NCBI GenBank assembly: GCA_963815115.1 | Contig: CAWFFN010000012.1 | Coordinates: 160,001-224,000, forward strand | Length of the DNA stretch: 64,000 bases | DNA from: an uncultured delta proteobacterium | Lineage (GTDB): Bacteria; Desulfobacterota; Binatia; DP-6 | Direction of reading: 5' to 3' | In this document: positions 1 to 64,000 of the stretch, in pieces | How positions within the stretch are numbered: position 1 is the stretch's first letter | Layout: each line of letters begins with the position of its first letter | Position numbers and translations under genes: made by a program | The notes under the pieces: generated by a model | Databases searched by the model: none | Told to the model about the DNA's origin: nothing | The model's input: only the letters and a program-made list of their open reading frames with translations

Positions 1-474
1 GGCCAGCACGACGGCGAGGATCCCGCACAGGCTCCCGATGTACTGCGGCAGCTCGAGCGACGGTCCCAGGGTGGCGACGGCGAGCGCGTTCACCGGCACC
101 ATGACGGCGGATTCCTGGGGCCAGTTCACCTGCGTCGAGGAGAGCACCGTCCTCCAGCGGTCCCACAGGCCGCCCTTCACGAGCAGTGTGGCGGCGTCCA
201 CCACGCCCGCTTCGGGGAAGAACAAGCGCGGCTGGTGCTCGGAGGTCGCGAAGAGGGTCCGCAGGAGTGCGGCGAGCACGACGATGCCGAGGAGGAGGCC
301 CAGCTCCTGGCGCCGCGGGATGGGAGGGATCGCGGGGACCGGCCGGCGGCGCCCCCGGATCGACGCCACGACGATCGCGAGCACGATCAGGGCCCCGAGC
401 ACGATGAGCCCTCGCTCTGCGCGGCCCGAGAGCTCGAGCCAGCGCAGCGCGCCGACCGGGACAGGCGGCTGCAC
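1..474 (-). CDS. 5' part of a paralog of the 750..3521 GT-C-like membrane protein (continues beyond window start)
   Basis: Near-identical to 3048..3521 (offset 3047); GTG start at 474 is equivalent to 3521; frame stays open to the window edge. Confidence 0.8.
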   Translation of the reverse strand, partial: MQPPVPVGALRWLELSGRAERGLIVLGALIVLAIVVASIRGRRRPVPAIPPIPRRQELGLLLGIVVLAALLRTLFATSEHQPRLFFPEAGVVDAATLLVKGGLWDRWRTVLSSTQVNWPQESAVMVPVNALAVATLGPSLELPQYIGSLCGILAVVLA

Positions 475-572
475 GTCGTGTCTTGTGCGCGCCGGCGCCG
501 AATGCTGTCAAGAAGGAAGCGGAACGTTCATGCTCGCGCACGGCGTGCCACCGCGAGCAGGCTCGCTCCGAC
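1..572. repeat. Direct repeat copy 1 (tandem gene duplication including ~100 bp upstream region)
   Basis: Aligns without gaps to 3048..3619; about 15 mismatches counted by eye. Confidence 0.95.
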
Positions 573-749
573 GTTCGGCGCGGAGAGTCACGCCCGCGTG
601 CGAACGCCGTTTCCTCTCAGGTCGGAGAGCCTCCTCGGGTTGCAAGGGCTGCGGCGCGTCGCCGTCGACGACGATCTCCGCCGCCTCGGGCTCCGGGTGC
701 GTCCCGCGGCGGAGAGCCTCGCTTCGGTGGATTGAAGGGCGGAGCCGGC

Positions 750-3521
750 TCAACCCTCGTGCCCGAGGCAGCCGGGCATGAACTGGAGCTCGAGCGCATC
801 GACCCGGTTCCGGTGCCCGACGGCGAGGTAGTTCCCGTCAGCGGCGAGCGCGGAGGTGCCCGTCGTTCCGAGCGACAGCAGCTTCGTCAGGTCCTCGCGC
901 ACGAGCAGCTTTCCGGTCTCGTCCTGGATCGAGAGCCGTGCCGCCTGCGGCGAGAGCGTCGCGACCCATCCGTTCCCCACGGCGATCGGTGAGCAGTCGC
1001 CCAGCCGGACTCCCCAGCCAGGCGACACCACCGCCGGGAAGCGCCGCACGATCGTTCCCGAGCCGGTATCGAGGACCTGGATCTCCTGCTCGGCCGAGGC
1101 GAGGAAGAGCAGGTCCCCGCTGGCGGCGATGCCCGTCCATGCGCCTTGCGGGAGGGGCCACTGCGGGGCGGGAGCGGCGCTCAGCCGGCCGCTGAGAGCG
1201 TTGACGACCCACCAGGTGCCGTGCGCGAACGCGGCGCACGCGTGTCCGATGCTGCCGGGCAGTGCCGGCACCTGCGTGCGGGCGGCGGGGATCCCCTTCC
1301 CGATGCGCATCTCGCCCCCATGGCGGTCGAGCAAACGCACCACGGGCGTGCTGCCGTCCCGGGTCTCGACGCCCATCGCGACCGGTTCCTGGACCGTGAG
1401 CTTCAGCTTGCCCAGGCTCACGAAGTCGTAACTTCCGACGATCCACGAGGGGTTGGCACCCTGCCCGGGCAGGCTGCCGAGCACCGAGAGCGCATCGTTG
1501 TCCTGATCGCTCGATCCCCGCTTCACCAGGGTCGCACAGCCGCGATCGGCATCGAGGCTCATGAACTGCTCGAGAGCCGCGCGTGCCTCGGGCCACCTCG
1601 AGCGCGGCGTCCGGATCTGGAGGGGAGGAACGCCTTCCTCCGCCGGTCGTTCCGCCCCGACCCCGAGCGGCGGCTCGGCCAGGCTGACGGGCGTTCCGCC
1701 CGCTGCCTGGAGCCGATTGGCGAGCTCCAGCTCCCACCGCGTCGGATCCCTGAACTCCCACACGACGGTCTCGGCATCGCCGGCCCGGATCTGCGCGTCG
1801 AGATACGTGAGGGGCGACGCGACATCGTCGGCGTAGAGCCGGCGCACGCTCGGGAGCGCAGTCTCGCGGTCGACGTTGCGCAGCGCCGAGTACAGATCGA
1901 TGAACCGCTCCGGCCTGCCGGCGCCGAGCGCCGCCAGCGTGCCGTAGAGACGAAGCCCCCCCGGCGAGGTGGGATTCTCGCGCTGCTCGTCGCTGTCCAC
2001 CAGCACGACCGAGCTGCCGCTCGCGATCTCGTGCCGCCAGCGCCGGCCGTCGCGCGCACATCCCAGGCACGTCAGCCCGTCGCCGAAACCGCTCTCACCG
2101 AAGGGGATCCTCGTTCCGTGGGCCGGCGGCAGGGCGGCGCACAGCAGACCCAGGCCGCCTCCGGACCACGCGGCGAGCGCAAGGACCACGCCCGCGAACA
2201 GCGTGCGCCGCGCGCCGGGCGATGCCTCGACGAGGGGACGCATGCGGGCGAGAACGACGACGCCGTGCGCAGCGAGGGCGCACCATGCCAGGTCGAAGAT
2301 CAGAAAGCGCCGCGCGGTGGGCGCGCTGAGGACCGGCAGGGCGAGGCCTCCGAGCGCGAGCGCGATCCAGAGATACCAGGCTCTGAGGGCTCCAAGCCTG
2401 GCGAGGCCAACGAGCCCCAGAAGGGCAACCGGAAGGAGACACAATCCGCCGTGGGCGAACCCGGCGTCGAGCGCCGTCCCGGGACCGGTGGCCGGCAGCT
2501 TCCAGAGCGCGTTCAGGTCTTCCGCTCGCCCGGTCCAGAAGTACGTTCGAACCGCCGGGACCAGCTGCTGTTTCAGGTTGTCGTGGACACTGCGGAGCAC
2601 CTCGCCGTACGTCTCCTCGGAGCGGTTGCCGACATAGCCGGCATAGCGCGGCCAGAGCGATGCCAGCGCCGGCATTCCCCCGGCGAGGACGCCGGCGACC
2701 GCGAAGCCCGATCCCAGGCACAGTGGAAGCACCAGCCACTGGCGGCGCACGGATCCCGCCGCGCGCATCCCCGCGAGCAGCGCCAGGAGCGAGAGCGGAA
2801 TCGCGACCCGCGCGGCGTAGTAGTCATAGACCGACGTCCACGCGACCACACCGGCGAGGAGCGCCAGCGCGACGCTCCTGCGCGAGCCGGCGCGATGGGC
2901 GAGCCAGAGGACGAGGAGCGTGTGGGGAACCGCCGCGATCTGCAGCCCGCCGAGGCGTGCCCAGGTGATCTGCAACGGGGAGACGGCGACCAGTCCCGCG
3001 AACGCGAGGCCGAACGCCGGCGACACGACCGCCCGCCCGACGAGCCAGGCCAGCACGACGGCGAGGATCCCGCACAGGCTCCCGATGTACTGCGGCAGCT
3101 CGAGCGACGGTCCCAGGGTGGCGACGGCGAGCGCGTTCACCGGCACCATGACGGCGGATTCCTGGGGCCAGTTCACCTGGGTCGAGGAGAGCGCGACCTT
3201 CCAGCGGGTCCACAGGCCGCCCTTCACGAGCAGTGTGGCGGCGTCCACCACGCCCGCTTCGGGGAAGAACAAGTGCGGCTGCTGCTCGGAGGTCGCGAAG
3301 AGGGTCCGCAGGAGTGCGGCGAGCACGACGATGCCGAGGAGGAGGCCCAGCTCCTGGCGCCGCGGGATGGGAGGGATCGCGGGGACCGGCCGGCGGCGCC
3401 CCCGGATCGACGCCACGACGATCGCGAGCACGATCAGGGCCCCGAGCACGATGAGCCCCCGCTCTGCGCGGCCCGAGAGCTCGAGCCAGCGCAACGCGGC
3501 GACCGGGACAGGCGGCTGCAC
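750..3521 (-). CDS. Multi-TM glycosyltransferase of ArnT/PMT (GT-C) type with C-terminal beta-propeller-like domain
   Basis: Many hydrophobic helices with GT-C-like segments (GILAVVLAWLVGR, LVAVSPLQITWAR, YDYYAAR, ARRFL); beta-rich C-terminus with blade-like repeats (WTGIAASGDLLFLAS, ALAADGNYLAV). Confidence 0.65.
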   Translation of the reverse strand: MQPPVPVAALRWLELSGRAERGLIVLGALIVLAIVVASIRGRRRPVPAIPPIPRRQELGLLLGIVVLAALLRTLFATSEQQPHLFFPEAGVVDAATLLVKGGLWTRWKVALSSTQVNWPQESAVMVPVNALAVATLGPSLELPQYIGSLCGILAVVLAWLVGRAVVSPAFGLAFAGLVAVSPLQITWARLGGLQIAAVPHTLLVLWLAHRAGSRRSVALALLAGVVAWTSVYDYYAARVAIPLSLLALLAGMRAAGSVRRQWLVLPLCLGSGFAVAGVLAGGMPALASLWPRYAGYVGNRSEETYGEVLRSVHDNLKQQLVPAVRTYFWTGRAEDLNALWKLPATGPGTALDAGFAHGGLCLLPVALLGLVGLARLGALRAWYLWIALALGGLALPVLSAPTARRFLIFDLAWCALAAHGVVVLARMRPLVEASPGARRTLFAGVVLALAAWSGGGLGLLCAALPPAHGTRIPFGESGFGDGLTCLGCARDGRRWRHEIASGSSVVLVDSDEQRENPTSPGGLRLYGTLAALGAGRPERFIDLYSALRNVDRETALPSVRRLYADDVASPLTYLDAQIRAGDAETVVWEFRDPTRWELELANRLQAAGGTPVSLAEPPLGVGAERPAEEGVPPLQIRTPRSRWPEARAALEQFMSLDADRGCATLVKRGSSDQDNDALSVLGSLPGQGANPSWIVGSYDFVSLGKLKLTVQEPVAMGVETRDGSTPVVRLLDRHGGEMRIGKGIPAARTQVPALPGSIGHACAAFAHGTWWVVNALSGRLSAAPAPQWPLPQGAWTGIAASGDLLFLASAEQEIQVLDTGSGTIVRRFPAVVSPGWGVRLGDCSPIAVGNGWVATLSPQAARLSIQDETGKLLVREDLTKLLSLGTTGTSALAADGNYLAVGHRNRVDALELQFMPGCLGHEG

Positions 3522-3619
3522 GTCGTGGCTTGTGCGCCCCGGCGCCGAATGCTGTCAAGAAGGAAGCGGAACGTTCATGCTCGCGCACGGCGTGCCACCG
3601 CGAGCAGGCTCGCTCCGAC
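3048..3619. repeat. Direct repeat copy 2
   Basis: Matches 1..572. Confidence 0.95.
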
Positions 3620-3641
3620 CGGCAGCGGTACGCCAGCCGGG

Positions 3642-4061
3642 TCAGGGGGCGCCGCTCTTCCCGCCGTCGCCGAGCAGCCGCGCTCGCGTCCCCGCGACGT
3701 CGACGAGCGGCTGCTTGCGCAGGCGCTCGACCTCCGCCGCGGTGTACGGGGTGAAGTCCGCGGGCACGTGGGCGTGATCGAAGCGCTCCAGCAGCCAGTT
3801 GAGCACCGCGGCCAGCGCCGCGTCGTCGAGCGGCGCCTGCGCGACGCCGGGCACGCGCGCGAGGTAGTCGCGGCCGCCCGGCGCGGCGAGGAAGCGCGCG
3901 ACCGACCCCTGCAGCGCGGGAACGCTGCCGGGCGTGCTCGTGCCGTCGGCGCGGTGGCAGCCCTCGCAGTTGAGCGTGTAGTCGAGCGCCGGTCCGCTCG
4001 CCGCGCCGGCGAGCGGCGCGATCCCGACGACGGCCGCCAGCGCGGCGCCAGCGCGCCACAT
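3642..4061 (-). CDS. Monoheme cytochrome c, exported
   Basis: Signal peptide, single CEGCH motif; starts 3 bp after the mauA stop. Confidence 0.85.
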   Translation of the reverse strand: MWRAGAALAAVVGIAPLAGAASGPALDYTLNCEGCHRADGTSTPGSVPALQGSVARFLAAPGGRDYLARVPGVAQAPLDDAALAAVLNWLLERFDHAHVPADFTPYTAAEVERLRKQPLVDVAGTRARLLGDGGKSGAP

Positions 4062-4064
4062 CGG

Positions 4065-4616
4065 CTACGACTTCGTCGCCACGCCCAGCACGACTGCGAC
4101 CGAGCAGTTGACGGCGCGGCTCTTGGTACCGAAGCACCACAGCAGGTCGTTGTTCCTGGAGGTGTAGTACACGGGCCGCTCGCCCTCGGTACGCGAGCAG
4201 CGGCATCGCATGCAGAGGGACTGCCCGCAGCAGTCGTTGTACGAGATGATGTAGTCCTTGCCGTCGCCGGGATGGCGGCACGTGCCGATCCAGGTGACCG
4301 GCGACATCTCCGTCCCCGGCGGGCAGGTGTTCTGCGAGCCGCCGCAGCACGAGCACAGGAACCCGTCGATGGCGCAGTGGCGCCAGTAGCTGCAGCTCTG
4401 GGGATCGCCCGCCGGGGCCTCGAGGCGGGCATCGTCGGGCGCCGGGACCCGCGACTCGTCATCCGCCGCGCGTGCCACCGGCAGCAGCGGCAGTGCCGCG
4501 GCGCCGACCAGCGCCGCACCGGCGCGCGCGAGCACGCTCCGGCGCGACGTGCGCCGCGCGAGCGCGCGGGCGCTCCGTTCCACCAGGCGATCCATCCAGC
4601 CGCGCCCGTCGTTCAT
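4065..4616 (-). CDS. mauA: TTQ amine (methylamine/aromatic amine) dehydrogenase light chain
   Basis: Tat signal SRRSVL; CSYWRHCAIDGFLCSCCGG, CPPG, YNDCCG and NNDLLWCFG motifs with both TTQ Trp residues; ATG at 4616. Confidence 0.93.
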   Translation of the reverse strand: MNDGRGWMDRLVERSARALARRTSRRSVLARAGAALVGAAALPLLPVARAADDESRVPAPDDARLEAPAGDPQSCSYWRHCAIDGFLCSCCGGSQNTCPPGTEMSPVTWIGTCRHPGDGKDYIISYNDCCGQSLCMRCRCSRTEGERPVYYTSRNNDLLWCFGTKSRAVNCSVAVVLGVATKS

Positions 4617-5233
4617 CGCCGTGCGACCTCCGTGCGCTCCTCGACGCCGCGCAGGAACTCCTGGATCGAGGCGACGCCCCGCTCCTGCGCCTCGAAGAGG
4701 CTCTCCAGGTGCTCGCGCGTGTTCACCAGACCCTTGGCGCGCACCGTGCCGGAGCCGTCGACGAGCGCGGCATAGGGCAGCTTTCCCACCTGCCATCGCA
4801 TGCCGAGCTCCGGCGACAGCAGATACGGGAACGCATCCAGGCGCTCGGCACGCACGAACGCCTCGTGCTCCGCGCGCGGACCGTCACTCGCGAGCACGAG
4901 GTCGAGCCACGCCGTCTCGCGCCGGGCGATGCCGCGCAGCGCAGGCAGGAGCGTCTTGCAGACCGGGCAGGTGGGCGACAGGAAGAAGAGGAGGGTGCTC
5001 CGGCCGTCGTCGCGCGGGGCGCCGATCTCGTGCAGGCGGGCGCCGAGATCCTCCGCCTGGATCACGGGCGCCGCCGCGCCGACCGTCGGACCGCGTCCGA
5101 GGAGCAGCGCGCCTGCCGGCGCCACGCGCTCATAGAGGACGCCGATCTGGCGGGTGAGGGCCACGACCACGCAGGCCAGCACCACGACGGCGATCCACAG
5201 CACGATCGTCGAGACCACGAGCGCCTGCGTCAC
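4613..5233 (-). CDS. mauD: Methylamine utilization protein MauD (thioredoxin-like)
   Basis: N-terminal TM helix, RQIGVLYERVAPAGAL, CPVC, KGLVNTREHLESL; GTG start overlaps the mauE stop. Confidence 0.92.
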   Translation of the reverse strand: MTQALVVSTIVLWIAVVVLACVVVALTRQIGVLYERVAPAGALLLGRGPTVGAAAPVIQAEDLGARLHEIGAPRDDGRSTLLFFLSPTCPVCKTLLPALRGIARRETAWLDLVLASDGPRAEHEAFVRAERLDAFPYLLSPELGMRWQVGKLPYAALVDGSGTVRAKGLVNTREHLESLFEAQERGVASIQEFLRGVEERTEVARR

Positions 5234-5766
5234 GCGGCCTCCTGCAGGCGCGCGAGCGCGGGACCCGCGGCGAGGAGGTGATCGCTGGCCCTCCAGCAGG
5301 CCGCGAACGCCGCGGTCGCGGCCACGACCGTGAGCGGGTCGATCCACACCATCGGACGGGGCTGCACCGGGGCGAGAGCGGCGAGCGCGACCGCCACCGC
5401 CACCAGCGCCAGGTTGCGCACCACCAGCCAGCCGCTGATCGGACGCCGCATCGCCGGTCCGGTGCAGCCGCAGTCGAGATGGCGCCGCCCGCGCGCGAGG
5501 TTGACGGCGATGGCGCCGGCGTACAGCGCGAGCAGGGCGGCTGCGCCGGCGAGTCCCCACCGGCGCGCGACGAGCAGGGCGGCGACGACGGCCCCCTCGG
5601 CCACCACGAGCACCGTCGCGCCGGGCGAGACGAGCGGACGCGGCAGCAGCCGGTAGTCCTCGACCGTCGCCCGGAAGCGCGCGACGTCGCGCACCTTGTG
5701 CCCCGTCGCGGACAGGAAGAGGAGCGCGAGCGCGACACGCACGGTCACGTCGACGACCGGGTCCAT
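5230..5766 (-). CDS. mauE: Methylamine utilization membrane protein MauE
   Basis: Hydrophobic DoxX-like protein with NLARGRRHLDCGC and LVVRN motifs; lies between mauB and mauD. Confidence 0.9.
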   Translation of the reverse strand: MDPVVDVTVRVALALLFLSATGHKVRDVARFRATVEDYRLLPRPLVSPGATVLVVAEGAVVAALLVARRWGLAGAAALLALYAGAIAVNLARGRRHLDCGCTGPAMRRPISGWLVVRNLALVAVAVALAALAPVQPRPMVWIDPLTVVAATAAFAACWRASDHLLAAGPALARLQEAA

Positions 5767-5769
5767 GGC

Positions 5770-7008
5770 TCAGGGCGCCACCAGCAGGCCGCCCGCGAGC
5801 CCCGGCTCCGAGACCTCCCGCAGGACCTTGCCCGTCATGGCATCGTGGATCGTGAGCGTCGGCGGCAGCGAGGCGGAGGCGACCAGCACCGGATGCTCGT
5901 CCTGCGTCACCAGGATGCGCTCGATTCCCGGATTGGGCACGACCTTGTCGAGGAGCCAGCGCTCGATGCGGCCCGTCGTCCGGCTGCGGTCGATCGAGGC
6001 CTGCAGGCCGACGAAGCTGACCACCGGGTTCAGCATCGAGACGCGCTGCACCCGCGTTCGCGTTCCCACGTCGTACACCCAGACCTCGGTGCCCGGCGCC
6101 TTGTGCGAGTCGGGGCCGCCCTGGTGCACCAGGACATAGAGGCGTCCCGAGGCCTGGTGCAGGGCGAGAAGCTGACCGCCGCCGATGCGCCACGAGGCAG
6201 AGCGATCCTGGTCGTCGAGGAGCGGCCAGGTGTCGCCGAAGCGCACTGTCTCGCCCGACACGTCGACGGGATGGACGACCCCGTCGAAGGACACGAAGAA
6301 CCACGTGCCGCCGCGCCGGACCGCCTTCTCGGTGATCGGGTCCTTCTGGGCGTCGAAGAAGGGCTCGGTGCGTGCCGGTGTTGCCGTGCCGCTCGCCTCG
6401 TCGAGAGTCACCGTGAGCGCCCCGCCGTTGGCGCACAACATGAGGAAGCGCCGCGGACCGGCGCCGTAGACGAGGCTGCACCCCGGGGTGGGCACCTCGG
6501 TGACGAAGCGCCGCGCCTGCACGTCGACGATCGAGAGCGAGGTGACGGGAGTCAGGTTGAACACCGCGAGGAAGCGGCCGTCGTCGGACAGCGCGCTGGA
6601 CGCGTTGCCCGGGTAGTACTCGGCGCGCCGGGGCGGGATCTGGATCTCCTGGAGCGGCGCCAGGGTGCGCGCGTCGTAGACCGTCACCACGTCCGTGCGA
6701 TCGCCGCGCACGCCGCGGCTGTAGTAGGTCTCGGAGAGGTAGATCTCGCGGTGGTCGGGCGAGAAGAGGGGTAGGATCGCGAAGCCGACGCCGGGCGTGC
6801 CCGACGTGATCTGGCCGAGCAGCTCGCCCTTCCCGCCGTCGAAGAGGGCCGTGCGGTGCAGGATGATGTCGCTCAGCCAGAACCAGTGCGGCCCGGGTCG
6901 TTCGGGCAAGGTCGCCGCCTTGCCGATGGTCTCCGGCTCCGGGGCCGCGCCCGCGAGCCCGACGGCGAAGCACCCGGCGAGGAGTGCCACCGGAAGGCGG
7001 CGTCGCAT
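5770..7008 (-). CDS. mauB: Amine dehydrogenase heavy chain (beta-propeller)
   Basis: Signal peptide from ATG 7008; ETYYSRGVRGDRTDVVTVYD, FNLTPVTSLSIVD, TPGC and HKAPGTEVWVYD motifs. Confidence 0.92.
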   Translation of the reverse strand: MRRRLPVALLAGCFAVGLAGAAPEPETIGKAATLPERPGPHWFWLSDIILHRTALFDGGKGELLGQITSGTPGVGFAILPLFSPDHREIYLSETYYSRGVRGDRTDVVTVYDARTLAPLQEIQIPPRRAEYYPGNASSALSDDGRFLAVFNLTPVTSLSIVDVQARRFVTEVPTPGCSLVYGAGPRRFLMLCANGGALTVTLDEASGTATPARTEPFFDAQKDPITEKAVRRGGTWFFVSFDGVVHPVDVSGETVRFGDTWPLLDDQDRSASWRIGGGQLLALHQASGRLYVLVHQGGPDSHKAPGTEVWVYDVGTRTRVQRVSMLNPVVSFVGLQASIDRSRTTGRIERWLLDKVVPNPGIERILVTQDEHPVLVASASLPPTLTIHDAMTGKVLREVSEPGLAGGLLVAP

Positions 7009-7091
7009 GGCCGTCCGTCTCACCGAGGACAGTCCGAGAGGCACGAGGCGGGCGTATAGCATGCACGACCCGTCGCGGAACACGGCCGACC

Positions 7092-7121
7092 TTGACCGGC
7101 CTCGTACGGCATCCACATACT
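7092..7121 (+). promoter_or_regulatory. Putative sigma70 promoter for the LysE gene (near-leaderless)
   Basis: TTGACC-N18-CATACT, ending 9 nt before GTG 7131; no SD sequence. Confidence 0.45.
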
Positions 7122-7130
7122 CCGATCGCG

Positions 7131-7757
7131 GTGCGCTGGGAGACCTGGAGCCTGTTTCTCGTCACCGAGACGCTTCTCTGCCTCACGCCGGGGCCGGCGG
7201 TGCTGTTCGTGCTGTCGCAGGGGCTGGGCCGGGGCACGGCGGCGTCGATCCGGGCGAGTCTCGGCATCCTCGCCGGCAACGCGCTCTACTTCCTGCTCTC
7301 CGCGACGGGGCTGGGAGCGATCCTCGTCGCCTCGTACGACCTCTTCTTCTGCATCAAGTGGGCCGGCGCAGCCTACCTGGTCTGGCTCGGGCTGCGCGCG
7401 CTCCGCGCCACGGGCACCGTGCTGGCGGTGAAGCCGGCGACGGGTGCAGCCGAGTCCCGTCACGTGTTCGCACGCGGCTTCGCCGTCCAGGCAGCGAACC
7501 CGAAGGCCATCGTCTTCTTCACCGCGCTGCTCCCGCAGTTCATCGATCCCGCGGGGAGCGTCCCGCTCCAGGTGGGCATACTCGCGCTCACCAGCATCGC
7601 GGTCGAGTTCGTGGTCCTGGCGACCTACGGCATCTTCGCCGGTCGCGTCTCGCGGCTCGCGGCGGAGCCCCGGGTCGCGGCATTCCTCGAGCGCGCCGCC
7701 GGCGTGCTGCTGATGGGCGCCGGACTGCGGATGGCCGCGCTGCGACGGGCGGGGTGA
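7131..7757 (+). CDS. LysE/RhtB family translocator
   Basis: LTPGPAVLFV, KWAGAAYLVWLG and NPKAIVFFTALLPQF motifs. Confidence 0.9.
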   Translation: MRWETWSLFLVTETLLCLTPGPAVLFVLSQGLGRGTAASIRASLGILAGNALYFLLSATGLGAILVASYDLFFCIKWAGAAYLVWLGLRALRATGTVLAVKPATGAAESRHVFARGFAVQAANPKAIVFFTALLPQFIDPAGSVPLQVGILALTSIAVEFVVLATYGIFAGRVSRLAAEPRVAAFLERAAGVLLMGAGLRMAALRRAG

Positions 7758-7764
7758 CCGGCGC

Positions 7765-8583
7765 TCAGCCCGCGGCACGCGCGCGCTCGCGCGCAGCGGC
7801 GATGACGGCGGGGGGCACCGGGTCGAAGCGAGCCGCGCCCCGGCGAAACAGGCCGGGCGCGAGCAGGCGGAACCACCAGGCGAGTCGCAGCGCGCCCGGC
7901 ACCCAGACCTCGTGGCGGCGGTGCTCGATGGCGCGCAGGATCGCTCCCGACACCGCGCCGGGCGGCAGCTTTCGGCCCCGGTAGGCCGTCGGCTCGTCGG
8001 TCTTGTGCCAGATCTCGGTGTCGATGGGCCCGACGTGAACGACCGTGGCGTGAATGCCCGAGCCCGCCAGATCGAGCCACAGCCCCTCGGTGAATCCGGT
8101 GAGCGCGAACTTGGACGCCGCGTAGACGGTCTCGCGTGGCGGCGGGAGCTTCCCCGCCAACGACGAGACGTTGACGATCCAGCCCTCGCCCCGGCGGAGC
8201 ATCGCCGGCAGCGCAGCGAGCGTGAGGAACGCGGAGGCGAGGAAGTTGACCCGCAGCACGTACTCCACCTCCTCGGCATCGAGGTGGTAGAGCTGCTTGT
8301 GCTTCGACACGCCGGCGTTGTTCACGACGATGTCGATGCGTCCGAAGCGCGCGACGGCACGTGCCGCCATGCCCTCGACGAAGGCGCGCTCGGCGACGTC
8401 GCCGGCGAGCACCTCGACGGGCACGCCGTGCGCGCCGCACTCGGCCGCGGCCTCCTCGAGCAGCTCGCGGCGGCGCGCCGAGAGCACCAGCGTCGTGCCG
8501 CGCGCCGCCAGATCGAGCGCCACCCGGCGGCCGATGCCGGAGGATGCCCCGGTGACGATGGCGACGCGGCCGCGGTAGTCCAT
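7765..8583 (-). CDS. SDR family oxidoreductase
   Basis: TGASSGIG, NNAG and YAASK motifs; ATG 8583 preceded by SD GAGGTG. Confidence 0.93.
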   Translation of the reverse strand: MDYRGRVAIVTGASSGIGRRVALDLAARGTTLVLSARRRELLEEAAAECGAHGVPVEVLAGDVAERAFVEGMAARAVARFGRIDIVVNNAGVSKHKQLYHLDAEEVEYVLRVNFLASAFLTLAALPAMLRRGEGWIVNVSSLAGKLPPPRETVYAASKFALTGFTEGLWLDLAGSGIHATVVHVGPIDTEIWHKTDEPTAYRGRKLPPGAVSGAILRAIEHRRHEVWVPGALRLAWWFRLLAPGLFRRGAARFDPVPPAVIAAARERARAAG

Positions 8584-8589
8584 GGTCAC

Positions 8590-8618
8590 CTCGACCCGAG
8601 ACTTCGTCTCGGGTCGAG
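8590..8618. promoter_or_regulatory. Perfect 13-bp inverted repeat overlapping the SDR ribosome-binding site
   Basis: CTCGACCCGAGAC-TTC-GTCTCGGGTCGAG. Confidence 0.6.
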
Positions 8619-8657
8619 AGCGGAGGCGAGCGTGTAGCGTCGGGTGGATCGTGCGGA

Positions 8658-8760
8658 CGCCGTGCCGCGGCCGGCAGAGCCGGCGCGGCAGACTTGGCAC
8701 AGTCGATGGCTCCAGCTCCGACATGATTGCCGCGGCGGCTTTGCCGCTCGCGGCACGACG
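8658..8760. repeat. Inverted pair of 33-bp imperfect palindromes (REP-doublet-like)
   Basis: 8658..8690 is similar to the reverse complement of 8728..8760, and each unit is itself a hairpin. Confidence 0.6.
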
Positions 8761-8770
8761 TTCCTACTGT

Positions 8771-10327
8771 TCATCGCGTTGAACTCTCGCTTCTCGATCG
8801 CAGCGCCTGCTTGTCCACCTTGTACATGGCCGTCACGGGAAGGTCCGCCAGCAGCGTCAGCCCGTCGGGCCGCTTGAAGCTGGCCAGCTCGGCCCCGACG
8901 AAGGCGCGCAGCTCGGCGAGCGTCGGGGGCTCGGCGGGCTCGCGCGGCACGACGAAGGCCCAGCCGACCTCGCCGAAGACCGCGTCCGGCACGCCGACGA
9001 TGGCGGCGCGCGCCACCTTCGGGTGCCTGGCGAGCAGGTCCTCGATCTCGTTCGGGTAGACGTTGAAGCCGCCGCGGATGAACATCTCGCTCTGGCGTCC
9101 GCGCAGGTGGAGATAGCCGTCGCCGTCCAGGAAACCGAGGTCGCCGGTGCGGATCCAGCCCTCCGGGTCGATCACCGCGGCCGTCGCCTCCGGATCGTTC
9201 CAGTAGCCGCGCATGGTCGCCGGCGAGCGCACCTGGACTCCGCCCACCGAGCCGGCCGGCAGCGCCCCGCCGTCTTCGCCCGCGATGCGCATCTCGACAC
9301 CGGGGGTGGGCTTGCCGACGGTGGTGGCGAGACGCTCGGGCGGATCGTCCGGCAGCGACGCGGTGGCGATGCCCACCTCGGTGGACGAGTAGCGCACGCT
9401 CACCTCGACGCGCAGCTCCTCCTGCACCCGCCGGATCAAGTCGGGAGACGAGGGCGCGCCGCCGAGGAGGACCTGGCGCAGCGAGCGCAGGTCGCGCCGC
9501 GGGCGGTCGGGATGGTCGAGGAGCATGATTGCCTGGGTCGGAATCGCGCCGATGTGGGTGAGCCGCTCGCGTTCGATGGTCTCGAGGACGGCGGCCGGAT
9601 CGAAGGCGTCGTGGATCAGGGCGGCGCCGCGGTTGCCGATCTGGACGGCGATGCGCGCCATGGTCCCGACGTGCGCGAAGGAGAGCCCCGCGGCGAGGTG
9701 CAGGGGAGCGCGCCCGACCCGCCCCGTGTGCCGCCGCGCCTCGATCTCGGCCAGCGCGAGCAGGCTCGCATGGGCGTACCAGGCGCCCTTGGGCGCGCCG
9801 GTCGTCCCGCTGGTGAAGACGATCGCCGCCGGCGCCCCGGCCGGCACGTCGCGTTCCGCCACCGCCGCCGCCGGGCCCGCGATCCGCTGCACGGTCTCGC
9901 GCGTGCCGTTCCGCACGTCGTCCGCCCGGAGCCACAGGACATCGTAGCGCGCCGGCAGCGCATCGACCATGGTGCGGAAGTCGGCGTCGTGCCAGCGCTC
10001 GACGGCGAGAAGCAGGCGCGGGCGTGCCCGCGCCAGGATGTGGCCGATCTCGGTGCGCCGGTAGCGCGCGTTGATGCCGGCGGTGACGGCGCCGAGCCGC
10101 GCCGCGGCCAGGTAGGCGACGAGGTAGAGCGGCGTCGAGGGGAGGAGCAGTGCCACCACGTCGCCCGCCTGCACGCCCCGCGCGGCGAGGCCGGCAGCGA
10201 GGCGGTCGGCGAGCGCGTCCCAGTCGCGGTAGGTGAGGCGCTCGGTGCGATAGCGGAACGCCTCCGCGTCGGGCGTCTCGCGGGCGGAACTGCGCAGCAG
10301 GGCGCCGAGGGTTGGATGGGGGGCCAC
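8771..10327 (-). CDS. Acyl-CoA synthetase / AMP-binding protein
   Basis: FTSGTTGAPKG, YSSTE, RTGDLG, RGGFNVYP and KVDK motifs. Confidence 0.93.
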   Translation of the reverse strand: MAPHPTLGALLRSSARETPDAEAFRYRTERLTYRDWDALADRLAAGLAARGVQAGDVVALLLPSTPLYLVAYLAAARLGAVTAGINARYRRTEIGHILARARPRLLLAVERWHDADFRTMVDALPARYDVLWLRADDVRNGTRETVQRIAGPAAAVAERDVPAGAPAAIVFTSGTTGAPKGAWYAHASLLALAEIEARRHTGRVGRAPLHLAAGLSFAHVGTMARIAVQIGNRGAALIHDAFDPAAVLETIERERLTHIGAIPTQAIMLLDHPDRPRRDLRSLRQVLLGGAPSSPDLIRRVQEELRVEVSVRYSSTEVGIATASLPDDPPERLATTVGKPTPGVEMRIAGEDGGALPAGSVGGVQVRSPATMRGYWNDPEATAAVIDPEGWIRTGDLGFLDGDGYLHLRGRQSEMFIRGGFNVYPNEIEDLLARHPKVARAAIVGVPDAVFGEVGWAFVVPREPAEPPTLAELRAFVGAELASFKRPDGLTLLADLPVTAMYKVDKQALRSRSESSTR

Positions 10328-10430
10328 GGGCTAGACTTAGCCGACCCGGGGGCGCTGAGCGAGAAACGCGCCTTCTCTGTCTGTAACCCGGGCTAGAGGC
10401 TCGGCAGCCTTGGCGGTCATGTGCCCGCCG

Positions 10431-10463
10431 TCGCATGTTTCACCACCCTGGACGGCGCGCGGT
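10431..10463 (+). promoter_or_regulatory. Motif TCGCATGT-N10-TGGACGG-N5-GGT shared with 54804..54836
   Basis: Same spaced motif upstream of two related secreted-protein genes. Confidence 0.45.
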
Positions 10464-10521
10464 TGCTTCGAGGATAACGACTGCGAGTCACAGGCCCCAA
10501 TTCCCGCGAAGGAGAGGACAG

Positions 10522-12159
10522 ATGGTCGAAACGAAGCGGAAAGGAGCGGCGGCCCGAAGGCCATGCCTCCCGGCGTCGGTCGCGGCGGGCATCCTGGTGC
10601 TCGCGGCGGGCGCCGCGTGGGCGCAGGGGCTCACCGGCATGCTCCCCTTCTTTCCCCCGGGGGAGGAAGTCACGGACGCGGTGAAGGCGCACTACCACTT
10701 CAAGGTGGTCGCCAATCAGAGCCCCGGCGGAAAGATCCTCTTCGGATCGAATCGATTCTACGGAACGGGCCCGGAGACCTACCTCACCGAGAACAACTTC
10801 TACAGCAACGGGCTGCTCTACGCCGACGAGGTCTGCACGAGCTGGCCGCTCGAGGGAATGCCGACCTTTGCGGTGACGACCCTGCGGGTGGCCGTGCCCG
10901 ACTACAACCTGCACGGGAAGACCGGCGCCAGGACCTTCGCGCCGGCGGACTTCCCGCGTCAGAGCTACAACATCGACACGGCCACCGGCGCGCCCAAGAC
11001 CGACATGATCTCGCAGTTCGACCTGACCGGCCGGGAAGGCACGGTGGAGATCAGCCGTGGAGACATCGTGACGGACCACACGGGATGGAAGTGCTCGGGT
11101 CCGCTCGATGCGAGCGTCTACCGGCAGTGGAACGTGGTCGTCACCGTCGACGGGGTCTCGTATCCCGTGGCGTTCGCCCTCCCGGACGACGGCGCCCACT
11201 ACTTCACACCGTACGAGATACTCAACTTCTATACCGAGTTCTTCCAGCATCCCGGGCTCTTCAAGGTGCACTTCTGGAAGCTCGAGGTGCAACGCGAGAA
11301 TTCCACCACGTGGATCCCGTTGCGCTGGTTCCGCGTGCACAACGATGCACCCACCAACACCGAGTGGGGCGTTCGGATCACCACCGACGACGGCATCCGG
11401 GTGCTCGAGGTGAGCAACGACGCTCCTGCCGATTTCTTCGGTGACGGGGCGACCTTCATGCTTCCAACACCCGTGTGCGGTGACGGAATCGTGGACGGTA
11501 GCGAGCAGTGCGACGATGGCAACACGCTGGACGGCGACTGCTGTTCCTCGACCTGCCAGTTCGACCCGGCGGGTTCGGCGTGTACCGACGGCGTCATCTG
11601 CACCGAGGACGCATGCGACGGGGCCGGGACATGCACGCATCACGTGCCCCCGGTGGCGGGCTGCGACGGACCGCAAGCGACGAAGGCCACGCTGACCTTG
11701 AAGAAGAATGCGAGGAGTGCGACCGCGGACGCGCTCGAATGGAAATGGGTGAGCGGTGGGCCCTTCGACGCTGGCGCGCTCGGCACACCGGCGACCACGA
11801 CGGACCTGACTCTCTGCGTGTTCGATCAGACCGGCAAAGCGGTCGCCGCGACCGCGCCCGCGGGCGGCCAGTGCGCCGGGAAGCCATGCTGGCGCACGAG
11901 CGCGACGACCGTGAAGTACTCGGACAAGGCCCTCACTCCCGACGGCCTTCAGAAGCTGCAGGGCAAGAGTGGAGCGGCCGGGCGGGGAAAGCTCGAGGTC
12001 AAGGGGAAGGGTGCCAGCCTCCGGATGCCGTCGCTCGGGCTCACGACGCCGGTCACCGCGCGCCTTCTGCGTGGCGACGGCCCGGGATGCTGGGAGGCGA
12101 CCTTCGCGTCCCACGTGCAGAAGAACCTTCCGACCGAGTTCAGGGCCAAATCGGAGTGA
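10522..12159 (+). CDS. Secreted protein with Myxococcus-type Cys-rich (DUF4215-like) repeat and Lys-rich C-terminal beta domain
   Basis: SD GGAGAGG, signal peptide ending AWA, CGDGIVDGSEQCDDGNTLDGDCCSSTC motif. Confidence 0.85.
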   Translation: MVETKRKGAAARRPCLPASVAAGILVLAAGAAWAQGLTGMLPFFPPGEEVTDAVKAHYHFKVVANQSPGGKILFGSNRFYGTGPETYLTENNFYSNGLLYADEVCTSWPLEGMPTFAVTTLRVAVPDYNLHGKTGARTFAPADFPRQSYNIDTATGAPKTDMISQFDLTGREGTVEISRGDIVTDHTGWKCSGPLDASVYRQWNVVVTVDGVSYPVAFALPDDGAHYFTPYEILNFYTEFFQHPGLFKVHFWKLEVQRENSTTWIPLRWFRVHNDAPTNTEWGVRITTDDGIRVLEVSNDAPADFFGDGATFMLPTPVCGDGIVDGSEQCDDGNTLDGDCCSSTCQFDPAGSACTDGVICTEDACDGAGTCTHHVPPVAGCDGPQATKATLTLKKNARSATADALEWKWVSGGPFDAGALGTPATTTDLTLCVFDQTGKAVAATAPAGGQCAGKPCWRTSATTVKYSDKALTPDGLQKLQGKSGAAGRGKLEVKGKGASLRMPSLGLTTPVTARLLRGDGPGCWEATFASHVQKNLPTEFRAKSE

Positions 12160-12176
12160 GGCTCGATGGCGCCTGC

Positions 12177-13133
12177 ATGGCCGGATACCGAAAGGCGTTG
12201 CCCCAGCTCGGTGGAGACCTCTACCTGACCGACGGCGGCATCGAGACCACGCTCATCTTCCACGAAGGCCTGGAGCTTCCGGACTTCGCCGCGTTCGATC
12301 TCCTGCGGACGCCGGAGGGCGAGGCGGCGCTGCGCAGGTACTTCCGGACGTACGCCGAGCTCGCGCGGCGCTTCGGCACCGGCCTGATCCTCGAGAGCGC
12401 CACCTGGAGGGCCAGCGCGGACTGGGGAAGCAGGCTCGGCTACACCGCCGAGGCGCTCGCCGATGCGAACCGTCGCGCGATCGCCCTGCTCGAGGAGGTG
12501 CGCGACGAATTCGGCACCGATCGGACGCCCGTGGTCGTCAGCGGATGCCTCGGGCCACGCGGCGATGGCTATGTCCCCGGTCGTGCCATGTCGGAGCGGG
12601 AGGCGGAGGCCTACCACGGGGAGCAGATCGCGACGTTCGCCGGCTCCGCCGCCGACATGGTGTGCGCCATCACCATGAACTACGCCGAGGAGGCCGCGGG
12701 CATCGCGCGAGCGGCGCGGCGCGCGGCCGTGCCCGTCGCCATCTCCTTCACGGTGGAGACCGATGGCAAGCTTCCGACCGGGCAGACGTTGCAGGCGGCC
12801 ATCGAGCAGGTCGAGGGCGCCACGTCGGGCAATCCCGCCTACTACATGATCAACTGCGCGCACCCGACGCATTTCGAGACGGTGCTGCCCGAGCGGGAGC
12901 CCTGGGTGCAGCGGATTCGCGGTCTCCGCGCGAACGCCTCGCGCATGAGCCACGCCGAGCTCAACGAATCCCTCGAGCTCGACATCGGTGACGCGGCCGA
13001 GCTCGGGCAGGACTACGCGCGGCTGAGGAAGCGGCTCGCGCATCTCAACGTGATGGGAGGGTGCTGCGGCACGGATCACCGGCACATCGAGCAGATCGCG
13101 TCGGCCGTCCTGCCGCTCTTCCGGAGTGCCTGA
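12177..13133 (+). CDS. Homocysteine S-methyltransferase family protein
   Basis: LTDGGIETTL, INCAHP and GGCCGTD Zn-binding motifs. Confidence 0.92.
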   Translation: MAGYRKALPQLGGDLYLTDGGIETTLIFHEGLELPDFAAFDLLRTPEGEAALRRYFRTYAELARRFGTGLILESATWRASADWGSRLGYTAEALADANRRAIALLEEVRDEFGTDRTPVVVSGCLGPRGDGYVPGRAMSEREAEAYHGEQIATFAGSAADMVCAITMNYAEEAAGIARAARRAAVPVAISFTVETDGKLPTGQTLQAAIEQVEGATSGNPAYYMINCAHPTHFETVLPEREPWVQRIRGLRANASRMSHAELNESLELDIGDAAELGQDYARLRKRLAHLNVMGGCCGTDHRHIEQIASAVLPLFRSA

Positions 13134-13217
13134 CGAGCGGGTCGCGTGGCCGAGACGTTGCGCGCCCCGCGCCGTCCATGACACAGAACGGGTCAGACTT
13201 TTCGAAGGCGATCGGCC

Positions 13218-14498
13218 ATGGCGGTGGCACGCATCCAGTTCCCTCATCACTACCGGGCGCTCGATCCGGCGATTCGCCGCGAGCTCGTCGACCACGCCGC
13301 CGCCGACGGCTTCCCGCTCTCCGGCATCCTCTACCGGCCGCCGCGGGGCGAGCGGGACACGGTCGTCGTCGCGATGCATCCGCGCGTCGACTTCGCGCGA
13401 CACTACCTGGCGCCGCGGCTGGCGGCTGCGGGCTACGCCTTCTTCGGCACGGCCTCCCGCTACCTGAACAACGACGCCGACATGCTGCACGAGCGCGTGC
13501 TGCTCGACGTCGCGGGCACGGTCGGGCATCTGCGCGAGAGCGGCTTCCGGCGCGTCGTCCTGCTCGGCAACTCCGGCGGCGGATCGCTCTTCGCCTTCTA
13601 CCTCGAGCAGGCGGAGAAGCCGCCGGCCGAGCGGCTCCGTCGCGCCCCGTCCGGCGACGCGGTGCCGCTCCCCGAGACCGATCTCCCGCCCGCGGACGGC
13701 CTGGTGCTCCTCGCGGCGCACCTCGGCGAGGGCCGCTTTCTCCTCGACCGCCTCGACCCGTCCATGGTCGACGAGGCGGACCCGGTGGCGACCGACCCGC
13801 GTCTCGACATGTACGATCCGCGCAACGGCTACCGGCCGATGGACGAGGGGCCGTCGTCGTACGCCGCCGACTTCCTCGCCGAGTTTCGTGCCGGGCAGCG
13901 CGCCCGCTGCCGGCGGCTGGACGCGCGCGCCCTCGAGTGGTGCGAGGAGGCGCGCTGGCATCGGCGCCGTCTGGGCGTCGCGGACGACGTCGCGCGCATG
14001 TCCGCGGCCGAGCGCTCCCGCCTGGCTCGACTCGCGCTCCAGCGGCGGTACTTCCTGATCTATCGCACGCTCGCCGACCCGCGCTATCTGGATCCGGCGC
14101 TCGACCCGTCGCAGCGCCCGCTGGGCTCGATCTTCTCGTTCGGCCGCGATCCCGTGGTCGGCAACTACGGCGAGGGTCTGGCCCGGACGATGAGCGCGCG
14201 CGGCTGGCTCTCCACCTGGTCCGGTCTCGCGTCGAATGCCGCGCTCGAGCGCACGCTGCGCGGGGTCACGGTGCCGACGCTGGTCGTCTGCGCGCTCGCC
14301 GACATGGACATCTACCCCGGCGAGTGCCGTTCCAGCCTCGACGCCTCGGGGGCGCAGGACAAGCAGTGGGCGGAGCTGCCCTGGGCCGGCCACTACCTCT
14401 ACCCGGCCGGGCCGGCGGGCGCCGAGCTTCCTCATCCGCAGGACCGCGTCGCCGACGACGTCGTGCTGCCCTGGCTGCGGCAGCGCTGGCCGCTCTAG
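13218..14498 (+). CDS. Alpha/beta hydrolase
   Basis: GNSGG nucleophile elbow, later Asp and GHY His motifs. Confidence 0.8.
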   Translation: MAVARIQFPHHYRALDPAIRRELVDHAAADGFPLSGILYRPPRGERDTVVVAMHPRVDFARHYLAPRLAAAGYAFFGTASRYLNNDADMLHERVLLDVAGTVGHLRESGFRRVVLLGNSGGGSLFAFYLEQAEKPPAERLRRAPSGDAVPLPETDLPPADGLVLLAAHLGEGRFLLDRLDPSMVDEADPVATDPRLDMYDPRNGYRPMDEGPSSYAADFLAEFRAGQRARCRRLDARALEWCEEARWHRRRLGVADDVARMSAAERSRLARLALQRRYFLIYRTLADPRYLDPALDPSQRPLGSIFSFGRDPVVGNYGEGLARTMSARGWLSTWSGLASNAALERTLRGVTVPTLVVCALADMDIYPGECRSSLDASGAQDKQWAELPWAGHYLYPAGPAGAELPHPQDRVADDVVLPWLRQRWPL

Positions 14499-14507
14499 CA
14501 GCGCATC

Positions 14508-15677
14508 GTGCGTGCTCGCGCCGCCGCCGTCGTCGGCATCGGTCAGTCCGCGTTCTCGAAGCATCTCGGCATGAGCGAGGCCGAGGTCGCGGCCACCGCG
14601 ATCCGGGCCGCGCTCGACGATGCGAGCCTCACGCTCCGCGACGTCGACGGGCTCTGCCTCTACGACATCGAATCGACCACGGTCGGTGACGTGGCGGCGC
14701 TCCTCGGGCTCGACGGCATTCGTTTCTTCTCGACGCACAGCCACGGCGGCGGAGCCTACTGCGCGGTGGTGCTGCACGCGGCGGCCGCGCTGGCCGCGGG
14801 CCACGCCTCGGTGGTGCTCGCCTTTCGCGCCCGCAATCGCGGGAGGGGCTCGTCGTACGGGAAGCGCTCCAACCAGGGCGGCCGGCCATGGGAGAAGATC
14901 GCGCCGCGGATCGCCGGTTTCTACCAGTGGCAGGTGCCCTTCGGCATCGTCTCGCCGGTGCAGGAGATGGCGCTGATCGCACGGCGGCACATGCTCGATC
15001 ACGGCACCACGGAGGATCACCTCGGCGAGGTGGCGTGCGCCGCGCGTAGCCACGCGGCACGCAATCCCCATGCGTTGCAGCGCGAGCCGATGACGCTCGC
15101 CGACCACCACGCCTCGCGTTTCGTCGCCGAGCCGCTCAGGCTGCTCGACTGTTGCCTCGAGAGCGACGGCGGCTGCGCCGTCGTCCTCACCACGGCGGAG
15201 CGGGCGCGCGATCTGCCGCAGCGTCCCGCCCACGTCCTCGCCGGGGCCCAGTGCGTCGGGCCGGCGCACCACCATCCACACGACTGGTTCGTCTTCGATC
15301 GCCGCCGCTGGATGGCGGCCGCAGCCGAGCGCCTGTGGGGTACGGCGGGCGTCCGGCCCGACGACGTCGACGCCGCGATGCTCTACGACCACTTCACGCC
15401 CATGGTGCTGATCGCGCTCGAGGACTGGGGGTTCTGTGCAGCCGGCGAGGGCGGGCCCTTCGTCGAGGGCGGTGCGCTGCGCGGCCCGGACGGGCGCCTG
15501 CCGGTGAACACCCACGGCGGCCAGCTCTCCGAGGCCTTCATCCACGGCTTCAACAATCTGACCGAGGCGGTGCGGCAGGTACGGGGGACGTCGACCTGCC
15601 AGGTGCCGGGCGCCGAGCTGGTCTTCGTGGCGGCGGCGTCGAGCGATCCCTACGGCGCCCTGCTGCTCTGCCGGTGA
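14508..15677 (+). CDS. Thiolase-superfamily protein (Ltp2/SCPx-like, lacking the catalytic Cys)
   Basis: AVVGIGQS, DCCLESDGGCAVV, LYDHF and NTHGGQLSEA motifs. Confidence 0.88.
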   Translation: MRARAAAVVGIGQSAFSKHLGMSEAEVAATAIRAALDDASLTLRDVDGLCLYDIESTTVGDVAALLGLDGIRFFSTHSHGGGAYCAVVLHAAAALAAGHASVVLAFRARNRGRGSSYGKRSNQGGRPWEKIAPRIAGFYQWQVPFGIVSPVQEMALIARRHMLDHGTTEDHLGEVACAARSHAARNPHALQREPMTLADHHASRFVAEPLRLLDCCLESDGGCAVVLTTAERARDLPQRPAHVLAGAQCVGPAHHHPHDWFVFDRRRWMAAAAERLWGTAGVRPDDVDAAMLYDHFTPMVLIALEDWGFCAAGEGGPFVEGGALRGPDGRLPVNTHGGQLSEAFIHGFNNLTEAVRQVRGTSTCQVPGAELVFVAAASSDPYGALLLCR

Positions 15678-16090
15678 GCATCGTGCCCGACGTCCTGCCC
15701 CCGCTGCCCGAGCCCGGACCCGACTCCCGCGAGTTCTGGGAGGGGTGCCGGCGCCACGAGCTGCGCGTGCAGCGGTGCGCGGCCTGCCGCCGCGCCCGGT
15801 TCGCGCCCCGGCCGGCGTGTCCGTGGTGCGGATCGCCGCGGGTCGCATGGTTCACGGCCAGCGGCCGCGGGCGCGTCTTCACCTGGACGGTCGTCCACCG
15901 CCCGACGCTGGCCGCGTTCGAGCCGCTCCTGCCGTATGCCGCGGGGCTGATCGAGCTCGAGGAGGGCGTGTTCATGGCGGGGCAGATTCGCGGCTGCGCG
16001 CCGCGGCAGGTGCGTGCCGGGCTGGAGGTGCGAGTGGAGTTCGACGACGTCACCGCGGACGTGTCGTTGCCGCACTGGCGGGCGGTGTGA
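15674..16090 (+). CDS. DUF35 Zn-ribbon/OB-fold acyl-CoA-binding protein
   Basis: FWEG...QRCAAC...CPWC, SGRGRVFTWTVVH and IELEEG motifs; GTGA overlap with the upstream gene. Confidence 0.92.
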   Translation: MSIVPDVLPPLPEPGPDSREFWEGCRRHELRVQRCAACRRARFAPRPACPWCGSPRVAWFTASGRGRVFTWTVVHRPTLAAFEPLLPYAAGLIELEEGVFMAGQIRGCAPRQVRAGLEVRVEFDDVTADVSLPHWRAV

Positions 16091-17112
16091 CGCCGGTCGT
16101 CGTCGGCATCGGCGCGACCCCCTTCGTTCGCCGCAGCGGTGCGAGTGCGGCGGGCCTCGCGGCGCGCGCCATCGTCGCGGCGGTGCGGGATGCGCGGGTC
16201 TCGTTCGAGGACATCGACGGGATCGTCCGCTTCGATCGCGAGGGCGCCTGGGAGTACGACTTCCCCGGCGTGATGCGCCTGCGGGCGCTCGACTACTACG
16301 GCGCCGTTCCCGACGGGCCGGGCAGCGCTCCGGCGCTGCTGCGGCTCGCCGCGATGGCGGTCTCGCAGGGCCTGGCCCGGGTGGTGGTGGGCTATCACGC
16401 CCGCGCGGGAGCCCGTCCGGAGGATGCCGACGCGGTGCGAGCCGCGGCGCTGCTCGCGCGCCGGCGGGCACCTCGCGTGGCAGCCGTCACGCTCGCCCTG
16501 CGGCGGGCGGCGGTGCGCAACCCGGCGGCCGTCCTGCGCGCACCGCTCACCAGGGCGGCGCACGCCCGCAGCCCTCATCTGGCGGCTCCGCTCCGCGAGG
16601 CCGACGCGGCGCCGCCGTCGGCCGGCGGCTGTGCGTTCGTGATGGCCGCACTCGAGCGTCCCGGCCCCCCGTGGCGGAAGCCGGTGCGGGTGCTCGGATC
16701 GATGCAGGCCGCCATCCCGAGCGCGTCGCGGCATCTCGAGGCGTGGCTCGAGAGCCGGCGTCGGGGCGTCCTCGAGGCCGCCGCGCGGCGTCTCTACGGC
16801 GACGCCGGCATCGGGCCGCGAGAGGTCGACGTCGCCTGTCTCTACGCGGCGCCGAGCGCGCTGGTGCTGCCCGCACTGGACGACTACGGGATCGGAGATC
16901 GCAACGGCCCCGGGCTGCCTCGCCGCCCGCGCGTGAACCCGCACGGCGGGCAGCTGGCGGAGGCGGCACTCGACGGCATCAACGACCTGCTCGAGGCGGT
17001 CCGACAGCTGCGCGGGGAGGCCGCCAGCCAGGTGCGCGGCGCGCGCGTGGCCCTGGTGGCCGGGTCGCCGCTCGAGCCCACCTCGGCGGTGCTGCTGGGA
17101 GCGCCCCCATGA
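16087..17112 (+). CDS. Degenerate thiolase-fold protein
   Basis: VVGIGATPF start and VNPHGGQLAEA...EAVRQLRG end; internal motifs eroded and shortened. Confidence 0.75.
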   Translation: MTPVVVGIGATPFVRRSGASAAGLAARAIVAAVRDARVSFEDIDGIVRFDREGAWEYDFPGVMRLRALDYYGAVPDGPGSAPALLRLAAMAVSQGLARVVVGYHARAGARPEDADAVRAAALLARRRAPRVAAVTLALRRAAVRNPAAVLRAPLTRAAHARSPHLAAPLREADAAPPSAGGCAFVMAALERPGPPWRKPVRVLGSMQAAIPSASRHLEAWLESRRRGVLEAAARRLYGDAGIGPREVDVACLYAAPSALVLPALDDYGIGDRNGPGLPRRPRVNPHGGQLAEAALDGINDLLEAVRQLRGEAASQVRGARVALVAGSPLEPTSAVLLGAPP

Positions 17113-17924
17113 GCGATGCGCTCGATCGGCTGACCGTCGGACACTACATGCTGCGGAACTGGTCGCTCGAGGAGGACGTGCGCCACTTGGGGCGCCTCGG
17201 CTTCCACTCCATCAGCCTCGCCAGCACCAAGCTGGCGGCGTACGGGCCGGCGCGTGCCGTGCGGCTGCTGCGGGGGTCGGGACTGCGGGTGGCGCATCTC
17301 GGCTCCTACGGGCGCTTCGGTACCGAGGCCCGGACGATCAGGCGCGGCCTCGACGAGGTACGCCGTGCGCTCGGCTGGCTGCACGCGCTCGACGGCGACG
17401 TGCTGGTCGTGATCAGCGGCGGGCGCGGCGGCGCGCCGTGGGAGCAGGCGGCGCGCGCCTATGCCGACGCGTACGCCGCGCTGCTTCCCGAGGCGACCGC
17501 GGCCGGCGTGCGGCTCGCCATCGAGGTGATCCACCCGTTGCGGCAGGACCTGTCCTTCATCAGCACGCTCGACGACGCGCGCGAGATCGCCGTGCAAGCA
17601 GGCCGCCGGGGCGGCTACGTGCTGGACTTCTGGCACTCCGGCTGGGAGCGCGGGCTGCTCGCCGCCATCCGCCGCGACGCCGCGCGACGCATCCACGCGG
17701 TTCAGGTTTCCGACTACAAGCGCCTGACGATGCGCACGCTCGACCGCGCCCTGCTCGGCAAGGGCATCCTTCCGCTCGGGGCGATGGTCCGCGCGCTCGA
17801 GGAGGGCGGCTACCGGGGCTGGTACGAGGCCGAGATCATCAGCGACGACGTCGAGCGGATGGGGTACGAGCGCGTGCTCAGACACACGCGCAGCGCGATG
17901 GCGCGCCTGCTGTCCGCTGCCTAG
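17109..17924 (+). CDS. Sugar phosphate isomerase/epimerase (xylose-isomerase-like TIM barrel)
   Basis: LAIEVIHP, LDFWH, VQVSD, LGKG and GWYEAE metal-binding motifs; ATGA overlap. Confidence 0.88.
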   Translation: MSDALDRLTVGHYMLRNWSLEEDVRHLGRLGFHSISLASTKLAAYGPARAVRLLRGSGLRVAHLGSYGRFGTEARTIRRGLDEVRRALGWLHALDGDVLVVISGGRGGAPWEQAARAYADAYAALLPEATAAGVRLAIEVIHPLRQDLSFISTLDDAREIAVQAGRRGGYVLDFWHSGWERGLLAAIRRDAARRIHAVQVSDYKRLTMRTLDRALLGKGILPLGAMVRALEEGGYRGWYEAEIISDDVERMGYERVLRHTRSAMARLLSAA

Positions 17925-18418
17925 GGCGCGCAGGCGGAGCTGGTCTCCAGCTCGCAGCGCGACGTGCAGCAGTCGCCGTCCAGGGTGTTGCCGTCGTCGC
18001 AGTCCTCGCCGGCGTCGCGATGACCGTCGCCACACGTCGGGATGCGACGCGCGTGGAAATGCAGGGCGCCCGTGCTCGCACGCACCACGCCGCTCATGAC
18101 GTCGCAGGCGGCGTCGATCCGGGCCCGGACTCGCCGCGAGTCGGTGCCGCACGAGGCCCACGCGGTGCGCAGCCTGGTCCCGTCCCGGCCCTCGTGCACG
18201 ACCGTCATGGCCGCGGGCGCGCAGCCCGTCGCCAGGAGCACGATGCCGCCGCGCAGCTCGATCAGACCTGCCGGGCCACCTATCGGGACATCAGGGCCGC
18301 CATCGACCACGAATCGCCCGAGAGCGCAGGGGCGCCCGAAGCGGGCGGTGAGGAGCGGCGACAGCGCCGCGGCCACGTAGAGCGCGGCCAGCGCCCGCAG
18401 GATCCGTGCCCGCGACAT
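17921..18418 (-). CDS. Small exported protein ending in a DUF4215-like Cys-rich repeat
   Basis: Hydrophobic N-terminus; CGDGHRDAGEDCDDGNTLDGDCCTSRC motif. Confidence 0.75.
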   Translation of the reverse strand: MSRARILRALAALYVAAALSPLLTARFGRPCALGRFVVDGGPDVPIGGPAGLIELRGGIVLLATGCAPAAMTVVHEGRDGTRLRTAWASCGTDSRRVRARIDAACDVMSGVVRASTGALHFHARRIPTCGDGHRDAGEDCDDGNTLDGDCCTSRCELETSSACAP

Positions 18419-18471
18419 CGTGCCGCAAGCATAGGCTCCTCGGCACACATCGATTCAATGGGGTTGACTGA

Positions 18472-19551
18472 TCAGCGCGGCTCGAAGACGGTGACGTCGA
18501 TCCCGCGCTCGGAGAGCGTTCGCCTGACGTCCCCGTCGAGCAGCTGCCTGGCGGCCTCGTTCTCCTTCAGGGTCGCATCCCAGTGCGCGAGCCCCAGGCC
18601 GCGCACCCAGCGATAGGCGTGGTCCGGTGGCGCCAGCTGGTCGATCGGGGGCACGCGGTGGGCCACCTCCTCGAAGGCGCCGGGCGGCGGCATGAGGCGG
18701 AAGATCTCGTGCACCTGCTCGATCCGGTCGCAGAAGTGCATGTGGTCCGTGTTGTTCATCACCACGAGCTTCTTCCATCGGGACGGCGTCCGATCGAACA
18801 GGTCGTGCATCCCGCCGAGCGGGAGCAGCGAGTCGCGCTCCGCGACCAGGAACAGGGTCGGGACCTCGCGTCCCCAGCCGAAGTCGAGAGCCTCGTGCAG
18901 CGCCGGGACGGGTATCGGTGTCGCGCCCCCGGCGGGTGCGAGCGGAAGGGCCGCGCGGATGCGGCGATCCCGGGCCGTGACGACCAGCGTCGTCCATCCT
19001 CCGAAGCTGTGCCCGCTCATCCCGATGCGTTCCCGGTCGATGAGAGTGCCGAGGTCGCCGGAGAGCCCGTCGAGGAGCTGATCGAGGAGCACGCGGACGT
19101 CGGCGGGCCGTGCCACGGCGAAGGTACGCAGGGTGTCCCCGAAATCCGGCAGCGCGCCACCGGTCCGGGCCGTGAGGGTGGCCTGCATCACGTCGAACAC
19201 GGTGTTGCCGGTGTGATCGCAGGCCGCGACCACGTAGCCGTGGCTGGCGACGTGGGTGCAGAGGAAGGTGCTCTGCCGGCGATGGCCACCGAAGCCGTGC
19301 GAGAAGAGGACCAGCGGATGCACCCCGGATCGCGGCGCGGCATCCCGCACCGCCTCCTGGGTGACGGGTGGAAGGCCCGGCAGCATCTCGTATGCATCCT
19401 GCCGGCCGTCCAGGTCGGCACCGGCGTGCGCGTCGGTGGCCGGGTACCATACCTCGACGGCCAGCGTGCGGTCGTCGCGCGTGCGGTCCCGCAACGTGAA
19501 CGTTCGCACCCCGACCGGAAACGGGCCGCGAGCGAAGGGGTCGTAGGTCAT
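18472..19551 (-). CDS. Alpha/beta hydrolase (PAF-acetylhydrolase/dienelactone hydrolase-like)
   Basis: GPFPVG, EVWYPA, FSHGFGG, GHSFGG and DHMHF motifs. Confidence 0.88.
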   Translation of the reverse strand: MTYDPFARGPFPVGVRTFTLRDRTRDDRTLAVEVWYPATDAHAGADLDGRQDAYEMLPGLPPVTQEAVRDAAPRSGVHPLVLFSHGFGGHRRQSTFLCTHVASHGYVVAACDHTGNTVFDVMQATLTARTGGALPDFGDTLRTFAVARPADVRVLLDQLLDGLSGDLGTLIDRERIGMSGHSFGGWTTLVVTARDRRIRAALPLAPAGGATPIPVPALHEALDFGWGREVPTLFLVAERDSLLPLGGMHDLFDRTPSRWKKLVVMNNTDHMHFCDRIEQVHEIFRLMPPPGAFEEVAHRVPPIDQLAPPDHAYRWVRGLGLAHWDATLKENEAARQLLDGDVRRTLSERGIDVTVFEPR

Positions 19552-19582
19552 TCGCCAACGGCTATGCGGGAGGGGGGCGGTG

Positions 19583-19597
19583 GTCAAGACTCTTGAC
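19583..19597. promoter_or_regulatory. Palindrome GTCAAGA-C-TCTTGAC between divergent genes
   Basis: Perfect 7-bp arms; gives TTGAC on both strands. Confidence 0.5.
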
Positions 19598-19627
19598 GCC
19601 GCAGTCCGCGGAGGAGAAAGGGAGGGC

Positions 19628-20359
19628 ATGGCAGCCCGGGCAGACGGCCCGTGTGCGGCGTGCGGTGTCGAGAACGCGGCCGATCACAACTTCTGCAAGA
19701 GCTGTGGGACCCCGCTCAGCCTCGACGAGTCCGGCGACGAGCTGAAGCTCAACTTCGCCGAGCGCACGCGCGACCGCTGTCTCGACCTCCTGAAGGCGTA
19801 CCCCGACAATCCCCGCGCCCACTTCGATCTCGGCCTCGCCTACTATCACCTCGGCCAGACGGGCAACGCGACGCGCGCCTTCGAGCGCTGCCTCCAGATC
19901 GAGGACGCCTATCCCGCCGCACACTTCCAGCTTGCGCTCTGCCACTACCGGCGCGGCGCGATGGGCGAGTGCGCGGCGGCGGCGCGCAAGGCGATCGAGC
20001 TGAACCCCTCCTCGGCTCCGGCGCACTTCCGGCTGGCCATCGCGCTCTTCCACCAGGCGCGGCTCGACGAGGCGGCGCGCGCCTTCGAGCGTACCATCGC
20101 AGTCGACCCGGAGTACGTCATCGGCTGGTACCACCTGGGCGTCATCCGCGAGCGCCAGAAGAACGTCGACGACGCGATCGCCTGCTTCGAGAAGGTCGTG
20201 GAAGCGAATCCCGACGATGCGTCGGCCCACTACCACCTCGGCCTGTGCTACGAGCATCAGGGCCTCGACGGCCTCGCGATCAGCGCGCTCTCGCGGGCGC
20301 TCGAGCTCGATCCGTCGGATACCGCCGCGGCCGCCGCCCTGCAGGAGCTCCAGCGCTAG
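19628..20359 (+). CDS. Zinc-ribbon plus TPR repeat protein
   Basis: CAACG..N....NFCKSCG followed by about 5 TPRs (AHFDLGLAYYHLG, AHYHLGLCY). Confidence 0.9.
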   Translation: MAARADGPCAACGVENAADHNFCKSCGTPLSLDESGDELKLNFAERTRDRCLDLLKAYPDNPRAHFDLGLAYYHLGQTGNATRAFERCLQIEDAYPAAHFQLALCHYRRGAMGECAAAARKAIELNPSSAPAHFRLAIALFHQARLDEAARAFERTIAVDPEYVIGWYHLGVIRERQKNVDDAIACFEKVVEANPDDASAHYHLGLCYEHQGLDGLAISALSRALELDPSDTAAAAALQELQR

Positions 20360-21936
20360 ATATCGTCGCCGAGGCCGGGCTCGCGCTCTCCATGGCGAGC
20401 GGCCGCGATCGCCGCGGTGAAGAGCCCGCTCAGTATCCCCACGGCGACGAGACCGGCGAGGCCCACCCAGTCGCCTGCCGAGCGAGGATGAATGAGGCTC
20501 GCCAGCGCCGGGCCGAGGGCGAGGCCAGCGTGGGGATCGCTCCGCATCGTCTTGAGCGCCCCGAGGGTGGCCACGAGAAGTCCGGAGGCCACGATCGCCA
20601 CGATGCCGCCTGCGACGCCTCGCCCCACCAGCGCGGCGGTCCCGAGCGGCACGCCGCTCGCGGGCGGGTCGACCCGGAAGGTCGGCTCCCGGGTCCCGAG
20701 CGGGACGAAGCGGGCGAGCAGGATGAGCCCCGGCGCACCGGACGCGATGGTGAGCCAGAAGAAGGCTTTCCAGCCGACGGCGTCGACGATGAACCCGCAG
20801 ATCGGGCCCGCGATCAGCCGGGGCACCCCGAACAGGCTCGAGAAGAGCGCATACTGGGTCGCCGAGAAGCGCTTCTGGGTGAGCCGGAGCAGGAGCACGG
20901 CGAACGCGCCCGTACCCATGCCCGCGCACAGGCTCTCGAATCCCGTCGCCGCGTACATGAGCGGGCGATTCACCGGGCTGCCCGCCAGCAGCACGTAGCC
21001 CAGGCTGGCGAACGACTGCAGGAAGCCGAAGAGCCAGAGGCTGTGGCCGAGTCCGATGACGGTGGTGACGACGCCTCCGAGGAAGGTTCCTCCGAGGCTC
21101 GCCGCGAGGCCGATGGTCGCCAGCGCCACGCCGCGGTCGGTATCGCTGTAGCCCATGTCGACCAGGAACGGTCGTATCAGTGCCATCGCGAGGTTGTCGG
21201 CGAGCTTGTAGAGGACGACGAAGGCGAGGATCTCGAGCGCTCGATGGCGCGCCAGCAGCGCCAGGAAGGGCTGCCACACCGCTTCGCGAAGGCTGGCGGG
21301 ACGCGCGGGTTGCTGGGCGGGCTCGGGCGCCAGCCAGGTGATGACGAGCATCGGCAGGTAGAGCAGCGCGAGTCCGATGTTCACCAGCGGCCAGGAGTAC
21401 CGTCCGGCGAGGGTGATGGCCACGCCGCCGGCGACGAACATCGCGGCGCGGTAGAGCGCGGTCCGCGCGCCGACCGCCACGCCCTGCTCCTCGGGCAGCA
21501 GCACGTCGACGGCGTAGGCGTCGATGGCGATGTCCTGCGTCGCCGAGGCGAACGCGATCGCCAGGGCGAGCGCCCCGACGACCCACGGAGCGTCGGGATG
21601 ATGTCCCACCCCCGCGAGCGCCAGCCCGAGGGCCAGCAGGACGAGCTGCGAGATCGCGGCCCAGCCCCGTCGCCGCCCGAGCCACGGGGGCTGATAGCGG
21701 TCGAGGAACGGCGACCACAGCACCTTGAGCGACCATGGCGCCTGGGCAAGCGTGATCAGGCCGACGAGTCGGATGTCCAGCCCGATCGAGCGCATCCAGT
21801 CCGGGATCGCGATCAGTACCAGGCCGAGCGGGAGCCCCGAGGAGAACGACAGGAGCACGACGGAGGCCGTTCGCCAGGAGCGCAACGCCTCCAGCAGGCC
21901 CCTTCGACCGTCGTGCGTCCCGGTCCCCTTCCCCAC
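20356..21936 (-). CDS. ampG: AmpG family muropeptide MFS permease (start approximate)
   Basis: FSSGLP, KVLWSPFLDR, ASATQDIAIDAY, YKLAD and FSATQYALFSSL motifs. Confidence 0.9.
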   Translation of the reverse strand: MGKGTGTHDGRRGLLEALRSWRTASVVLLSFSSGLPLGLVLIAIPDWMRSIGLDIRLVGLITLAQAPWSLKVLWSPFLDRYQPPWLGRRRGWAAISQLVLLALGLALAGVGHHPDAPWVVGALALAIAFASATQDIAIDAYAVDVLLPEEQGVAVGARTALYRAAMFVAGGVAITLAGRYSWPLVNIGLALLYLPMLVITWLAPEPAQQPARPASLREAVWQPFLALLARHRALEILAFVVLYKLADNLAMALIRPFLVDMGYSDTDRGVALATIGLAASLGGTFLGGVVTTVIGLGHSLWLFGFLQSFASLGYVLLAGSPVNRPLMYAATGFESLCAGMGTGAFAVLLLRLTQKRFSATQYALFSSLFGVPRLIAGPICGFIVDAVGWKAFFWLTIASGAPGLILLARFVPLGTREPTFRVDPPASGVPLGTAALVGRGVAGGIVAIVASGLLVATLGALKTMRSDPHAGLALGPALASLIHPRSAGDWVGLAGLVAVGILSGLFTAAIAAARHGEREPGLGDDI

Positions 21937-22043
21937 CGCGCGCTCGCTTAGCAGGGCCTCTCGGTCCGTGCGAACGCTTCCGGGCCTCCGACCTGCGCCT
22001 CTTTTCGGGAATGTGCGTTCTCTGGTAAGCCGCCCCTGCCGAG

Positions 22044-22057
22044 CGAACGATCGTTCG
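22044..22057. promoter_or_regulatory. Perfect 14-bp palindrome CGAACGATCGTTCG (candidate operator)
   Basis: Lies just upstream of the amidohydrolase SD, in the divergent ampG/amidohydrolase gap. Confidence 0.5.
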
Positions 22058-22072
22058 TGCGACGGAGGACGG

Positions 22073-23260
22073 ATGGACACCCCGACCGAGCCCATGATCT
22101 CGAGCGATTCCCACATCGTCGAGCCCCCCGACCTGTGGGAGCGGTGGCTCGAGCCCGCGTTCCGTCCCTTTGCGCCCAAGCTGGTGAAGGACGACGAGGG
22201 TGGGGACGCCTGGCTGTACAACGACGGCGGGGCGCCCGCGCCGCTGGGGCTGGTCACCGTCACCCGTGACCGGCCGCGCGAGCAGCTGCGCTGGTCGGGG
22301 GCGCGCTACGCCACCATCAACCGCGGAAACTACGAGGGCGAGGCGCGGGTCGCGGAGATGCTGGAAGACGGCGTCGTGGCCGAGGTCATCTACTCGCCCC
22401 AGCGCACCATGCGCCACTTCATGCAGGGGACCGAGGATGCGCTCCATCTCGCCGGCGTGCGGGCGTACAACGATTGGCTGGCGACGGATTTCTGTGCCCG
22501 GGCTCCCGAGCGCCTGATCGGCATCGCGCAGATGCCGGCGATCGGCATCGAGCCGGCCATCGCCGAGATGCGCCGCGCCAAGTCGATCGGGTTGCGCGGC
22601 GTCCTCCTGTCGTCGTGGCCGAGCGGCAACCCGAGCCTCTCGCCCGTCGACGACCCCTTCTTCGCGGAGGCCGAGGCGCTGGGCATGCCGATCAGCCTGC
22701 ACATCGGGCTGGCGTCGCGCACCAAGGCGTCGCCGAAGCCGAAGACGCCGATGGAGGAGAAGGCCGCGCGCGGCGAGGGAACGGGCGGCCGGCAGGTGTC
22801 GGTGCTCTCGGGCGCCGGACTCGACTCGATGCCGCTGCTGCTGGGCGAGATCATCCTCACCGGAGTGCACGATCGCTTCCCCCGGCTCACCTTCGTCTCG
22901 GTGGAGGCGGGGATCGGCTGGGTGCCGTACTTCCTCGAGCAGATGGACGACCGCTACGAGCGCAACCGGCACTGGGCGAAGGTGAGGCTCGAGCGCACGC
23001 CGAGCTCGTACGTGCGGACGAACTGGCGCTTCACCTTCGTCATCGACCACTACGGGGTGAAGAACCGCCACGCGGTGGGGGTCGAGAACGTGATGTGGTC
23101 CACCGACTACCCGCACCACGGCTGCGACTGGCCTCACTCGCGCCGCACGGTGGCTGCCATGTTCGAGGGTGTGCCGCCCGACCAGCGCCAGGCGATCACC
23201 TACGGCAACTGCGCTCGACTCTACGACGTCAGGGTAGGCGAGCCGGTCCCGGCCTCGTAG
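22073..23260 (+). CDS. Amidohydrolase family protein (Amidohydro_2)
   Basis: ISSDSHIVEPPDLW, AYNDW, SLHIG and WSTDYPH motifs; SD GGAGG. Confidence 0.92.
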   Translation: MDTPTEPMISSDSHIVEPPDLWERWLEPAFRPFAPKLVKDDEGGDAWLYNDGGAPAPLGLVTVTRDRPREQLRWSGARYATINRGNYEGEARVAEMLEDGVVAEVIYSPQRTMRHFMQGTEDALHLAGVRAYNDWLATDFCARAPERLIGIAQMPAIGIEPAIAEMRRAKSIGLRGVLLSSWPSGNPSLSPVDDPFFAEAEALGMPISLHIGLASRTKASPKPKTPMEEKAARGEGTGGRQVSVLSGAGLDSMPLLLGEIILTGVHDRFPRLTFVSVEAGIGWVPYFLEQMDDRYERNRHWAKVRLERTPSSYVRTNWRFTFVIDHYGVKNRHAVGVENVMWSTDYPHHGCDWPHSRRTVAAMFEGVPPDQRQAITYGNCARLYDVRVGEPVPAS

Positions 23261-23591
23261 ACGGGTAGCGGCCGTCCCGGTCCCTTCACGCGGATCTCGC
23301 CCCGCGAGGGCACGGGAGGCGACCGCGCACCCGGCGCCGCGTCCCGCCAGCGGCCACCATCCCGAGCGCCCGACCCCGAGCGCGACCCGGCCCCGGGGGG
23401 GCCCCCTCGGCGGACCGGCCGGCGCGGTCCCGCAAGGTGCCGCCGTCCCGGCAGCCGGGGCAAACCGCAAGGGTGCCGGCTGCGTAACTTCTCCCGTGAC
23501 CACGGTACGGTCGCCGGCCTGGCGAACGAGGCAAGATTACGCGATGATCTTGGCGTCGTTTCGATCGATCTTGCACGCAAAGGAGCTACCC

Positions 23592-26500
23592 GTGGAGAGG
23601 ACCGCCGCGCCCGCCCCCGGCCCGGCTCCGGGAATCTCGGCAGGGTTCGGGCATGCCGCGTTCGTGGGGCGAGAGCGCGAGCTTGCCGAGCTGACGGGCG
23701 CGATCGATGCCGCGCGCGCTGGCCGGGGCGTCTTCTACCTGGTGAGCGGTGAGCCCGGGATCGGCAAGACACGGCTTGCCGAGCGGGTGGCCGAGGAGGC
23801 GACGTCGCGGGGATTCTCCGTCCTCTGGGGTCGCTGCTGGGAGAGCGGCGGGGCGCCCGCCTACTGGCCCTGGGTCCAGGTGCTCCGTGCGGCCTTGCGG
23901 GGGCGCGATCCGGCGACCCTCGCCGGCGCCACCGGGCGTGCGATCGCCGAGCTCGGTCAGCTCGTCCCGGAGATGGCCCACGGGCTGCCCGACCACGGGC
24001 ATTCTTCGATCCCGGGTCCCATGGTCGACGGGCCCGACGAGGCGCGGGTGCGGCTGTTCGACGCCGTGCAAGCGGTCGTCGCCACCCTGGCTGCCGAGCG
24101 ACCACTGGCCGTGCTGCTCGACGACCTCCACGCCGCCGACGATTCCTCGCTTCTCCTCCTCCAGTACCTCTCTCGCGAGCTCCAGCAGGCCCCCGTGCTC
24201 ATCCTGGGAACGCACCGCGACTGGGAGATGCGGAAGGCACCGGCTCTCCGCCGGCTTCTCGGCGGCCTCGCCCGCGCCAGCCAGCATCTCCCCCTGCGCG
24301 GGCTCGAGGAGCACGACGTCGCACGGTTCGTGGAGGCAGACCGCGGGACGGTGCCCGCGCGCTCGGTCGTCTCGGCGGTGCATCGGGCCACGGGTGGCAA
24401 TCCCTTCTTCCTCCAGGAGATCGTGCGCGGGAATCCGGGGCGAGGCGAGCTCGAGGCTCCGGCACTTCCCTCGTCCGATGCCATCGGCATCCCGATGCGG
24501 GTGCGCGAGATGGTGCGCCGGCGATTCGAGTCGCTCAGCGAGTGCTGCACCCAGACCCTGCCCGTCGCCGCGGTCCTCGGCCAGGAGTTCGACCGCGTCG
24601 TGCTCGGCCAGGCCTGCGATCTGCGCGGCGATCGGCTGCTGGGCATCCTGGACGAGGCCATCGGCGCGGGCGTGGTGCTCCACCTCGGCGGCCATCGCTA
24701 CGGGTTCTCGCACGGGATCATCCGCGAGACCCTGCGCGAGGGCGTGCCGCCGGGCGAGCGCGCCGGGCTCCACGCGCGCATCGCCGAGGTACTCGAGCGG
24801 CGCAGCCCAGGCGATCCCGGTGCCCATCTCGGCGAGCTCGCCTATCACTTCGGCGAAGCCGCGCAGGGTGGCTCCGATCCCGCCAAGGCGATCAGATACG
24901 CGCGCCAGGCGGCGCAGCATGCCATGGTGCGGCTCGCGTTCGAGGAAGCCGTGTCCCTGCTGCAGCAGGCGCTGCTCGCGCTCGATCTGGATCCGAAGGG
25001 CGATCTGGCGCTTCGCGGCGACCTGCTGCTCGCCCTGGGCGAAGCCCAGCGGCGCGCGGGCGAGGCGGACGCGGCGCGCGCGACGTTCGCCCATGCCGCC
25101 GCCGTCGGCCGCCGCCTCGGCTGCTCCACCATGCTCGGCCGCGCCGCCGTCGCCTTCGGCGGCATCGGACGCGAGCGCATCAGCGCCGACTACGACTGGA
25201 TCGCGCTCCTCGAGGAAGCCCTCGCCGCGCTCGGGGGGGAGGACAGCGCGCTGCGCGTGCGGCTGCAGGCGTGCCTTGCGATGGCGCTCTACTGGTCGGA
25301 CGGCCCCGAGCGCCGAGACGCGCTGAGCCGGGATGCCGTCGCGATGGCGCGCCGCCTCGGCGATCCCGCGACGCTCGCCTTCGCCCTGAACTTCCGGCTG
25401 AAGGCGGTCTGGGGCCCCGGCGGCATCGAGGAGCGGCTCGTGTCCGCGAGCGAGATCGTGGCCCTCGCCCGCTCGAGCGGTGATCGCCGTCTGGAATTCG
25501 AGGGCCACCGATGGCGGGTCGTGTGCCTGCTCGAGCTGGGAGACATGGTCGCCGTCGATCGCGAGATCGCGGCCGTGGCCCGCATCGCCGAGGAGCTGCG
25601 CGATCCGCTCTATCGCTGGCACAGCATGGTGTGGCGCAGCATGCGGGCCGCGGTCGACGGCGACTTCGCGCGCGCCGAGGCCCTCGCCGGCGAAGCGCTG
25701 GCCGCCGGCGAGCGGGTGCAGAGCCACGTCTCCACGCCCGTCTACCTCGGCCAGCTGTTCGGGCTCCGCCTGCACCAGGGCCGGCTGGGCGAGCTCACCG
25801 ACGTGCTGCGGGCGCTGGTCGACAGCGGCGTCAACGCCCCGGCGTATCGCTCGGGACTCGCGCAGGCGGCGGCCCAGCGAGGTGACCTCGCGCTCGCGCG
25901 GAGAGAGCTCGATTTCCTCGCCGCGGGCGGCTTTACCTGCCTGCCCACCGACTCGTCCCGCATGACCACGCTCGTCACGATCGCCGAGGTCGCGGCCACG
26001 GTGGGTGACGCGGAGCGTGCGGCGACGCTGATCGAGCACCTGCTGCCCTACGCACATCTCAACGTCGTGGTCGGGCCTGCCCTCGGCTGCTTCGGCGCCG
26101 TGGCGCGCTACCTCGGTCTGCTCGCCACGACGTGCGGGCGCTTCGAGCACGCCGAGCACTATTTCACGCATGCCCTGGCGCTCAACACCCGGCTCGGCGC
26201 GCGCGCCTGGGTCGCCCACACCCAGGCCGACTTCGCCGCGATGCTGCTCCGCCGCGGTGAGCCGGGCGATGGCGCGCGGGCCGCCGAACTCCGCGCCGCA
26301 GCCCTGCAGGCAGCCGAGGCGCTGGGAATGCCGCTCGTGCTGCAGAAACTGTGCGCGCTCGACACCCCGCAGCTCCGGGTGCCCGGCGCCGAGCGGCTGC
26401 CATGCCGCATGGTCCACGAGGGCGATTTCTGGACGGTGTGCTTCGAGGGCGTGACGAGTCGGGTGCGTGACGCGAAGGGCATGCGCTACCTGCGCCAGCT

Positions 26501-27008
26501 CTTCGCCCACCCCGGTCGAGAGTTCCACGTGCTTGCCCTCGTCGCCGACGTCGATGGGCGAGGCACGGAACCAGCTCAGGCGCCCGGCCGCATGACGCAG
26601 ATCGCGCTCGAGCAGCTCGGCATGCATCGCGACGACGACGGCGCCACCGGCATGGTGCTCGACGCCCAGGCGCGGTCGGCCTACCGCAGCCGGTTGTTCG
26701 ACCTCGAGGCCGAGCGCGACGAGGCGGAGGCGGCGAACGACCCGGGGCGCCGCGCGCGCGCCGAAGCGGAGATCGAGTTCCTGGGTCAGGAGCTGTCGCG
26801 CGCCTTCGGCATGGGCGGCCGTGCCCGCCGCGCGGGCTCGATGGCGGAGCGGGCCCGGGTGAGCGTCACGCGCGCCGTGCGAGCGGCGATCGAACGTCTC
26901 GAGAAGGCGAACCCGACCCTCGGCAAGCATCTCGACACCACGATTCGCACCGGCACGTTCTGCTCCTACACCCCTGACCCGCGGGTGCCGCCCTCCTGGC
27001 AGCTGTAG
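23592..27008 (+). CDS. Large STAND/AAA_16 ATPase-TPR regulator-like protein
   Basis: FVGRERE, Walker A GEPGIGKT, Walker B LLDDLH, TGGNPFF, TPR-like helices, C-terminal ERARVSVTRA...IRTGTFCSY domain; SD AGGAG before GTG 23592. Confidence 0.88.
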   Translation: MERTAAPAPGPAPGISAGFGHAAFVGRERELAELTGAIDAARAGRGVFYLVSGEPGIGKTRLAERVAEEATSRGFSVLWGRCWESGGAPAYWPWVQVLRAALRGRDPATLAGATGRAIAELGQLVPEMAHGLPDHGHSSIPGPMVDGPDEARVRLFDAVQAVVATLAAERPLAVLLDDLHAADDSSLLLLQYLSRELQQAPVLILGTHRDWEMRKAPALRRLLGGLARASQHLPLRGLEEHDVARFVEADRGTVPARSVVSAVHRATGGNPFFLQEIVRGNPGRGELEAPALPSSDAIGIPMRVREMVRRRFESLSECCTQTLPVAAVLGQEFDRVVLGQACDLRGDRLLGILDEAIGAGVVLHLGGHRYGFSHGIIRETLREGVPPGERAGLHARIAEVLERRSPGDPGAHLGELAYHFGEAAQGGSDPAKAIRYARQAAQHAMVRLAFEEAVSLLQQALLALDLDPKGDLALRGDLLLALGEAQRRAGEADAARATFAHAAAVGRRLGCSTMLGRAAVAFGGIGRERISADYDWIALLEEALAALGGEDSALRVRLQACLAMALYWSDGPERRDALSRDAVAMARRLGDPATLAFALNFRLKAVWGPGGIEERLVSASEIVALARSSGDRRLEFEGHRWRVVCLLELGDMVAVDREIAAVARIAEELRDPLYRWHSMVWRSMRAAVDGDFARAEALAGEALAAGERVQSHVSTPVYLGQLFGLRLHQGRLGELTDVLRALVDSGVNAPAYRSGLAQAAAQRGDLALARRELDFLAAGGFTCLPTDSSRMTTLVTIAEVAATVGDAERAATLIEHLLPYAHLNVVVGPALGCFGAVARYLGLLATTCGRFEHAEHYFTHALALNTRLGARAWVAHTQADFAAMLLRRGEPGDGARAAELRAAALQAAEALGMPLVLQKLCALDTPQLRVPGAERLPCRMVHEGDFWTVCFEGVTSRVRDAKGMRYLRQLFAHPGREFHVLALVADVDGRGTEPAQAPGRMTQIALEQLGMHRDDDGATGMVLDAQARSAYRSRLFDLEAERDEAEAANDPGRRARAEAEIEFLGQELSRAFGMGGRARRAGSMAERARVSVTRAVRAAIERLEKANPTLGKHLDTTIRTGTFCSYTPDPRVPPSWQL

Positions 27009-27073
27009 GTCCGCAGCTGGCGTCAGCCCTCCACTCCGTTCAGGCCGCCTCGGTTGATCGTGGCGAGGCCGCG

Positions 27074-30000
27074 ATGGAATCATCCCGCTCCATGGCGTCA
27101 CCGTCCGACGGACAAGGCGGAGGAGCCCGCGTCTTCGTCGGACGCGAGCGAGAGATCGCCGAGCTCGAAGCGCACCTGGCTGCCGCCGAGACGGGTCGCG
27201 GCGGGGTCGTGTTGCTCGGCGGGGAGCCGGGAATCGGCAAGACGCGTCTCCTCGACGAGCTCGGCGTGCGCGCCCGCGCCCGCGGGGTGCTCCCGCTCTG
27301 GGGCCGGTGCTGGGAGGAAGGCGGGGCGCCGGCATACTGGCCGTGGGTGCAGATGCTGCGCGCCGGTCTGCGGCACGACGACCCGGCGCACGTCGCGGCC
27401 ACGATCGGGAGCCAGGCGGTGCTCCTCGGAACGCTGGTTCCCGAGCTGCGAGCCGGCGCCCCGGCGGCGCGCGCCGCCCTGCCCGCGGCAGGGGTCGAGT
27501 CCGAGCAGCGGCGCTTCGCACTGTTCGACGCCGTCGCCTCCTTCTTCCGCGCCATCGCGGGTCGCAAGCGGGTGCTGGTCCTGCTCGACGACGTGCACGC
27601 CGCCGACGGCCCGTCGCTCAGGCTGCTCGCCTTTCTCGCCCGCGAGCTGCACGACGCCGCCGTGCTGGTCGTCGGCGCGCATCGGCTGGTGGGGTCACGC
27701 GCCTCGCCGATCCTGACGGAGACCCTGGCGGAGACCGCGCGCGAGGGCGCCGCGGTTCAGCTCGGCGGTCTTCCCGAACGCGACGTCGCGCGCTTCATCG
27801 AGGTCCGGGCCGGCGTCCGTCCGGCTTCCGGGATGGTCGCCGACCTCTGCCGCCAGACCGGTGGCAACCCGTTCTTCCTGGACGAGGTCGTACGCCTGCT
27901 GATCGCGGACGGCCGGCTCACGAGGGCCGGTGGTCTCACCGGCGCACGGCTCGGCGTACCTGTCCGCGTTCGCGACACCATCGAGCGCCGGCTCGAGCCC
28001 CTGTCGGCCGAGTGTCGCGCGCTGCTCTGCGCCGCCGCCGTGGTCGGGCACGAGTTCTCCTTGCAGCAGCTGACCACGATCACGTGCACGGCGCCCGCCG
28101 CCGCGCTCGGCCTGCTCGACGAGGCGCTGGCGGCCGGCATCGTCGGGCGTTCAGCGTCGGGCCGCGCCTTCCGCTTCGTTCACATCCTCTTCCGGGAGTT
28201 CCTCTACGAGAGCTTGCCGGACACCGAGCGCTCCGCTCTGCACGGTCGCTTCGGGAGTTTTCTCGAGCACCAGACCGGTACGCGTGCCGCGCCCGTCCTC
28301 GCGGAGCTGGCGCACCACTTCCTCGAGGCGGTGGAGGGGGGCGGCGACGTCGAGCGAGCGGTCCTCTATGCGCGCCGCGCGGCGGCGGAGGCGATGAGCC
28401 GTCTGGCCTACGAGGAGGCCGTGGGCCTCTGCGAGCGCGCCCTCGAAGCGCTCGCGCTCGGGACCTCGCCCGATGGCTCGACGCGCGCGGACCTGCTGAT
28501 CGACCTCGGCGAGGCGCACCACCGAACCGGTGCGCTCCGAGCGGCGCGCAGCGCGTTCCGGGATGCCGCCGAGATCGCTCGCCACGCAGAGCCGGGGCGC
28601 TCGGGGCGTCTCCTCGCCCGTGCGGCGCTCGGATTCTCGGGGTTGGGACCCGAGGTCGGCCGGGTGGACGGCACCGCCGTGGCACTTCTCGAGGATGCGC
28701 TCGCGACCCTCGATCCGTCCGCCAGCGCGCTCCGCGCCCGGCTCCTTGCCCGGCTCGCGAGCGAGCTGACCTATGCCGCCGGCGACACGCGCCGCTACCA
28801 GCTGAGCGAGCAAGCCGTCGCCATGGCCGAGAGCGCCGGCGACCCGGCCACGCTCGGCTACACGCTGACGCAGCGGCTCGTCGTCTTGATGGAGCCGGGC
28901 CACGTCGAGGAGCGACGGACGCTGGCGTCGGCGATCCTGTCCCTGGGCCAGCGCACGGGCGACCGGGAAATGGCCGCGGAGGGACGGGGCTGGCGACTCA
29001 CCGCGCAGCTCGAGCGCGGCGATCTGGCGGGCGTCGATCAGGACCTCGACGCGCTCAACCAGCTGGCGGAGGAGACCCGCCATCCGCACTACCGCTGGCT
29101 GGCGGCGATGTTCCGGGCCATGCGCGCGCTGCTCGCCGCGCACTTCGAGGACGCCGAGCGGCTCGCGGCCGACGCGCTGGCGATCGGCGAACGCGTGGGG
29201 GACCCGAACGCGCCGGTGGCGTACGGCTCGCAGCTCTACGTCCTGCGCTGGGGACAGGGGCGGCTCGCCGAGCTCGAGCCTCTCATGGCGGGCTTCGTCG
29301 CCCAGCACGCCTCGGCACCGGTGTGGGAGAGCGCCACGGCGCTGATGCACGCGCTGCTGGGACGCCCGAGCGATGCGCGCCCCCGCTTCGAATCCGCGTG
29401 CGACGAGTTCGTGTTCCTGCCACGCGACGTGACCTGGCTGCCTCATCTCGGCCTCCTCGGCGAGGCCTGTGCGATGCTCGGCGACTCGAAGCGCGCCGCC
29501 GTGCTTCATCCCCTGCTGGCGCCCTTCGCGGATCTGACCCTCATCGCGGGGCCGGGAGGGGCGTCGTTCGGGGGAGCGGCGCGCATCGTCGGCCTCCTCT
29601 CGGCCACTCTCGGACGTCAGGACGAGGCGATCGCACACCTCGACCACGCCGTCGAGGTGAACGAGCGGGCCGGCGCGCTCGCCTGGCTCACCCAGTCGCT
29701 GCACGATCGTGCCGCGGCGCTGCTGGCGCGTGACGGCCCCCGGGATCGCGAGTCGGCGGCGGTCTCTCTCGCGCGGGCGCGAGCGCTCGCGCTGCGGCTC
29801 GGCATGCAGGGGATCGCAAAGGCAGCGGACGTGCTCGCACGCCGGCTCGACGAGGACGAGCCGGCGCCGGACAGCGCCTCCTCGCGCCAGGTCCTGCGCC
29901 GCGAGGGAGATCACTGGACCGTGGTCTACGAGGGCCGGGCGTGCCGGCTGCGCGATTCCAAGGGCATGCATCTCCTGGTGCACCTGCTGCGCCACCCCGG

Positions 30001-30250
30001 GCAGGAATTGCACGCCGCCTCGCTGGTCGCGGCAGCGAGCGGGGTGCCGCTCCAGGTCGCGATCGCGGACCTCGACCAGGCGGCATCGGAGCGGGCCCGG
30101 GTGAGCGTGACGCGAGCCGTGCACGGTCTCCTCGACCGGATCGCCATCACGCATCCCGCGCTCGGCGAGCACCTCGCCCGGACGGTGCGGACGGGGACGG
30201 TGTGCTCCTACGCTCCCGATCCGCGTCTCCCGAGCATCTGGGAGTCGTGA
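27074..30250 (+). CDS. Paralogous STAND/AAA_16 ATPase-TPR regulator-like protein
   Basis: Same motifs (GEPGIGKT, LLDDVH, GGNPFF, ERARVSVTRA, VRTGTVCSY). Confidence 0.88.
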   Translation: MESSRSMASPSDGQGGGARVFVGREREIAELEAHLAAAETGRGGVVLLGGEPGIGKTRLLDELGVRARARGVLPLWGRCWEEGGAPAYWPWVQMLRAGLRHDDPAHVAATIGSQAVLLGTLVPELRAGAPAARAALPAAGVESEQRRFALFDAVASFFRAIAGRKRVLVLLDDVHAADGPSLRLLAFLARELHDAAVLVVGAHRLVGSRASPILTETLAETAREGAAVQLGGLPERDVARFIEVRAGVRPASGMVADLCRQTGGNPFFLDEVVRLLIADGRLTRAGGLTGARLGVPVRVRDTIERRLEPLSAECRALLCAAAVVGHEFSLQQLTTITCTAPAAALGLLDEALAAGIVGRSASGRAFRFVHILFREFLYESLPDTERSALHGRFGSFLEHQTGTRAAPVLAELAHHFLEAVEGGGDVERAVLYARRAAAEAMSRLAYEEAVGLCERALEALALGTSPDGSTRADLLIDLGEAHHRTGALRAARSAFRDAAEIARHAEPGRSGRLLARAALGFSGLGPEVGRVDGTAVALLEDALATLDPSASALRARLLARLASELTYAAGDTRRYQLSEQAVAMAESAGDPATLGYTLTQRLVVLMEPGHVEERRTLASAILSLGQRTGDREMAAEGRGWRLTAQLERGDLAGVDQDLDALNQLAEETRHPHYRWLAAMFRAMRALLAAHFEDAERLAADALAIGERVGDPNAPVAYGSQLYVLRWGQGRLAELEPLMAGFVAQHASAPVWESATALMHALLGRPSDARPRFESACDEFVFLPRDVTWLPHLGLLGEACAMLGDSKRAAVLHPLLAPFADLTLIAGPGGASFGGAARIVGLLSATLGRQDEAIAHLDHAVEVNERAGALAWLTQSLHDRAAALLARDGPRDRESAAVSLARARALALRLGMQGIAKAADVLARRLDEDEPAPDSASSRQVLRREGDHWTVVYEGRACRLRDSKGMHLLVHLLRHPGQELHAASLVAAASGVPLQVAIADLDQAASERARVSVTRAVHGLLDRIAITHPALGEHLARTVRTGTVCSYAPDPRLPSIWES

Positions 30251-30256
30251 GCTGCT

Positions 30257-31870
30257 TCAGGCGCGCAAGCGCTGGCGCAGCAGGTCCTTGCGCACCTTGC
30301 CGGTGGCGTTGCGCGGCAGTTCGGCCATGACCTCGAGCTGTTCGGGGACCTTCTGACGCATCACCCCGCGTCCCTCCATGAAGGCACGCACCTCGGCGAG
30401 GGAGAGGTCGCCCGCACCGGATGCCAGGACGACGCAGGCGCATACACGCTCGCCCGTGGACGCGTCGGGGATGCCCACCACCGAGACGTCGGCGATCTTC
30501 GGGTGCGCCGCCAGCTCGTCCTCGATACCCTTGGCAGAGAGGTTCTCGCCTTTCCGGATGATGACGTCCTTGCGCCGTCCCGTGATGCGCAGGTGACCGT
30601 CGGCGTCCGCCACGGCGAGATCGCCGGTGCGCAAGAAGCCGTCGGCGGTGAAGGCGTCGTTCAGTACCGCGTCCAGGTAGCCGACGGAGAGCTGCGGACC
30701 GTAGGCTTCGATCTCGCCCTCGACCCCCGGACCGACCGGGCGTCCCGACTCGTCGACGAGCCGGGCAATGGCTCCGGGAACGGGCCGGCCGTCGGTGCCG
30801 TCGAGCTTCTCCTCCGGATCTCCGTGGCGTCCCGAGCTGAACATCGGACACTCGGTCATGCCGTACGAGCGGAACGCAAAGGCGGCCAGATGTCGCCGCA
30901 CCCGGTGCATCAGCTCGGGTGAGACATCGGCAGCACCCGAGCCGCTGCTGCGGACCGACCGGACCTTCTCGGGAGACCAGTTCCTCGCAGCGAACATGCC
31001 CTGCAGGATGGCCGGGGGACCGCCTGCCGAGGTCACGCGATGGCGCTCGATGAGGTCGAGCGCCAGCTCCGGGTCGTAGGTCTCCATCAGGACGACGCTG
31101 GCGCCCGTGCGCAGGGGGAGCATCACGAACATCACGATGCCGCCGATGTGCGTGAGCGGAAACTGGAGCAGGCTCACGTCGTCGGGCGAGGGGGGAAACA
31201 GCCGGGTGTGGTAGTGCAGCACCGCGCCGAGGGTGGAGGGCGTGTGCAGGACGCCCTTCGGGTCTGCCGTCGTCCCCGAGGTGTAGAAGATCGCGGAGAC
31301 GTCGTGCGCTCCATGGGGCGACGGCGGCAGGGGCTCGGGGGGGTCGTCCTCGAGCGATTCGAGGGCATGCTGGCCGGGCGCCGGCTCGGCGCGAACCGTG
31401 ACCACGTGCTCGAGCGAGGCGGTGGCCGCCTGGACGGCCCGGGCGAGCTCGCGATGATCAAAACCCCGCACGGTTCCCGGGACGACGAGCACCCGGGAGC
31501 CGGCCTGGTGGCATGCGAACCCGACCTCGCGCTCGCGGTAGATCGTGATGATCGGGTTCGAGATGGCACCGAGTCGATCGATGGCGGCAGCCAGGGCCGC
31601 CGACTCCATCCAGTTCGGCAGCTGCCAGGACACGACGTCGCCCTGCCGCACGCCGAGACGCGCCAGAGCGACGGCCATGCGCTGCGAACGCGCGTCCACG
31701 TCCCGGAAGGAGAAGCGCCGGCCCCCGTCGCGCAGGCCCTCGACGAGATAGGTCCGGTCAGGATCGGTCCCCGCGCGCCTCCCGAGGAGGGTCGAGAGGC
31801 TCGGCTGCGGCCACTCGCCGCTGGCCTCGTGCCGGGCTCGACGCTCGTCGGGAGGCCGGGTAGGGCGCAT
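30257..31870 (-). CDS. Acyl-CoA synthetase (cyclohexanecarboxylate-CoA ligase-like)
   Basis: YTSGTTADPKG, YGMTE, RTGDL, RKGENLS and GKVRK motifs. Confidence 0.9.
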   Translation of the reverse strand: MRPTRPPDERRARHEASGEWPQPSLSTLLGRRAGTDPDRTYLVEGLRDGGRRFSFRDVDARSQRMAVALARLGVRQGDVVSWQLPNWMESAALAAAIDRLGAISNPIITIYREREVGFACHQAGSRVLVVPGTVRGFDHRELARAVQAATASLEHVVTVRAEPAPGQHALESLEDDPPEPLPPSPHGAHDVSAIFYTSGTTADPKGVLHTPSTLGAVLHYHTRLFPPSPDDVSLLQFPLTHIGGIVMFVMLPLRTGASVVLMETYDPELALDLIERHRVTSAGGPPAILQGMFAARNWSPEKVRSVRSSGSGAADVSPELMHRVRRHLAAFAFRSYGMTECPMFSSGRHGDPEEKLDGTDGRPVPGAIARLVDESGRPVGPGVEGEIEAYGPQLSVGYLDAVLNDAFTADGFLRTGDLAVADADGHLRITGRRKDVIIRKGENLSAKGIEDELAAHPKIADVSVVGIPDASTGERVCACVVLASGAGDLSLAEVRAFMEGRGVMRQKVPEQLEVMAELPRNATGKVRKDLLRQRLRA

Positions 31871-31967
31871 CCGGCTCGCGTACCGGATCTGCAGGCCCGA
31901 CGTCCACGAACGCCGAGGTCGGGGCGAGGAACGGTTGTACGGTCCGAGTTCACGCCTGCACCGCGTC

Positions 31968-32180
31968 ATGCGAATCCCCCGCCCCCGGACGCGTCTCTCG
32001 GTGATCGGGACCTGCCGCCAGTGCGGGGTGCGCTTCGGCTCCCGGCCCGAGTTCAGGAGCGACACGATCGCGTCCTTCCACGCCCACGAATGCGTGTGCC
32101 CGGGCGGTAGCCGTAGCCTCGACGTAGTGATTCCACTCGGCCCGGTTAGAGAGATCCGGGTCGTCCGGGGCTCTGCGTGA
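31968..32180 (+). CDS. Possible small Zn-binding protein (70 aa)
   Basis: CRQC...HECVC; fills an otherwise empty gap and is followed by a strong hairpin. Confidence 0.45.
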   Translation: MRIPRPRTRLSVIGTCRQCGVRFGSRPEFRSDTIASFHAHECVCPGGSRSLDVVIPLGPVREIRVVRGSA

Positions 32181-32192
32181 GTCCCCAAGCGC

Positions 32193-32233
32193 TCGGCCCG
32201 CCGCTCGGATCCCCCTCCTGAGCGGCGGGCCGA
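32193..32233. terminator. Strong hairpin between convergent ORFs
   Basis: 14-bp stem TCGGCCCGCCGCTC/GAGCGGCGGGCCGA; no U-tract. Confidence 0.55.
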
Positions 32234-32306
32234 CGCGCTCCAAGCAGGTTTGGACGGTGGTCCCCGGGCTGGAGCGGCGGGGAGCCGCCCCTCCCCCGGC
32301 AGGTAC

Positions 32307-34961
32307 CTACGATCCGGGCCCGAGGCGTAACGGCCGGGTGCCCGTGACGTCCCAGCCGCCCTGCAGCTCGATGTACGCCTGGTCGACGCCGTCGCGTGGC
32401 AGGCAGCCCGCCCGCGTGCGCACCAGCGGAGCCATCTCGGCGACCGGAAGGGTGGTGACCGCCGGCGCCGGCAGTGGCGCGGTGGCCGCTCCGTCCTGCC
32501 CGGGATCGGCCAGGCCCGCCGAGACGTTGCCGGCCGTGAACACGGGGCCCGACTGCATGAGGCGGAGCGCCGAGTTGGCCTTGCCGCCGACCGAGCGCGC
32601 GTAGGTCCCGAGGGTGAAGAGCGAGTTGACCATGTTGCCGCTCGAGTCCTCCTCGAAGCGCACTGCCCACATGGTCCAGTCGTCGACCACGAGGTTGCGC
32701 ACGTCGGCCATGACCTTGCCCGAGACCATGGGCCCGCGTGACCACTGCTTCTGCACCCAGGTGTGATGGATGGAGACGTCGGTGGTGTCCGCGTACTTGA
32801 GGAACAGCGAGCGCGTGTTGCCGGCGAGGAAGCAGTACTGCACGGTCACGTCGTGCGCGCCGTAGCCGATCGAGATGCCGTCGTCCCCGGAGCCGGTCGA
32901 CGACACGTGGCTGAAGACGATGTTGTAGGCGGTCGGGTCCTGCGCCCGCAGGTTGTCGGAGCCGTCTCGCAGGTGGATGTTGCGGACGATGACGTCGTGG
33001 CCGCGGACGTCGATCAGGTTGGCGAGCGCGCCGCTCGGCACGAACAGCGTTGCGCCGTTGCCCTCCACCGTGACGAAGCTGCCGTCGAGTCGCGGCAGCG
33101 AGCCGGTGATCGCGATCGGGAGCGTGGTCAGGAAGCGGATGATCGCATGCCCGCTCGAGGCCGCGTCGAAGGCCGCGCGGACCGCCGCCTCGGTGGGCTC
33201 GGTGACGCGCAGCTCGCGGCCTCCGGCTCCTCCCGGCGTCGACGAACCGAAGCCCTCGAACGCGTCGCGGTCGTTGTCGCTCGGCCCGCCCGGAGGCGGC
33301 GGCACCCCGCCGTCGCCCACGGTGATCGTCACCTGCGCGCTGGCGCTCGCCGTGCCCGTGCTGACGGTGACCCGCGCGACGTAGACCCCGGCCTTCTCGT
33401 AGACGTGCTCGATGACGGCGCCCGTCTCCGGCACGTCGCCCGGAGGCGGCAGCATCGGCGTCGGCGACGGAATCTCGCAGCCGCCGTCGGTGAGCTTCTT
33501 CAGTGCCTTGGCGAGGTTGTTGGTGGTGCCGTTGTCTGCCGGGAGGTCGGGGAAGCCACCGGCCACGGCCTGGGCGATCGACTCGCGTGACCACTGCAGC
33601 GCGGCCGCATACCGCGCGCAGCCCGTGACGTCGTCCACGTCGTGGAAGAGGTAGATGCCGCCGAGGTCGTGCGCGATCTTCTGCAGGTACCAGCGCGCGA
33701 CCCGATCGATGCGATTCGTGCCCTTGGTGGTGATCGGTCCGGGCTGCTCGATCACGGTCAGGGGCACGAGGGCGAGAGCCACCGTCATGTAGTCCTGGAC
33801 GGCGGCCTCGAAGTGGCCGTCGTCGCGCTCCGCCTTCGCGCTGGTATAGCCGTCACGCCCGGCCTCGAGCGCCGCGCCGGGGTCGCCTCCCGGTGCGGGG
33901 GCGGGGCTCGGCGTGCCGTCGCCGAAGTCCCAGGCGAAGGTCAGCGACTGTCCCTTGGGCCCGCTCGACGCACTCGCGTCGAACGTGACGTCGAGCGGCG
34001 GAGGGCCGCCGAGCGTCGATGCCATGAGCTTCGCGGTGACCTTCCCCGGCGGTGGTGGCGGCGGCGGAGGTGGAGGTGGAGGTGGAGGAGGAGGAGGTGG
34101 TGGTGGCGGCTCCGGATCGAGCTCGCCGTCCGTCAGCGCGGGGCCGGCGGGTCCGGAGCCCGGATCGTCGGGAGCCCAGCTGCGGTGCTCATCCCATCCG
34201 CTTCCGCTGTTGCCATAGGCGCGCGAGCGCGCGTTGCCGTCCGCGAGGATCAGGTCGGCATGTCCGTCGCCGTCGACGTCGCCGATCCCCGGAGCGATGC
34301 GAGCGCTCCACGTGGGGCCATCCCACGCCTCGGCGCGGGTGAAGGGCGTCCCTCCGTCGCCGGTCCCGGTGAAGGCGAGCACCGTGCCTTCGTCCGTACC
34401 GACGACGAGATCGGTCCGGCCGTCGTCGTCGATATCGCCGAGCGCCGGACGCGCCTGGCGCGCGCCCGTCGACACGTTCCATCCCTTGCGGGCACGCCAC
34501 GCCGGCACGCGGCGGCTGCCGACGTTCTCGAAGGCGGTGATGCCGCCGTCGGCGTCCCCCACCAGGAGGTCGGCGTCGCCGTCACCGTCGACGTCGCCCA
34601 GCGCGGGCGCGCCGCCGTCCTTGACCGGCGGATCCCAGTCGGTACGACGCTCCCAGCGCGGCACCTCGGTGGTTCCCGCATTGCGAAACGCGAGCACGTC
34701 GTGCCCGTTCTCGCCCACCAGCGCATCGGCGACGCCGTCGCCGTCGAGATCGGCGATCGCCGGCAACGCGTACCCGGCGACGTCGGGCAGATCGGCGGAC
34801 GGCACCCGCATCCAGGGCAAGCGTCCGGCGCGCGTCGTGAGCGCGGCGCTCCCACCTCCGGGCAGCCCGAGCCACAGGATCGCTGCGTGCGCGCTCGTCG
34901 CCGCGGCGACGAGAAGCACGAGCCCGGCTCCGGCTGCCACGGTCCTCCCGTGGCGTGTCAT
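32307..34961 (-). CDS. Secreted FG-GAP repeat / poly-Pro / PKD (interrupted) / pectate-lyase-like beta-helix protein
   Basis: Signal peptide ending AHA; four PAxxDxDxDGxxD repeats; WDFGDG; PL1-like AFEGFG...GGAGG...VT start, HDVIVRNIHLR and GDDGISI. Confidence 0.85.
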   Translation of the reverse strand: MTRHGRTVAAGAGLVLLVAAATSAHAAILWLGLPGGGSAALTTRAGRLPWMRVPSADLPDVAGYALPAIADLDGDGVADALVGENGHDVLAFRNAGTTEVPRWERRTDWDPPVKDGGAPALGDVDGDGDADLLVGDADGGITAFENVGSRRVPAWRARKGWNVSTGARQARPALGDIDDDGRTDLVVGTDEGTVLAFTGTGDGGTPFTRAEAWDGPTWSARIAPGIGDVDGDGHADLILADGNARSRAYGNSGSGWDEHRSWAPDDPGSGPAGPALTDGELDPEPPPPPPPPPPPPPPPPPPPPPGKVTAKLMASTLGGPPPLDVTFDASASSGPKGQSLTFAWDFGDGTPSPAPAPGGDPGAALEAGRDGYTSAKAERDDGHFEAAVQDYMTVALALVPLTVIEQPGPITTKGTNRIDRVARWYLQKIAHDLGGIYLFHDVDDVTGCARYAAALQWSRESIAQAVAGGFPDLPADNGTTNNLAKALKKLTDGGCEIPSPTPMLPPPGDVPETGAVIEHVYEKAGVYVARVTVSTGTASASAQVTITVGDGGVPPPPGGPSDNDRDAFEGFGSSTPGGAGGRELRVTEPTEAAVRAAFDAASSGHAIIRFLTTLPIAITGSLPRLDGSFVTVEGNGATLFVPSGALANLIDVRGHDVIVRNIHLRDGSDNLRAQDPTAYNIVFSHVSSTGSGDDGISIGYGAHDVTVQYCFLAGNTRSLFLKYADTTDVSIHHTWVQKQWSRGPMVSGKVMADVRNLVVDDWTMWAVRFEEDSSGNMVNSLFTLGTYARSVGGKANSALRLMQSGPVFTAGNVSAGLADPGQDGAATAPLPAPAVTTLPVAEMAPLVRTRAGCLPRDGVDQAYIELQGGWDVTGTRPLRLGPGS
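34047..34109 (-). repeat. Run of 21 Pro codons
   Basis: (NGG)21 on the + strand, mixed CCG/CCA/CCT codons. Confidence 0.9.
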
Positions 34962-35099
34962 CGGTGCGGCGCACGATGCACGCTTGGTAGCAAAGCTGCA
35001 ATCGGACGAAGGTCGCAGGGAGCGCGCGACTGTCGACACGCGAGCGACGTCCGTACTATTGAAGTTCTGGTTACAGGACACTCGGGAGGGCGACACGTG

Positions 35100-36566
35100 A
35101 TGGCGGCCAGCAGCAGGATGCTAATCGACGGCGAGTGGGTGAACGCATCGAACGGCGCGACCTACACAGTGCTGAATCCGGCGACCGAGGAGTCAGTCGG
35201 TCGCGCGCCCGACGCGACCGTGGACGACATGCGCCGCGCGATCGCGGCGGCCCGCCGGGCCTTCGACGACGGCCCGTGGCCGCGCTCGTCACGCGACGAG
35301 CGCGCCCGCGCGCTGCTGCGCATCGCCGACGCGATGGAGCGCCGCAAGGAGGAGATGCGCCAGCTGCTGATCGCCGAGGCCGGTGCCACCTGGGTGACGC
35401 ACACGATGCAGGTGGAGACGCCCGTCGAGCACCTGCGTCACTGGGCGGAGATGGCGCGCTCCTTCGACTTCGAGGTGCCGCTGCCCGCGCGTGCCAGCCA
35501 GGGACCGATGGGGCCACAGATGAACTGCGGCGTGGTCTACCGCCAGCCGGTCGGCGTGTGCGCCATGATCCCGACGTGGAACTTTCCCGTCTACGTCAGC
35601 GTGCAGAAGCTCGGTCCGGCGCTGGCGACGGGCTGCACCATGGTCTTCAAGCCCTCGCCCTGGGGTCCCCTCATCAACCTCTTCCTGGCCGAGCTGGTCG
35701 CCGAGGCCGATGTCCCGCCCGGGGTGGTCAACTTCGTCACCGGCCAGGGCAACGACATCGCCGAGGCCCTGGTGAGCGATCCGCGCGTGGACAAGGTGAG
35801 CTTCACCGGCAGCGTCGCCACCGGCCGCAGGATCATCCAGGCATCGGCGGGGAACCTGAAGCGCGTCTTCCTCGAGCTGGGCGGCAAGTCGGTCGGCATC
35901 TATCTCGACAGCGACGGCATCGAGATGAACGCCATGATCGCGTCGGGACCGGCGATGTTCCACGCCGGACAGGGCTGCGCCATGGCGACGCGCGTGCTCG
36001 TGCAGCAGGACGTGCACGATCGCTTCGTCGAGAACATGGTCGGCTTCGTGAACGGCATGGTGAAGATCGGCGATCCGGCCGATCCCGCGACCATGCTCGG
36101 CCCCGTCATCCGCGAGGAGCGGCGGCAGAAGATCGAGGAGTACATCGCGGCCGGGAAGGCGGAGGGTGCGACGCTCGCCGCGGGTGGCGGTCGTCCCAAG
36201 GACATGCCGCGCGGCTACTTCCTCGAGCCCACGATCTTCTGCGACGTGCGCAACGACGCCCGCATCGCGCGGGAAGAGATCTTCGGTCCCGTCGTGTCGG
36301 TGATCCCCTTCAAGGACGAGGACGAGGCGGTGCGCATCGCGAACGACTCGAGCTACGGGCTGGGCGGCGCGATCTACGCCCGCGACACCGCGCGAGCCGT
36401 CGAGCTGGCGAAGCGCATTCGCACCGGCGTGGTGTGGATCAACAACGGCATCAACATGTTCGACGGACCGTTCGGCGGGTTCAAGGAGAGCGGGATCGGC
36501 CGCGAGGGCGGTCGCTGGGGGATGGAGGAGCACACCGAGGTGCAGCAGATCACGTGGAGGGCGTGA
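35100..36566 (+). CDS. Aldehyde dehydrogenase
   Basis: PTWNFP, FTGS, LELGGKS, catalytic GQGC, EEIFGPV and PFGGFKESG motifs. Confidence 0.95.
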   Translation: MAASSRMLIDGEWVNASNGATYTVLNPATEESVGRAPDATVDDMRRAIAAARRAFDDGPWPRSSRDERARALLRIADAMERRKEEMRQLLIAEAGATWVTHTMQVETPVEHLRHWAEMARSFDFEVPLPARASQGPMGPQMNCGVVYRQPVGVCAMIPTWNFPVYVSVQKLGPALATGCTMVFKPSPWGPLINLFLAELVAEADVPPGVVNFVTGQGNDIAEALVSDPRVDKVSFTGSVATGRRIIQASAGNLKRVFLELGGKSVGIYLDSDGIEMNAMIASGPAMFHAGQGCAMATRVLVQQDVHDRFVENMVGFVNGMVKIGDPADPATMLGPVIREERRQKIEEYIAAGKAEGATLAAGGGRPKDMPRGYFLEPTIFCDVRNDARIAREEIFGPVVSVIPFKDEDEAVRIANDSSYGLGGAIYARDTARAVELAKRIRTGVVWINNGINMFDGPFGGFKESGIGREGGRWGMEEHTEVQQITWRA

Positions 36567-36572
36567 GGGAGA

Positions 36573-37388
36573 TCAGTCCCGCGCCCGCACCGTGAAGTGC
36601 TCGCCGTTCCATCCCAGCTCGACACGGTCGGGCAGGATCCGGACCACCTCGACGCCGTCGCTCGACGACTCGCCTTCGTGCAACGTCTCGAGGCCGCGGT
36701 TCTCGATCGCGAGGGCGACGGTGCGACGTCCCGGAGCGGGCGAGTAGAGCAGGAAGCTCAGGCGCACCGCCGGCGCCCCGGCCGGCGGACGCCGGACCGC
36801 CGGCGGCTCGAGGTGCGTGTACGTCGTGGCCGGCGCCTCGCGCGGCACGGCAACGTTCGCTGCTGGTGGCGGGGGAGGCAGCGGGGGCGCCACGGCCTGC
36901 GCCCACGGCCGCGGATCGGTTGGCGACGGGGCGGGCACGGGACGCGCCGCCGCGAGCGCGTCAGGCCGGGACGCGTCCTCGGCGGGAGGGGTCTCGGCGT
37001 GGGACGGAGCGGTCGCCGGAGCCTCGGCCTGCGGTGGCGAAGCACTCGCGTGCTCCGCCGGCGGGCTCTGCGGGGGCGCCGGCTCCGGCGGGACGGCCGG
37101 CTGCGCAGCGGTCGCGGCGGGCTCGGGGGGCGCCGGTGGCGGAGCGACGGCCTCGACCACCGGCTGCTTCGCGGCGGGCTCGGCGGGCGCCTGGACGACG
37201 GCGGGCCCGCTGCCGGGGCGCGCACGCAGGAGCATCAGCGCGAGAGCCGCACCGGCGGCGAAGGCGCAGCCGACGAGCACCACCCCGCGCCTGCGGCGCG
37301 GCACGGGCACGGCGGCGGTGGCCACCGGCTCGACGACCGGCGGCCGGCTGCGCTCGAGCTTCTCGAGCGCGTCGAGAATCGAGCTCAC
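36573..37388 (-). CDS. gspB: ExeB/GspB-like protein
   Basis: N-terminal (M)SSILDALEKLE, one TM helix, Pro/Ala linker, C-terminal LHEGE...VVRILPDRV domain; coupled to exeA. Confidence 0.75.
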   Translation of the reverse strand: MSSILDALEKLERSRPPVVEPVATAAVPVPRRRRGVVLVGCAFAAGAALALMLLRARPGSGPAVVQAPAEPAAKQPVVEAVAPPPAPPEPAATAAQPAVPPEPAPPQSPPAEHASASPPQAEAPATAPSHAETPPAEDASRPDALAAARPVPAPSPTDPRPWAQAVAPPLPPPPPAANVAVPREAPATTYTHLEPPAVRRPPAGAPAVRLSFLLYSPAPGRRTVALAIENRGLETLHEGESSSDGVEVVRILPDRVELGWNGEHFTVRARD

Positions 37389-39319
37389 GAGGAGTCTCCG
37401 ATGACCTCGGAGAGCGTGGGACGCGGATAGCCGCCGGCGGCCGCGTACAGCGCGACTCGCGTCAGCCGCCCGACGATGCCGTCGGCGCTGACGTAGCGCG
37501 AGCGCTGGAAGTCGAGCACGGCGGACGCCGTGGCGGCGTCGTATTGTCCGCTCTCCTCTCCGCCGTACGCCCCGATTCGCTTGAGGAGGACCTGCAGGCG
37601 GGTCACGCGGGCACCCCGCGCGTGTGCGCTGAGCGTGCCGGGGCCGAGCGCCTCGAAGTCGCGCGAGAAGACGTGCGCCTGGCCGTACCACGCCCGCTCG
37701 AGCAGCTCCTGGCTCACCGCCACCGCCGGGCCGTCGCCGGCTGCCACCAGGGGCGCGCCGTCGCGCAGCCCGACCAGGGCAGCGTAGCGGGGTCCGCTGG
37801 TGCCGGGGAGCTGCAGCTCCAGCACCGCCGGCACGTCGAGCAGACGGAGCATGGCCGTGTTGCCTCTCAGCGCGAGGTGCTCGAGCCCGCGACGTTCGGC
37901 GATGTGCGCGAAATCGTCGGGCATGGTCGCCTCGTCGGCGGAGAGCGAAGGCACCTGCCACGCGTGCAGCACGATGTCCAGCGCGGCACGCGCGCTGGCG
38001 GCCGAGTCGAGCGAGGCCAGCCGATGCTCGATCTCCTTCGTCGTGTCGGCCGAGGGGGGCGGTGGCGCGGCTTCGTGTGCAGCGACCGGCGCGATGTCCG
38101 GTGGGGGTGGCGCGGGCGGTCGCTCCTCGGCCGGGGATTGTTCGGTGGGGGGCGACGACCGGGAATCGTCGGCCGGCGGATCCGCCGCGGGCGCAGAGGC
38201 GGCCGCCACCTCGGTTGCGGGCGGATCGCCGTCGGACGGCGGCGTGGGCGCCGCGGCGACCGCGGGAGCTTCGGGGGGCGCCGCGGCGACCGCCGCCGGC
38301 ACCTCGGGTGCGGCGCTCGTTGCCGCTGGCGGCTCGGGCACCGTTCCCGCACCGGGTGGCGGCGCATCGGGCGTCGCCGCCTGCGGCACGATCGGCCGGA
38401 ACAGCGGCGCGACGCCGAACGTCCCCACCGCCGCGAGCCCCACCACGCCGACCGCGAGCGCGGCATTCGTCCACACCGCACGGGGCGCAGGCGCCGGGCG
38501 GCCCGGCAGCGGAAGAGTCGTCACCTCGCGGTAGGCGCGCCTGACCGACCGCAGGGTCACGGTCCGCCGCTCGGCCGCGAACGCGGCCAGCATGGCCCGG
38601 TGGCAGAGCATGTTGATGAGGCGCGGAACGCCGCGCGACCGGGCGTGGATGGCGCGCAGGGCCGGACGGGAGAAGACGTCGCACACCTGGCCCTCGCTGG
38701 CGATCTCCAGCCGGTGGCGGACGTAGGCCATCGTTTCCTGGCGATCGAGCGGACCGATGTGCCAGCGCAAGGTGATGCGCTGGTTCAGCTGCGCCAGCTC
38801 GGGGTGCGCCAGCAACGCGCGCAGCTGCGGCTGTCCCACCAGGATGATGCGCAGGAGCTTCTCCGTGGTGGTCTCGAGGTTCGAGAGGAGCCGCAGGTGC
38901 TCCAGCACCTCCATCGACAGCGCCTGGGCCTCGTCGACCACGACCACTGCCCGGCCGCCCGCTTCCCGCTGGTTCAGCAGATGACGGTTCAGGTGATCGA
39001 TGAGGTCCTTCTTGCTCGTCCGCCGCGCCGGCAGCCCGAACTCGGTGTTGATCGTCTGGAGCAGCTCGAGCGGGGAGATCGTCGGGTTCACGACGTATGC
39101 CACGCTCGACTCGGGCGCGAGCTCGCCGAGGAAGTGCCGGAGCACGGTCGTCTTCCCGGTGCCCACGTCGCCCGTGATGCAGACGAAGCCGCTCGACTCC
39201 GACAACCCCAGCCGGAGGTGCGCCAGCGCGTCGGCGTGCTTGCGCGAGAGGAAAAGATACCGGGGGTCCGGCGTCAGCCGGAAGGGTGCATCCACCAGCC
39301 CGAAGAACCGCTCGTACAT
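37385..39319 (-). CDS. exeA: ExeA/GspA AAA ATPase with C-terminal peptidoglycan-binding domain
   Basis: MYERFFGL..PFRLTPDP, GDVGTGKT, VDEAQ, LVGQPQL and FQRSRYVSADGIVG motifs. Confidence 0.9.
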   Translation of the reverse strand: MYERFFGLVDAPFRLTPDPRYLFLSRKHADALAHLRLGLSESSGFVCITGDVGTGKTTVLRHFLGELAPESSVAYVVNPTISPLELLQTINTEFGLPARRTSKKDLIDHLNRHLLNQREAGGRAVVVVDEAQALSMEVLEHLRLLSNLETTTEKLLRIILVGQPQLRALLAHPELAQLNQRITLRWHIGPLDRQETMAYVRHRLEIASEGQVCDVFSRPALRAIHARSRGVPRLINMLCHRAMLAAFAAERRTVTLRSVRRAYREVTTLPLPGRPAPAPRAVWTNAALAVGVVGLAAVGTFGVAPLFRPIVPQAATPDAPPPGAGTVPEPPAATSAAPEVPAAVAAAPPEAPAVAAAPTPPSDGDPPATEVAAASAPAADPPADDSRSSPPTEQSPAEERPPAPPPPDIAPVAAHEAAPPPPSADTTKEIEHRLASLDSAASARAALDIVLHAWQVPSLSADEATMPDDFAHIAERRGLEHLALRGNTAMLRLLDVPAVLELQLPGTSGPRYAALVGLRDGAPLVAAGDGPAVAVSQELLERAWYGQAHVFSRDFEALGPGTLSAHARGARVTRLQVLLKRIGAYGGEESGQYDAATASAVLDFQRSRYVSADGIVGRLTRVALYAAAGGYPRPTLSEVIGDSS

Positions 39320-39373
39320 CCCCGCCGACTGGTTCCTAGCACCGACGGGTCCGGGCCGCCACCGCGGCACGCG

Positions 39374-40615
39374 TCACGCGGCACGCCGCGCGACCTCCGC
39401 GAATGCCTGGTCGGTCACCTCCAGCACCCGGCCGACGTCCTCGTCGGTCAGCGCAGCGGACAGGAACCAGTTGTGATGGGGATGCAGGTAGACGCCGCGC
39501 GCGCAGCAGGCGGCGGCGAAGGCGCGGCTGCGCTCGAAGGAGCCCTGGTCGGCGACGAAGGTCAGGAACGGCAGGGCGGGTGGTCCCGTGTAGCGCACGG
39601 CCGTGCCGTGCGCCGCGGCCTGGCGCTCCATTCCGTCGCGCAGCCGCGTGCCGAGGCGTGCCATGCGGGGAATCGCGTCGCTGGCCTCCAGCTCCGCCAG
39701 GCAGGCGAGCGCGGCCGCCATCTCGACCGGGCCCGTCCAGTACGAGCCGGTGAAGAAGACCTTCTCGGCCGGGCGGCGCAGCGCATCGCGGCCGAGCGCG
39801 GCGGCGATCGGATAGCCGTTGCCGAGCGCCTTGCAGTAGCAGGTCAGGTCGGGCTGGACGCCCATGGCCTCGCCCGATCCCCGCAGATCGAGCCGGAAGC
39901 CGGCGCGCACGTCGTCCAGGATGAGCACCGCTCCGAGGCGGTCGCAGCGCCCGCGCAGGCCGGCGAGGAAGCCGGGGACGGGCAGCTCCTGGTCGTGGAA
40001 CGCGTCGTGCCGGAAGGGCGACACCATGATGGCCGCCACGTCGCCGTCGTGGGCGTCGAGCGCGGCGTCGACGCTGCCGAGGTCGTTGTAGCGAAAGTGC
40101 GCGACGTGCGCGCGGTCCTCGTCCATCACGCCGGCGGGCATCGGAGAGCACCAGGGGTGGGTGCCGTGGTACGCGCCCTCGGCGGTGAGGACCTTGCGCC
40201 GCCCGGTGGCCGCACGCGCAACCTGGGTCGCCCACGTGCAGATGTCGGACCCGTTCTTGGCGAACACCGCCCACGCCGCCCACGGGGTGAGCGACACCAG
40301 ACGCTCTGCCAGCTCGACCCACGCCGCCCCGGGGCCGTTGAAGCATCGGCCCGCCTCCTCCTGACGGCGTGCCGCCTCGTCGACCCGCGGGTGGTTGTGG
40401 CCGAGAACGATGGGGCCGTACGAGCACATCAGGTCGAGATACTCGTTGCCGTCGACGTCCCAGATGCGCGCGCCCGCGCCGCGCGCGAAGAAGTAGGGAT
40501 AGGCCTCGGGGACCAGCATGCGCGGCGACTGGTGCCCGTAGATGCCGCCGGGCACGACGCGCAGCGCGCGCTCGAACAGGGCCCGGCTGTGGCGATGACG
40601 GCCGGGCTCGGTCAT
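39374..40615 (-). CDS. Class III PLP aminotransferase (HemL-like family)
   Basis: WDVDGNEYLD, KNGSD, AYHG, LILDDVRAGFR and PLP-Lys CKALGNG motifs. Confidence 0.88.
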   Translation of the reverse strand: MTEPGRHRHSRALFERALRVVPGGIYGHQSPRMLVPEAYPYFFARGAGARIWDVDGNEYLDLMCSYGPIVLGHNHPRVDEAARRQEEAGRCFNGPGAAWVELAERLVSLTPWAAWAVFAKNGSDICTWATQVARAATGRRKVLTAEGAYHGTHPWCSPMPAGVMDEDRAHVAHFRYNDLGSVDAALDAHDGDVAAIMVSPFRHDAFHDQELPVPGFLAGLRGRCDRLGAVLILDDVRAGFRLDLRGSGEAMGVQPDLTCYCKALGNGYPIAAALGRDALRRPAEKVFFTGSYWTGPVEMAAALACLAELEASDAIPRMARLGTRLRDGMERQAAAHGTAVRYTGPPALPFLTFVADQGSFERSRAFAAACCARGVYLHPHHNWFLSAALTDEDVGRVLEVTDQAFAEVARRAA

Positions 40616-41454
40616 GCCGGCGCCACGAGGTGGCGATCGAGAAAGGCGTCCATGGCCGCGTTCGCCCGCCGGTTCGCGTCGCCGCGCCAGTCGACCTGGA
40701 AGGCGTGCGGCGCGCCCTCGAGCAACAGGAGCTCGCTCGACTTGCCGGCGGCCTCCAGGGCGGCGTGCATGCGCTCCGACTCGTGCCAGGAGACGAGCGC
40801 GTCGGCGGTGCCGTGGATGAGCAGCACGGGCGCCGTCGCGTGCGCGGCGTGGGCAACGGGCGAGGCCACGCGCGTCCAGTCCGGATCCTCGACTCGCAGG
40901 CCGAGGAACGCGTCCACCATGCCGGAGCGCCGGCGGCCGAGATCGTAGGGACCGTAGTGCGCGACGACCGCCCGCACCGTCTCGGGCACGTCACGCAGCT
41001 CCGGCGGGAGGTCCGGTGTGAGCTGGAGGATCTCCCTCGCCAGGTGCGCGAGCATGACGAGGTGCGCGCCGGCCGACAGGCCGATGAGCGCCAGCCGGTC
41101 GGGGTCGACGCCGAGCTGCCCGGCATGCGCTCGGACCCAGCGCAGCCCCCGCCGCACGTCGTCGAGCGGCGCGGGAAAGCGATGTGCCGGTGCGAGCCTG
41201 TAGGAGATGGCGATGGTCGCGATGCCGTGCCGCGCCAGGTGGAGCGCATTGCCGGCGGCCTGGCTGGGATCGCCCCGCATCCATCCCCCTCCGTGGACGA
41301 ACACCACGGCCGGGACGGGGCCGGTCACCTCGAGAGGGCGATAGTGGTCGTAGCGCAGGGGGACGCCGTCCACCTCGGCGTAGACGACGTCGGTGGTCAG
41401 CTCGTGCACCGGCGAGCGCAGCGGGATTCCCGGAACCTGGCGCGGAAAGGTCAT
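40612..41454 (-). CDS. Alpha/beta hydrolase (HSL-family esterase)
   Basis: HGGGW, YRLAP, GLSAG, HGTAD and HAF motifs. Confidence 0.9.
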   Translation of the reverse strand: MTFPRQVPGIPLRSPVHELTTDVVYAEVDGVPLRYDHYRPLEVTGPVPAVVFVHGGGWMRGDPSQAAGNALHLARHGIATIAISYRLAPAHRFPAPLDDVRRGLRWVRAHAGQLGVDPDRLALIGLSAGAHLVMLAHLAREILQLTPDLPPELRDVPETVRAVVAHYGPYDLGRRRSGMVDAFLGLRVEDPDWTRVASPVAHAAHATAPVLLIHGTADALVSWHESERMHAALEAAGKSSELLLLEGAPHAFQVDWRGDANRRANAAMDAFLDRHLVAPA

Positions 41455-41468
41455 GCGGGAGGGCCTAG

Positions 41469-42909
<1,441 letters not shown>

Positions 42910-42921
42910 GGCGCGAGCTTC

Positions 42922-44412
42922 CTACGAGGCCATTCTCGCCAGCGCGTCTTCCCGAGGCACGTGCCGGAAAGCCTGCTCGGGTCCCATTCCCGCGAGCACC
43001 CGCGCCAGCATCGGGAGCGACCGCAGCACCAGCTCCGGATCGCGCGCCAGGCGCTCGGGGGGCTCGAGCATGTGAAACACGCGCAGCAGCCCGCGGAATA
43101 CGACCGGGTCGACGCGCGTCGCCGGCAGCATGGCACGGTCGAGGAACCAGCCGAACGCCTGCTCCGCCATCACGGTCAGGTAGGCGAGCGCGTTGCCGGG
43201 TGGCGTGGCCGGAGCCTCACCCCGCGCACGCCGGTCGGCGGCGATCGCCGCGTCCACGAACGGCCGCACCTGGGTCTCGCTCAGGCGATGCAGCAGGCAC
43301 GCGGCGGCGACGGGATCGCGCGGATGCCGTCCGACGGCTTCGTCGAGGAGCGTGGCCTGGACCATCGCCTGGGAGCAGCCTCGGCCGTAGATCGGGTTCG
43401 AGTGGTACGCGGCGTCGCCGATCACGAGCAGGCCCGGCGCCACCGGGCCGTCGGCATCGACGAAGCGGCGCAGCCGGTTGCGCAGCTGTCCCATGACGAG
43501 GACCGGAGTGCCCGCGCCGCCGATCGGCGCCGACACTCCGCGCGCGCGCCAGGGCGCGATCTGCGGAAACGCGGTCACGAAGCGCTCGAAGCGTCGCGGG
43601 TCGGCGAGCTCCTTCAGCCCCGCGTCGTCGACCGGTGCTCCGACCGTGATCGAGAAGGTGTCGGCGTCGCCCGGGAAGACCGCGATCTTCACCCAGCCCA
43701 GGTCTCCGGCGACCAGACCCGTCGTGCCGCGCGGCACGCGGCCGCGCCGGAGCCGATAGAAGCGCGTGTAGTAGAAGATGCCGGTGTCCTGGCTGCGCTC
43801 GCGGGGCGACGGCGCGCCGAGGGCGGTGACCCACGTCGGCACCGGCGAGCGCCGGCCGAGGGCGTCGACCACGAGCGCGGCGGCGAGCTCGCTCCCGTCG
43901 GCCAGCCGCACGCCGCGCACCCATGGACGGCCGCCATCGCGGCTTTCGCCCACGAGTCCGGTGACGGTGACGCCCTCGCGCAGCTCCACGCCGGGCTGGG
44001 CGAGCACGCTCGCGCACAGCGCCCACTCGAAGGTCGTCCGCCGGCACGCGAGGAGGACGACGTCCTCATCGGCGGGCTCCGGCCGGAATCCCATCTCCGG
44101 CGGCGCCATGTCCGCCAGCGCGATCTCGCGCACCCCGCTCGCGCGCAGCCGATCCAGCACGTCCGGAAGATGAGCGAGCAGCACCAGCCGGAGCCGCGCC
44201 AGGAAGGCGTGCGAATGGCGAAGCTGTGGCACGCCACCGCGCCGCCACGTGGTGAAGGCCTCCTCGGCCGTCGTCACGTCGCCGCGGAGATCGCGCTCGA
44301 GGACGATGACGCGCGGGAAGTGGCGCGCGAGCAGGCGGGCGGCGGTCAGGCCGGCAATCCCGCCGCCGAGGACGATCGCGGGCGCGGACGGAACGGGCTC
44401 GAGGCTGGACAT
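42922..44412 (-). CDS. FAD-dependent oxidoreductase
   Basis: GGGIAG, RRGGVPQLRHSH, VDALGRRS and IGDA..HSNPIYGRG motifs. Confidence 0.88.
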   Translation of the reverse strand: MSSLEPVPSAPAIVLGGGIAGLTAARLLARHFPRVIVLERDLRGDVTTAEEAFTTWRRGGVPQLRHSHAFLARLRLVLLAHLPDVLDRLRASGVREIALADMAPPEMGFRPEPADEDVVLLACRRTTFEWALCASVLAQPGVELREGVTVTGLVGESRDGGRPWVRGVRLADGSELAAALVVDALGRRSPVPTWVTALGAPSPRERSQDTGIFYYTRFYRLRRGRVPRGTTGLVAGDLGWVKIAVFPGDADTFSITVGAPVDDAGLKELADPRRFERFVTAFPQIAPWRARGVSAPIGGAGTPVLVMGQLRNRLRRFVDADGPVAPGLLVIGDAAYHSNPIYGRGCSQAMVQATLLDEAVGRHPRDPVAAACLLHRLSETQVRPFVDAAIAADRRARGEAPATPPGNALAYLTVMAEQAFGWFLDRAMLPATRVDPVVFRGLLRVFHMLEPPERLARDPELVLRSLPMLARVLAGMGPEQAFRHVPREDALARMAS

Positions 44413-44500
44413 TCCATCGAGTGATACGCGATCGCCCGGGCCCTGTCGCCCCCTGCGCGGCTTGAACGTGCCTGGCCCGTGCGCTTTGCTTCATGCGCGA

Positions 44501-45328
44501 ATGCCGAGCGTCCACGCCAAGAGCTTCGACCGGGTTGCGCACTGCTATGACGCCACGCGCGCGATGCCCGATGCCGCGCACGCCGGGGTCACGGCTGGCC
44601 TGGCGCGAGCGCTGCGCGCCGTCAGCCCGGCGCCGAGGCTGCTCGAGATCGGCGTCGGCACGGGCCGGATCGCCGTCCCGCTGGCCCGCAGCGGCGTCGA
44701 CGTCGTCGGTATCGACGTCGCCCCCGAGATGCTCGCCCGCTTGCGCGCCCGACGGCCGGAGCTGCCGGTTCTGATCGCCGAGGCTGCACGGCCGCCCTTT
44801 CGCGAGGCGAGCTTCGACGGGGTTCTCCTCGTGCACGTGCTGCACCTCCTGCCGGATCCCGAGCGAGCGTTGCACGCCGCCAGCGACCTGCTGCGCCCGC
44901 ACGGCGTGATGCTCTACGGGCGCGAGGAGCGCGGCACGAGCCCGTTGCGCGGGGTCGCGGCGATCGTGCGAGCCATCGTGGCGGAGCTCTCCGGCGTCGA
45001 CCTGCCGTCGCTGGGGTGGAACGAGCGCGCCATCGCCGCGTTCCGCGCACACGCCCGCGCGCGGGGCGCCGACCCGGCGGAATCGGTGCTGGCCCGCTGG
45101 CCGGAGCAGGCGACCGGCCGCAGCCTCCTCGACCACATTGCCGGGCGTATCTGGTCGAGCACCTGGGACATCCCGGATGCGGTGATGCCGGAGCTGTTGC
45201 GCCGGCTGGCGCCGCGCGTCGAGGCCCTCGTCGGCGACCTCGATCGTCCGCTGGAGTGGGAGACCACTTTCGTGCTGCTGGCGAGCCGGCCGGGAGCGCG
45301 AGTCGACCGGCCGCCCGGGCCGCGATAG
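44501..45328 (+). CDS. Class I SAM-dependent methyltransferase
   Basis: FDRVA..YD, LEIGVGTGR, GIDVAPEML and HVLHL motifs. Confidence 0.9.
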   Translation: MPSVHAKSFDRVAHCYDATRAMPDAAHAGVTAGLARALRAVSPAPRLLEIGVGTGRIAVPLARSGVDVVGIDVAPEMLARLRARRPELPVLIAEAARPPFREASFDGVLLVHVLHLLPDPERALHAASDLLRPHGVMLYGREERGTSPLRGVAAIVRAIVAELSGVDLPSLGWNERAIAAFRAHARARGADPAESVLARWPEQATGRSLLDHIAGRIWSSTWDIPDAVMPELLRRLAPRVEALVGDLDRPLEWETTFVLLASRPGARVDRPPGPR

Positions 45329-45340
45329 GCGGTGCCGCCG

Positions 45341-46015
45341 ATGGCGCGGAAGCCTCGCGAAGCGAGCGTGGAACGGTGGACGGTGCTCCACTTCCCTGCC
45401 CTGGCGCGGGTCATCGTCGCCGCTATCCTGGGTCTGACCGCCTTCTGGTTCGCGTCGAGCCGGATGCAGATGGGGCTCGCGTTCCTCGTCGGATGGGACA
45501 CCATCGCGGCGAGCGTCCTCCTGGCGGTGTGGCCGGTGATCGTGAGGCTCGACTGCGCACAGACGAGGGCGCTCTCCACGCGCGAAGACGAGACTCGCGC
45601 CACGGCCGGACTGCTCGAGGTCGGCGCCTCCACCGTCAGTCTCGTGGGCGTGTTCTATGCGCTCGGGCAGGCGAGCCAGCTCCACGGCGTCGAGCGCATC
45701 GTGATGACGACGGCGGCCATGATCACGATCGTACTGTCGTGGCTGCTGGTCAGCACGGTGTTCATGCTGCGCTACGCCCACCTGCACTTCATGTCGAAGG
45801 TCGGAGGTCTGGATTTCCACGGCGACACGCCGCCCGACTATCTCGACTTCGCCTACCTGGCCTTCACCGTCGGCATGACCTACCAGGTCTCGGACACCGA
45901 GGTGCGCGACCCTGCCATCCGCCGTGCGGTGCTGCGGCAGGCGCTGATCTCCTACCTCTTCGGCGCGGTCATCATCGCGGCGACGATCAACGTCGTGGCC
46001 GGCTTCGTGCACTAG
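45341..46015 (+). CDS. DUF1345 family membrane protein
   Basis: RYAHLHF, PDYLDFAYLAFTVGMTYQVSDT motif. Confidence 0.88.
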   Translation: MARKPREASVERWTVLHFPALARVIVAAILGLTAFWFASSRMQMGLAFLVGWDTIAASVLLAVWPVIVRLDCAQTRALSTREDETRATAGLLEVGASTVSLVGVFYALGQASQLHGVERIVMTTAAMITIVLSWLLVSTVFMLRYAHLHFMSKVGGLDFHGDTPPDYLDFAYLAFTVGMTYQVSDTEVRDPAIRRAVLRQALISYLFGAVIIAATINVVAGFVH

Positions 46016-46560
46016 GCTGGTCGGATCTTCCCCGGAAATCCCTCGGCGAGGGCGCGCTCGGTGATCCGCATGACGAACCCCGTCTTCGCGTCCGCGTACG
46101 CCTGCCGCGAGTCGAAGGTCGCCGCGCTGTACGATGGCGCAAGTTCGCGCTTGAGCTCCTCGTACTCGCGGGCCACCTCGGAATGCGCCCGCAGGTAGTC
46201 CCGAAACGCCAGGGTCCGACGCTCCTCCGTCCCTCCCGATTCGACGACGTGCACGTGGTGGGTGTGGGGCCATGCGGCGGGCCGGTGGAAGAGGACGCAG
46301 AAGGAATCGTCCGGATGCGGCACGTGGACGTAGCCGAGCTGCACGATGCGGACCCGGTACGGTTCGAGAGGTTGCACCCGACGAACGGAAACCTGGATGT
46401 CGATGACGGGTTTCGCGGCGAGGCCGGGGACCGAGGTGGAGCCGTTGTGGTCGATGCGGATCGCGAGATCGCCCATCGCAGCCGCGAGCCGGTCACGCTC
46501 CGCGGAGAACGCCTCCGGCCACGCCGGATCGTACGGCACGATCTCCAGGGCTCCGGCCAT
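46012..46560 (-). CDS. GrpB/UPF0157 family nucleotidyltransferase-like protein
   Basis: YDPAWP, HNGSTSVPGLAAKPVIDI, FRDYLR and YADAK motifs. Confidence 0.9.
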   Translation of the reverse strand: MAGALEIVPYDPAWPEAFSAERDRLAAAMGDLAIRIDHNGSTSVPGLAAKPVIDIQVSVRRVQPLEPYRVRIVQLGYVHVPHPDDSFCVLFHRPAAWPHTHHVHVVESGGTEERRTLAFRDYLRAHSEVAREYEELKRELAPSYSAATFDSRQAYADAKTGFVMRITERALAEGFPGKIRPA

Positions 46561-46608
46561 GTGATGCTCGCGCTACCGCCCGTGCTCGACCGCTCGCGGC
46601 GGCTCCGG

Positions 46609-47820
46609 CTACGAGATCGCGCCCGTCGCTTTGAGCTCGGCCATCTGCTCCCAGGTGAGCCCCAGCGACAGCAGCACCTCCTCGGTGTGCTGCGCCGCCT
46701 CGGGCGCCGGCCGCAGCGTCGGCGGCGTCTCGTCGAACTGCACCGGGCTGGCGACGAGCGTGAACGTCGTGCCGTCGCCGCGATCGACCTCCGGCAGGTA
46801 GCCGTTGGCGATCGCCTGCGGGTCGCTGCCGACCTCGCGCGCGCTCTGCATCGGCGCCCACACGCCTTCCACCTCCGCCAGCGTCTCGCGCCATTCCGCC
46901 AGCGTGCGCGCGGCGAAGGTCCCCGCCAGCTCCTGCACGCACTCCTTGCGGTTCATGAAGCGGGCCATGCCGCTCTCGTAGCGCTCGTCCGTGACGAGGT
47001 CCTCGCGGCCGATGTGGCGGCACAGGTCGGGCCAGAAGCGATCCGGCTGCAGCATGTTCAGGAAGAGCCAGCGCCCATCCTTGGTGCGGTAGCTGTTGAC
47101 GATCGGGTTCGGCGACTCGGTGCGGTCGAACGCCGGCATCTCCTGCTCGGTGAGCCGTGTCATCACGATGTCGGGCGCGAGGATCCACATCGCGGTGCCG
47201 AGCAGCGAGACGTCGATCAGCGACGCCTCGCCGGTGCGTTCGCGGCGGAAGAGGGCTGCGGCGATGCCGCCCGCGACCGTCATGCCGCCCGCCGAGTCAC
47301 CGAACGCGGCCCGCTGCATGATCGGCGCGACGGCTCCCGGTGGGGTCAGGGCGTGGGCGATGCCGCCCCGTGACCAGAACGACGCGGCGTCGTAGCCGCC
47401 CTTCTCCGCGTCGGGCCCGCGCGCGCCCTGGCCGTGACCGCGCACGTAGATGATGCGCGGGTTCACCGCGCGGATGTCCTCGAGCTCGATGCGAAGCTTC
47501 CGTCGCGCCGACGGCAGGAAGCTGGTGAGGAAGACGTCCGCCGTTTCCACGAGCCGGAGCAACGTCTCGCGCCCCGCCGGATTCGCGAGGTCGATCCCGA
47601 CGCTGCGCTTGCCGCGGTTCGACTGCTCCATCATGAAGTTGACGCTGCCGGTCGGCGGAAAGAAGCCCGAGGTGACGAGACCGCGCAGCGGGTCGCCCGT
47701 CACCGGATGCTCGATCTTGATGACGTCGGCTCCCCAGTCGGCGAGCACCGCTCCGGCCGACGGGACGAACCACCACTGGGCGACCTCGACGACGCGGATG
47801 CCAGTCAGGACCTGCTCCAT
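46609..47820 (-). CDS. CoA transferase family III (CaiB/BaiF)
   Basis: LADWGADVIKIEHP, NRGKRS, GYD and AFGD motifs. Confidence 0.93.
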   Translation of the reverse strand: MEQVLTGIRVVEVAQWWFVPSAGAVLADWGADVIKIEHPVTGDPLRGLVTSGFFPPTGSVNFMMEQSNRGKRSVGIDLANPAGRETLLRLVETADVFLTSFLPSARRKLRIELEDIRAVNPRIIYVRGHGQGARGPDAEKGGYDAASFWSRGGIAHALTPPGAVAPIMQRAAFGDSAGGMTVAGGIAAALFRRERTGEASLIDVSLLGTAMWILAPDIVMTRLTEQEMPAFDRTESPNPIVNSYRTKDGRWLFLNMLQPDRFWPDLCRHIGREDLVTDERYESGMARFMNRKECVQELAGTFAARTLAEWRETLAEVEGVWAPMQSAREVGSDPQAIANGYLPEVDRGDGTTFTLVASPVQFDETPPTLRPAPEAAQHTEEVLLSLGLTWEQMAELKATGAIS

Positions 47821-47909
47821 GCCAGACAGTCGCTACCACGCCCGATCGGCCACAGGCCAGCGTTGCATGATGGCGAAGAACCGCCGACTCGTGCTAGCCA
47901 GACGGCCGC

Positions 47910-48851
47910 ATGGCTGCACCGCCGCGTCCCCTCAGCCGCCCGGTTCGCTTCTTCTTCATGAATCTCGGGACCCTGATCGGGATCATCGTCTACTTCAACA
48001 TCTGCGGGCCCGCTCCGTACCCGCTCGGCGCCGTGACGCACGCGCTGCGAACCGCCCTGGTCGTCCACACGATCTACATGGCGATCGCGCGCTGGCTGGG
48101 CGAGATGAAGCAGTTCGACGTCACCCTGTGGCTCCTGCTGGCAGTCGGCACGGTGGCGACCTACGCCGGCGCGACGTCGATCCTCTGGGCCTACCAGCAC
48201 TACTCCCCGGCCATCCTGTTCACGGCGTTCGGGCTCACCGCGCTGCTTCCGCTGCTCTTCGGCCGGGAGCCGTTCACGGTGTACTACGGCGTACGGCAGG
48301 CGCCCAGGTGGCAGCACCGCACGCCGGCCTTCCTGGAGATCAGCCGGGTCATGGCGGGCTTCTGGGCCATCGTCTTCTTCACCGCCGCGGCGCTCTGCTT
48401 CGCCCGACCCACCGACCCGATGTTCACGGCGGTGTACGCCAACCTGGTGATCCTCGGCATCGGGTTGACGGCGGGCTTCTGGCTCCCGCCGCTCTACCTG
48501 AGGCTGTTCCCGCCCGCGATGCCCGACACGGCGGAGCCGATCATCATGGGGATGCCTCTCGCCTTCGACCGCTCCGCGGCGGGCGACGCGCGCGCCGTGA
48601 TCCAGTTCCGGGTGAGCGGCGACGAGCCCGGCGACTACTGGCTGCGGGTCGCCGACGGCCGCTGCGAGAGCTTCGAGGGCATGGCCCCGTCGGCCGACCT
48701 CACCGTGCACACCCCCGGCCATGTCTGGGTGGGCGTCGTGCGCGGCGACGTCGACGGCACCCAGGCGCTCATGGAGGAGCGCTACCGGGTGGAAGGCGAC
48801 GTCGCCCTGCTGCTCAAGCTGAACGAGTGGTTCCGCACCAACGGGAAGTAG
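47910..48851 (+). CDS. Membrane protein fused to C-terminal SCP2 sterol/lipid-binding domain
   Basis: About 7 TM segments, then IQFRVSG...ADLTV...YRVEGDVALL. Confidence 0.75.
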   Translation: MAAPPRPLSRPVRFFFMNLGTLIGIIVYFNICGPAPYPLGAVTHALRTALVVHTIYMAIARWLGEMKQFDVTLWLLLAVGTVATYAGATSILWAYQHYSPAILFTAFGLTALLPLLFGREPFTVYYGVRQAPRWQHRTPAFLEISRVMAGFWAIVFFTAAALCFARPTDPMFTAVYANLVILGIGLTAGFWLPPLYLRLFPPAMPDTAEPIIMGMPLAFDRSAAGDARAVIQFRVSGDEPGDYWLRVADGRCESFEGMAPSADLTVHTPGHVWVGVVRGDVDGTQALMEERYRVEGDVALLLKLNEWFRTNGK

Positions 48852-48962
48852 GGTCGCGATGACGACGGACACGCCGCCGGCGATGTGACGGCCGCGGGGG
48901 CTGGCCGCGAGCGCGAGGCGCGTGCTACGACGGCGCACCCCGCGTACGAAAGGATCCTCCCG

Positions 48963-49940
48963 ATGGATTTCGCTGTCCAGCTCGGCGGCATCGAGTTCGG
49001 CCGGCTGCGCGACGTCGCGCAGACGGTGGAAGGGCTCGGCTTCCGCACCATCTACTTCCCCGATCATCTCGTCGCCGAGGGACCGGAGCGGCAGGCGATG
49101 GGCGTGCCGGCCTTCGATCCCATGCTGCAGGCCGCGATCGTCGCCGACGCCACCAGGAAGCTGCGCGTCGGCCACCTGGTGCTGTGCAACCTGTTCCGTC
49201 ATCCAGCGGTGACGGCACGCAGCCTCGCCACCCTCGATCAGCTGTCCGGCGGCCGGATGGTCGCCGGGTTGGGCTCGGGCTGGACGGAGACCGAATTCCG
49301 CATGACGGGCATCCCGTTCCCGGAGATCGGCGAGCGGCTGCGCATGCTGGACGAGGCGCTCACCTGCATCCGCGGGCTCTGGGGTCGCGAGCCGTTCACG
49401 TTCGATGGCGAGTTCTACAAGTTCGCCGCCGCCGACCTCTCGCCGCGCCCGGTGCAGGACCGCCCGTCGATCGTGCTCGGCGGCAGCGGCAAGGGACTGC
49501 TGCGGATCGCTGCGAAGCACGCCGACGTCGTCAACATCGTGAGCGAGACCGGCCGGGCGGGGTACATCGCGCTCGCCAACGCGATCAAGCTCTCCAGCGA
49601 CACCTTCCGCGACAAGGTCCGATTCCTGCGCGCCGAGGCCGCGCGCGCCGGACGGGACGGCAATGCAATCCGGGTGAGCGCGGTGCTGTTCACGGTGCAG
49701 CTCACCGAGTCGCGCGCCGCCGCCGTGGCGACCATCGAGAGCCTCGCGGGCATGTTCGGCGTGTCGCCCGCCGCGCTCCTGGCCTCGCCGCTCTTCCTCG
49801 TCGGCACCCCCGAGGACTGCGTCGAGGAGCTGCGCCGCCGACAGCGCGACTGGGACGTGTCCGAGTTCGTGGTGTCCGGGATGAACAACGTGCCCGATCT
49901 GCTCGAGCGCTTCGGGCGCGAGGTCATGCCGCACGTGTGA
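48963..49940 (+). CDS. LLM class flavin/F420-dependent oxidoreductase
   Basis: FPDH, GHLVLCNLFRHP, LDQLSGGR and GLGSGW motifs. Confidence 0.92.
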   Translation: MDFAVQLGGIEFGRLRDVAQTVEGLGFRTIYFPDHLVAEGPERQAMGVPAFDPMLQAAIVADATRKLRVGHLVLCNLFRHPAVTARSLATLDQLSGGRMVAGLGSGWTETEFRMTGIPFPEIGERLRMLDEALTCIRGLWGREPFTFDGEFYKFAAADLSPRPVQDRPSIVLGGSGKGLLRIAAKHADVVNIVSETGRAGYIALANAIKLSSDTFRDKVRFLRAEAARAGRDGNAIRVSAVLFTVQLTESRAAAVATIESLAGMFGVSPAALLASPLFLVGTPEDCVEELRRRQRDWDVSEFVVSGMNNVPDLLERFGREVMPHV

Positions 49941-49980
49941 GGCTCCCTGGCGCGGCGCTCTGGCGTGCGCGCCCCCGCGG

Positions 49981-51378
49981 TCAGCCGACCGGGCCCTGAC
50001 GACCGCCGAGCGCCGGCAGCAGCTCGCGCGCCAGGAGGCGGAGCGTGCCCGGTTCGCCCCGGTCGTGCAGGAAGAAGACGAAGCTTCCGACCCCGAGCCG
50101 CCGCCGCTCCTCGATGCGGCGCAGGATCGTCTCCGGCGTGCCGCAGTAGCCGCCCGCTTCGAAGCCCCAGCCCGGTCCGGGGAAGCGCCGCGCGGCGACT
50201 GCGCGCGCCTCGTCGACCCGGTCCTCTCGCGCGACCAGCGCGAGCACAGCCTCCTCGGTCACGAGCAGGCTCGTCGGGTCACGTCCTGCGACCGTGCACT
50301 CCCGGCGCAGCACCTCGAGCTTCCGGGGTAGCTCGGCCAGGGCATAGGTCGGGCAGTTCCAGACGTCGGCGTGGCGCGCGACCAGCGGGAGCGTCCGCCG
50401 CTCCCCGGCGCCGCCGATGTGGATCGGCGGGTGCGGGCGCTGCAGCGGGCGGGGCAGGCTCGGCGCCGCGTCGAGCCGGTAGTGCCGGCCATCGAACGTG
50501 GGTGCGTCCTGGGTGAACAGGACGCGCAGGACCTGGACGGCCTCCGCGAGCTGCTCCGCGCGCGTGCGCTCGGAAGGAAAGGGCAGGCCGAAGCGCGCGA
50601 ACTCTTCCGGGTACGAGCCCGTTCCGAGCCCGAGGTCGAGCCGCCCGCCGCTGGCGTGATCGAGCGTCACGGCCATCTTTGCGAGCAGGGCGGGATGGCG
50701 GAACCCGTTTGCCAGCACGAGGTGGCCTAGGCGGATGCGCTCGGTCACCGCCGCGAGCGCCGTCGCGGTGGTCCAGGCCTCGAAGGACGGCACCGCCGCG
50801 AGACCGGGCGGATAGAGGTGGTCCATGAACCAGACCGAGTCGATGCCCTCGCGGTCACACAGGCGCACGCGCCCGCGCAGCTCGTCCCAGGTGAAGCCGA
50901 CCTGCGGCAGGTAGACGCCGACCTCGACGGCTCGCGCCGCAGCGGCGTCGGGCGCCGGCAGCGGTCTTCCCATGCTGATGCGATCCTCGACGGCGTATCC
51001 CAGGCGCTCGTAGAAGCGGACGACGTCGCGATTCTCTCCTTCGATCTGCAGGTTGATCTTGGGACACCCGAGCTGGCGGAGTCGCTGCTCGGCCTCCTGG
51101 ACGAGGGCCCGCCCGACACCGCGGCGCTGGTGCTCGGGTGCGACGGCGACCCGGTAGAGCCAGCCGCGGTGCCCGTCGTAGCCGGCGAGCGTGGTTCCCA
51201 CCAGCTCGGCTCCGGCGGTGGCGACCAGGAACAGCTCGGGCTGGCGGCGGCGCCGGCGCTCGATGATCTCCTCGGGCGCGCGCCAGCGCGAGTCGTCGCC
51301 GAAGACGCGACGCCAGAGCGCCGCGACGGCGGAGCCGTCGGCGCCGCGAAACTGGCGGATCTCGAGGTCGTCGGCCAT
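49981..51378 (-). CDS. GNAT acetyltransferase (YpeA-like) fused to an LLM class oxidoreductase
   Basis: GYDGHRGWLY...QRRGVG...GCPKINL...FYERLGY, linker, then VGVYLPQ...WFMDH...FRHPALLAK...GGAGERR in one frame. Confidence 0.85.
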   Translation of the reverse strand: MADDLEIRQFRGADGSAVAALWRRVFGDDSRWRAPEEIIERRRRRQPELFLVATAGAELVGTTLAGYDGHRGWLYRVAVAPEHQRRGVGRALVQEAEQRLRQLGCPKINLQIEGENRDVVRFYERLGYAVEDRISMGRPLPAPDAAAARAVEVGVYLPQVGFTWDELRGRVRLCDREGIDSVWFMDHLYPPGLAAVPSFEAWTTATALAAVTERIRLGHLVLANGFRHPALLAKMAVTLDHASGGRLDLGLGTGSYPEEFARFGLPFPSERTRAEQLAEAVQVLRVLFTQDAPTFDGRHYRLDAAPSLPRPLQRPHPPIHIGGAGERRTLPLVARHADVWNCPTYALAELPRKLEVLRRECTVAGRDPTSLLVTEEAVLALVAREDRVDEARAVAARRFPGPGWGFEAGGYCGTPETILRRIEERRRLGVGSFVFFLHDRGEPGTLRLLARELLPALGGRQGPVG

Positions 51379-52778
51379 CAGCGCGCCCGCTCGGCGGCGG
51401 CATCGGCGGCGGCCTCGCCGCCCCGCACGCAGTCCGGGATGCCGACGCCGCGATAGGCGGCGCCGGCGAGCGCCAGGCCCGGCAGCGCGGCGACCCGGCT
51501 CTCGATGGCGCGCACCTGTTCCAGGTGCCCGACGGCATACTGCGGCATCGCCCGCCGCCAGCGCTCGACGCGTGTCAGGACCGGCTCGGCCACGATCCCC
51601 AGCAGCGCGCGTAGCTCGCCGCGCACGGTGGCGACGAGGGCGTCGTCGTCGAGCTCGGCGAGATCCGGACGGCGCGCTCCGCCGACGAACGCGCGCAGCA
51701 GCTCGTGGCCGGCGGGGGCCCGTCCCGGGTACTTCCGGCTGGCGAAGGTGCAGGCGAGCAGCGGGCGGCCCTCGGCGAAGGGCACGACGAAGCCGAATCC
51801 CCGCAGCTTGTCCGCCACGCCCGCGGCAGGGAACCCGAGGGTCACCGTCGCCGAGGAGGCGTACTCGATCGCCGCCAGCCCGCGTGCGAGCTCCGCGTCC
51901 AGCGGTGCGACCAGGCCGGCGGCGACGTGTGCCGGCGCCGCCAGGATCACCGACTCGGCGTCGAAGGTCCGGCCTGCGGCCGAAACCCTCCAGCGCCCAC
52001 CGTCGCGCGCCAGCGACTGGACCGCCGCCCGCGTGCGAACCACCCCTTCGGGCAGGCGCTTCGCGACCGCCGCGACGAGCGCTCCCATGCCGTCCGCCGG
52101 CGCGACGAAGAGCCCGTAGCGAGCGCCCGCGCTGCCGCCCTTCGCCGTGCCGGCCCGCCGCAGCCCCAGGATCACGCTGCGGTGGGCGCGCTCCATCTCG
52201 AGGAAGCGAGGCATGGTCGCGGCGAGCGAGAGGCGCTCCGGGTCGGCGGTATAGATGCCGCCCACCAGCGGATCGGCCACGCGTTCGAGGGCCTCGACGC
52301 CGAGCCGGCGCCGCACGAACGCGCCGAGGCTCTCGTCGGCACCGGCGCCGCCGCGTGGCAGCACGAGGTCGAGCGCCATCCGGGCCTTGCCCCGCAGCGA
52401 GAAGATGGGCGAGCGTGCCAGCGGCCACAGCGCCGTCGGCGCGAGCAGGAGGAATCCATCGGGAAGCGCGTCCAGCCGGCCAGCGTGGACCACGTAGGTG
52501 CGGCGGTCGCCCTCGCGCGTGCCGACCAGCCGGTCCGCGAGCCCGACTCGCTCGCACAGGGAGAGACCCCACGGCTTGTCGGTGATCATCGAGTCGGCGC
52601 CGAGCTCGAGCACGAAGCCGCCATGGCGCTCCGTGCCGAGGCTCCCGCCGAGGCGCGCGGAGCCTTCGAGAAGCACGACGTCGAGCTCGGCGCCGGCGCG
52701 CGCGTGCTCGACGAGCCGGTGCGCGGCGGCGAGGCCGGCGATCCCGCCGCCCACGACCACGACGCGCCGGGCAGTCAC
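51378..52778 (-). CDS. hemY: Proto/coproporphyrinogen oxidase (HemY type)
   Basis: GGGIAG, ELGADS, GGIY, GFGFVVP, AMPQYAVGH and GVGIPDC motifs. Confidence 0.92.
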   Translation of the reverse strand: MTARRVVVVGGGIAGLAAAHRLVEHARAGAELDVVLLEGSARLGGSLGTERHGGFVLELGADSMITDKPWGLSLCERVGLADRLVGTREGDRRTYVVHAGRLDALPDGFLLLAPTALWPLARSPIFSLRGKARMALDLVLPRGGAGADESLGAFVRRRLGVEALERVADPLVGGIYTADPERLSLAATMPRFLEMERAHRSVILGLRRAGTAKGGSAGARYGLFVAPADGMGALVAAVAKRLPEGVVRTRAAVQSLARDGGRWRVSAAGRTFDAESVILAAPAHVAAGLVAPLDAELARGLAAIEYASSATVTLGFPAAGVADKLRGFGFVVPFAEGRPLLACTFASRKYPGRAPAGHELLRAFVGGARRPDLAELDDDALVATVRGELRALLGIVAEPVLTRVERWRRAMPQYAVGHLEQVRAIESRVAALPGLALAGAAYRGVGIPDCVRGGEAAADAAAERAR

Positions 52779-53686
52779 GCCGCGTGTTCCCGCACCACCT
52801 CGGCCAGCATGCGGATGAAGAGCGGGTGGTCGTTCACGGTGCCGGCGCGCGCATAGGCGAGGCCGTGGCGGGCCGCCGTGGCGCGCGCCTCGACGTCGAG
52901 GTCGTAGAGCACCTCGACGTGGTCGCAGACGAAGCCGATCGGTTCCACCACCACCGCTCGCGTTCCCTCGCCCGCGAGCCGCTCGAGCGTGGCGCTGATG
53001 TCGGGCTCCAGCCACGGGTCGCGCGGGCTGCCGCTGCGGCTCTGGTACGCGATCTCCCACGCCGGCGCGTCGAGCCGCTCGGCCACGGCACGCGCGGAGG
53101 CCTCGATCTCCGCGGCGTAGGGCGAATGGTCCGCGGCGGCGACGGGGATGCTGTGCGCCGTGAACACGAGCCGGGCCCCGGCACGCGCCTCCTCGGGCAG
53201 GGCGGCGCGCGCGGCTCGCACCCGCTCCGCGACCGCCTCGACGAAGAGCGGATGGACGTGCCACGAGCGCACGTAGCTCACCGCCGGCGCGCGCGGTCCG
53301 AGCGCGGCGCGCCCCTCCTCGACGCTCTCCAGGTAGCGCTCGCGGCTCGACTCGGTGGCATGCGGTGCCAGGATCACACCCGTCGCCCGGCGTACGCCGT
53401 CGAGCGCCATCTGCGCCAGCGTCGTCGCGAGGTAGGGCTCCCAGTTGCGCATGCCGACGTAGACCGGCCGGGTGCCGAGCACGCGGCGGAGCGCCTCCGC
53501 CTGCCGGAAGGTGAGCTCGTTCAGCGGCGAGCGCCCGCCGATGCGCTCGTAGTGGTGCGCCACCTCTTCCAGGCGATCGGCCGGGATCCTGCGTCCGCGT
53601 GTGACGTTCTCGAGGAAGGGACGGATCTCCTCCGGACGCGTGGGCCCGCCGAAGGCGATCAGCAGGACGGCGTCGGCGGACGCCAT
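52775..53686 (-). CDS. hemH: Ferrochelatase
   Basis: LIAFGGP, GGRSPLN, GMRNW, FTAHSIP, YQSRSG and GFVCDHVEVLYDLD motifs. Confidence 0.93.
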   Translation of the reverse strand: MASADAVLLIAFGGPTRPEEIRPFLENVTRGRRIPADRLEEVAHHYERIGGRSPLNELTFRQAEALRRVLGTRPVYVGMRNWEPYLATTLAQMALDGVRRATGVILAPHATESSRERYLESVEEGRAALGPRAPAVSYVRSWHVHPLFVEAVAERVRAARAALPEEARAGARLVFTAHSIPVAAADHSPYAAEIEASARAVAERLDAPAWEIAYQSRSGSPRDPWLEPDISATLERLAGEGTRAVVVEPIGFVCDHVEVLYDLDVEARATAARHGLAYARAGTVNDHPLFIRMLAEVVREHAA

Positions 53687-54710
53687 CAGCGCGCCGACAG
53701 CTCGTGGACCGCGTCGACCAGCGCCCGCGCGTGGTCGACGGGCGTCGAGGGCAGGACGCCGTGACCGAGGTTGAACACGTGCCCGGGCCGCCCCGCCGCC
53801 TGGCCGAGAATCGCGGCGGCGCGCCGCCGGATCTCGGGGACGGGCCCGAGCAGCGCGACGGGGTCGAGGTTGCCCTGCACGGCGACGTCGTGCCCGATGC
53901 GTGCCCAGGCCGCGTCGAGATCGACCCGCCAGTCGAGGCCGATCACGTCGCCTCCCGCGGCGCGCAGGCACTCGAGGAGGCCCGCGGTGCCGGTGCCGAA
54001 GTGGATCACCGGCACGCCCGGACGGACCCCGCGGATCAGCGCTGCACGTGGGGCAGCACGTGGGCGCGGTAGTCGGCCGGCGCGAGGCAGCCGACCCAGC
54101 TGTCGAACAGCTGTACCGCCTGCGCCCCGGCGTCGATCTGTGCGTTCAGGTAGCCGGTGACCGCGCGCGCCAGCGCCCCGAGCAGGGCGTCCCAGGCGCC
54201 CGGATCCGAGAACAGGAAGCGCTTCGTCGTCGCCCAGTCGTCCGAGCGGCCGCCCTCGATCAGGTACGATGCGAGCGTGAACGGCGCGCCCGCGAAGCCG
54301 ATCAGGGGGATCTCCGACCGGAGCGCGGCGCGCGCCCGGCGCACCGTCTCGTAGACGAAGGCGAGCGCCTCGGGCTCGAACTCGCGGAGGCGGTCGACGT
54401 CCGCCGCGGTGCGCAGCGGGCGGTGGATCACCGGGCCGTCGCCCGCCGCGAACTCGAGCCCGACGCCCATCGGCTCGAGCACGAGCAGGATGTCGGCGAA
54501 GAGGATCGCCGCGTCGACGCCGAGCTGCTCGACCGCATTGACCGTCACCTCGGCCGCGGCGTCGGGCGTCTTGCACAGCTCGAGGAAGCCGAGCTTCTCG
54601 CGGATGGCGCGATATTCCGGCTGGTAGCGGCCGGCCTGCCGCATCAGCCAGACGGGCGTGTACGCCGTGGCCTCGCGCCGGCACGCGGCGAGGAAGGGCG
54701 GGGCTGCCAC
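53686..54710 (-). pseudogene. hemE: Uroporphyrinogen decarboxylase with a -1 frameshift at ~54042 (probable sequencing error)
   Basis: [32 protein letters not shown], then a frame change at CAG-CG-CTG into IHFG, LDW, QGNLDP and FNLGHG. Confidence 0.9.
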
Positions 54711-54803
54711 GGAAGCGACAGTTACGTGACGGCACCGTGAGGCGCAATGTCCCTCGTCGGAGTCGAGGGCACGACTCCCGCAGAAATCCGTTGCTATGCG
54801 AAC

Positions 54804-54836
54804 TCGCATGTGGCTACTCGATGGACGGGCTCTGGT
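54804..54836 (+). promoter_or_regulatory. Second copy of motif TCGCATGT-N10-TGGACGG-N5-GGT
   Basis: See 10431..10463. Confidence 0.45.
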
Positions 54837-54869
54837 ACCTCGACCGCGTGCGACGAGAGGGGGGTCGAC

Positions 54870-56270
54870 ATGCGAACGCCACGATGGACCACGGGACCGG
54901 TGAGATGGGCCGCCGGCGCACTTGCGGCTGCGCTGGCGTGCGGGATGGTGGCTCCACCGGCCGCGCCGGCAGCGTCGAGCCGGGACTATCCCGGGCCGTG
55001 CATCGGTGAGACGAATGCTGCCGGTGTGCCCCTCTACCTCGCGTCCGACTACCACGGCGTGAACCCGACCTTCGGCGTCGTCGTCCTGAACGCCACCGGA
55101 CGCTTCAAGCTCGGCATCTCGTGCGTGGCGACCGGCTTCGTCGTGGTCCGGGTCGGCCCGGACTCGGCCCTGTGCACGGTGCGCGGGCTCTGCACCCCCG
55201 ACCAGCTCATGGGGCTCACGCAGGCGGACATCGAAGCGGTGCAGGGCATCCCCGACCAGGTGCCGTTCTTTCACATCTGCGAGAAGCACGGCTTCGGATG
55301 GTACGACGCGGTCGACGTACCGGCCGGCATCTACGTGGCGATCGCCGACTCGCAGAGCGGGTTCTTCGGTCTCGTCGACGGGCACGGAACCATGGACACC
55401 TATGCCTTCGTGGGCAACGGCGGCGCGTTCCAGCCGGTGAACTGCGCCCGGCCCCCCGTGTGCGGGAACTTCGTGGTCGAGCCGGGCGAGACCTGCGATG
55501 ACGGCAACACCAGCGACGGCGATTGCTGCTCGGCGACGTGTGCCGTCGACGCTGCGGGGACCCCCTGTGCGGGCGTCGGCGATCTCTGCACCCCGGGGGT
55601 CTGCGACGGCGCCGGATTCTGCCTCCACGAGAACGCCTGCCTCGACCGGCCAATCGACGGCGTGAAGCTGCGTCTGCAGAAGAAGAGCGGCCGGGAGAAG
55701 CTCCTGTGGGTCGCGCGCGACCGCTCGGCGAGCGCCCAGGCAGGGCTCGATCCCATGGTGAACGGGGCGACGCTCGAGCTCTACTCGCCCCTCGCTCCCG
55801 CCGTGTCGATGCCCCTGCCGGCGTCGGGCTGGACCGGAAGCGGCGCCAGGGGCGCCTTCAAGTTCAAGAACCGGGCGGCGCCCGATGGCGTCTCCCCGGT
55901 CCGCGTCGCAGTGCTCAAGCGCGGAAGAAGCGTCAAGGTGGTCGGTGCCGCCACCGGGTTCGCGCTCGCCACGCCCCTTGCCGGGGTGGGCATCCGCCTC
56001 GTCTCGGGCAACCAGGCCACGTGTTCGTTCTTTCACGCCGGTACCGTGGTGACGGACGAGCCCGGGCGGTTCGAAGCCCGCGGGCCGGGCGCCATCTCCA
56101 CCACCTGCGATCAGGTGACGCTGTCGTCCGGGGTGCCGGGTGGCGGCGTGCTGAACCCGGGGCTTCCGCCCCCTCCCTACGACCCGGGCGATCCCTCGGG
56201 CGGCTTCTGCGGGGGCGATCGGATCTGTCCGGAGCTTCCGGCACCGGCCTTGGTGCAGCGGCAGCCCTGA
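54870..56270 (+). CDS. Secreted protein with DUF4215-like Cys-rich repeat and Lys-rich C-terminal beta domain
   Basis: SD GAGG, signal peptide, CGNFVVEPGETCDDGNTSDGDCCSATC motif. Confidence 0.82.
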   Translation: MRTPRWTTGPVRWAAGALAAALACGMVAPPAAPAASSRDYPGPCIGETNAAGVPLYLASDYHGVNPTFGVVVLNATGRFKLGISCVATGFVVVRVGPDSALCTVRGLCTPDQLMGLTQADIEAVQGIPDQVPFFHICEKHGFGWYDAVDVPAGIYVAIADSQSGFFGLVDGHGTMDTYAFVGNGGAFQPVNCARPPVCGNFVVEPGETCDDGNTSDGDCCSATCAVDAAGTPCAGVGDLCTPGVCDGAGFCLHENACLDRPIDGVKLRLQKKSGREKLLWVARDRSASAQAGLDPMVNGATLELYSPLAPAVSMPLPASGWTGSGARGAFKFKNRAAPDGVSPVRVAVLKRGRSVKVVGAATGFALATPLAGVGIRLVSGNQATCSFFHAGTVVTDEPGRFEARGPGAISTTCDQVTLSSGVPGGGVLNPGLPPPPYDPGDPSGGFCGGDRICPELPAPALVQRQP

Positions 56271-56278
56271 GGCCGTTT

Positions 56279-57097
56279 TCAGGAACGCCGGAGCAGGGCG
56301 GGCGCGCGCTCGGCGACGAGCGCCACCAGCGGCCCCATCTTGGGCGGCGTGGGCTCGAGCTGCGGGTGCACGCCGTGAGCCTCCAGCGCCTCGGTGCACA
56401 CCGGCCCGATCGAGACGACGACCGCCCGCGCGAGCGCGGCGCGCAGCGTGTCGGCGTCACCGGCCACGCGGAACAGGTGCTCGACCTGCACCGCGCTGGT
56501 GAACACGGCGACGTCGAGCTCGCCGTGCGCCAGCGCTTCCGCCGCACGCGCGAGCGGTCCGGTATCCGCGGGCAGCGCCCACCGGTACACCGGTACGCGC
56601 AGCACGCGCAGGCCGCGCGCTTCGAGCCCTTCCAGGAGCGCCGTCGGCGGCTGGCCGTACTCCTGCACCGCGATCAGCGTGCCCGCTCCCGGCCGCAGCT
56701 CGTCCAGCACGGCGAGCACCTCGCGCCAGGTGTGGGGCGCGGGCACGGGACGCGCGCCGGTCACGCCCAGCTCGCGCAGCGCCGCCAGGGGCTTCGGCCC
56801 GCGCGCGACGATCGGCACCCGGGCGAGCAGCTCGAGCAGCCGCGGCGCCGAGCTTCCGAGCAGGGCGGCGAGGGCGCGCGTGCCGACCCCCGTCAGCAGG
56901 ACGACGGCGCTCACCTCGCCCGCCTCCAGACGCTGGAGCAGCTCGAGCGCGGGCGGGCTCTCCGGCAACGGGGTCTCGCGCAACGCCGGCGCGCTGGTCA
57001 CGGACGCACCGTGGCGGGCGAACATCGCGGCCAGCTCCTCGGCGCGCCGCGCCTCGAAGGCCACCAGGCGGATGCCCGCGAGCGCCCCCGACGGCAT
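56279..57097 (-). CDS. hemD: Uroporphyrinogen-III synthase
   Basis: ARRAEEL, LTGVG, RGPKP, PVYRW, FTSAVQV and SIGPVC motifs. Confidence 0.88.
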   Translation of the reverse strand: MPSGALAGIRLVAFEARRAEELAAMFARHGASVTSAPALRETPLPESPPALELLQRLEAGEVSAVVLLTGVGTRALAALLGSSAPRLLELLARVPIVARGPKPLAALRELGVTGARPVPAPHTWREVLAVLDELRPGAGTLIAVQEYGQPPTALLEGLEARGLRVLRVPVYRWALPADTGPLARAAEALAHGELDVAVFTSAVQVEHLFRVAGDADTLRAALARAVVVSIGPVCTEALEAHGVHPQLEPTPPKMGPLVALVAERAPALLRRS

Positions 57098-57183
57098 GTC
57101 CGGCACACTGGGTGGCCGTCCCCATCCTGTCAAGGCGCGATCGCGTGGTGGCGGGGTCGGCACGGGGGCGCTAGACTTCGTCC

Positions 57184-57378
57184 GTGCGCAGTGCGAGCTG
57201 CCCCACCTGCCGTCGGAAGACCGCGTGGGCGGGCAATCCCCACCGGCCCTTCTGCTCCGAGCGCTGCCGCGTGGTCGACCTCGCGGCGTGGGCCGACGGG
57301 CGCTACCGCATCGCGGGCGAGCCGGTATCGGAGGAGGCGGAGGAGCCCGACGACGAGCCGCCGCGGGGGCGCTCGTAG
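57184..57378 (+). CDS. yacG: DNA gyrase inhibitor YacG
   Basis: CPTC...RPFCSERC...DLAAW..G.Y.I motif. Confidence 0.92.
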   Translation: MRSASCPTCRRKTAWAGNPHRPFCSERCRVVDLAAWADGRYRIAGEPVSEEAEEPDDEPPRGRS

Positions 57379-58200
57379 GTGCCGATACACGCCACGGCCG
57401 TCATCGACCCGCGCGCCGAGATCGACCCCACGGCGGACATCGGTCCCCACGTCGTGGTCGACGGTCCGGTGCGGGTCGGCGCGCGCACGCGCGTCATGGC
57501 CCACGCGTTCCTCACCGGCGACACCGCGCTCGGAGCCGACAACGTGATCCATCCGGGCGCCGTCCTGGGGCACGAGCCGCAGGACCTGGCGTACAGGAAC
57601 GCGCCGACCGGGCTCCGCATCGGCGACCGCAACGTGGTGCGCGAGCACGCCGAGATCCATCGGGCCACGCAGGAAGGCACGCTGACCGTCGTGGGCTGCG
57701 ACAACTACCTCATGTCGCACGCCCACATCGCCCACAACTGCCGGGTGGGCGACCGCACGATCATCTGCAGCGGAGCCCTGGTGGCGGGGCACGTCGAGGT
57801 GCACGACCAGGCCTTCGTGTCCGGCAACTGCGTGGTCCACCAGCACGTCCGCATCGGCCGGCTCGCCATCCTGCGCGGGCTCTCACGCACCAGCCGCGAC
57901 GTCCCGCCCTTCAGCATCATGGACGGCACGCACACGGTGCGGGGTCTGAACCGGGTCGGGCTGCGGCGCAGCGGGTTCGATCCCGAGCGCATCCGGGCCC
58001 TGCTGAGGGCGTTTCGCATCCTGTTCCGCACCCGCCTGAACCTGCGAGAGGCCGTCGAGCGCGTCGAGACCGAGGTGCGGTCGCCCGACGTCGACGAGCT
58101 GCTCGCGTTCATCAAGGCGGCGAGGAGAGGGGTCGCCATGGGACCGCGCCACGACGGCCAGGCTGACGACCAGGAGGGCGAGCCCATCGTCGAGGAATGA
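57379..58200 (+). CDS. lpxA: Acyl-ACP--UDP-GlcNAc O-acyltransferase
   Basis: IHATAVID, hexapeptide repeats, PQDL, IHRAT, HIAHNC, VHQHVRIG and GLNRVGLRR motifs. Confidence 0.9.
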   Translation: MPIHATAVIDPRAEIDPTADIGPHVVVDGPVRVGARTRVMAHAFLTGDTALGADNVIHPGAVLGHEPQDLAYRNAPTGLRIGDRNVVREHAEIHRATQEGTLTVVGCDNYLMSHAHIAHNCRVGDRTIICSGALVAGHVEVHDQAFVSGNCVVHQHVRIGRLAILRGLSRTSRDVPPFSIMDGTHTVRGLNRVGLRRSGFDPERIRALLRAFRILFRTRLNLREAVERVETEVRSPDVDELLAFIKAARRGVAMGPRHDGQADDQEGEPIVEE

Positions 58201-58285
58201 AGCGGCGCGGCAACGCCGATACGAATCCGACCGCCGTCGTCAAGCGTAGCGTGAATGGCCAGCGCTCGTACGACTGTCGGCCACC

Positions 58286-58314
58286 TTGCAAGGCACGGGG
58301 ACCCCGACTAGGGT
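58286..58314 (+). promoter_or_regulatory. Putative sigma70 promoter of the ccm operon
   Basis: TTGCAA-N17-TAGGGT. Confidence 0.4.
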
Positions 58315-58335
58315 TCCAACCGAGCCCAGCCCGCG

Positions 58336-58752
58336 ATGCTCAACCAGCGCCGCTTCATCATAGGTGCCGCGGTCATCGCCGCGGCGGTCGCGTATCTCGT
58401 GTACGCGGGCATCCGGAGCACCTCGACCTACTACTTCGAGATGGACGAGTTTGCCGCGCACAAGGCGGCGCACGACGGCGAGGACCTGCGCGTGAAGGGC
58501 TGGGTGCGCGCCGGCACGATGCGATGGGATCCGCACACCAACGCGCTGGCCTTCGATCTCTCCCGCCAGGACGGGAGCGAGCCGGTCGCGGTGGCGTATC
58601 GCGGCATCCTGCCCGACATGTTCGCCGAGGGTCGCGAGGTGGTCGTCGAGGGGCACTACGGACAGGGGACGTTGACGGCGAAGCAGATCATGACGAGCTG
58701 CCCGTCCAAGTACGAGCCGAAGCCGGGCGGCGAGCCGGGCGCCGGGGTCTGA
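58336..58752 (+). CDS. ccmE: Heme chaperone CcmE (CxxxY variant)
   Basis: N-terminal TM helix, YRGILPDMFAEGREVVVEG, CPSKY. Confidence 0.93.
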   Translation: MLNQRRFIIGAAVIAAAVAYLVYAGIRSTSTYYFEMDEFAAHKAAHDGEDLRVKGWVRAGTMRWDPHTNALAFDLSRQDGSEPVAVAYRGILPDMFAEGREVVVEGHYGQGTLTAKQIMTSCPSKYEPKPGGEPGAGV

Positions 58753-58758
58753 CGGAGG

Positions 58759-60747
58759 ATGCCCGAGCTCGGCCGCCTCGCCGTCTGCCTCGCGCTGCTG
58801 TGCGCACTGGTCTCGATCGCGGTCTCCGTGCGCGGCGCGCTCACCCGGCGACGCGACCTCGTGCGCGCCGGCGAGCAGGCCGCCTACGCCGTCTTCGGGC
58901 TGGTCGTGCTGGCCGTGGTGATCCTGCTGCGGGCGCTGCTCACGCACGACTTCTCGCTCGAGTACGTGGCGGCGTACTCGTCGAGCACGCTGCCGACCAA
59001 CTACGTGTTCGCAGCGCTGTGGGGAGGCCAGAAGGGGTCGCTGCTCTTCTGGACCTTCATGCTGTCGCTCTTCACCACCATCGTGCAGCTGCAGAACCGC
59101 GAGCGAAACCGCGAGCTGATGCCCTGGGTCACCGCCACCATGATGACCGTGGCGGTGTTCTTTCTCGGGCTCGTCACGTTCATCACCGATCCCTTCGAGC
59201 GCCTGCCCACGCCTGCGTTCGAGGGCGCAGACCTGAACCCCCTGCTCCAGAACTACTGGATGATGATTCACCCGCCGTCGCTCTACACGGGCTACGTGAG
59301 CGCGTCGGTGCCCTTCGCCTTCGCGATCGCGGCGCTCGCCACGGGGCGCCTCGGCGACCAGTGGATCCGCAGCACGCGCCGCTGGGCGCTCTTCTCGTGG
59401 TTCTTTTTGAGCCTGGGCAACCTGTTCGGCGCCATGTGGGCCTACGAGGTGCTCGGCTGGGGCGGATACTGGGCCTGGGATCCGGTCGAGAACGCCGCCT
59501 TCATGCCGTGGCTGGTGTCGACCGCCTATCTCCACTCGGTGATGATCCAGGAGAAGAAGGACATGCTCCGGGTGTGGAACATGATCCTCGTGCTCCTCAC
59601 GTTCTCGCTCACCATCTTCGGGACCTTCCTCACCCGCAGCGGCGTCATCTCGTCCGTGCACTCCTTCACGCAGTCGGGCCTGGGACCGTTCTTCATCGGC
59701 TTCCTGCTGCTGGTCCTGCTGACGGCCGGCGGTCTCGTGGCCTACCGCCTGCCGGAGCTGCGCACGGCGGGCACCATCGAGTCGTTCTTCTCGCGAGAAG
59801 CGGCCTTCCTGTTCAACAACCTGCTCCTCGTCGGCATCGCCTTCTCGGTCTTCTGGGGGACGGTCTTTCCCGTGCTCTCGGAGTGGGTGCGGGGCGTGAA
59901 GATCACCGTGGGGCCGCCGTTCTTCAACCGCGTGAACGCGCCGCTCGGCCTCGCCCTCCTCGTCTTGATGGGCATCGGCCCGGTGATCGCCTGGCGGCGT
60001 GCCACGCCGCGCAACCTCTGGCGCGCCTTTGCCTTTCCGGTGGGCTCGGCGCTGGTCGCCGGCGCCGTGCTGCTCGTCGGCGGCATCCCGTTCGGCGGCG
60101 CGTGGCTCGCGTTCACCGCCGGCGTCTTCGCCCTCGGCACCATCGTGCAGGAGTTCTGGCGCGGTGTGCGCGCCCGGCAGGCGATGCTGCACGAGAGCGC
60201 GCCCCGCGCCCTCGGCCGCCTGGTGGGAAAGAACCGCCGGCGCTACGGGGGCTACGTCATCCACGTCGGCATCGTGAGCATCTTCGTCGGCATCGCGGCC
60301 TCGAGCGTGTTCCGGGTCGAGGCGCAGCAGACGATGAAGGCGGGCGACGAGATGCAGGTCGGCCGCTACACGCTGCGCTACGACCGCATCGACACGCAGG
60401 AGAACGGACACGTCGTGCGCACCGCGGCGGTCCTGCCGGTCTTCGTCGGCGGCCGGCAGATCGACACGCTCATGCCGGAGAAGCGCTTCTACAAGAAGCC
60501 GAAGCAGCCCACCACGGAGGTCGCGAACCGTTCCACGCTACGCGAGGACCTCTACGTGGTGCTCGGCTCCTACGACCCCCAGACGCAGCTCGTCACCATC
60601 CAGGCCTACGTCAACCCGCTGGTGGTGTGGATCTGGCTCGGCGGCCTCATCCTGGCGCTCGGCACCGCCGTGGCGGTGTGGCCGACCGCGGCCGAGCGCG
60701 AGGTGCGGGTGGTCGCGCCCGGCGGGGCACGGGTCGCCGCCGAGTGA
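58759..60747 (+). CDS. ccmF: Cytochrome c heme lyase CcmF
   Basis: LNPLLQ..WMMIHPP, WAYEVLGWGGYWAWDPVEN and TRSGVISSVHSF motifs. Confidence 0.96.
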   Translation: MPELGRLAVCLALLCALVSIAVSVRGALTRRRDLVRAGEQAAYAVFGLVVLAVVILLRALLTHDFSLEYVAAYSSSTLPTNYVFAALWGGQKGSLLFWTFMLSLFTTIVQLQNRERNRELMPWVTATMMTVAVFFLGLVTFITDPFERLPTPAFEGADLNPLLQNYWMMIHPPSLYTGYVSASVPFAFAIAALATGRLGDQWIRSTRRWALFSWFFLSLGNLFGAMWAYEVLGWGGYWAWDPVENAAFMPWLVSTAYLHSVMIQEKKDMLRVWNMILVLLTFSLTIFGTFLTRSGVISSVHSFTQSGLGPFFIGFLLLVLLTAGGLVAYRLPELRTAGTIESFFSREAAFLFNNLLLVGIAFSVFWGTVFPVLSEWVRGVKITVGPPFFNRVNAPLGLALLVLMGIGPVIAWRRATPRNLWRAFAFPVGSALVAGAVLLVGGIPFGGAWLAFTAGVFALGTIVQEFWRGVRARQAMLHESAPRALGRLVGKNRRRYGGYVIHVGIVSIFVGIAASSVFRVEAQQTMKAGDEMQVGRYTLRYDRIDTQENGHVVRTAAVLPVFVGGRQIDTLMPEKRFYKKPKQPTTEVANRSTLREDLYVVLGSYDPQTQLVTIQAYVNPLVVWIWLGGLILALGTAVAVWPTAAEREVRVVAPGGARVAAE

Positions 60748-61220
60748 GGGTCCCGCGGGCAGCGGCGCCGCTGCTGCTGGCGCTGCTGGTGGCCGCGGCG
60801 CCGGCCGCCGCCGCACCGTCGCAGCAGGAGGTCGAGGAAGCGCTCACCTGCCAGTGCGGGTGCGGGCTCACCGTCCACGCCTGCAATCACCTCAACTGCG
60901 GCTCCGGCGAGCCCATGAAGAAGGAGATCGCCGAGCGTCTCGGCCGCGGCGAGGGCAAGGATCAGATCCTCGCGGCCTTCACCGCGCGCTACGGCGAGAA
61001 GGTCCTGTCCGCTCCGACGTTCCGCGGCTTCAACTGGCTCGCCTGGCTGACGCCGTTCGCGGCGGTGCTGGCGGCGGGCGCCGGGCTGGTCGTCGCCATC
61101 CGGCGCCGCCTGCAGGCGACGGCCGCGCTGGAGGCGCCGCCCCCCGCCGCGCCGACCGGCGAGACGACGGCGCTCCGGGCCCGTCTCGAGCGCGAGCTCG
61201 AACAGCTCGACCGGGAGTAG
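60744..61220 (+). CDS. ccmH: CcmH-like protein (CxCGC variant)
   Basis: Signal peptide, LTCQCGC....HACNHLNC, FTARYGEKVL..P...GFNWLAW. Confidence 0.85.
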   Translation: MRVPRAAAPLLLALLVAAAPAAAAPSQQEVEEALTCQCGCGLTVHACNHLNCGSGEPMKKEIAERLGRGEGKDQILAAFTARYGEKVLSAPTFRGFNWLAWLTPFAAVLAAGAGLVVAIRRRLQATAALEAPPPAAPTGETTALRARLERELEQLDRE

Positions 61221-61229
61221 CGGCGGGCG

Positions 61230-61526
61230 ATGGCCCCGGTCACCATCGCAATCTACGTCCTGGGCGCGGTGCTCGTCCTCCTGGTGTCGTTCTTCGTAGC
61301 GTCACCGCTCTTCCGCCCGCAGGAACCGCTCGGGGCGGATGCGGATCCGGGGACACGCGAGCGCTGGGAGCGGCAAAAGCGGCAGGCGCTGGCGGCGATC
61401 AAGGAGATCGAGCTCGACCACGAGATGGGCAAGGTATCCGACGAGGACCTGGCGACGATGCGCGGCCGCTTCGAGGCCCAGGCGCTCGAGGCCATGGCGG
61501 CCCTGGAGCGGGAGGGAAGCAGGTGA
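61230..61526 (+). CDS. Short CcmI-N-like membrane protein
   Basis: N-terminal TM helix, IKEIELDHEMGKVSDED resembling the CcmI N-terminus; position in ccm operon. Confidence 0.65.
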   Translation: MAPVTIAIYVLGAVLVLLVSFFVASPLFRPQEPLGADADPGTRERWERQKRQALAAIKEIELDHEMGKVSDEDLATMRGRFEAQALEAMAALEREGSR

Positions 61527-61843
61527 TCACGATCGAGCAGTTTCGCGAGCTGGAGCTCAAGGTGGCGACGGTGAAGTCCGCCGAGCCGCACCCCAATGCC
61601 GACCGCCTGGTGGTGCTGCGAGTCGACCTCGGCGGCGAGGAGCGCCAGCTCGTCGCCGGCATCCGTGCTCACTACGCGCCCGAGGCGCTGGTCGGCCGCC
61701 AGATCGTGGTGGTGGCGAACCTGGCGCCGGCGACCCTGCGCGGAGTCGAGAGCCAGGGCATGCTGCTGGCGGCGTCCAGCGGCGATCGGGTGGTGCTGCT
61801 ACGACCCGACGAGCCCGTCACGCCCGGGTCGGTCGTGCGCTAG
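61523..61843 (+). CDS. Stand-alone tRNA-binding OB-fold (Trbp111/CsaA/MetG-C-terminal-like)
   Basis: HPNADRL, QLVAGI, VVVANL.P..LRGVESQGMLL motifs; GTGA overlap. Confidence 0.9.
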   Translation: MITIEQFRELELKVATVKSAEPHPNADRLVVLRVDLGGEERQLVAGIRAHYAPEALVGRQIVVVANLAPATLRGVESQGMLLAASSGDRVVLLRPDEPVTPGSVVR

Positions 61844-61895
61844 TGCCGGCCGTCGGAGCCAGCGGGGCGAACGGGTCGATCGAGGTCGTGCGGGC

Positions 61896-62609
61896 TTGAG
61901 CGCGCCCGCGATCCTCGCTCGGGGCCTGAAGCGCGACTTCGGGGGCGTCGCCGTGCTCGCCGGCGTCGATCTCACGGTCGAGGCCGGCGAGCTCCTCGTG
62001 CTTCTCGGTCCCAACGGTGCGGGCAAGACGACGCTGCTGCGCGTGCTGGCGACCTTGCTGCGTCCGAGCGGGGGGACCTTGCGCCTCTTCGGTGAGGACG
62101 CCAGCCTGCGCCCGCCGGCCGCGCGCCGCCGCCTCGGCCACGTCGGGCACGAGAGCGCCTGCTATCCCGATCTGACCGGGCGCGAGAACCTCGAGTTCTA
62201 CGCCGAGCTGTACGACGTCCCGGATGCGGCGGATCGCATCGCGGAGCTGCTGCGCTGGACGGGGCTCGAGGCGGCAGCGCGGCGGCCGGTGCGCGTCTAC
62301 TCGCGGGGCATGGTGCAGCGACTCGCGCTGGCGCGGGCGCTGCTGCACGGTCCCGAGCTCCTGCTCCTGGACGAGCCCTTCAGCGGCCTCGACCCCGCGG
62401 CGGTATTGCGGCTCCAGACGCTGCTCGCGGAGCTGTGCCGGGCGGGGCACGCCATCGTGCTGAGCACGCACGACGTGGAGCGCGTCGCGGCGGTCGCGAC
62501 CCGCGTCGCGATCCTGCATCGCGGGCGCATCGCCTGGACCCGCCAGGGTGCCGCCGACGCGGTCGTCCTCGCGGCGTCCTACGAGGCAGTCGTGATGGGA
62601 CGAGCGTGA
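61896..62609 (+). CDS. ccmA: Heme exporter ATP-binding protein CcmA (TTG start approximate)
   Basis: GPNGAGKT, YSRGM and LLDEPFSGLD motifs; upstream of ccmB. Confidence 0.88.
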   Translation: MSAPAILARGLKRDFGGVAVLAGVDLTVEAGELLVLLGPNGAGKTTLLRVLATLLRPSGGTLRLFGEDASLRPPAARRRLGHVGHESACYPDLTGRENLEFYAELYDVPDAADRIAELLRWTGLEAAARRPVRVYSRGMVQRLALARALLHGPELLLLDEPFSGLDPAAVLRLQTLLAELCRAGHAIVLSTHDVERVAAVATRVAILHRGRIAWTRQGAADAVVLAASYEAVVMGRA

Positions 62610-63277
62610 TGTGGCGCGGCGTCCTCACCGTCGTCCGGAAGGACCTCCGCATCGAGTGGCGCACCAAGGAGAGCCTCGCGGGCTTCGTCGTGCTCGGGGT
62701 GCTGCTGGTGGTGATCTTCAGCGTCGCCCTCGATCCGGCACCCGAGGATGCACCGCGCCTCGCCCCGAGCGTGCTGTGGGCGGCGTTCGTGTTCACCGGG
62801 CTGCTCGGCATCCAGCGCGGCTTCGTCCTCGAGCGAGAGAACGACTGTCTCGGTGGCGTGCTCGCGTCGCCGATCGATCCCGCGACTCTGTATCTCGGGA
62901 AGCTCGCCACCAACGTCGTCCTGCTCGCCGTCATGCAGGCGCTGGTGGTGCCGCTGGTCGGCGTCCTGCTGCACGCGCAGCTCGGCGCCGTGCTGCCGGC
63001 GCTGGCGCTCGTGCTCTTCCTCGGCAACCTCGGCTTCGCGTCCCTGGCGACGTTGTTCGCAGCGATGACGGTGCGCGCGCGCGCCCGCGAGGTGATGCTG
63101 CCGGTTCTCCTGCTGCCGCTGCTGGTGCCCGTGCTGATCGGCGGCGTGAAGGCCACCGAGGCGGCGTTGCGCGGCGGCTTCGCGGCGGCGGCGGGTCCGC
63201 TCGGCGTGCTGGTGGCCTTCGACGCGATCTTCGTGGTGGCTGGCGTCCTGCTCTTCGAGCAGGTAATCCGGGATTGA
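62609..63277 (+). CDS. ccmB: Heme exporter protein CcmB
   Basis: KDLRIEWR, EREND, YLGK and LPVLLLPLLVP motifs. Confidence 0.9.
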   Translation: MWRGVLTVVRKDLRIEWRTKESLAGFVVLGVLLVVIFSVALDPAPEDAPRLAPSVLWAAFVFTGLLGIQRGFVLERENDCLGGVLASPIDPATLYLGKLATNVVLLAVMQALVVPLVGVLLHAQLGAVLPALALVLFLGNLGFASLATLFAAMTVRARAREVMLPVLLLPLLVPVLIGGVKATEAALRGGFAAAAGPLGVLVAFDAIFVVAGVLLFEQVIRD

Positions 63278-63960
63278 TGCGACTGCTGGACGCGCTGCTC
63301 CCGTGGGCCGCCCTGGTCGTCATGCTCCTCGCCCAGTGGCTCATCTTCCTCGTCGTTCCCACCGAGGCGCAGATGGGGATCGTGCAGCGCATCTTCTACT
63401 TCCACGTTCCCGCGGCCTGGGCGACGTTCCTGTGCTTCTTCATGGTCGCCGGCGCGAGCGCGGTGTACCTGTGGAAGGGATCGCGAGCCGCCGATCGCCT
63501 CGCGCTCGCCTCGGCCGAGGTGGGCGTGCTGTTCTGCACCCTGGTGCTCGTCACCGGCCCGATCTGGGCGCGGCCGATCTGGGGCGTGTGGTGGACCTGG
63601 GATCCGCGGCTCACCATGACGGTCATCCTGTGGGCGATCTACGCGGGCTACCTGATGCTGCGCGCTTTCGGCGGTGCCGACGAGTCCGTCGCCCGCTACG
63701 CCGCCGTTCTCGGCATCGTCGGTGTGCTCGACATTCCGGTGATCCGGCTCTCGGTGCGGCTGCTGCAGGGCATCCACCCCGCCGTGCTGACGACCAAGGA
63801 GGGCGGGTCGGGGCTCACCGACCCGATGATGCGCACGACGCTCTACGTCGCATCGCTGGCCATGCTGCTGCTGGCGGGCTGGCTGGTCGCGCTGCGCGTC
63901 CGCACGGCACGCCTGGAGGCGGAGGTCGCCGGGCTGCGACGGGAGCTCGAGCATGTCTGA
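63277..63960 (+). CDS. ccmC: Heme exporter protein CcmC
   Basis: RIFYFHVPAAW, TGPIWARPIWGVWWTWDPRL and IHP motifs. Confidence 0.95.
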   Translation: MRLLDALLPWAALVVMLLAQWLIFLVVPTEAQMGIVQRIFYFHVPAAWATFLCFFMVAGASAVYLWKGSRAADRLALASAEVGVLFCTLVLVTGPIWARPIWGVWWTWDPRLTMTVILWAIYAGYLMLRAFGGADESVARYAAVLGIVGVLDIPVIRLSVRLLQGIHPAVLTTKEGGSGLTDPMMRTTLYVASLAMLLLAGWLVALRVRTARLEAEVAGLRRELEHV

Positions 63961-64000
63961 CAACCTCGGCTACCTCTTCGCCGCCTACACGGCGGTCTGG
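63953..64000 (+). CDS. ccmD: CcmD, partial (runs off the window)
   Basis: MSDNLGYLFAAYTAVW overlapping the ccmC stop. Confidence 0.75.
   Translation, partial: MSDNLGYLFAAYTAVW

What the first reader, a model, noticed from the sequence alone, without database searches (positions are those of the whole stretch)
3642..4061. mauA-linked monoheme cytochrome c has no Met after CxxCH: candidate MauG substitute or unusual electron acceptor
Seen: the mature sequence has one CEGCH and no methionine at all, so the usual class I His/Met ligation is impossible. Possible ligands are Tyr (GGRDYL, TPYT), His (DHAH) or an open site. Known: MauG uses a five-coordinate heme plus a His/Tyr heme to oxidise preTTQ. 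Inference: this small cytochrome may be a catalytic TTQ-maturation factor, or a non-standard acceptor replacing amicyanin. This is the best candidate for an undescribed system in the window.
Basis: partly seen in the sequence, partly recalled or inferred. Interest (0 to 1): 0.7.

Follow-up and report, generated by a model that had tools for sequence, protein, structure and literature searches.

The report
Methionine-less cytochrome partner of TTQ dehydrogenase
A small haem protein encoded right after the genes of a tryptophan-quinone amine dehydrogenase has lost the usual methionine haem ligand, and it probably serves as the enzyme's built-in electron acceptor in the many bacteria that lack both amicyanin and the cofactor-maturing enzyme MauG.

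Summary
Window 3642-4061 (-) encodes a 139-aa secreted monohaem cytochrome c (CEGCH) with no Met after Met1. It starts 3 nt after mauA, in a tight mauB-E-D-A-cyt operon.

Lack of Met in this one protein is not unusual (P about 0.35). The family pattern is what matters:
- **Fold and ligand:** it is a Thermus c552-type cytochrome. The roughly 18-residue hairpin carrying the axial Met is deleted and the Met position is Ala74. In 98 mau-linked members, no column outside CxxCH holds a possible ligand in more than 81%.
- **Linkage:** mauA lies directly upstream in 78 of 80 loci. The cytochrome sits beside mauA in 18 of 22 mauA-bearing genomes from even samples of two classes.
- **MauG and amicyanin:** a MauG equivalog was found in 0 of 67 cytochrome-linked genomes, and the cytochrome in 0 of 18 mauA-mauG loci. 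A MauB tree shows this exclusivity is one ancient split. Amicyanin is absent.
- **Docking:** a complex model puts the haem edge and the remodelled loop on the TTQ tryptophan face (ipSAE 0.84, best control 0.00).
- **Paralogue:** Proteobacteria insert or fuse an ordinary His/Met c552 paralogue upstream.

Best reading: a dedicated haem partner and electron acceptor (0.55). A MauG-substitute role stays open (0.3).

The parts
3642..4061 (-). Gene of the 139-aa monohaem cytochrome c (c552-type, Met-less)
   Evidence: ORF. PF00034 at 24 bits against a cut-off of 21.3, with only profile positions 7-43 matched. Profile match to Thermus c552, E 1.9e-20. Fold TM 0.64 to 1c52.
3999..4061 (-). Signal peptide (about residues 1-21; the cleavage site is judged by eye)
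   Evidence: Hydrophobic N-terminus ending AGA/AS, read from the translation. No predictor was run.
3954..3968 (-). Haem-binding motif CEGCH (residues 32-36)
   Evidence: C32, G34, C35 and H36 are invariant in 98 of 98 mau-linked members.
3831..3857 (-). Remodelled distal loop RVPGVAQAP (residues 69-77). It replaces the hairpin and Met loop of c552-type cytochromes.
   Evidence: Query residues 71-73 stand opposite c552 residues 50-70. The paralogue comparison puts Met opposite Ala74. V70, P71 and G72 are invariant in 98 of 98. Residues 70-72 and 74-77 lie in the predicted interface.
4065..4796 (-). mauA-like TTQ light subunit. The likely true start is Met61 at 4614-4616, overlapping the mauD stop as ATGA. 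The TTQ tryptophans are W169 (4290-4292) and W220 (4137-4139).
   Evidence: PF02975 at 160.8 bits. TIGR02659 at 178.6 bits, below its cut-off of 196.85. W169 and W220 are invariant and 51 residues apart.
4613..5260 (-). mauD (thioredoxin-like accessory protein)
   Evidence: TIGR02661 at 204.4 bits, over its cut-off of 188.6.
5230..5766 (-). mauE (membrane accessory protein)
   Evidence: PF07291 at 98.4 bits.
5770..7116 (-). mauB-like heavy subunit, closer to aromatic amine dehydrogenase than to methylamine dehydrogenase
   Evidence: PF06433 at 136.9 bits. PDB: AADH large subunit 173 bits against MADH heavy chains 125 bits.

Best explanation
The gene encodes the dedicated periplasmic haem partner of an aromatic-amine-dehydrogenase-like TTQ enzyme (MauB2MauA2).

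Shown:
- It is a class I cytochrome of the Thermus c552 type.
- It has lost the hairpin that carries the axial methionine.

Inferred:
- The haem is held by His36 alone. The sixth position is open, holds water, or is weakly occupied by Gln75.
- The exposed haem edge (the CxxCH segment) and the remodelled loop RVPGVAQAP dock into the groove between the light and heavy subunits, directly over the TTQ tryptophans.
- There the haem takes electrons from substrate-reduced TTQ, in the place that amicyanin has in classical systems.
- It then passes the electrons on to the respiratory chain. In Proteobacteria this goes through an ordinary His/Met c552-type cytochrome encoded or fused just upstream. In this genome the next carrier would be encoded elsewhere.
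- Deleting the hairpin may be what lets the haem edge reach the TTQ site.
- The large predicted interface suggests a stable third subunit rather than a fleeting carrier.
For: Operon:
- The gene starts 3 nt after mauA, and mauD/mauA overlap as ATGA.

Linkage:
- mauA lies directly upstream on the same strand in 78 of 80 genome loci from several phyla. One locus is cut by a contig end and one is rearranged.
- In an even sample of 401 Alphaproteobacteria, 9 genomes have mauA and 9 of 9 have this cytochrome beside it.
- In a sample of 400 scored Gammaproteobacteria, 14 have mauA. Of 13 tested, 9 have the cytochrome beside mauA.
- The window's genome holds one copy only, at this locus.

No alternative acceptor:
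- The window's genome (100% complete by markers) has no amicyanin match.
- 0 of 50 cytochrome-linked genomes have amicyanin over its cut-off.

Fold:
- It is homologous to an electron carrier, Thermus c552, at E 1.9e-20 and TM 0.64.

Docking model:
- Score: ipSAE 0.84 (median of three runs); the best of 3 controls scored 0.00.
- Calibration: this mark was reached by 116 of 157 solved complexes and 2 of 215 mismatched pairs. The counts hold only roughly, because my own alignments were used and a haem rode along.
- Consistency: the runs agree in at least 93% of contacts, and the partner's pLDDT is at least 88.
- Cytochrome interface: residues 29-35, 70-72, 74-77 and 118-123.
- MauA interface: residues 166-172 (which include TTQ Trp169) and 222-223 (next to Trp220).
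- MauB interface: residues 211-213 and 228-230.

Interface residues differ by clade:
- MauB is G212 and A/S/G229 in 79 cytochrome-linked rows, against D212 and R229 in 14 MauG-linked rows.
- MauA reads EMSP[IV]TWIGTC against SLSPSSWVASC.

Relay:
- In 27 of the 80 loci there is a gap of more than 300 nt between mauA and the cytochrome. In 8 of 8 gaps tested it holds a full-length His/Met c552-type cytochrome.
- Fused forms also lie just after mauA, in 4 of the 4 metagenome loci that hold the two-domain (fused) form together with its upstream DNA.

Literature:
- The M. infernorum V4 genome paper describes an operon 'mauBEDAmoxG' with a cytochrome c (PMC2474590, passages read).
Against: - A pure electron carrier normally keeps a low-spin six-coordinate haem. 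Here no possible ligand column exceeds 81% in 98 members, and 6 members lack every candidate I considered.
- The genomes also lack MauG, so some other factor must finish TTQ. The cytochrome is the only conserved non-structural redox gene in the cluster.
- The complex model shows likeness of fit, not binding, and it cannot tell electron acceptance from oxidation of a TTQ precursor.
- From recall, not from any call: A. faecalis aromatic amine dehydrogenase is purified without haem and uses azurin in vitro.
- No spectroscopic, kinetic or genetic data exist for any member in the literature I could search.
Confidence: 0.55

Rival explanations
1. MauG substitute. The ligand-free haem is catalytic. 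It reacts with H2O2 or O2 to form a high-valent species that completes TTQ, by cross-linking and oxygenating the precursor tryptophans. It does this at short range, docked on the light subunit. It works either alone (Binatia type) or with the adjacent or fused His/Met haem as a two-haem unit that mirrors MauG's five-coordinate plus six-coordinate pair. It could also serve afterwards as the electron acceptor.
For: - TIGR03791 (MauG) is over its cut-off in 0 of 67 cytochrome-linked genomes: 50, 8 further Alphaproteobacteria, 8 further Gammaproteobacteria and the window's own genome.
- 19 of 66 have no CCP/MauG-superfamily match at E <= 1e-10. These include the complete Sphingopyxis sp. J-6 chromosome and four assemblies whose main contig is about the whole genome.
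- Positive control: a Methylophaga genome scores 474 bits for a gene right after mauA, and it has no member of this cytochrome family.
- 18 mauBEDA-mauG loci (Methylophaga, Methylotenera, Methylobacillus, Methylophilaceae) give 0 hits to the family profile. None of the 36 loci searched gave a hit.
- The cytochrome takes the operon slot that mauG has in those loci.
- The loss of the Met ligand is ancient and conserved, with an invariant VPG, while the neighbouring paralogue keeps its Met.
- Trp89 is present in 95 of 98 members, where the Met-bearing paralogues and c552 have Tyr or His.
- The model puts the haem domain directly on the TTQ tryptophans.
Against: - On the MauB tree the MauG-linked enzymes are one clade (SH-aLRT 100, one change of state). 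The exclusivity is therefore one event and may be lineage inheritance only.
- The window's genome has two unlinked dihaem CCP/MauG-superfamily genes, at 192 and 103 bits to TIGR03791. These could act in trans, as the M. infernorum authors assumed for their genome.
- MauG chemistry uses two coupled haems (recalled), and Binatia clusters carry one.
- There is no invariant Tyr, His or acid-base residue beside the haem.
- No experiment bears on it.
Confidence: 0.3
2. A small-ligand-binding or gating haem. The open sixth position binds a small molecule, such as the amine substrate, ammonia, NO or O2. It thereby regulates or protects the dehydrogenase rather than carrying its electrons.
For: - No protein sixth ligand is conserved.
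- The partner-specific docking leaves the distal loop at the interface.
- From recall: five-coordinate c-type haems such as cytochrome c' and SHP bind small ligands.
Against: - No sensor or output domain is present.
- The strict operon position after the structural genes, and the pairing or fusion with an ordinary electron-transfer cytochrome, fit a redox chain better.
- No data support ligand binding.
Confidence: 0.07
3. A decayed or non-functional cytochrome. The gene lost its Met by chance and is on its way out.
For: Lack of Met in this single protein is compatible with chance (P about 0.35).
Against: - The family has 1908 representative clusters at E <= 0.001.
- Motifs are invariant across phyla.
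- The operon position is conserved.
- The AlphaFold2 model is confident: mean pLDDT 81.1, and 93-95 over residues 61-90, which hold the remodelled loop.
Confidence: 0.02

Closest known systems
Thermus thermophilus cytochrome c552 (PDB 1C52, 1DT1, 2FWL)
   Same: - Homologous along the whole chain. The profile E-value is 1.9e-20 in two blocks: query 31-70 against chain 10-49, and query 74-128 against chain 71-127.
- Foldseek TM 0.64, 32-34% identity.
- Shared motifs include CxGCH, GGREYL, AAVLN and the C-terminal wrap.
   Different: - c552 residues 50-70 are replaced by three residues (PGV), so the hairpin is gone.
- That His15/Met69 are the c552 ligands is recalled; the numbering fits the alignment.
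- Trp89 stands where c552 has His.
- c552 serves terminal oxidases. This family is tied to TTQ dehydrogenase genes.
Amicyanin (MauC), the cupredoxin acceptor of classical methylamine dehydrogenase
   Same: - It sits in the same operon position, directly after mauA in Paracoccus-type clusters (recalled).
- It has the same predicted docking region, on the TTQ face formed by both subunits (the amicyanin site itself is recalled).
   Different: - It is not homologous: copper cupredoxin against haem c.
- Amicyanin is absent from the window's genome and from 50 of 50 cytochrome-linked genomes over the cut-off.
MauG (dihaem TTQ-forming enzyme, TIGR03791 / PF03150)
   Same: - It sits in the same operon slot, after mauA in Methylophilaceae and Methylophaga clusters.
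- It has a c-type haem without a distal protein ligand (recalled for MauG, inferred here).
- The two are mutually exclusive in genomes.
   Different: - It is not homologous. This protein has one haem and about 117 mature residues, with no PF03150 match.
- There is no conserved Tyr ligand.
- This haem domain is predicted to touch the TTQ site, whereas MauG acts at long range (recalled).
Cytochrome genes noted after mauBEDA-type operons: 'moxG' of Methylacidiphilum infernorum V4, and orf-2 of the Alcaligenes faecalis aauBEDA cluster
   Same: - The gene order is the same: mauB-E-D-A followed by a small monohaem cytochrome c, with no mauG or amicyanin in the cluster. For M. infernorum this comes from PMC2474590 (passages read). 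For A. faecalis (Chistoserdov 2001) it is recalled and was not seen.
- The window's heavy subunit is closer to A. faecalis AADH than to MADH.
   Different: - I could not obtain either sequence, so family membership is untested (searches failed to reach A. faecalis).
- The M. infernorum passages I read do not mention a missing Met ligand; what the A. faecalis paper says on this I cannot tell, since it was recalled and not read.
Five-coordinate or weakly ligated c-type haems (cytochrome c', SHP with His/Asn): recalled, not tested
   Same: The haem state is likely the same: His plus an empty or weakly held sixth position. Gln or Asn stands at position 75 in 38 of 98 members.
   Different: The fold and context differ, and no homology was sought or found.

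Membership tests
Class I cytochrome c, Thermus c552 type | Single CxxCH haem-attachment motif with a proximal His | tested here: met
   CEGCH at residues 32-36. It is invariant in 98 of 98 relatives.
Class I cytochrome c, Thermus c552 type | Sequence and fold homology to c552 | tested here: met
   E 1.9e-20 to 1c52. Foldseek E 1.5e-4, TM 0.64. PF00034 scores 24 bits against a cut-off of 21.3, but only the N-terminal 37 residues match.
Class I cytochrome c, Thermus c552 type | Axial methionine as sixth haem ligand, on the loop before the long helix | tested here: not met
   - The Met-bearing segment is deleted.
- In the Met-keeping paralogues 'NGVMPAQ' stands against 'PGVA[TQN]S', so Met faces Ala74.
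- Position 75 is Met in only 3 of 98 members.
- No column has M, H, K, C or Y in more than 81% of members.
MauG / bacterial dihaem peroxidase superfamily (PF03150, TIGR03791) | Two CxxCH motifs and the CCP_MauG domain | tested here: not met
   There is one CxxCH and no PF03150 or TIGR03791 match. All 80 relatives fetched are monohaem.
MauG / bacterial dihaem peroxidase superfamily (PF03150, TIGR03791) | Catalyses the six-electron completion of TTQ on the precursor enzyme | not testable with these tools
   Only indirect evidence exists: the genomes lack MauG and the protein is predicted to dock at the TTQ site.
Amicyanin-type acceptor of TTQ dehydrogenases (function, not homology) | Cupredoxin fold (TIGR02657) | tested here: not met
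   It is a haem protein. The genome has no amicyanin match.
Amicyanin-type acceptor of TTQ dehydrogenases (function, not homology) | Binds the dehydrogenase at the exposed TTQ edge and accepts its electrons | tested here: inconclusive
   The complex model passes (0.84 against a best control of 0.00) with the interface on MauA 166-172 and 222-223. Electron transfer itself cannot be tested here.
Operon class mauBEDA + monohaem cytochrome (M. infernorum 'moxG', A. faecalis orf-2) | Small cytochrome c gene directly after mauA, with no mauG or amicyanin in the cluster | tested here: met
.
Operon class mauBEDA + monohaem cytochrome (M. infernorum 'moxG', A. faecalis orf-2) | Sequence homology to those two published cytochromes | not tested
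The attempts found other genomes only.

The most novel reading that the evidence does not exclude
This Met-less c552-derived cytochrome family is the missing MauG-independent catalyst that completes TTQ in the majority (aromatic-amine-dehydrogenase-like) branch of TTQ enzymes. It would dock directly on the precursor tryptophans and use an open-site haem. In Proteobacteria it would team with a fused or adjacent His/Met haem as a minimal two-haem oxidant. It may then stay bound as the enzyme's first electron acceptor.
Probability: 0.28. Interest if true: 0.88.

Novelty: new variant of a known kind. Interest (0 to 1): 0.68.

Why it matters
TTQ biogenesis and electron output are textbook cases built on the Paracoccus and Methylobacterium system, which uses MauG and amicyanin.

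In the genomes sampled here that system is the exception:
- 18 of 22 mauA-bearing genomes, from even samples of two proteobacterial classes, carry this cytochrome instead.
- So do many Binatia, Myxococcota and other lineages.
- None of the cytochrome-linked genomes has a MauG equivalog or amicyanin.

This has three consequences.
- The way most TTQ amine dehydrogenases are matured and wired to respiration is undescribed. The family offers one concrete candidate for both steps.
- Cultured hosts are available for testing, namely the Sphingopyxis and Sphingosinicella isolates.
- 'Methylamine dehydrogenase' calls in metagenome studies, for example of Binatota, should be read with care. These enzymes look closer to aromatic amine dehydrogenase, and they sit beside aldehyde dehydrogenase, permease and phenylacetate-CoA-ligase-like genes.

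Tried and rejected
**Candidate sixth ligands**
- His98, Met90, Tyr66 or Tyr106: rejected. They occur in 54, 58, 79 and 63 of 98 members, and 6 members lack Met/Gln/Asn/His at position 75, Met90 and His98 together. Residues 90 and 98 also sit far along the 80-98 helix that starts at the distal loop (this step is inference).
- A ligand donated by the partner: not supported. MauB Cys213 and Cys228 lie at the interface but are invariant in both the cytochrome-linked (79 of 79) and MauG-linked (14 of 14) clades, so they are probably a structural pair. MauA Met164 is Met in 73 of 83 cytochrome-linked rows and Leu in 17 of 18 MauG-linked rows, so it is not invariant.

**Searches that gave nothing useful**
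- Testing whether A. faecalis orf-2 belongs to the family: alignment A2 was too diverse. A3 reached only 6 loci, none from Alcaligenes.
- Expression: no RNA holder was listed for window 3500-7200.
- Terminator scan of 3300-7600: none found.
- Conserved extra genes upstream of mauB: none. A 484-aa dihaem ORF occurs upstream in one Sphingosinicella locus only.
- Literature: no paper in the held library treats TTQ formation without MauG or a Met-less cytochrome in mau/aau clusters. Subscription-journal papers, such as Chistoserdov 2001, are not held.

**Limits of the tools**
Full report
**What is there**

Window 3642-4061 on the minus strand is an ORF of 139 codons. It has a hydrophobic N-terminus that looks like a Sec signal (my reading), one haem motif CEGCH at residues 32-36, and no Met after the initiator.

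The gene is the last of five tightly packed genes on that strand:
- mauB-like heavy subunit, 5770-7116 (PF06433)
- mauE, 5230-5766 (PF07291)
- mauD, about 4613-5260 (TIGR02661, over its cut-off)
- mauA-like light subunit, 4065-4796 (PF02975, E 1.9e-47)
- the cytochrome

Several junctions are tight:
- The cytochrome ATG lies 3 nt after the mauA stop.
- The probable mauA start, Met61, overlaps the mauD stop as ATGA (read).
- mauE starts 3 nt after the mauB stop.

MauA and MauB score below NCBI's equivalog cut-offs for methylamine dehydrogenase (178.6 against 196.85, and 138.4 against 454.45). Against solved structures the heavy chain is nearer to A. faecalis aromatic amine dehydrogenase (173 bits) than to methylamine dehydrogenases (125 bits). 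The light chain points the same way over the mature domain. MauA Trp169 and Trp220 are invariant and 51 residues apart, as expected of the TTQ pair. That this spacing matches Trp57/Trp108 of MADH is recalled.

**Is the missing Met more than chance?**

Taken alone, it is not. The neighbouring genes hold 1.0% Met, so 103 Met-free residues after CxxCH have P about 0.35. Only 11 of 98 mau-linked relatives are wholly Met-free there.

The family pattern is different. A profile of the family matches Thermus thermophilus cytochrome c552 at E 1.9e-20 in two blocks: query 31-70 against chain 10-49, and query 74-128 against chain 71-127. Three residues (PGV, 71-73) therefore stand where c552 has residues 50-70. 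The AlphaFold2 model (mean pLDDT 81.1) finds the same structures first, with TM 0.64. By recall, c552's ligands are His15 and Met69. The numbering puts the CxxCH His at 15 and places Met69 inside the missing stretch.

An internal control comes from paralogues found in related loci. These are c552-type cytochromes encoded or fused just upstream of this domain. They keep the hairpin and the motif NGVMPAQ (for example '...GRDYLIMVVTTGLMGSLKVAGVSYNGVMPAQSGLSE...'). The Met-less domain reads '...GREYLGRVPGVATSALSD...'. About 18 residues are deleted, and the Met faces Ala74.

Conservation was counted across 98 mau-linked members from many lineages.
- The invariant positions are C32, G34, C35, H36, P48, G63, R64, V70, P71, G72, E110 and R115.
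- Position 75 is T38, Q27, N11, S6, A5, L3, M3, G2, Y2, R1.
- Position 90 is M58, T19, I10, L6, V3, S2.
- His98 occurs in 54 members, Tyr66 in 79 and Tyr106 in 63.
- No column outside CxxCH holds M, H, K, C or Y in more than 81% of members.
- Six members lack Met/Gln/Asn/His75, Met90 and His98 together.

I conclude that the family has no conserved protein-derived sixth ligand. Whether the haem is five-coordinate, aquo, or weakly bound by Gln/Asn75 cannot be decided here.

**How tightly is it tied to TTQ genes?**

The family is large: 694 proteins at E <= 0.001 in the 90% clusters and 1908 representative clusters in the 50% library.

The best 80 were fetched. Of these:
- 78 have mauA directly upstream on the same strand, with gaps of 9-826 nt
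- one (L020) is cut by its contig end
- one (L031) is rearranged
- all 80 ORFs carry one CxxCH

The hosts are Binatia, Myxococcota, Steroidobacteraceae, Sphingomonadales, Spirochaetota and others, including cultured Sphingopyxis sp. J-6 and Sphingosinicella soli DSM 17328.

An unbiased view comes from even samples.
- In 401 Alphaproteobacteria, 9 genomes have mauA. All 9 have this cytochrome beside it.
- In 400 scored Gammaproteobacteria, 14 have mauA. One unpublished genome was left out and one genome was not scored by the tool. Of the 13 tested, 9 have the cytochrome beside mauA.
- The window's genome has a single copy, at this locus.

Some loci keep mauB-mauA-cytochrome without mauE and mauD (L035, L040, L056, L065, L109, L110).

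**MauG and amicyanin**

MauG (TIGR03791, cut-off 443.85 bits) was searched in 67 cytochrome-linked genomes, and none scored over the cut-off:
- the window's own genome, best 148 bits, on other contigs
- 0 of 50 cytochrome-linked genomes
- 0 of the 8 further Alphaproteobacteria
- 0 of the 8 further cytochrome-linked Gammaproteobacteria

In 19 of 66 there was no match at all at E <= 1e-10. These include the complete Sphingopyxis sp. J-6 chromosome, a 4.4-Mb chromosome record, and three alphaproteobacterial assemblies whose main contig is about the whole genome. Many of the others are incomplete MAGs.

The search can find MauG. A Methylophaga genome in the sample scores 474 bits for a gene right after mauA, and it has no member of the cytochrome family. 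Using that MauG as a query brought 36 loci. Eighteen of them are mauBEDA-mauG clusters from Methylophaga, Methylotenera, Methylobacillus and Methylophilaceae. A six-frame search of all 36 loci with the family profile found nothing at E <= 0.001.

The two genes are thus mutually exclusive, and they take the same slot after mauA.

A MauB tree tempers this (97 rows, quick IQ-TREE, SH-aLRT only). The 14 MauG-linked rows form one clade (support 100) and need one change of state. The 79 cytochrome-linked rows are the rest. The exclusivity is therefore one old event, not repeated substitution. Several rows have long branches, and the root is only a midpoint.

The window's genome also has two unlinked dihaem CCP/MauG-superfamily genes, at 192 and 103 bits to TIGR03791 as whole proteins and below every equivalog cut-off. 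These could act in trans.

Amicyanin (TIGR02657) has no match in the window's genome. It is over its cut-off in 0 of 50 cytochrome-linked genomes. I obtained no positive control for that model.

**Paralogue and fusion**

In 27 of the 80 loci the gap between mauA and this gene exceeds 300 nt. In 8 of 8 gaps examined it holds a c552-type cytochrome that matches PF00034 over its full length and keeps the Met loop.

The representative library also holds proteins of 280-330 aa with that domain at the N-terminus and the Met-less domain at the C-terminus. In metagenome contigs, the four loci that hold such a two-domain gene together with its upstream DNA (L159, L160, L161, L163) place it directly after mauD-mauA.

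Three architectures therefore exist:
- the Met-less cytochrome alone, as here
- Met-keeping and Met-less cytochromes as neighbouring genes
- the two fused

Downstream genes in Proteobacteria are aldehyde dehydrogenase, amino-acid permease, TonB receptor, a molybdopterin oxidoreductase, a sodium:solute symporter and phenylacetate-CoA-ligase-like enzymes. This fits catabolism of larger primary amines. A review passage notes that Novosphingobium KN65.2, which has a mauBEDA operon, does not grow on methylamine (PMC8292978, passage read).

**Predicted docking**

I folded mature MauB (residues 60-448), MauA (118-243) and the cytochrome (22-139) together, each with an alignment of relatives, with a haem riding along.
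- The median ipSAE was 0.84, and the best of three controls was 0.00.
- That mark was reached by 116 of 157 solved complexes and 2 of 215 mismatched pairs. The counts hold only roughly, because my own alignments and a ligand were used.
- The runs agree in at least 93% of contacts, and the partner's pLDDT is at least 88.
- To my knowledge (recall) no solved complex has a cytochrome c bound directly to a TTQ dehydrogenase. The known ones hold amicyanin, azurin or MauG. Memory of a like complex is therefore unlikely, though not excluded.

The confident contacts are:
- cytochrome residues 26, 29-35 (the CxxCH edge), 37, 43, 46-47, 70-72, 74-77 (the remodelled loop) and 118-123
- MauA residues 166-172 (holding Trp169), 183, 185, 213-214, 222-223 (next to Trp220) and 237-242
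- MauB residues 189-191, 209-213, 228-230, 234, 247-249 and 256-257

Residue 75 touches MauB 228-230 with the least expected error.

The interface residues differ between the clades. MauB has G212 and A/S/G229 in cytochrome-linked rows, against D212 and R229 in MauG-linked rows. MauA reads EMSP[IV]TWIGTC against SLSPSSWVASC.

The model supports binding but does not show it. It cannot tell electron acceptance from precursor oxidation.

**Interpretation**

The best-supported reading (0.55) is a dedicated haem partner that replaces amicyanin.
- It docks by the usual front face of a class I cytochrome onto the TTQ face.
- It accepts electrons from reduced TTQ and hands them on. In Proteobacteria the next carrier is the adjacent or fused His/Met paralogue.
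- The hairpin deletion may be what allows the close approach.
- The large, confident interface hints at a stable third subunit.

The main rival (0.30) is that the open-site haem completes TTQ in place of MauG, perhaps in addition to carrying electrons. In its favour:
- these genomes lack MauG
- the cytochrome is the only conserved extra redox gene in the cluster
- the loss of the ligand is conserved while the paralogue keeps its Met
- the docking is directly on the tryptophans

Against it:
- the exclusivity is a single event
- superfamily genes that could act in trans exist in many genomes, this one included
- Binatia clusters carry a single haem
- no catalytic residue is conserved

**Novelty**

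The gene order has been noted before:
- M. infernorum 'mauBEDAmoxG', with a MauG homologue elsewhere in the genome (PMC2474590, passages read)
- A. faecalis aauBEDA-orf2 (recalled, paper not held)

The Binatota genome survey assumed amicyanin as the acceptor (PMC8262859, passages read).

I found nothing in the held library on four points: a Met-less haem in these cytochromes, their c552 ancestry, their dominance among mauA loci, or their exclusivity with MauG. Supplements of those papers were not read.

One genome later flagged as unpublished (G017, locus L023) is one row or genome among many in the counts, alignments and tree.

Noticed in passing
window 1-300 and 3048-3347 (ORFs 1-474 - and 750-3521 -): A 300-nt direct repeat at 97% identity. 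The 5' part of the 923-aa membrane-protein gene downstream of the cytochrome (weak PMT_2 glycosyltransferase match) recurs at the window's start. This suggests two tandem paralogous genes.
   Followed up: partly
L102, L123-L140 against L003-L116 (MauB tree): Classical MauG-linked methylamine dehydrogenases form one well-supported clade among TTQ heavy chains. In even samples only 1 of 22 mauA-bearing genomes had a MauG equivalog, so the textbook system looks like the minority form.
   Followed up: partly
L103 (G544:C167) 545-5413: A third cluster type: mauBEDA is followed by a 323-aa ORF, a monohaem cytochrome (169 aa), a seven-haem cytochrome (371 aa) and a MauG-like dihaem protein at 172 bits, below the cut-off.
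   Followed up: partly
L104, L105, L106 (G811): One gammaproteobacterial genome has three mauA copies. Two are mauB-mauA pairs. None has mauE, mauD, this cytochrome or a nearby MauG. One pair has a 206-aa dihaem ORF 1.6 kb downstream.
   Followed up: no
G037:C2:809306-810531; G035:C95:26313-27529; G044:C192:2196-4537: In three cytochrome-linked genomes the most MauG-like gene (214-355 bits, below the cut-off) lies beside a small cupredoxin-like gene. Their contig numbers differ from those of other hits, and their position relative to the mau locus was not worked out. This may be a separate MauG-like/cupredoxin system.
   Followed up: no
L080 2224-3675 (+): A 484-aa ORF with two CxxCH motifs lies two genes upstream of mauB in one Sphingosinicella locus. 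It has no Pfam match and only a weak TIGR03791 hit (46.9 bits, with an in-frame TGA by the genome search). It was not seen in sister loci.
   Followed up: partly
window 4290-4292 region; alignment of 105 MauA rows: Clade signatures lie around the quinone tryptophan. Cytochrome-linked rows read EMSP[IV]TWIGTC, with Met164 in 73 of 83. MauG-linked rows read SLSPSSWVASC, with Leu in 17 of 18. These could serve to classify mauA hits in metagenomes.
   Followed up: partly
L028, L044, L049, L058, L031, L039, L073 downstream of the cytochrome: The proteobacterial clusters continue with several catabolic and transport genes:
- aldehyde dehydrogenase
- amino-acid permease
- TonB-dependent receptor
- molybdopterin oxidoreductase
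- sodium:solute symporter
- PaaK-like ligase genes

This points to substrates other than methylamine.
   Followed up: partly
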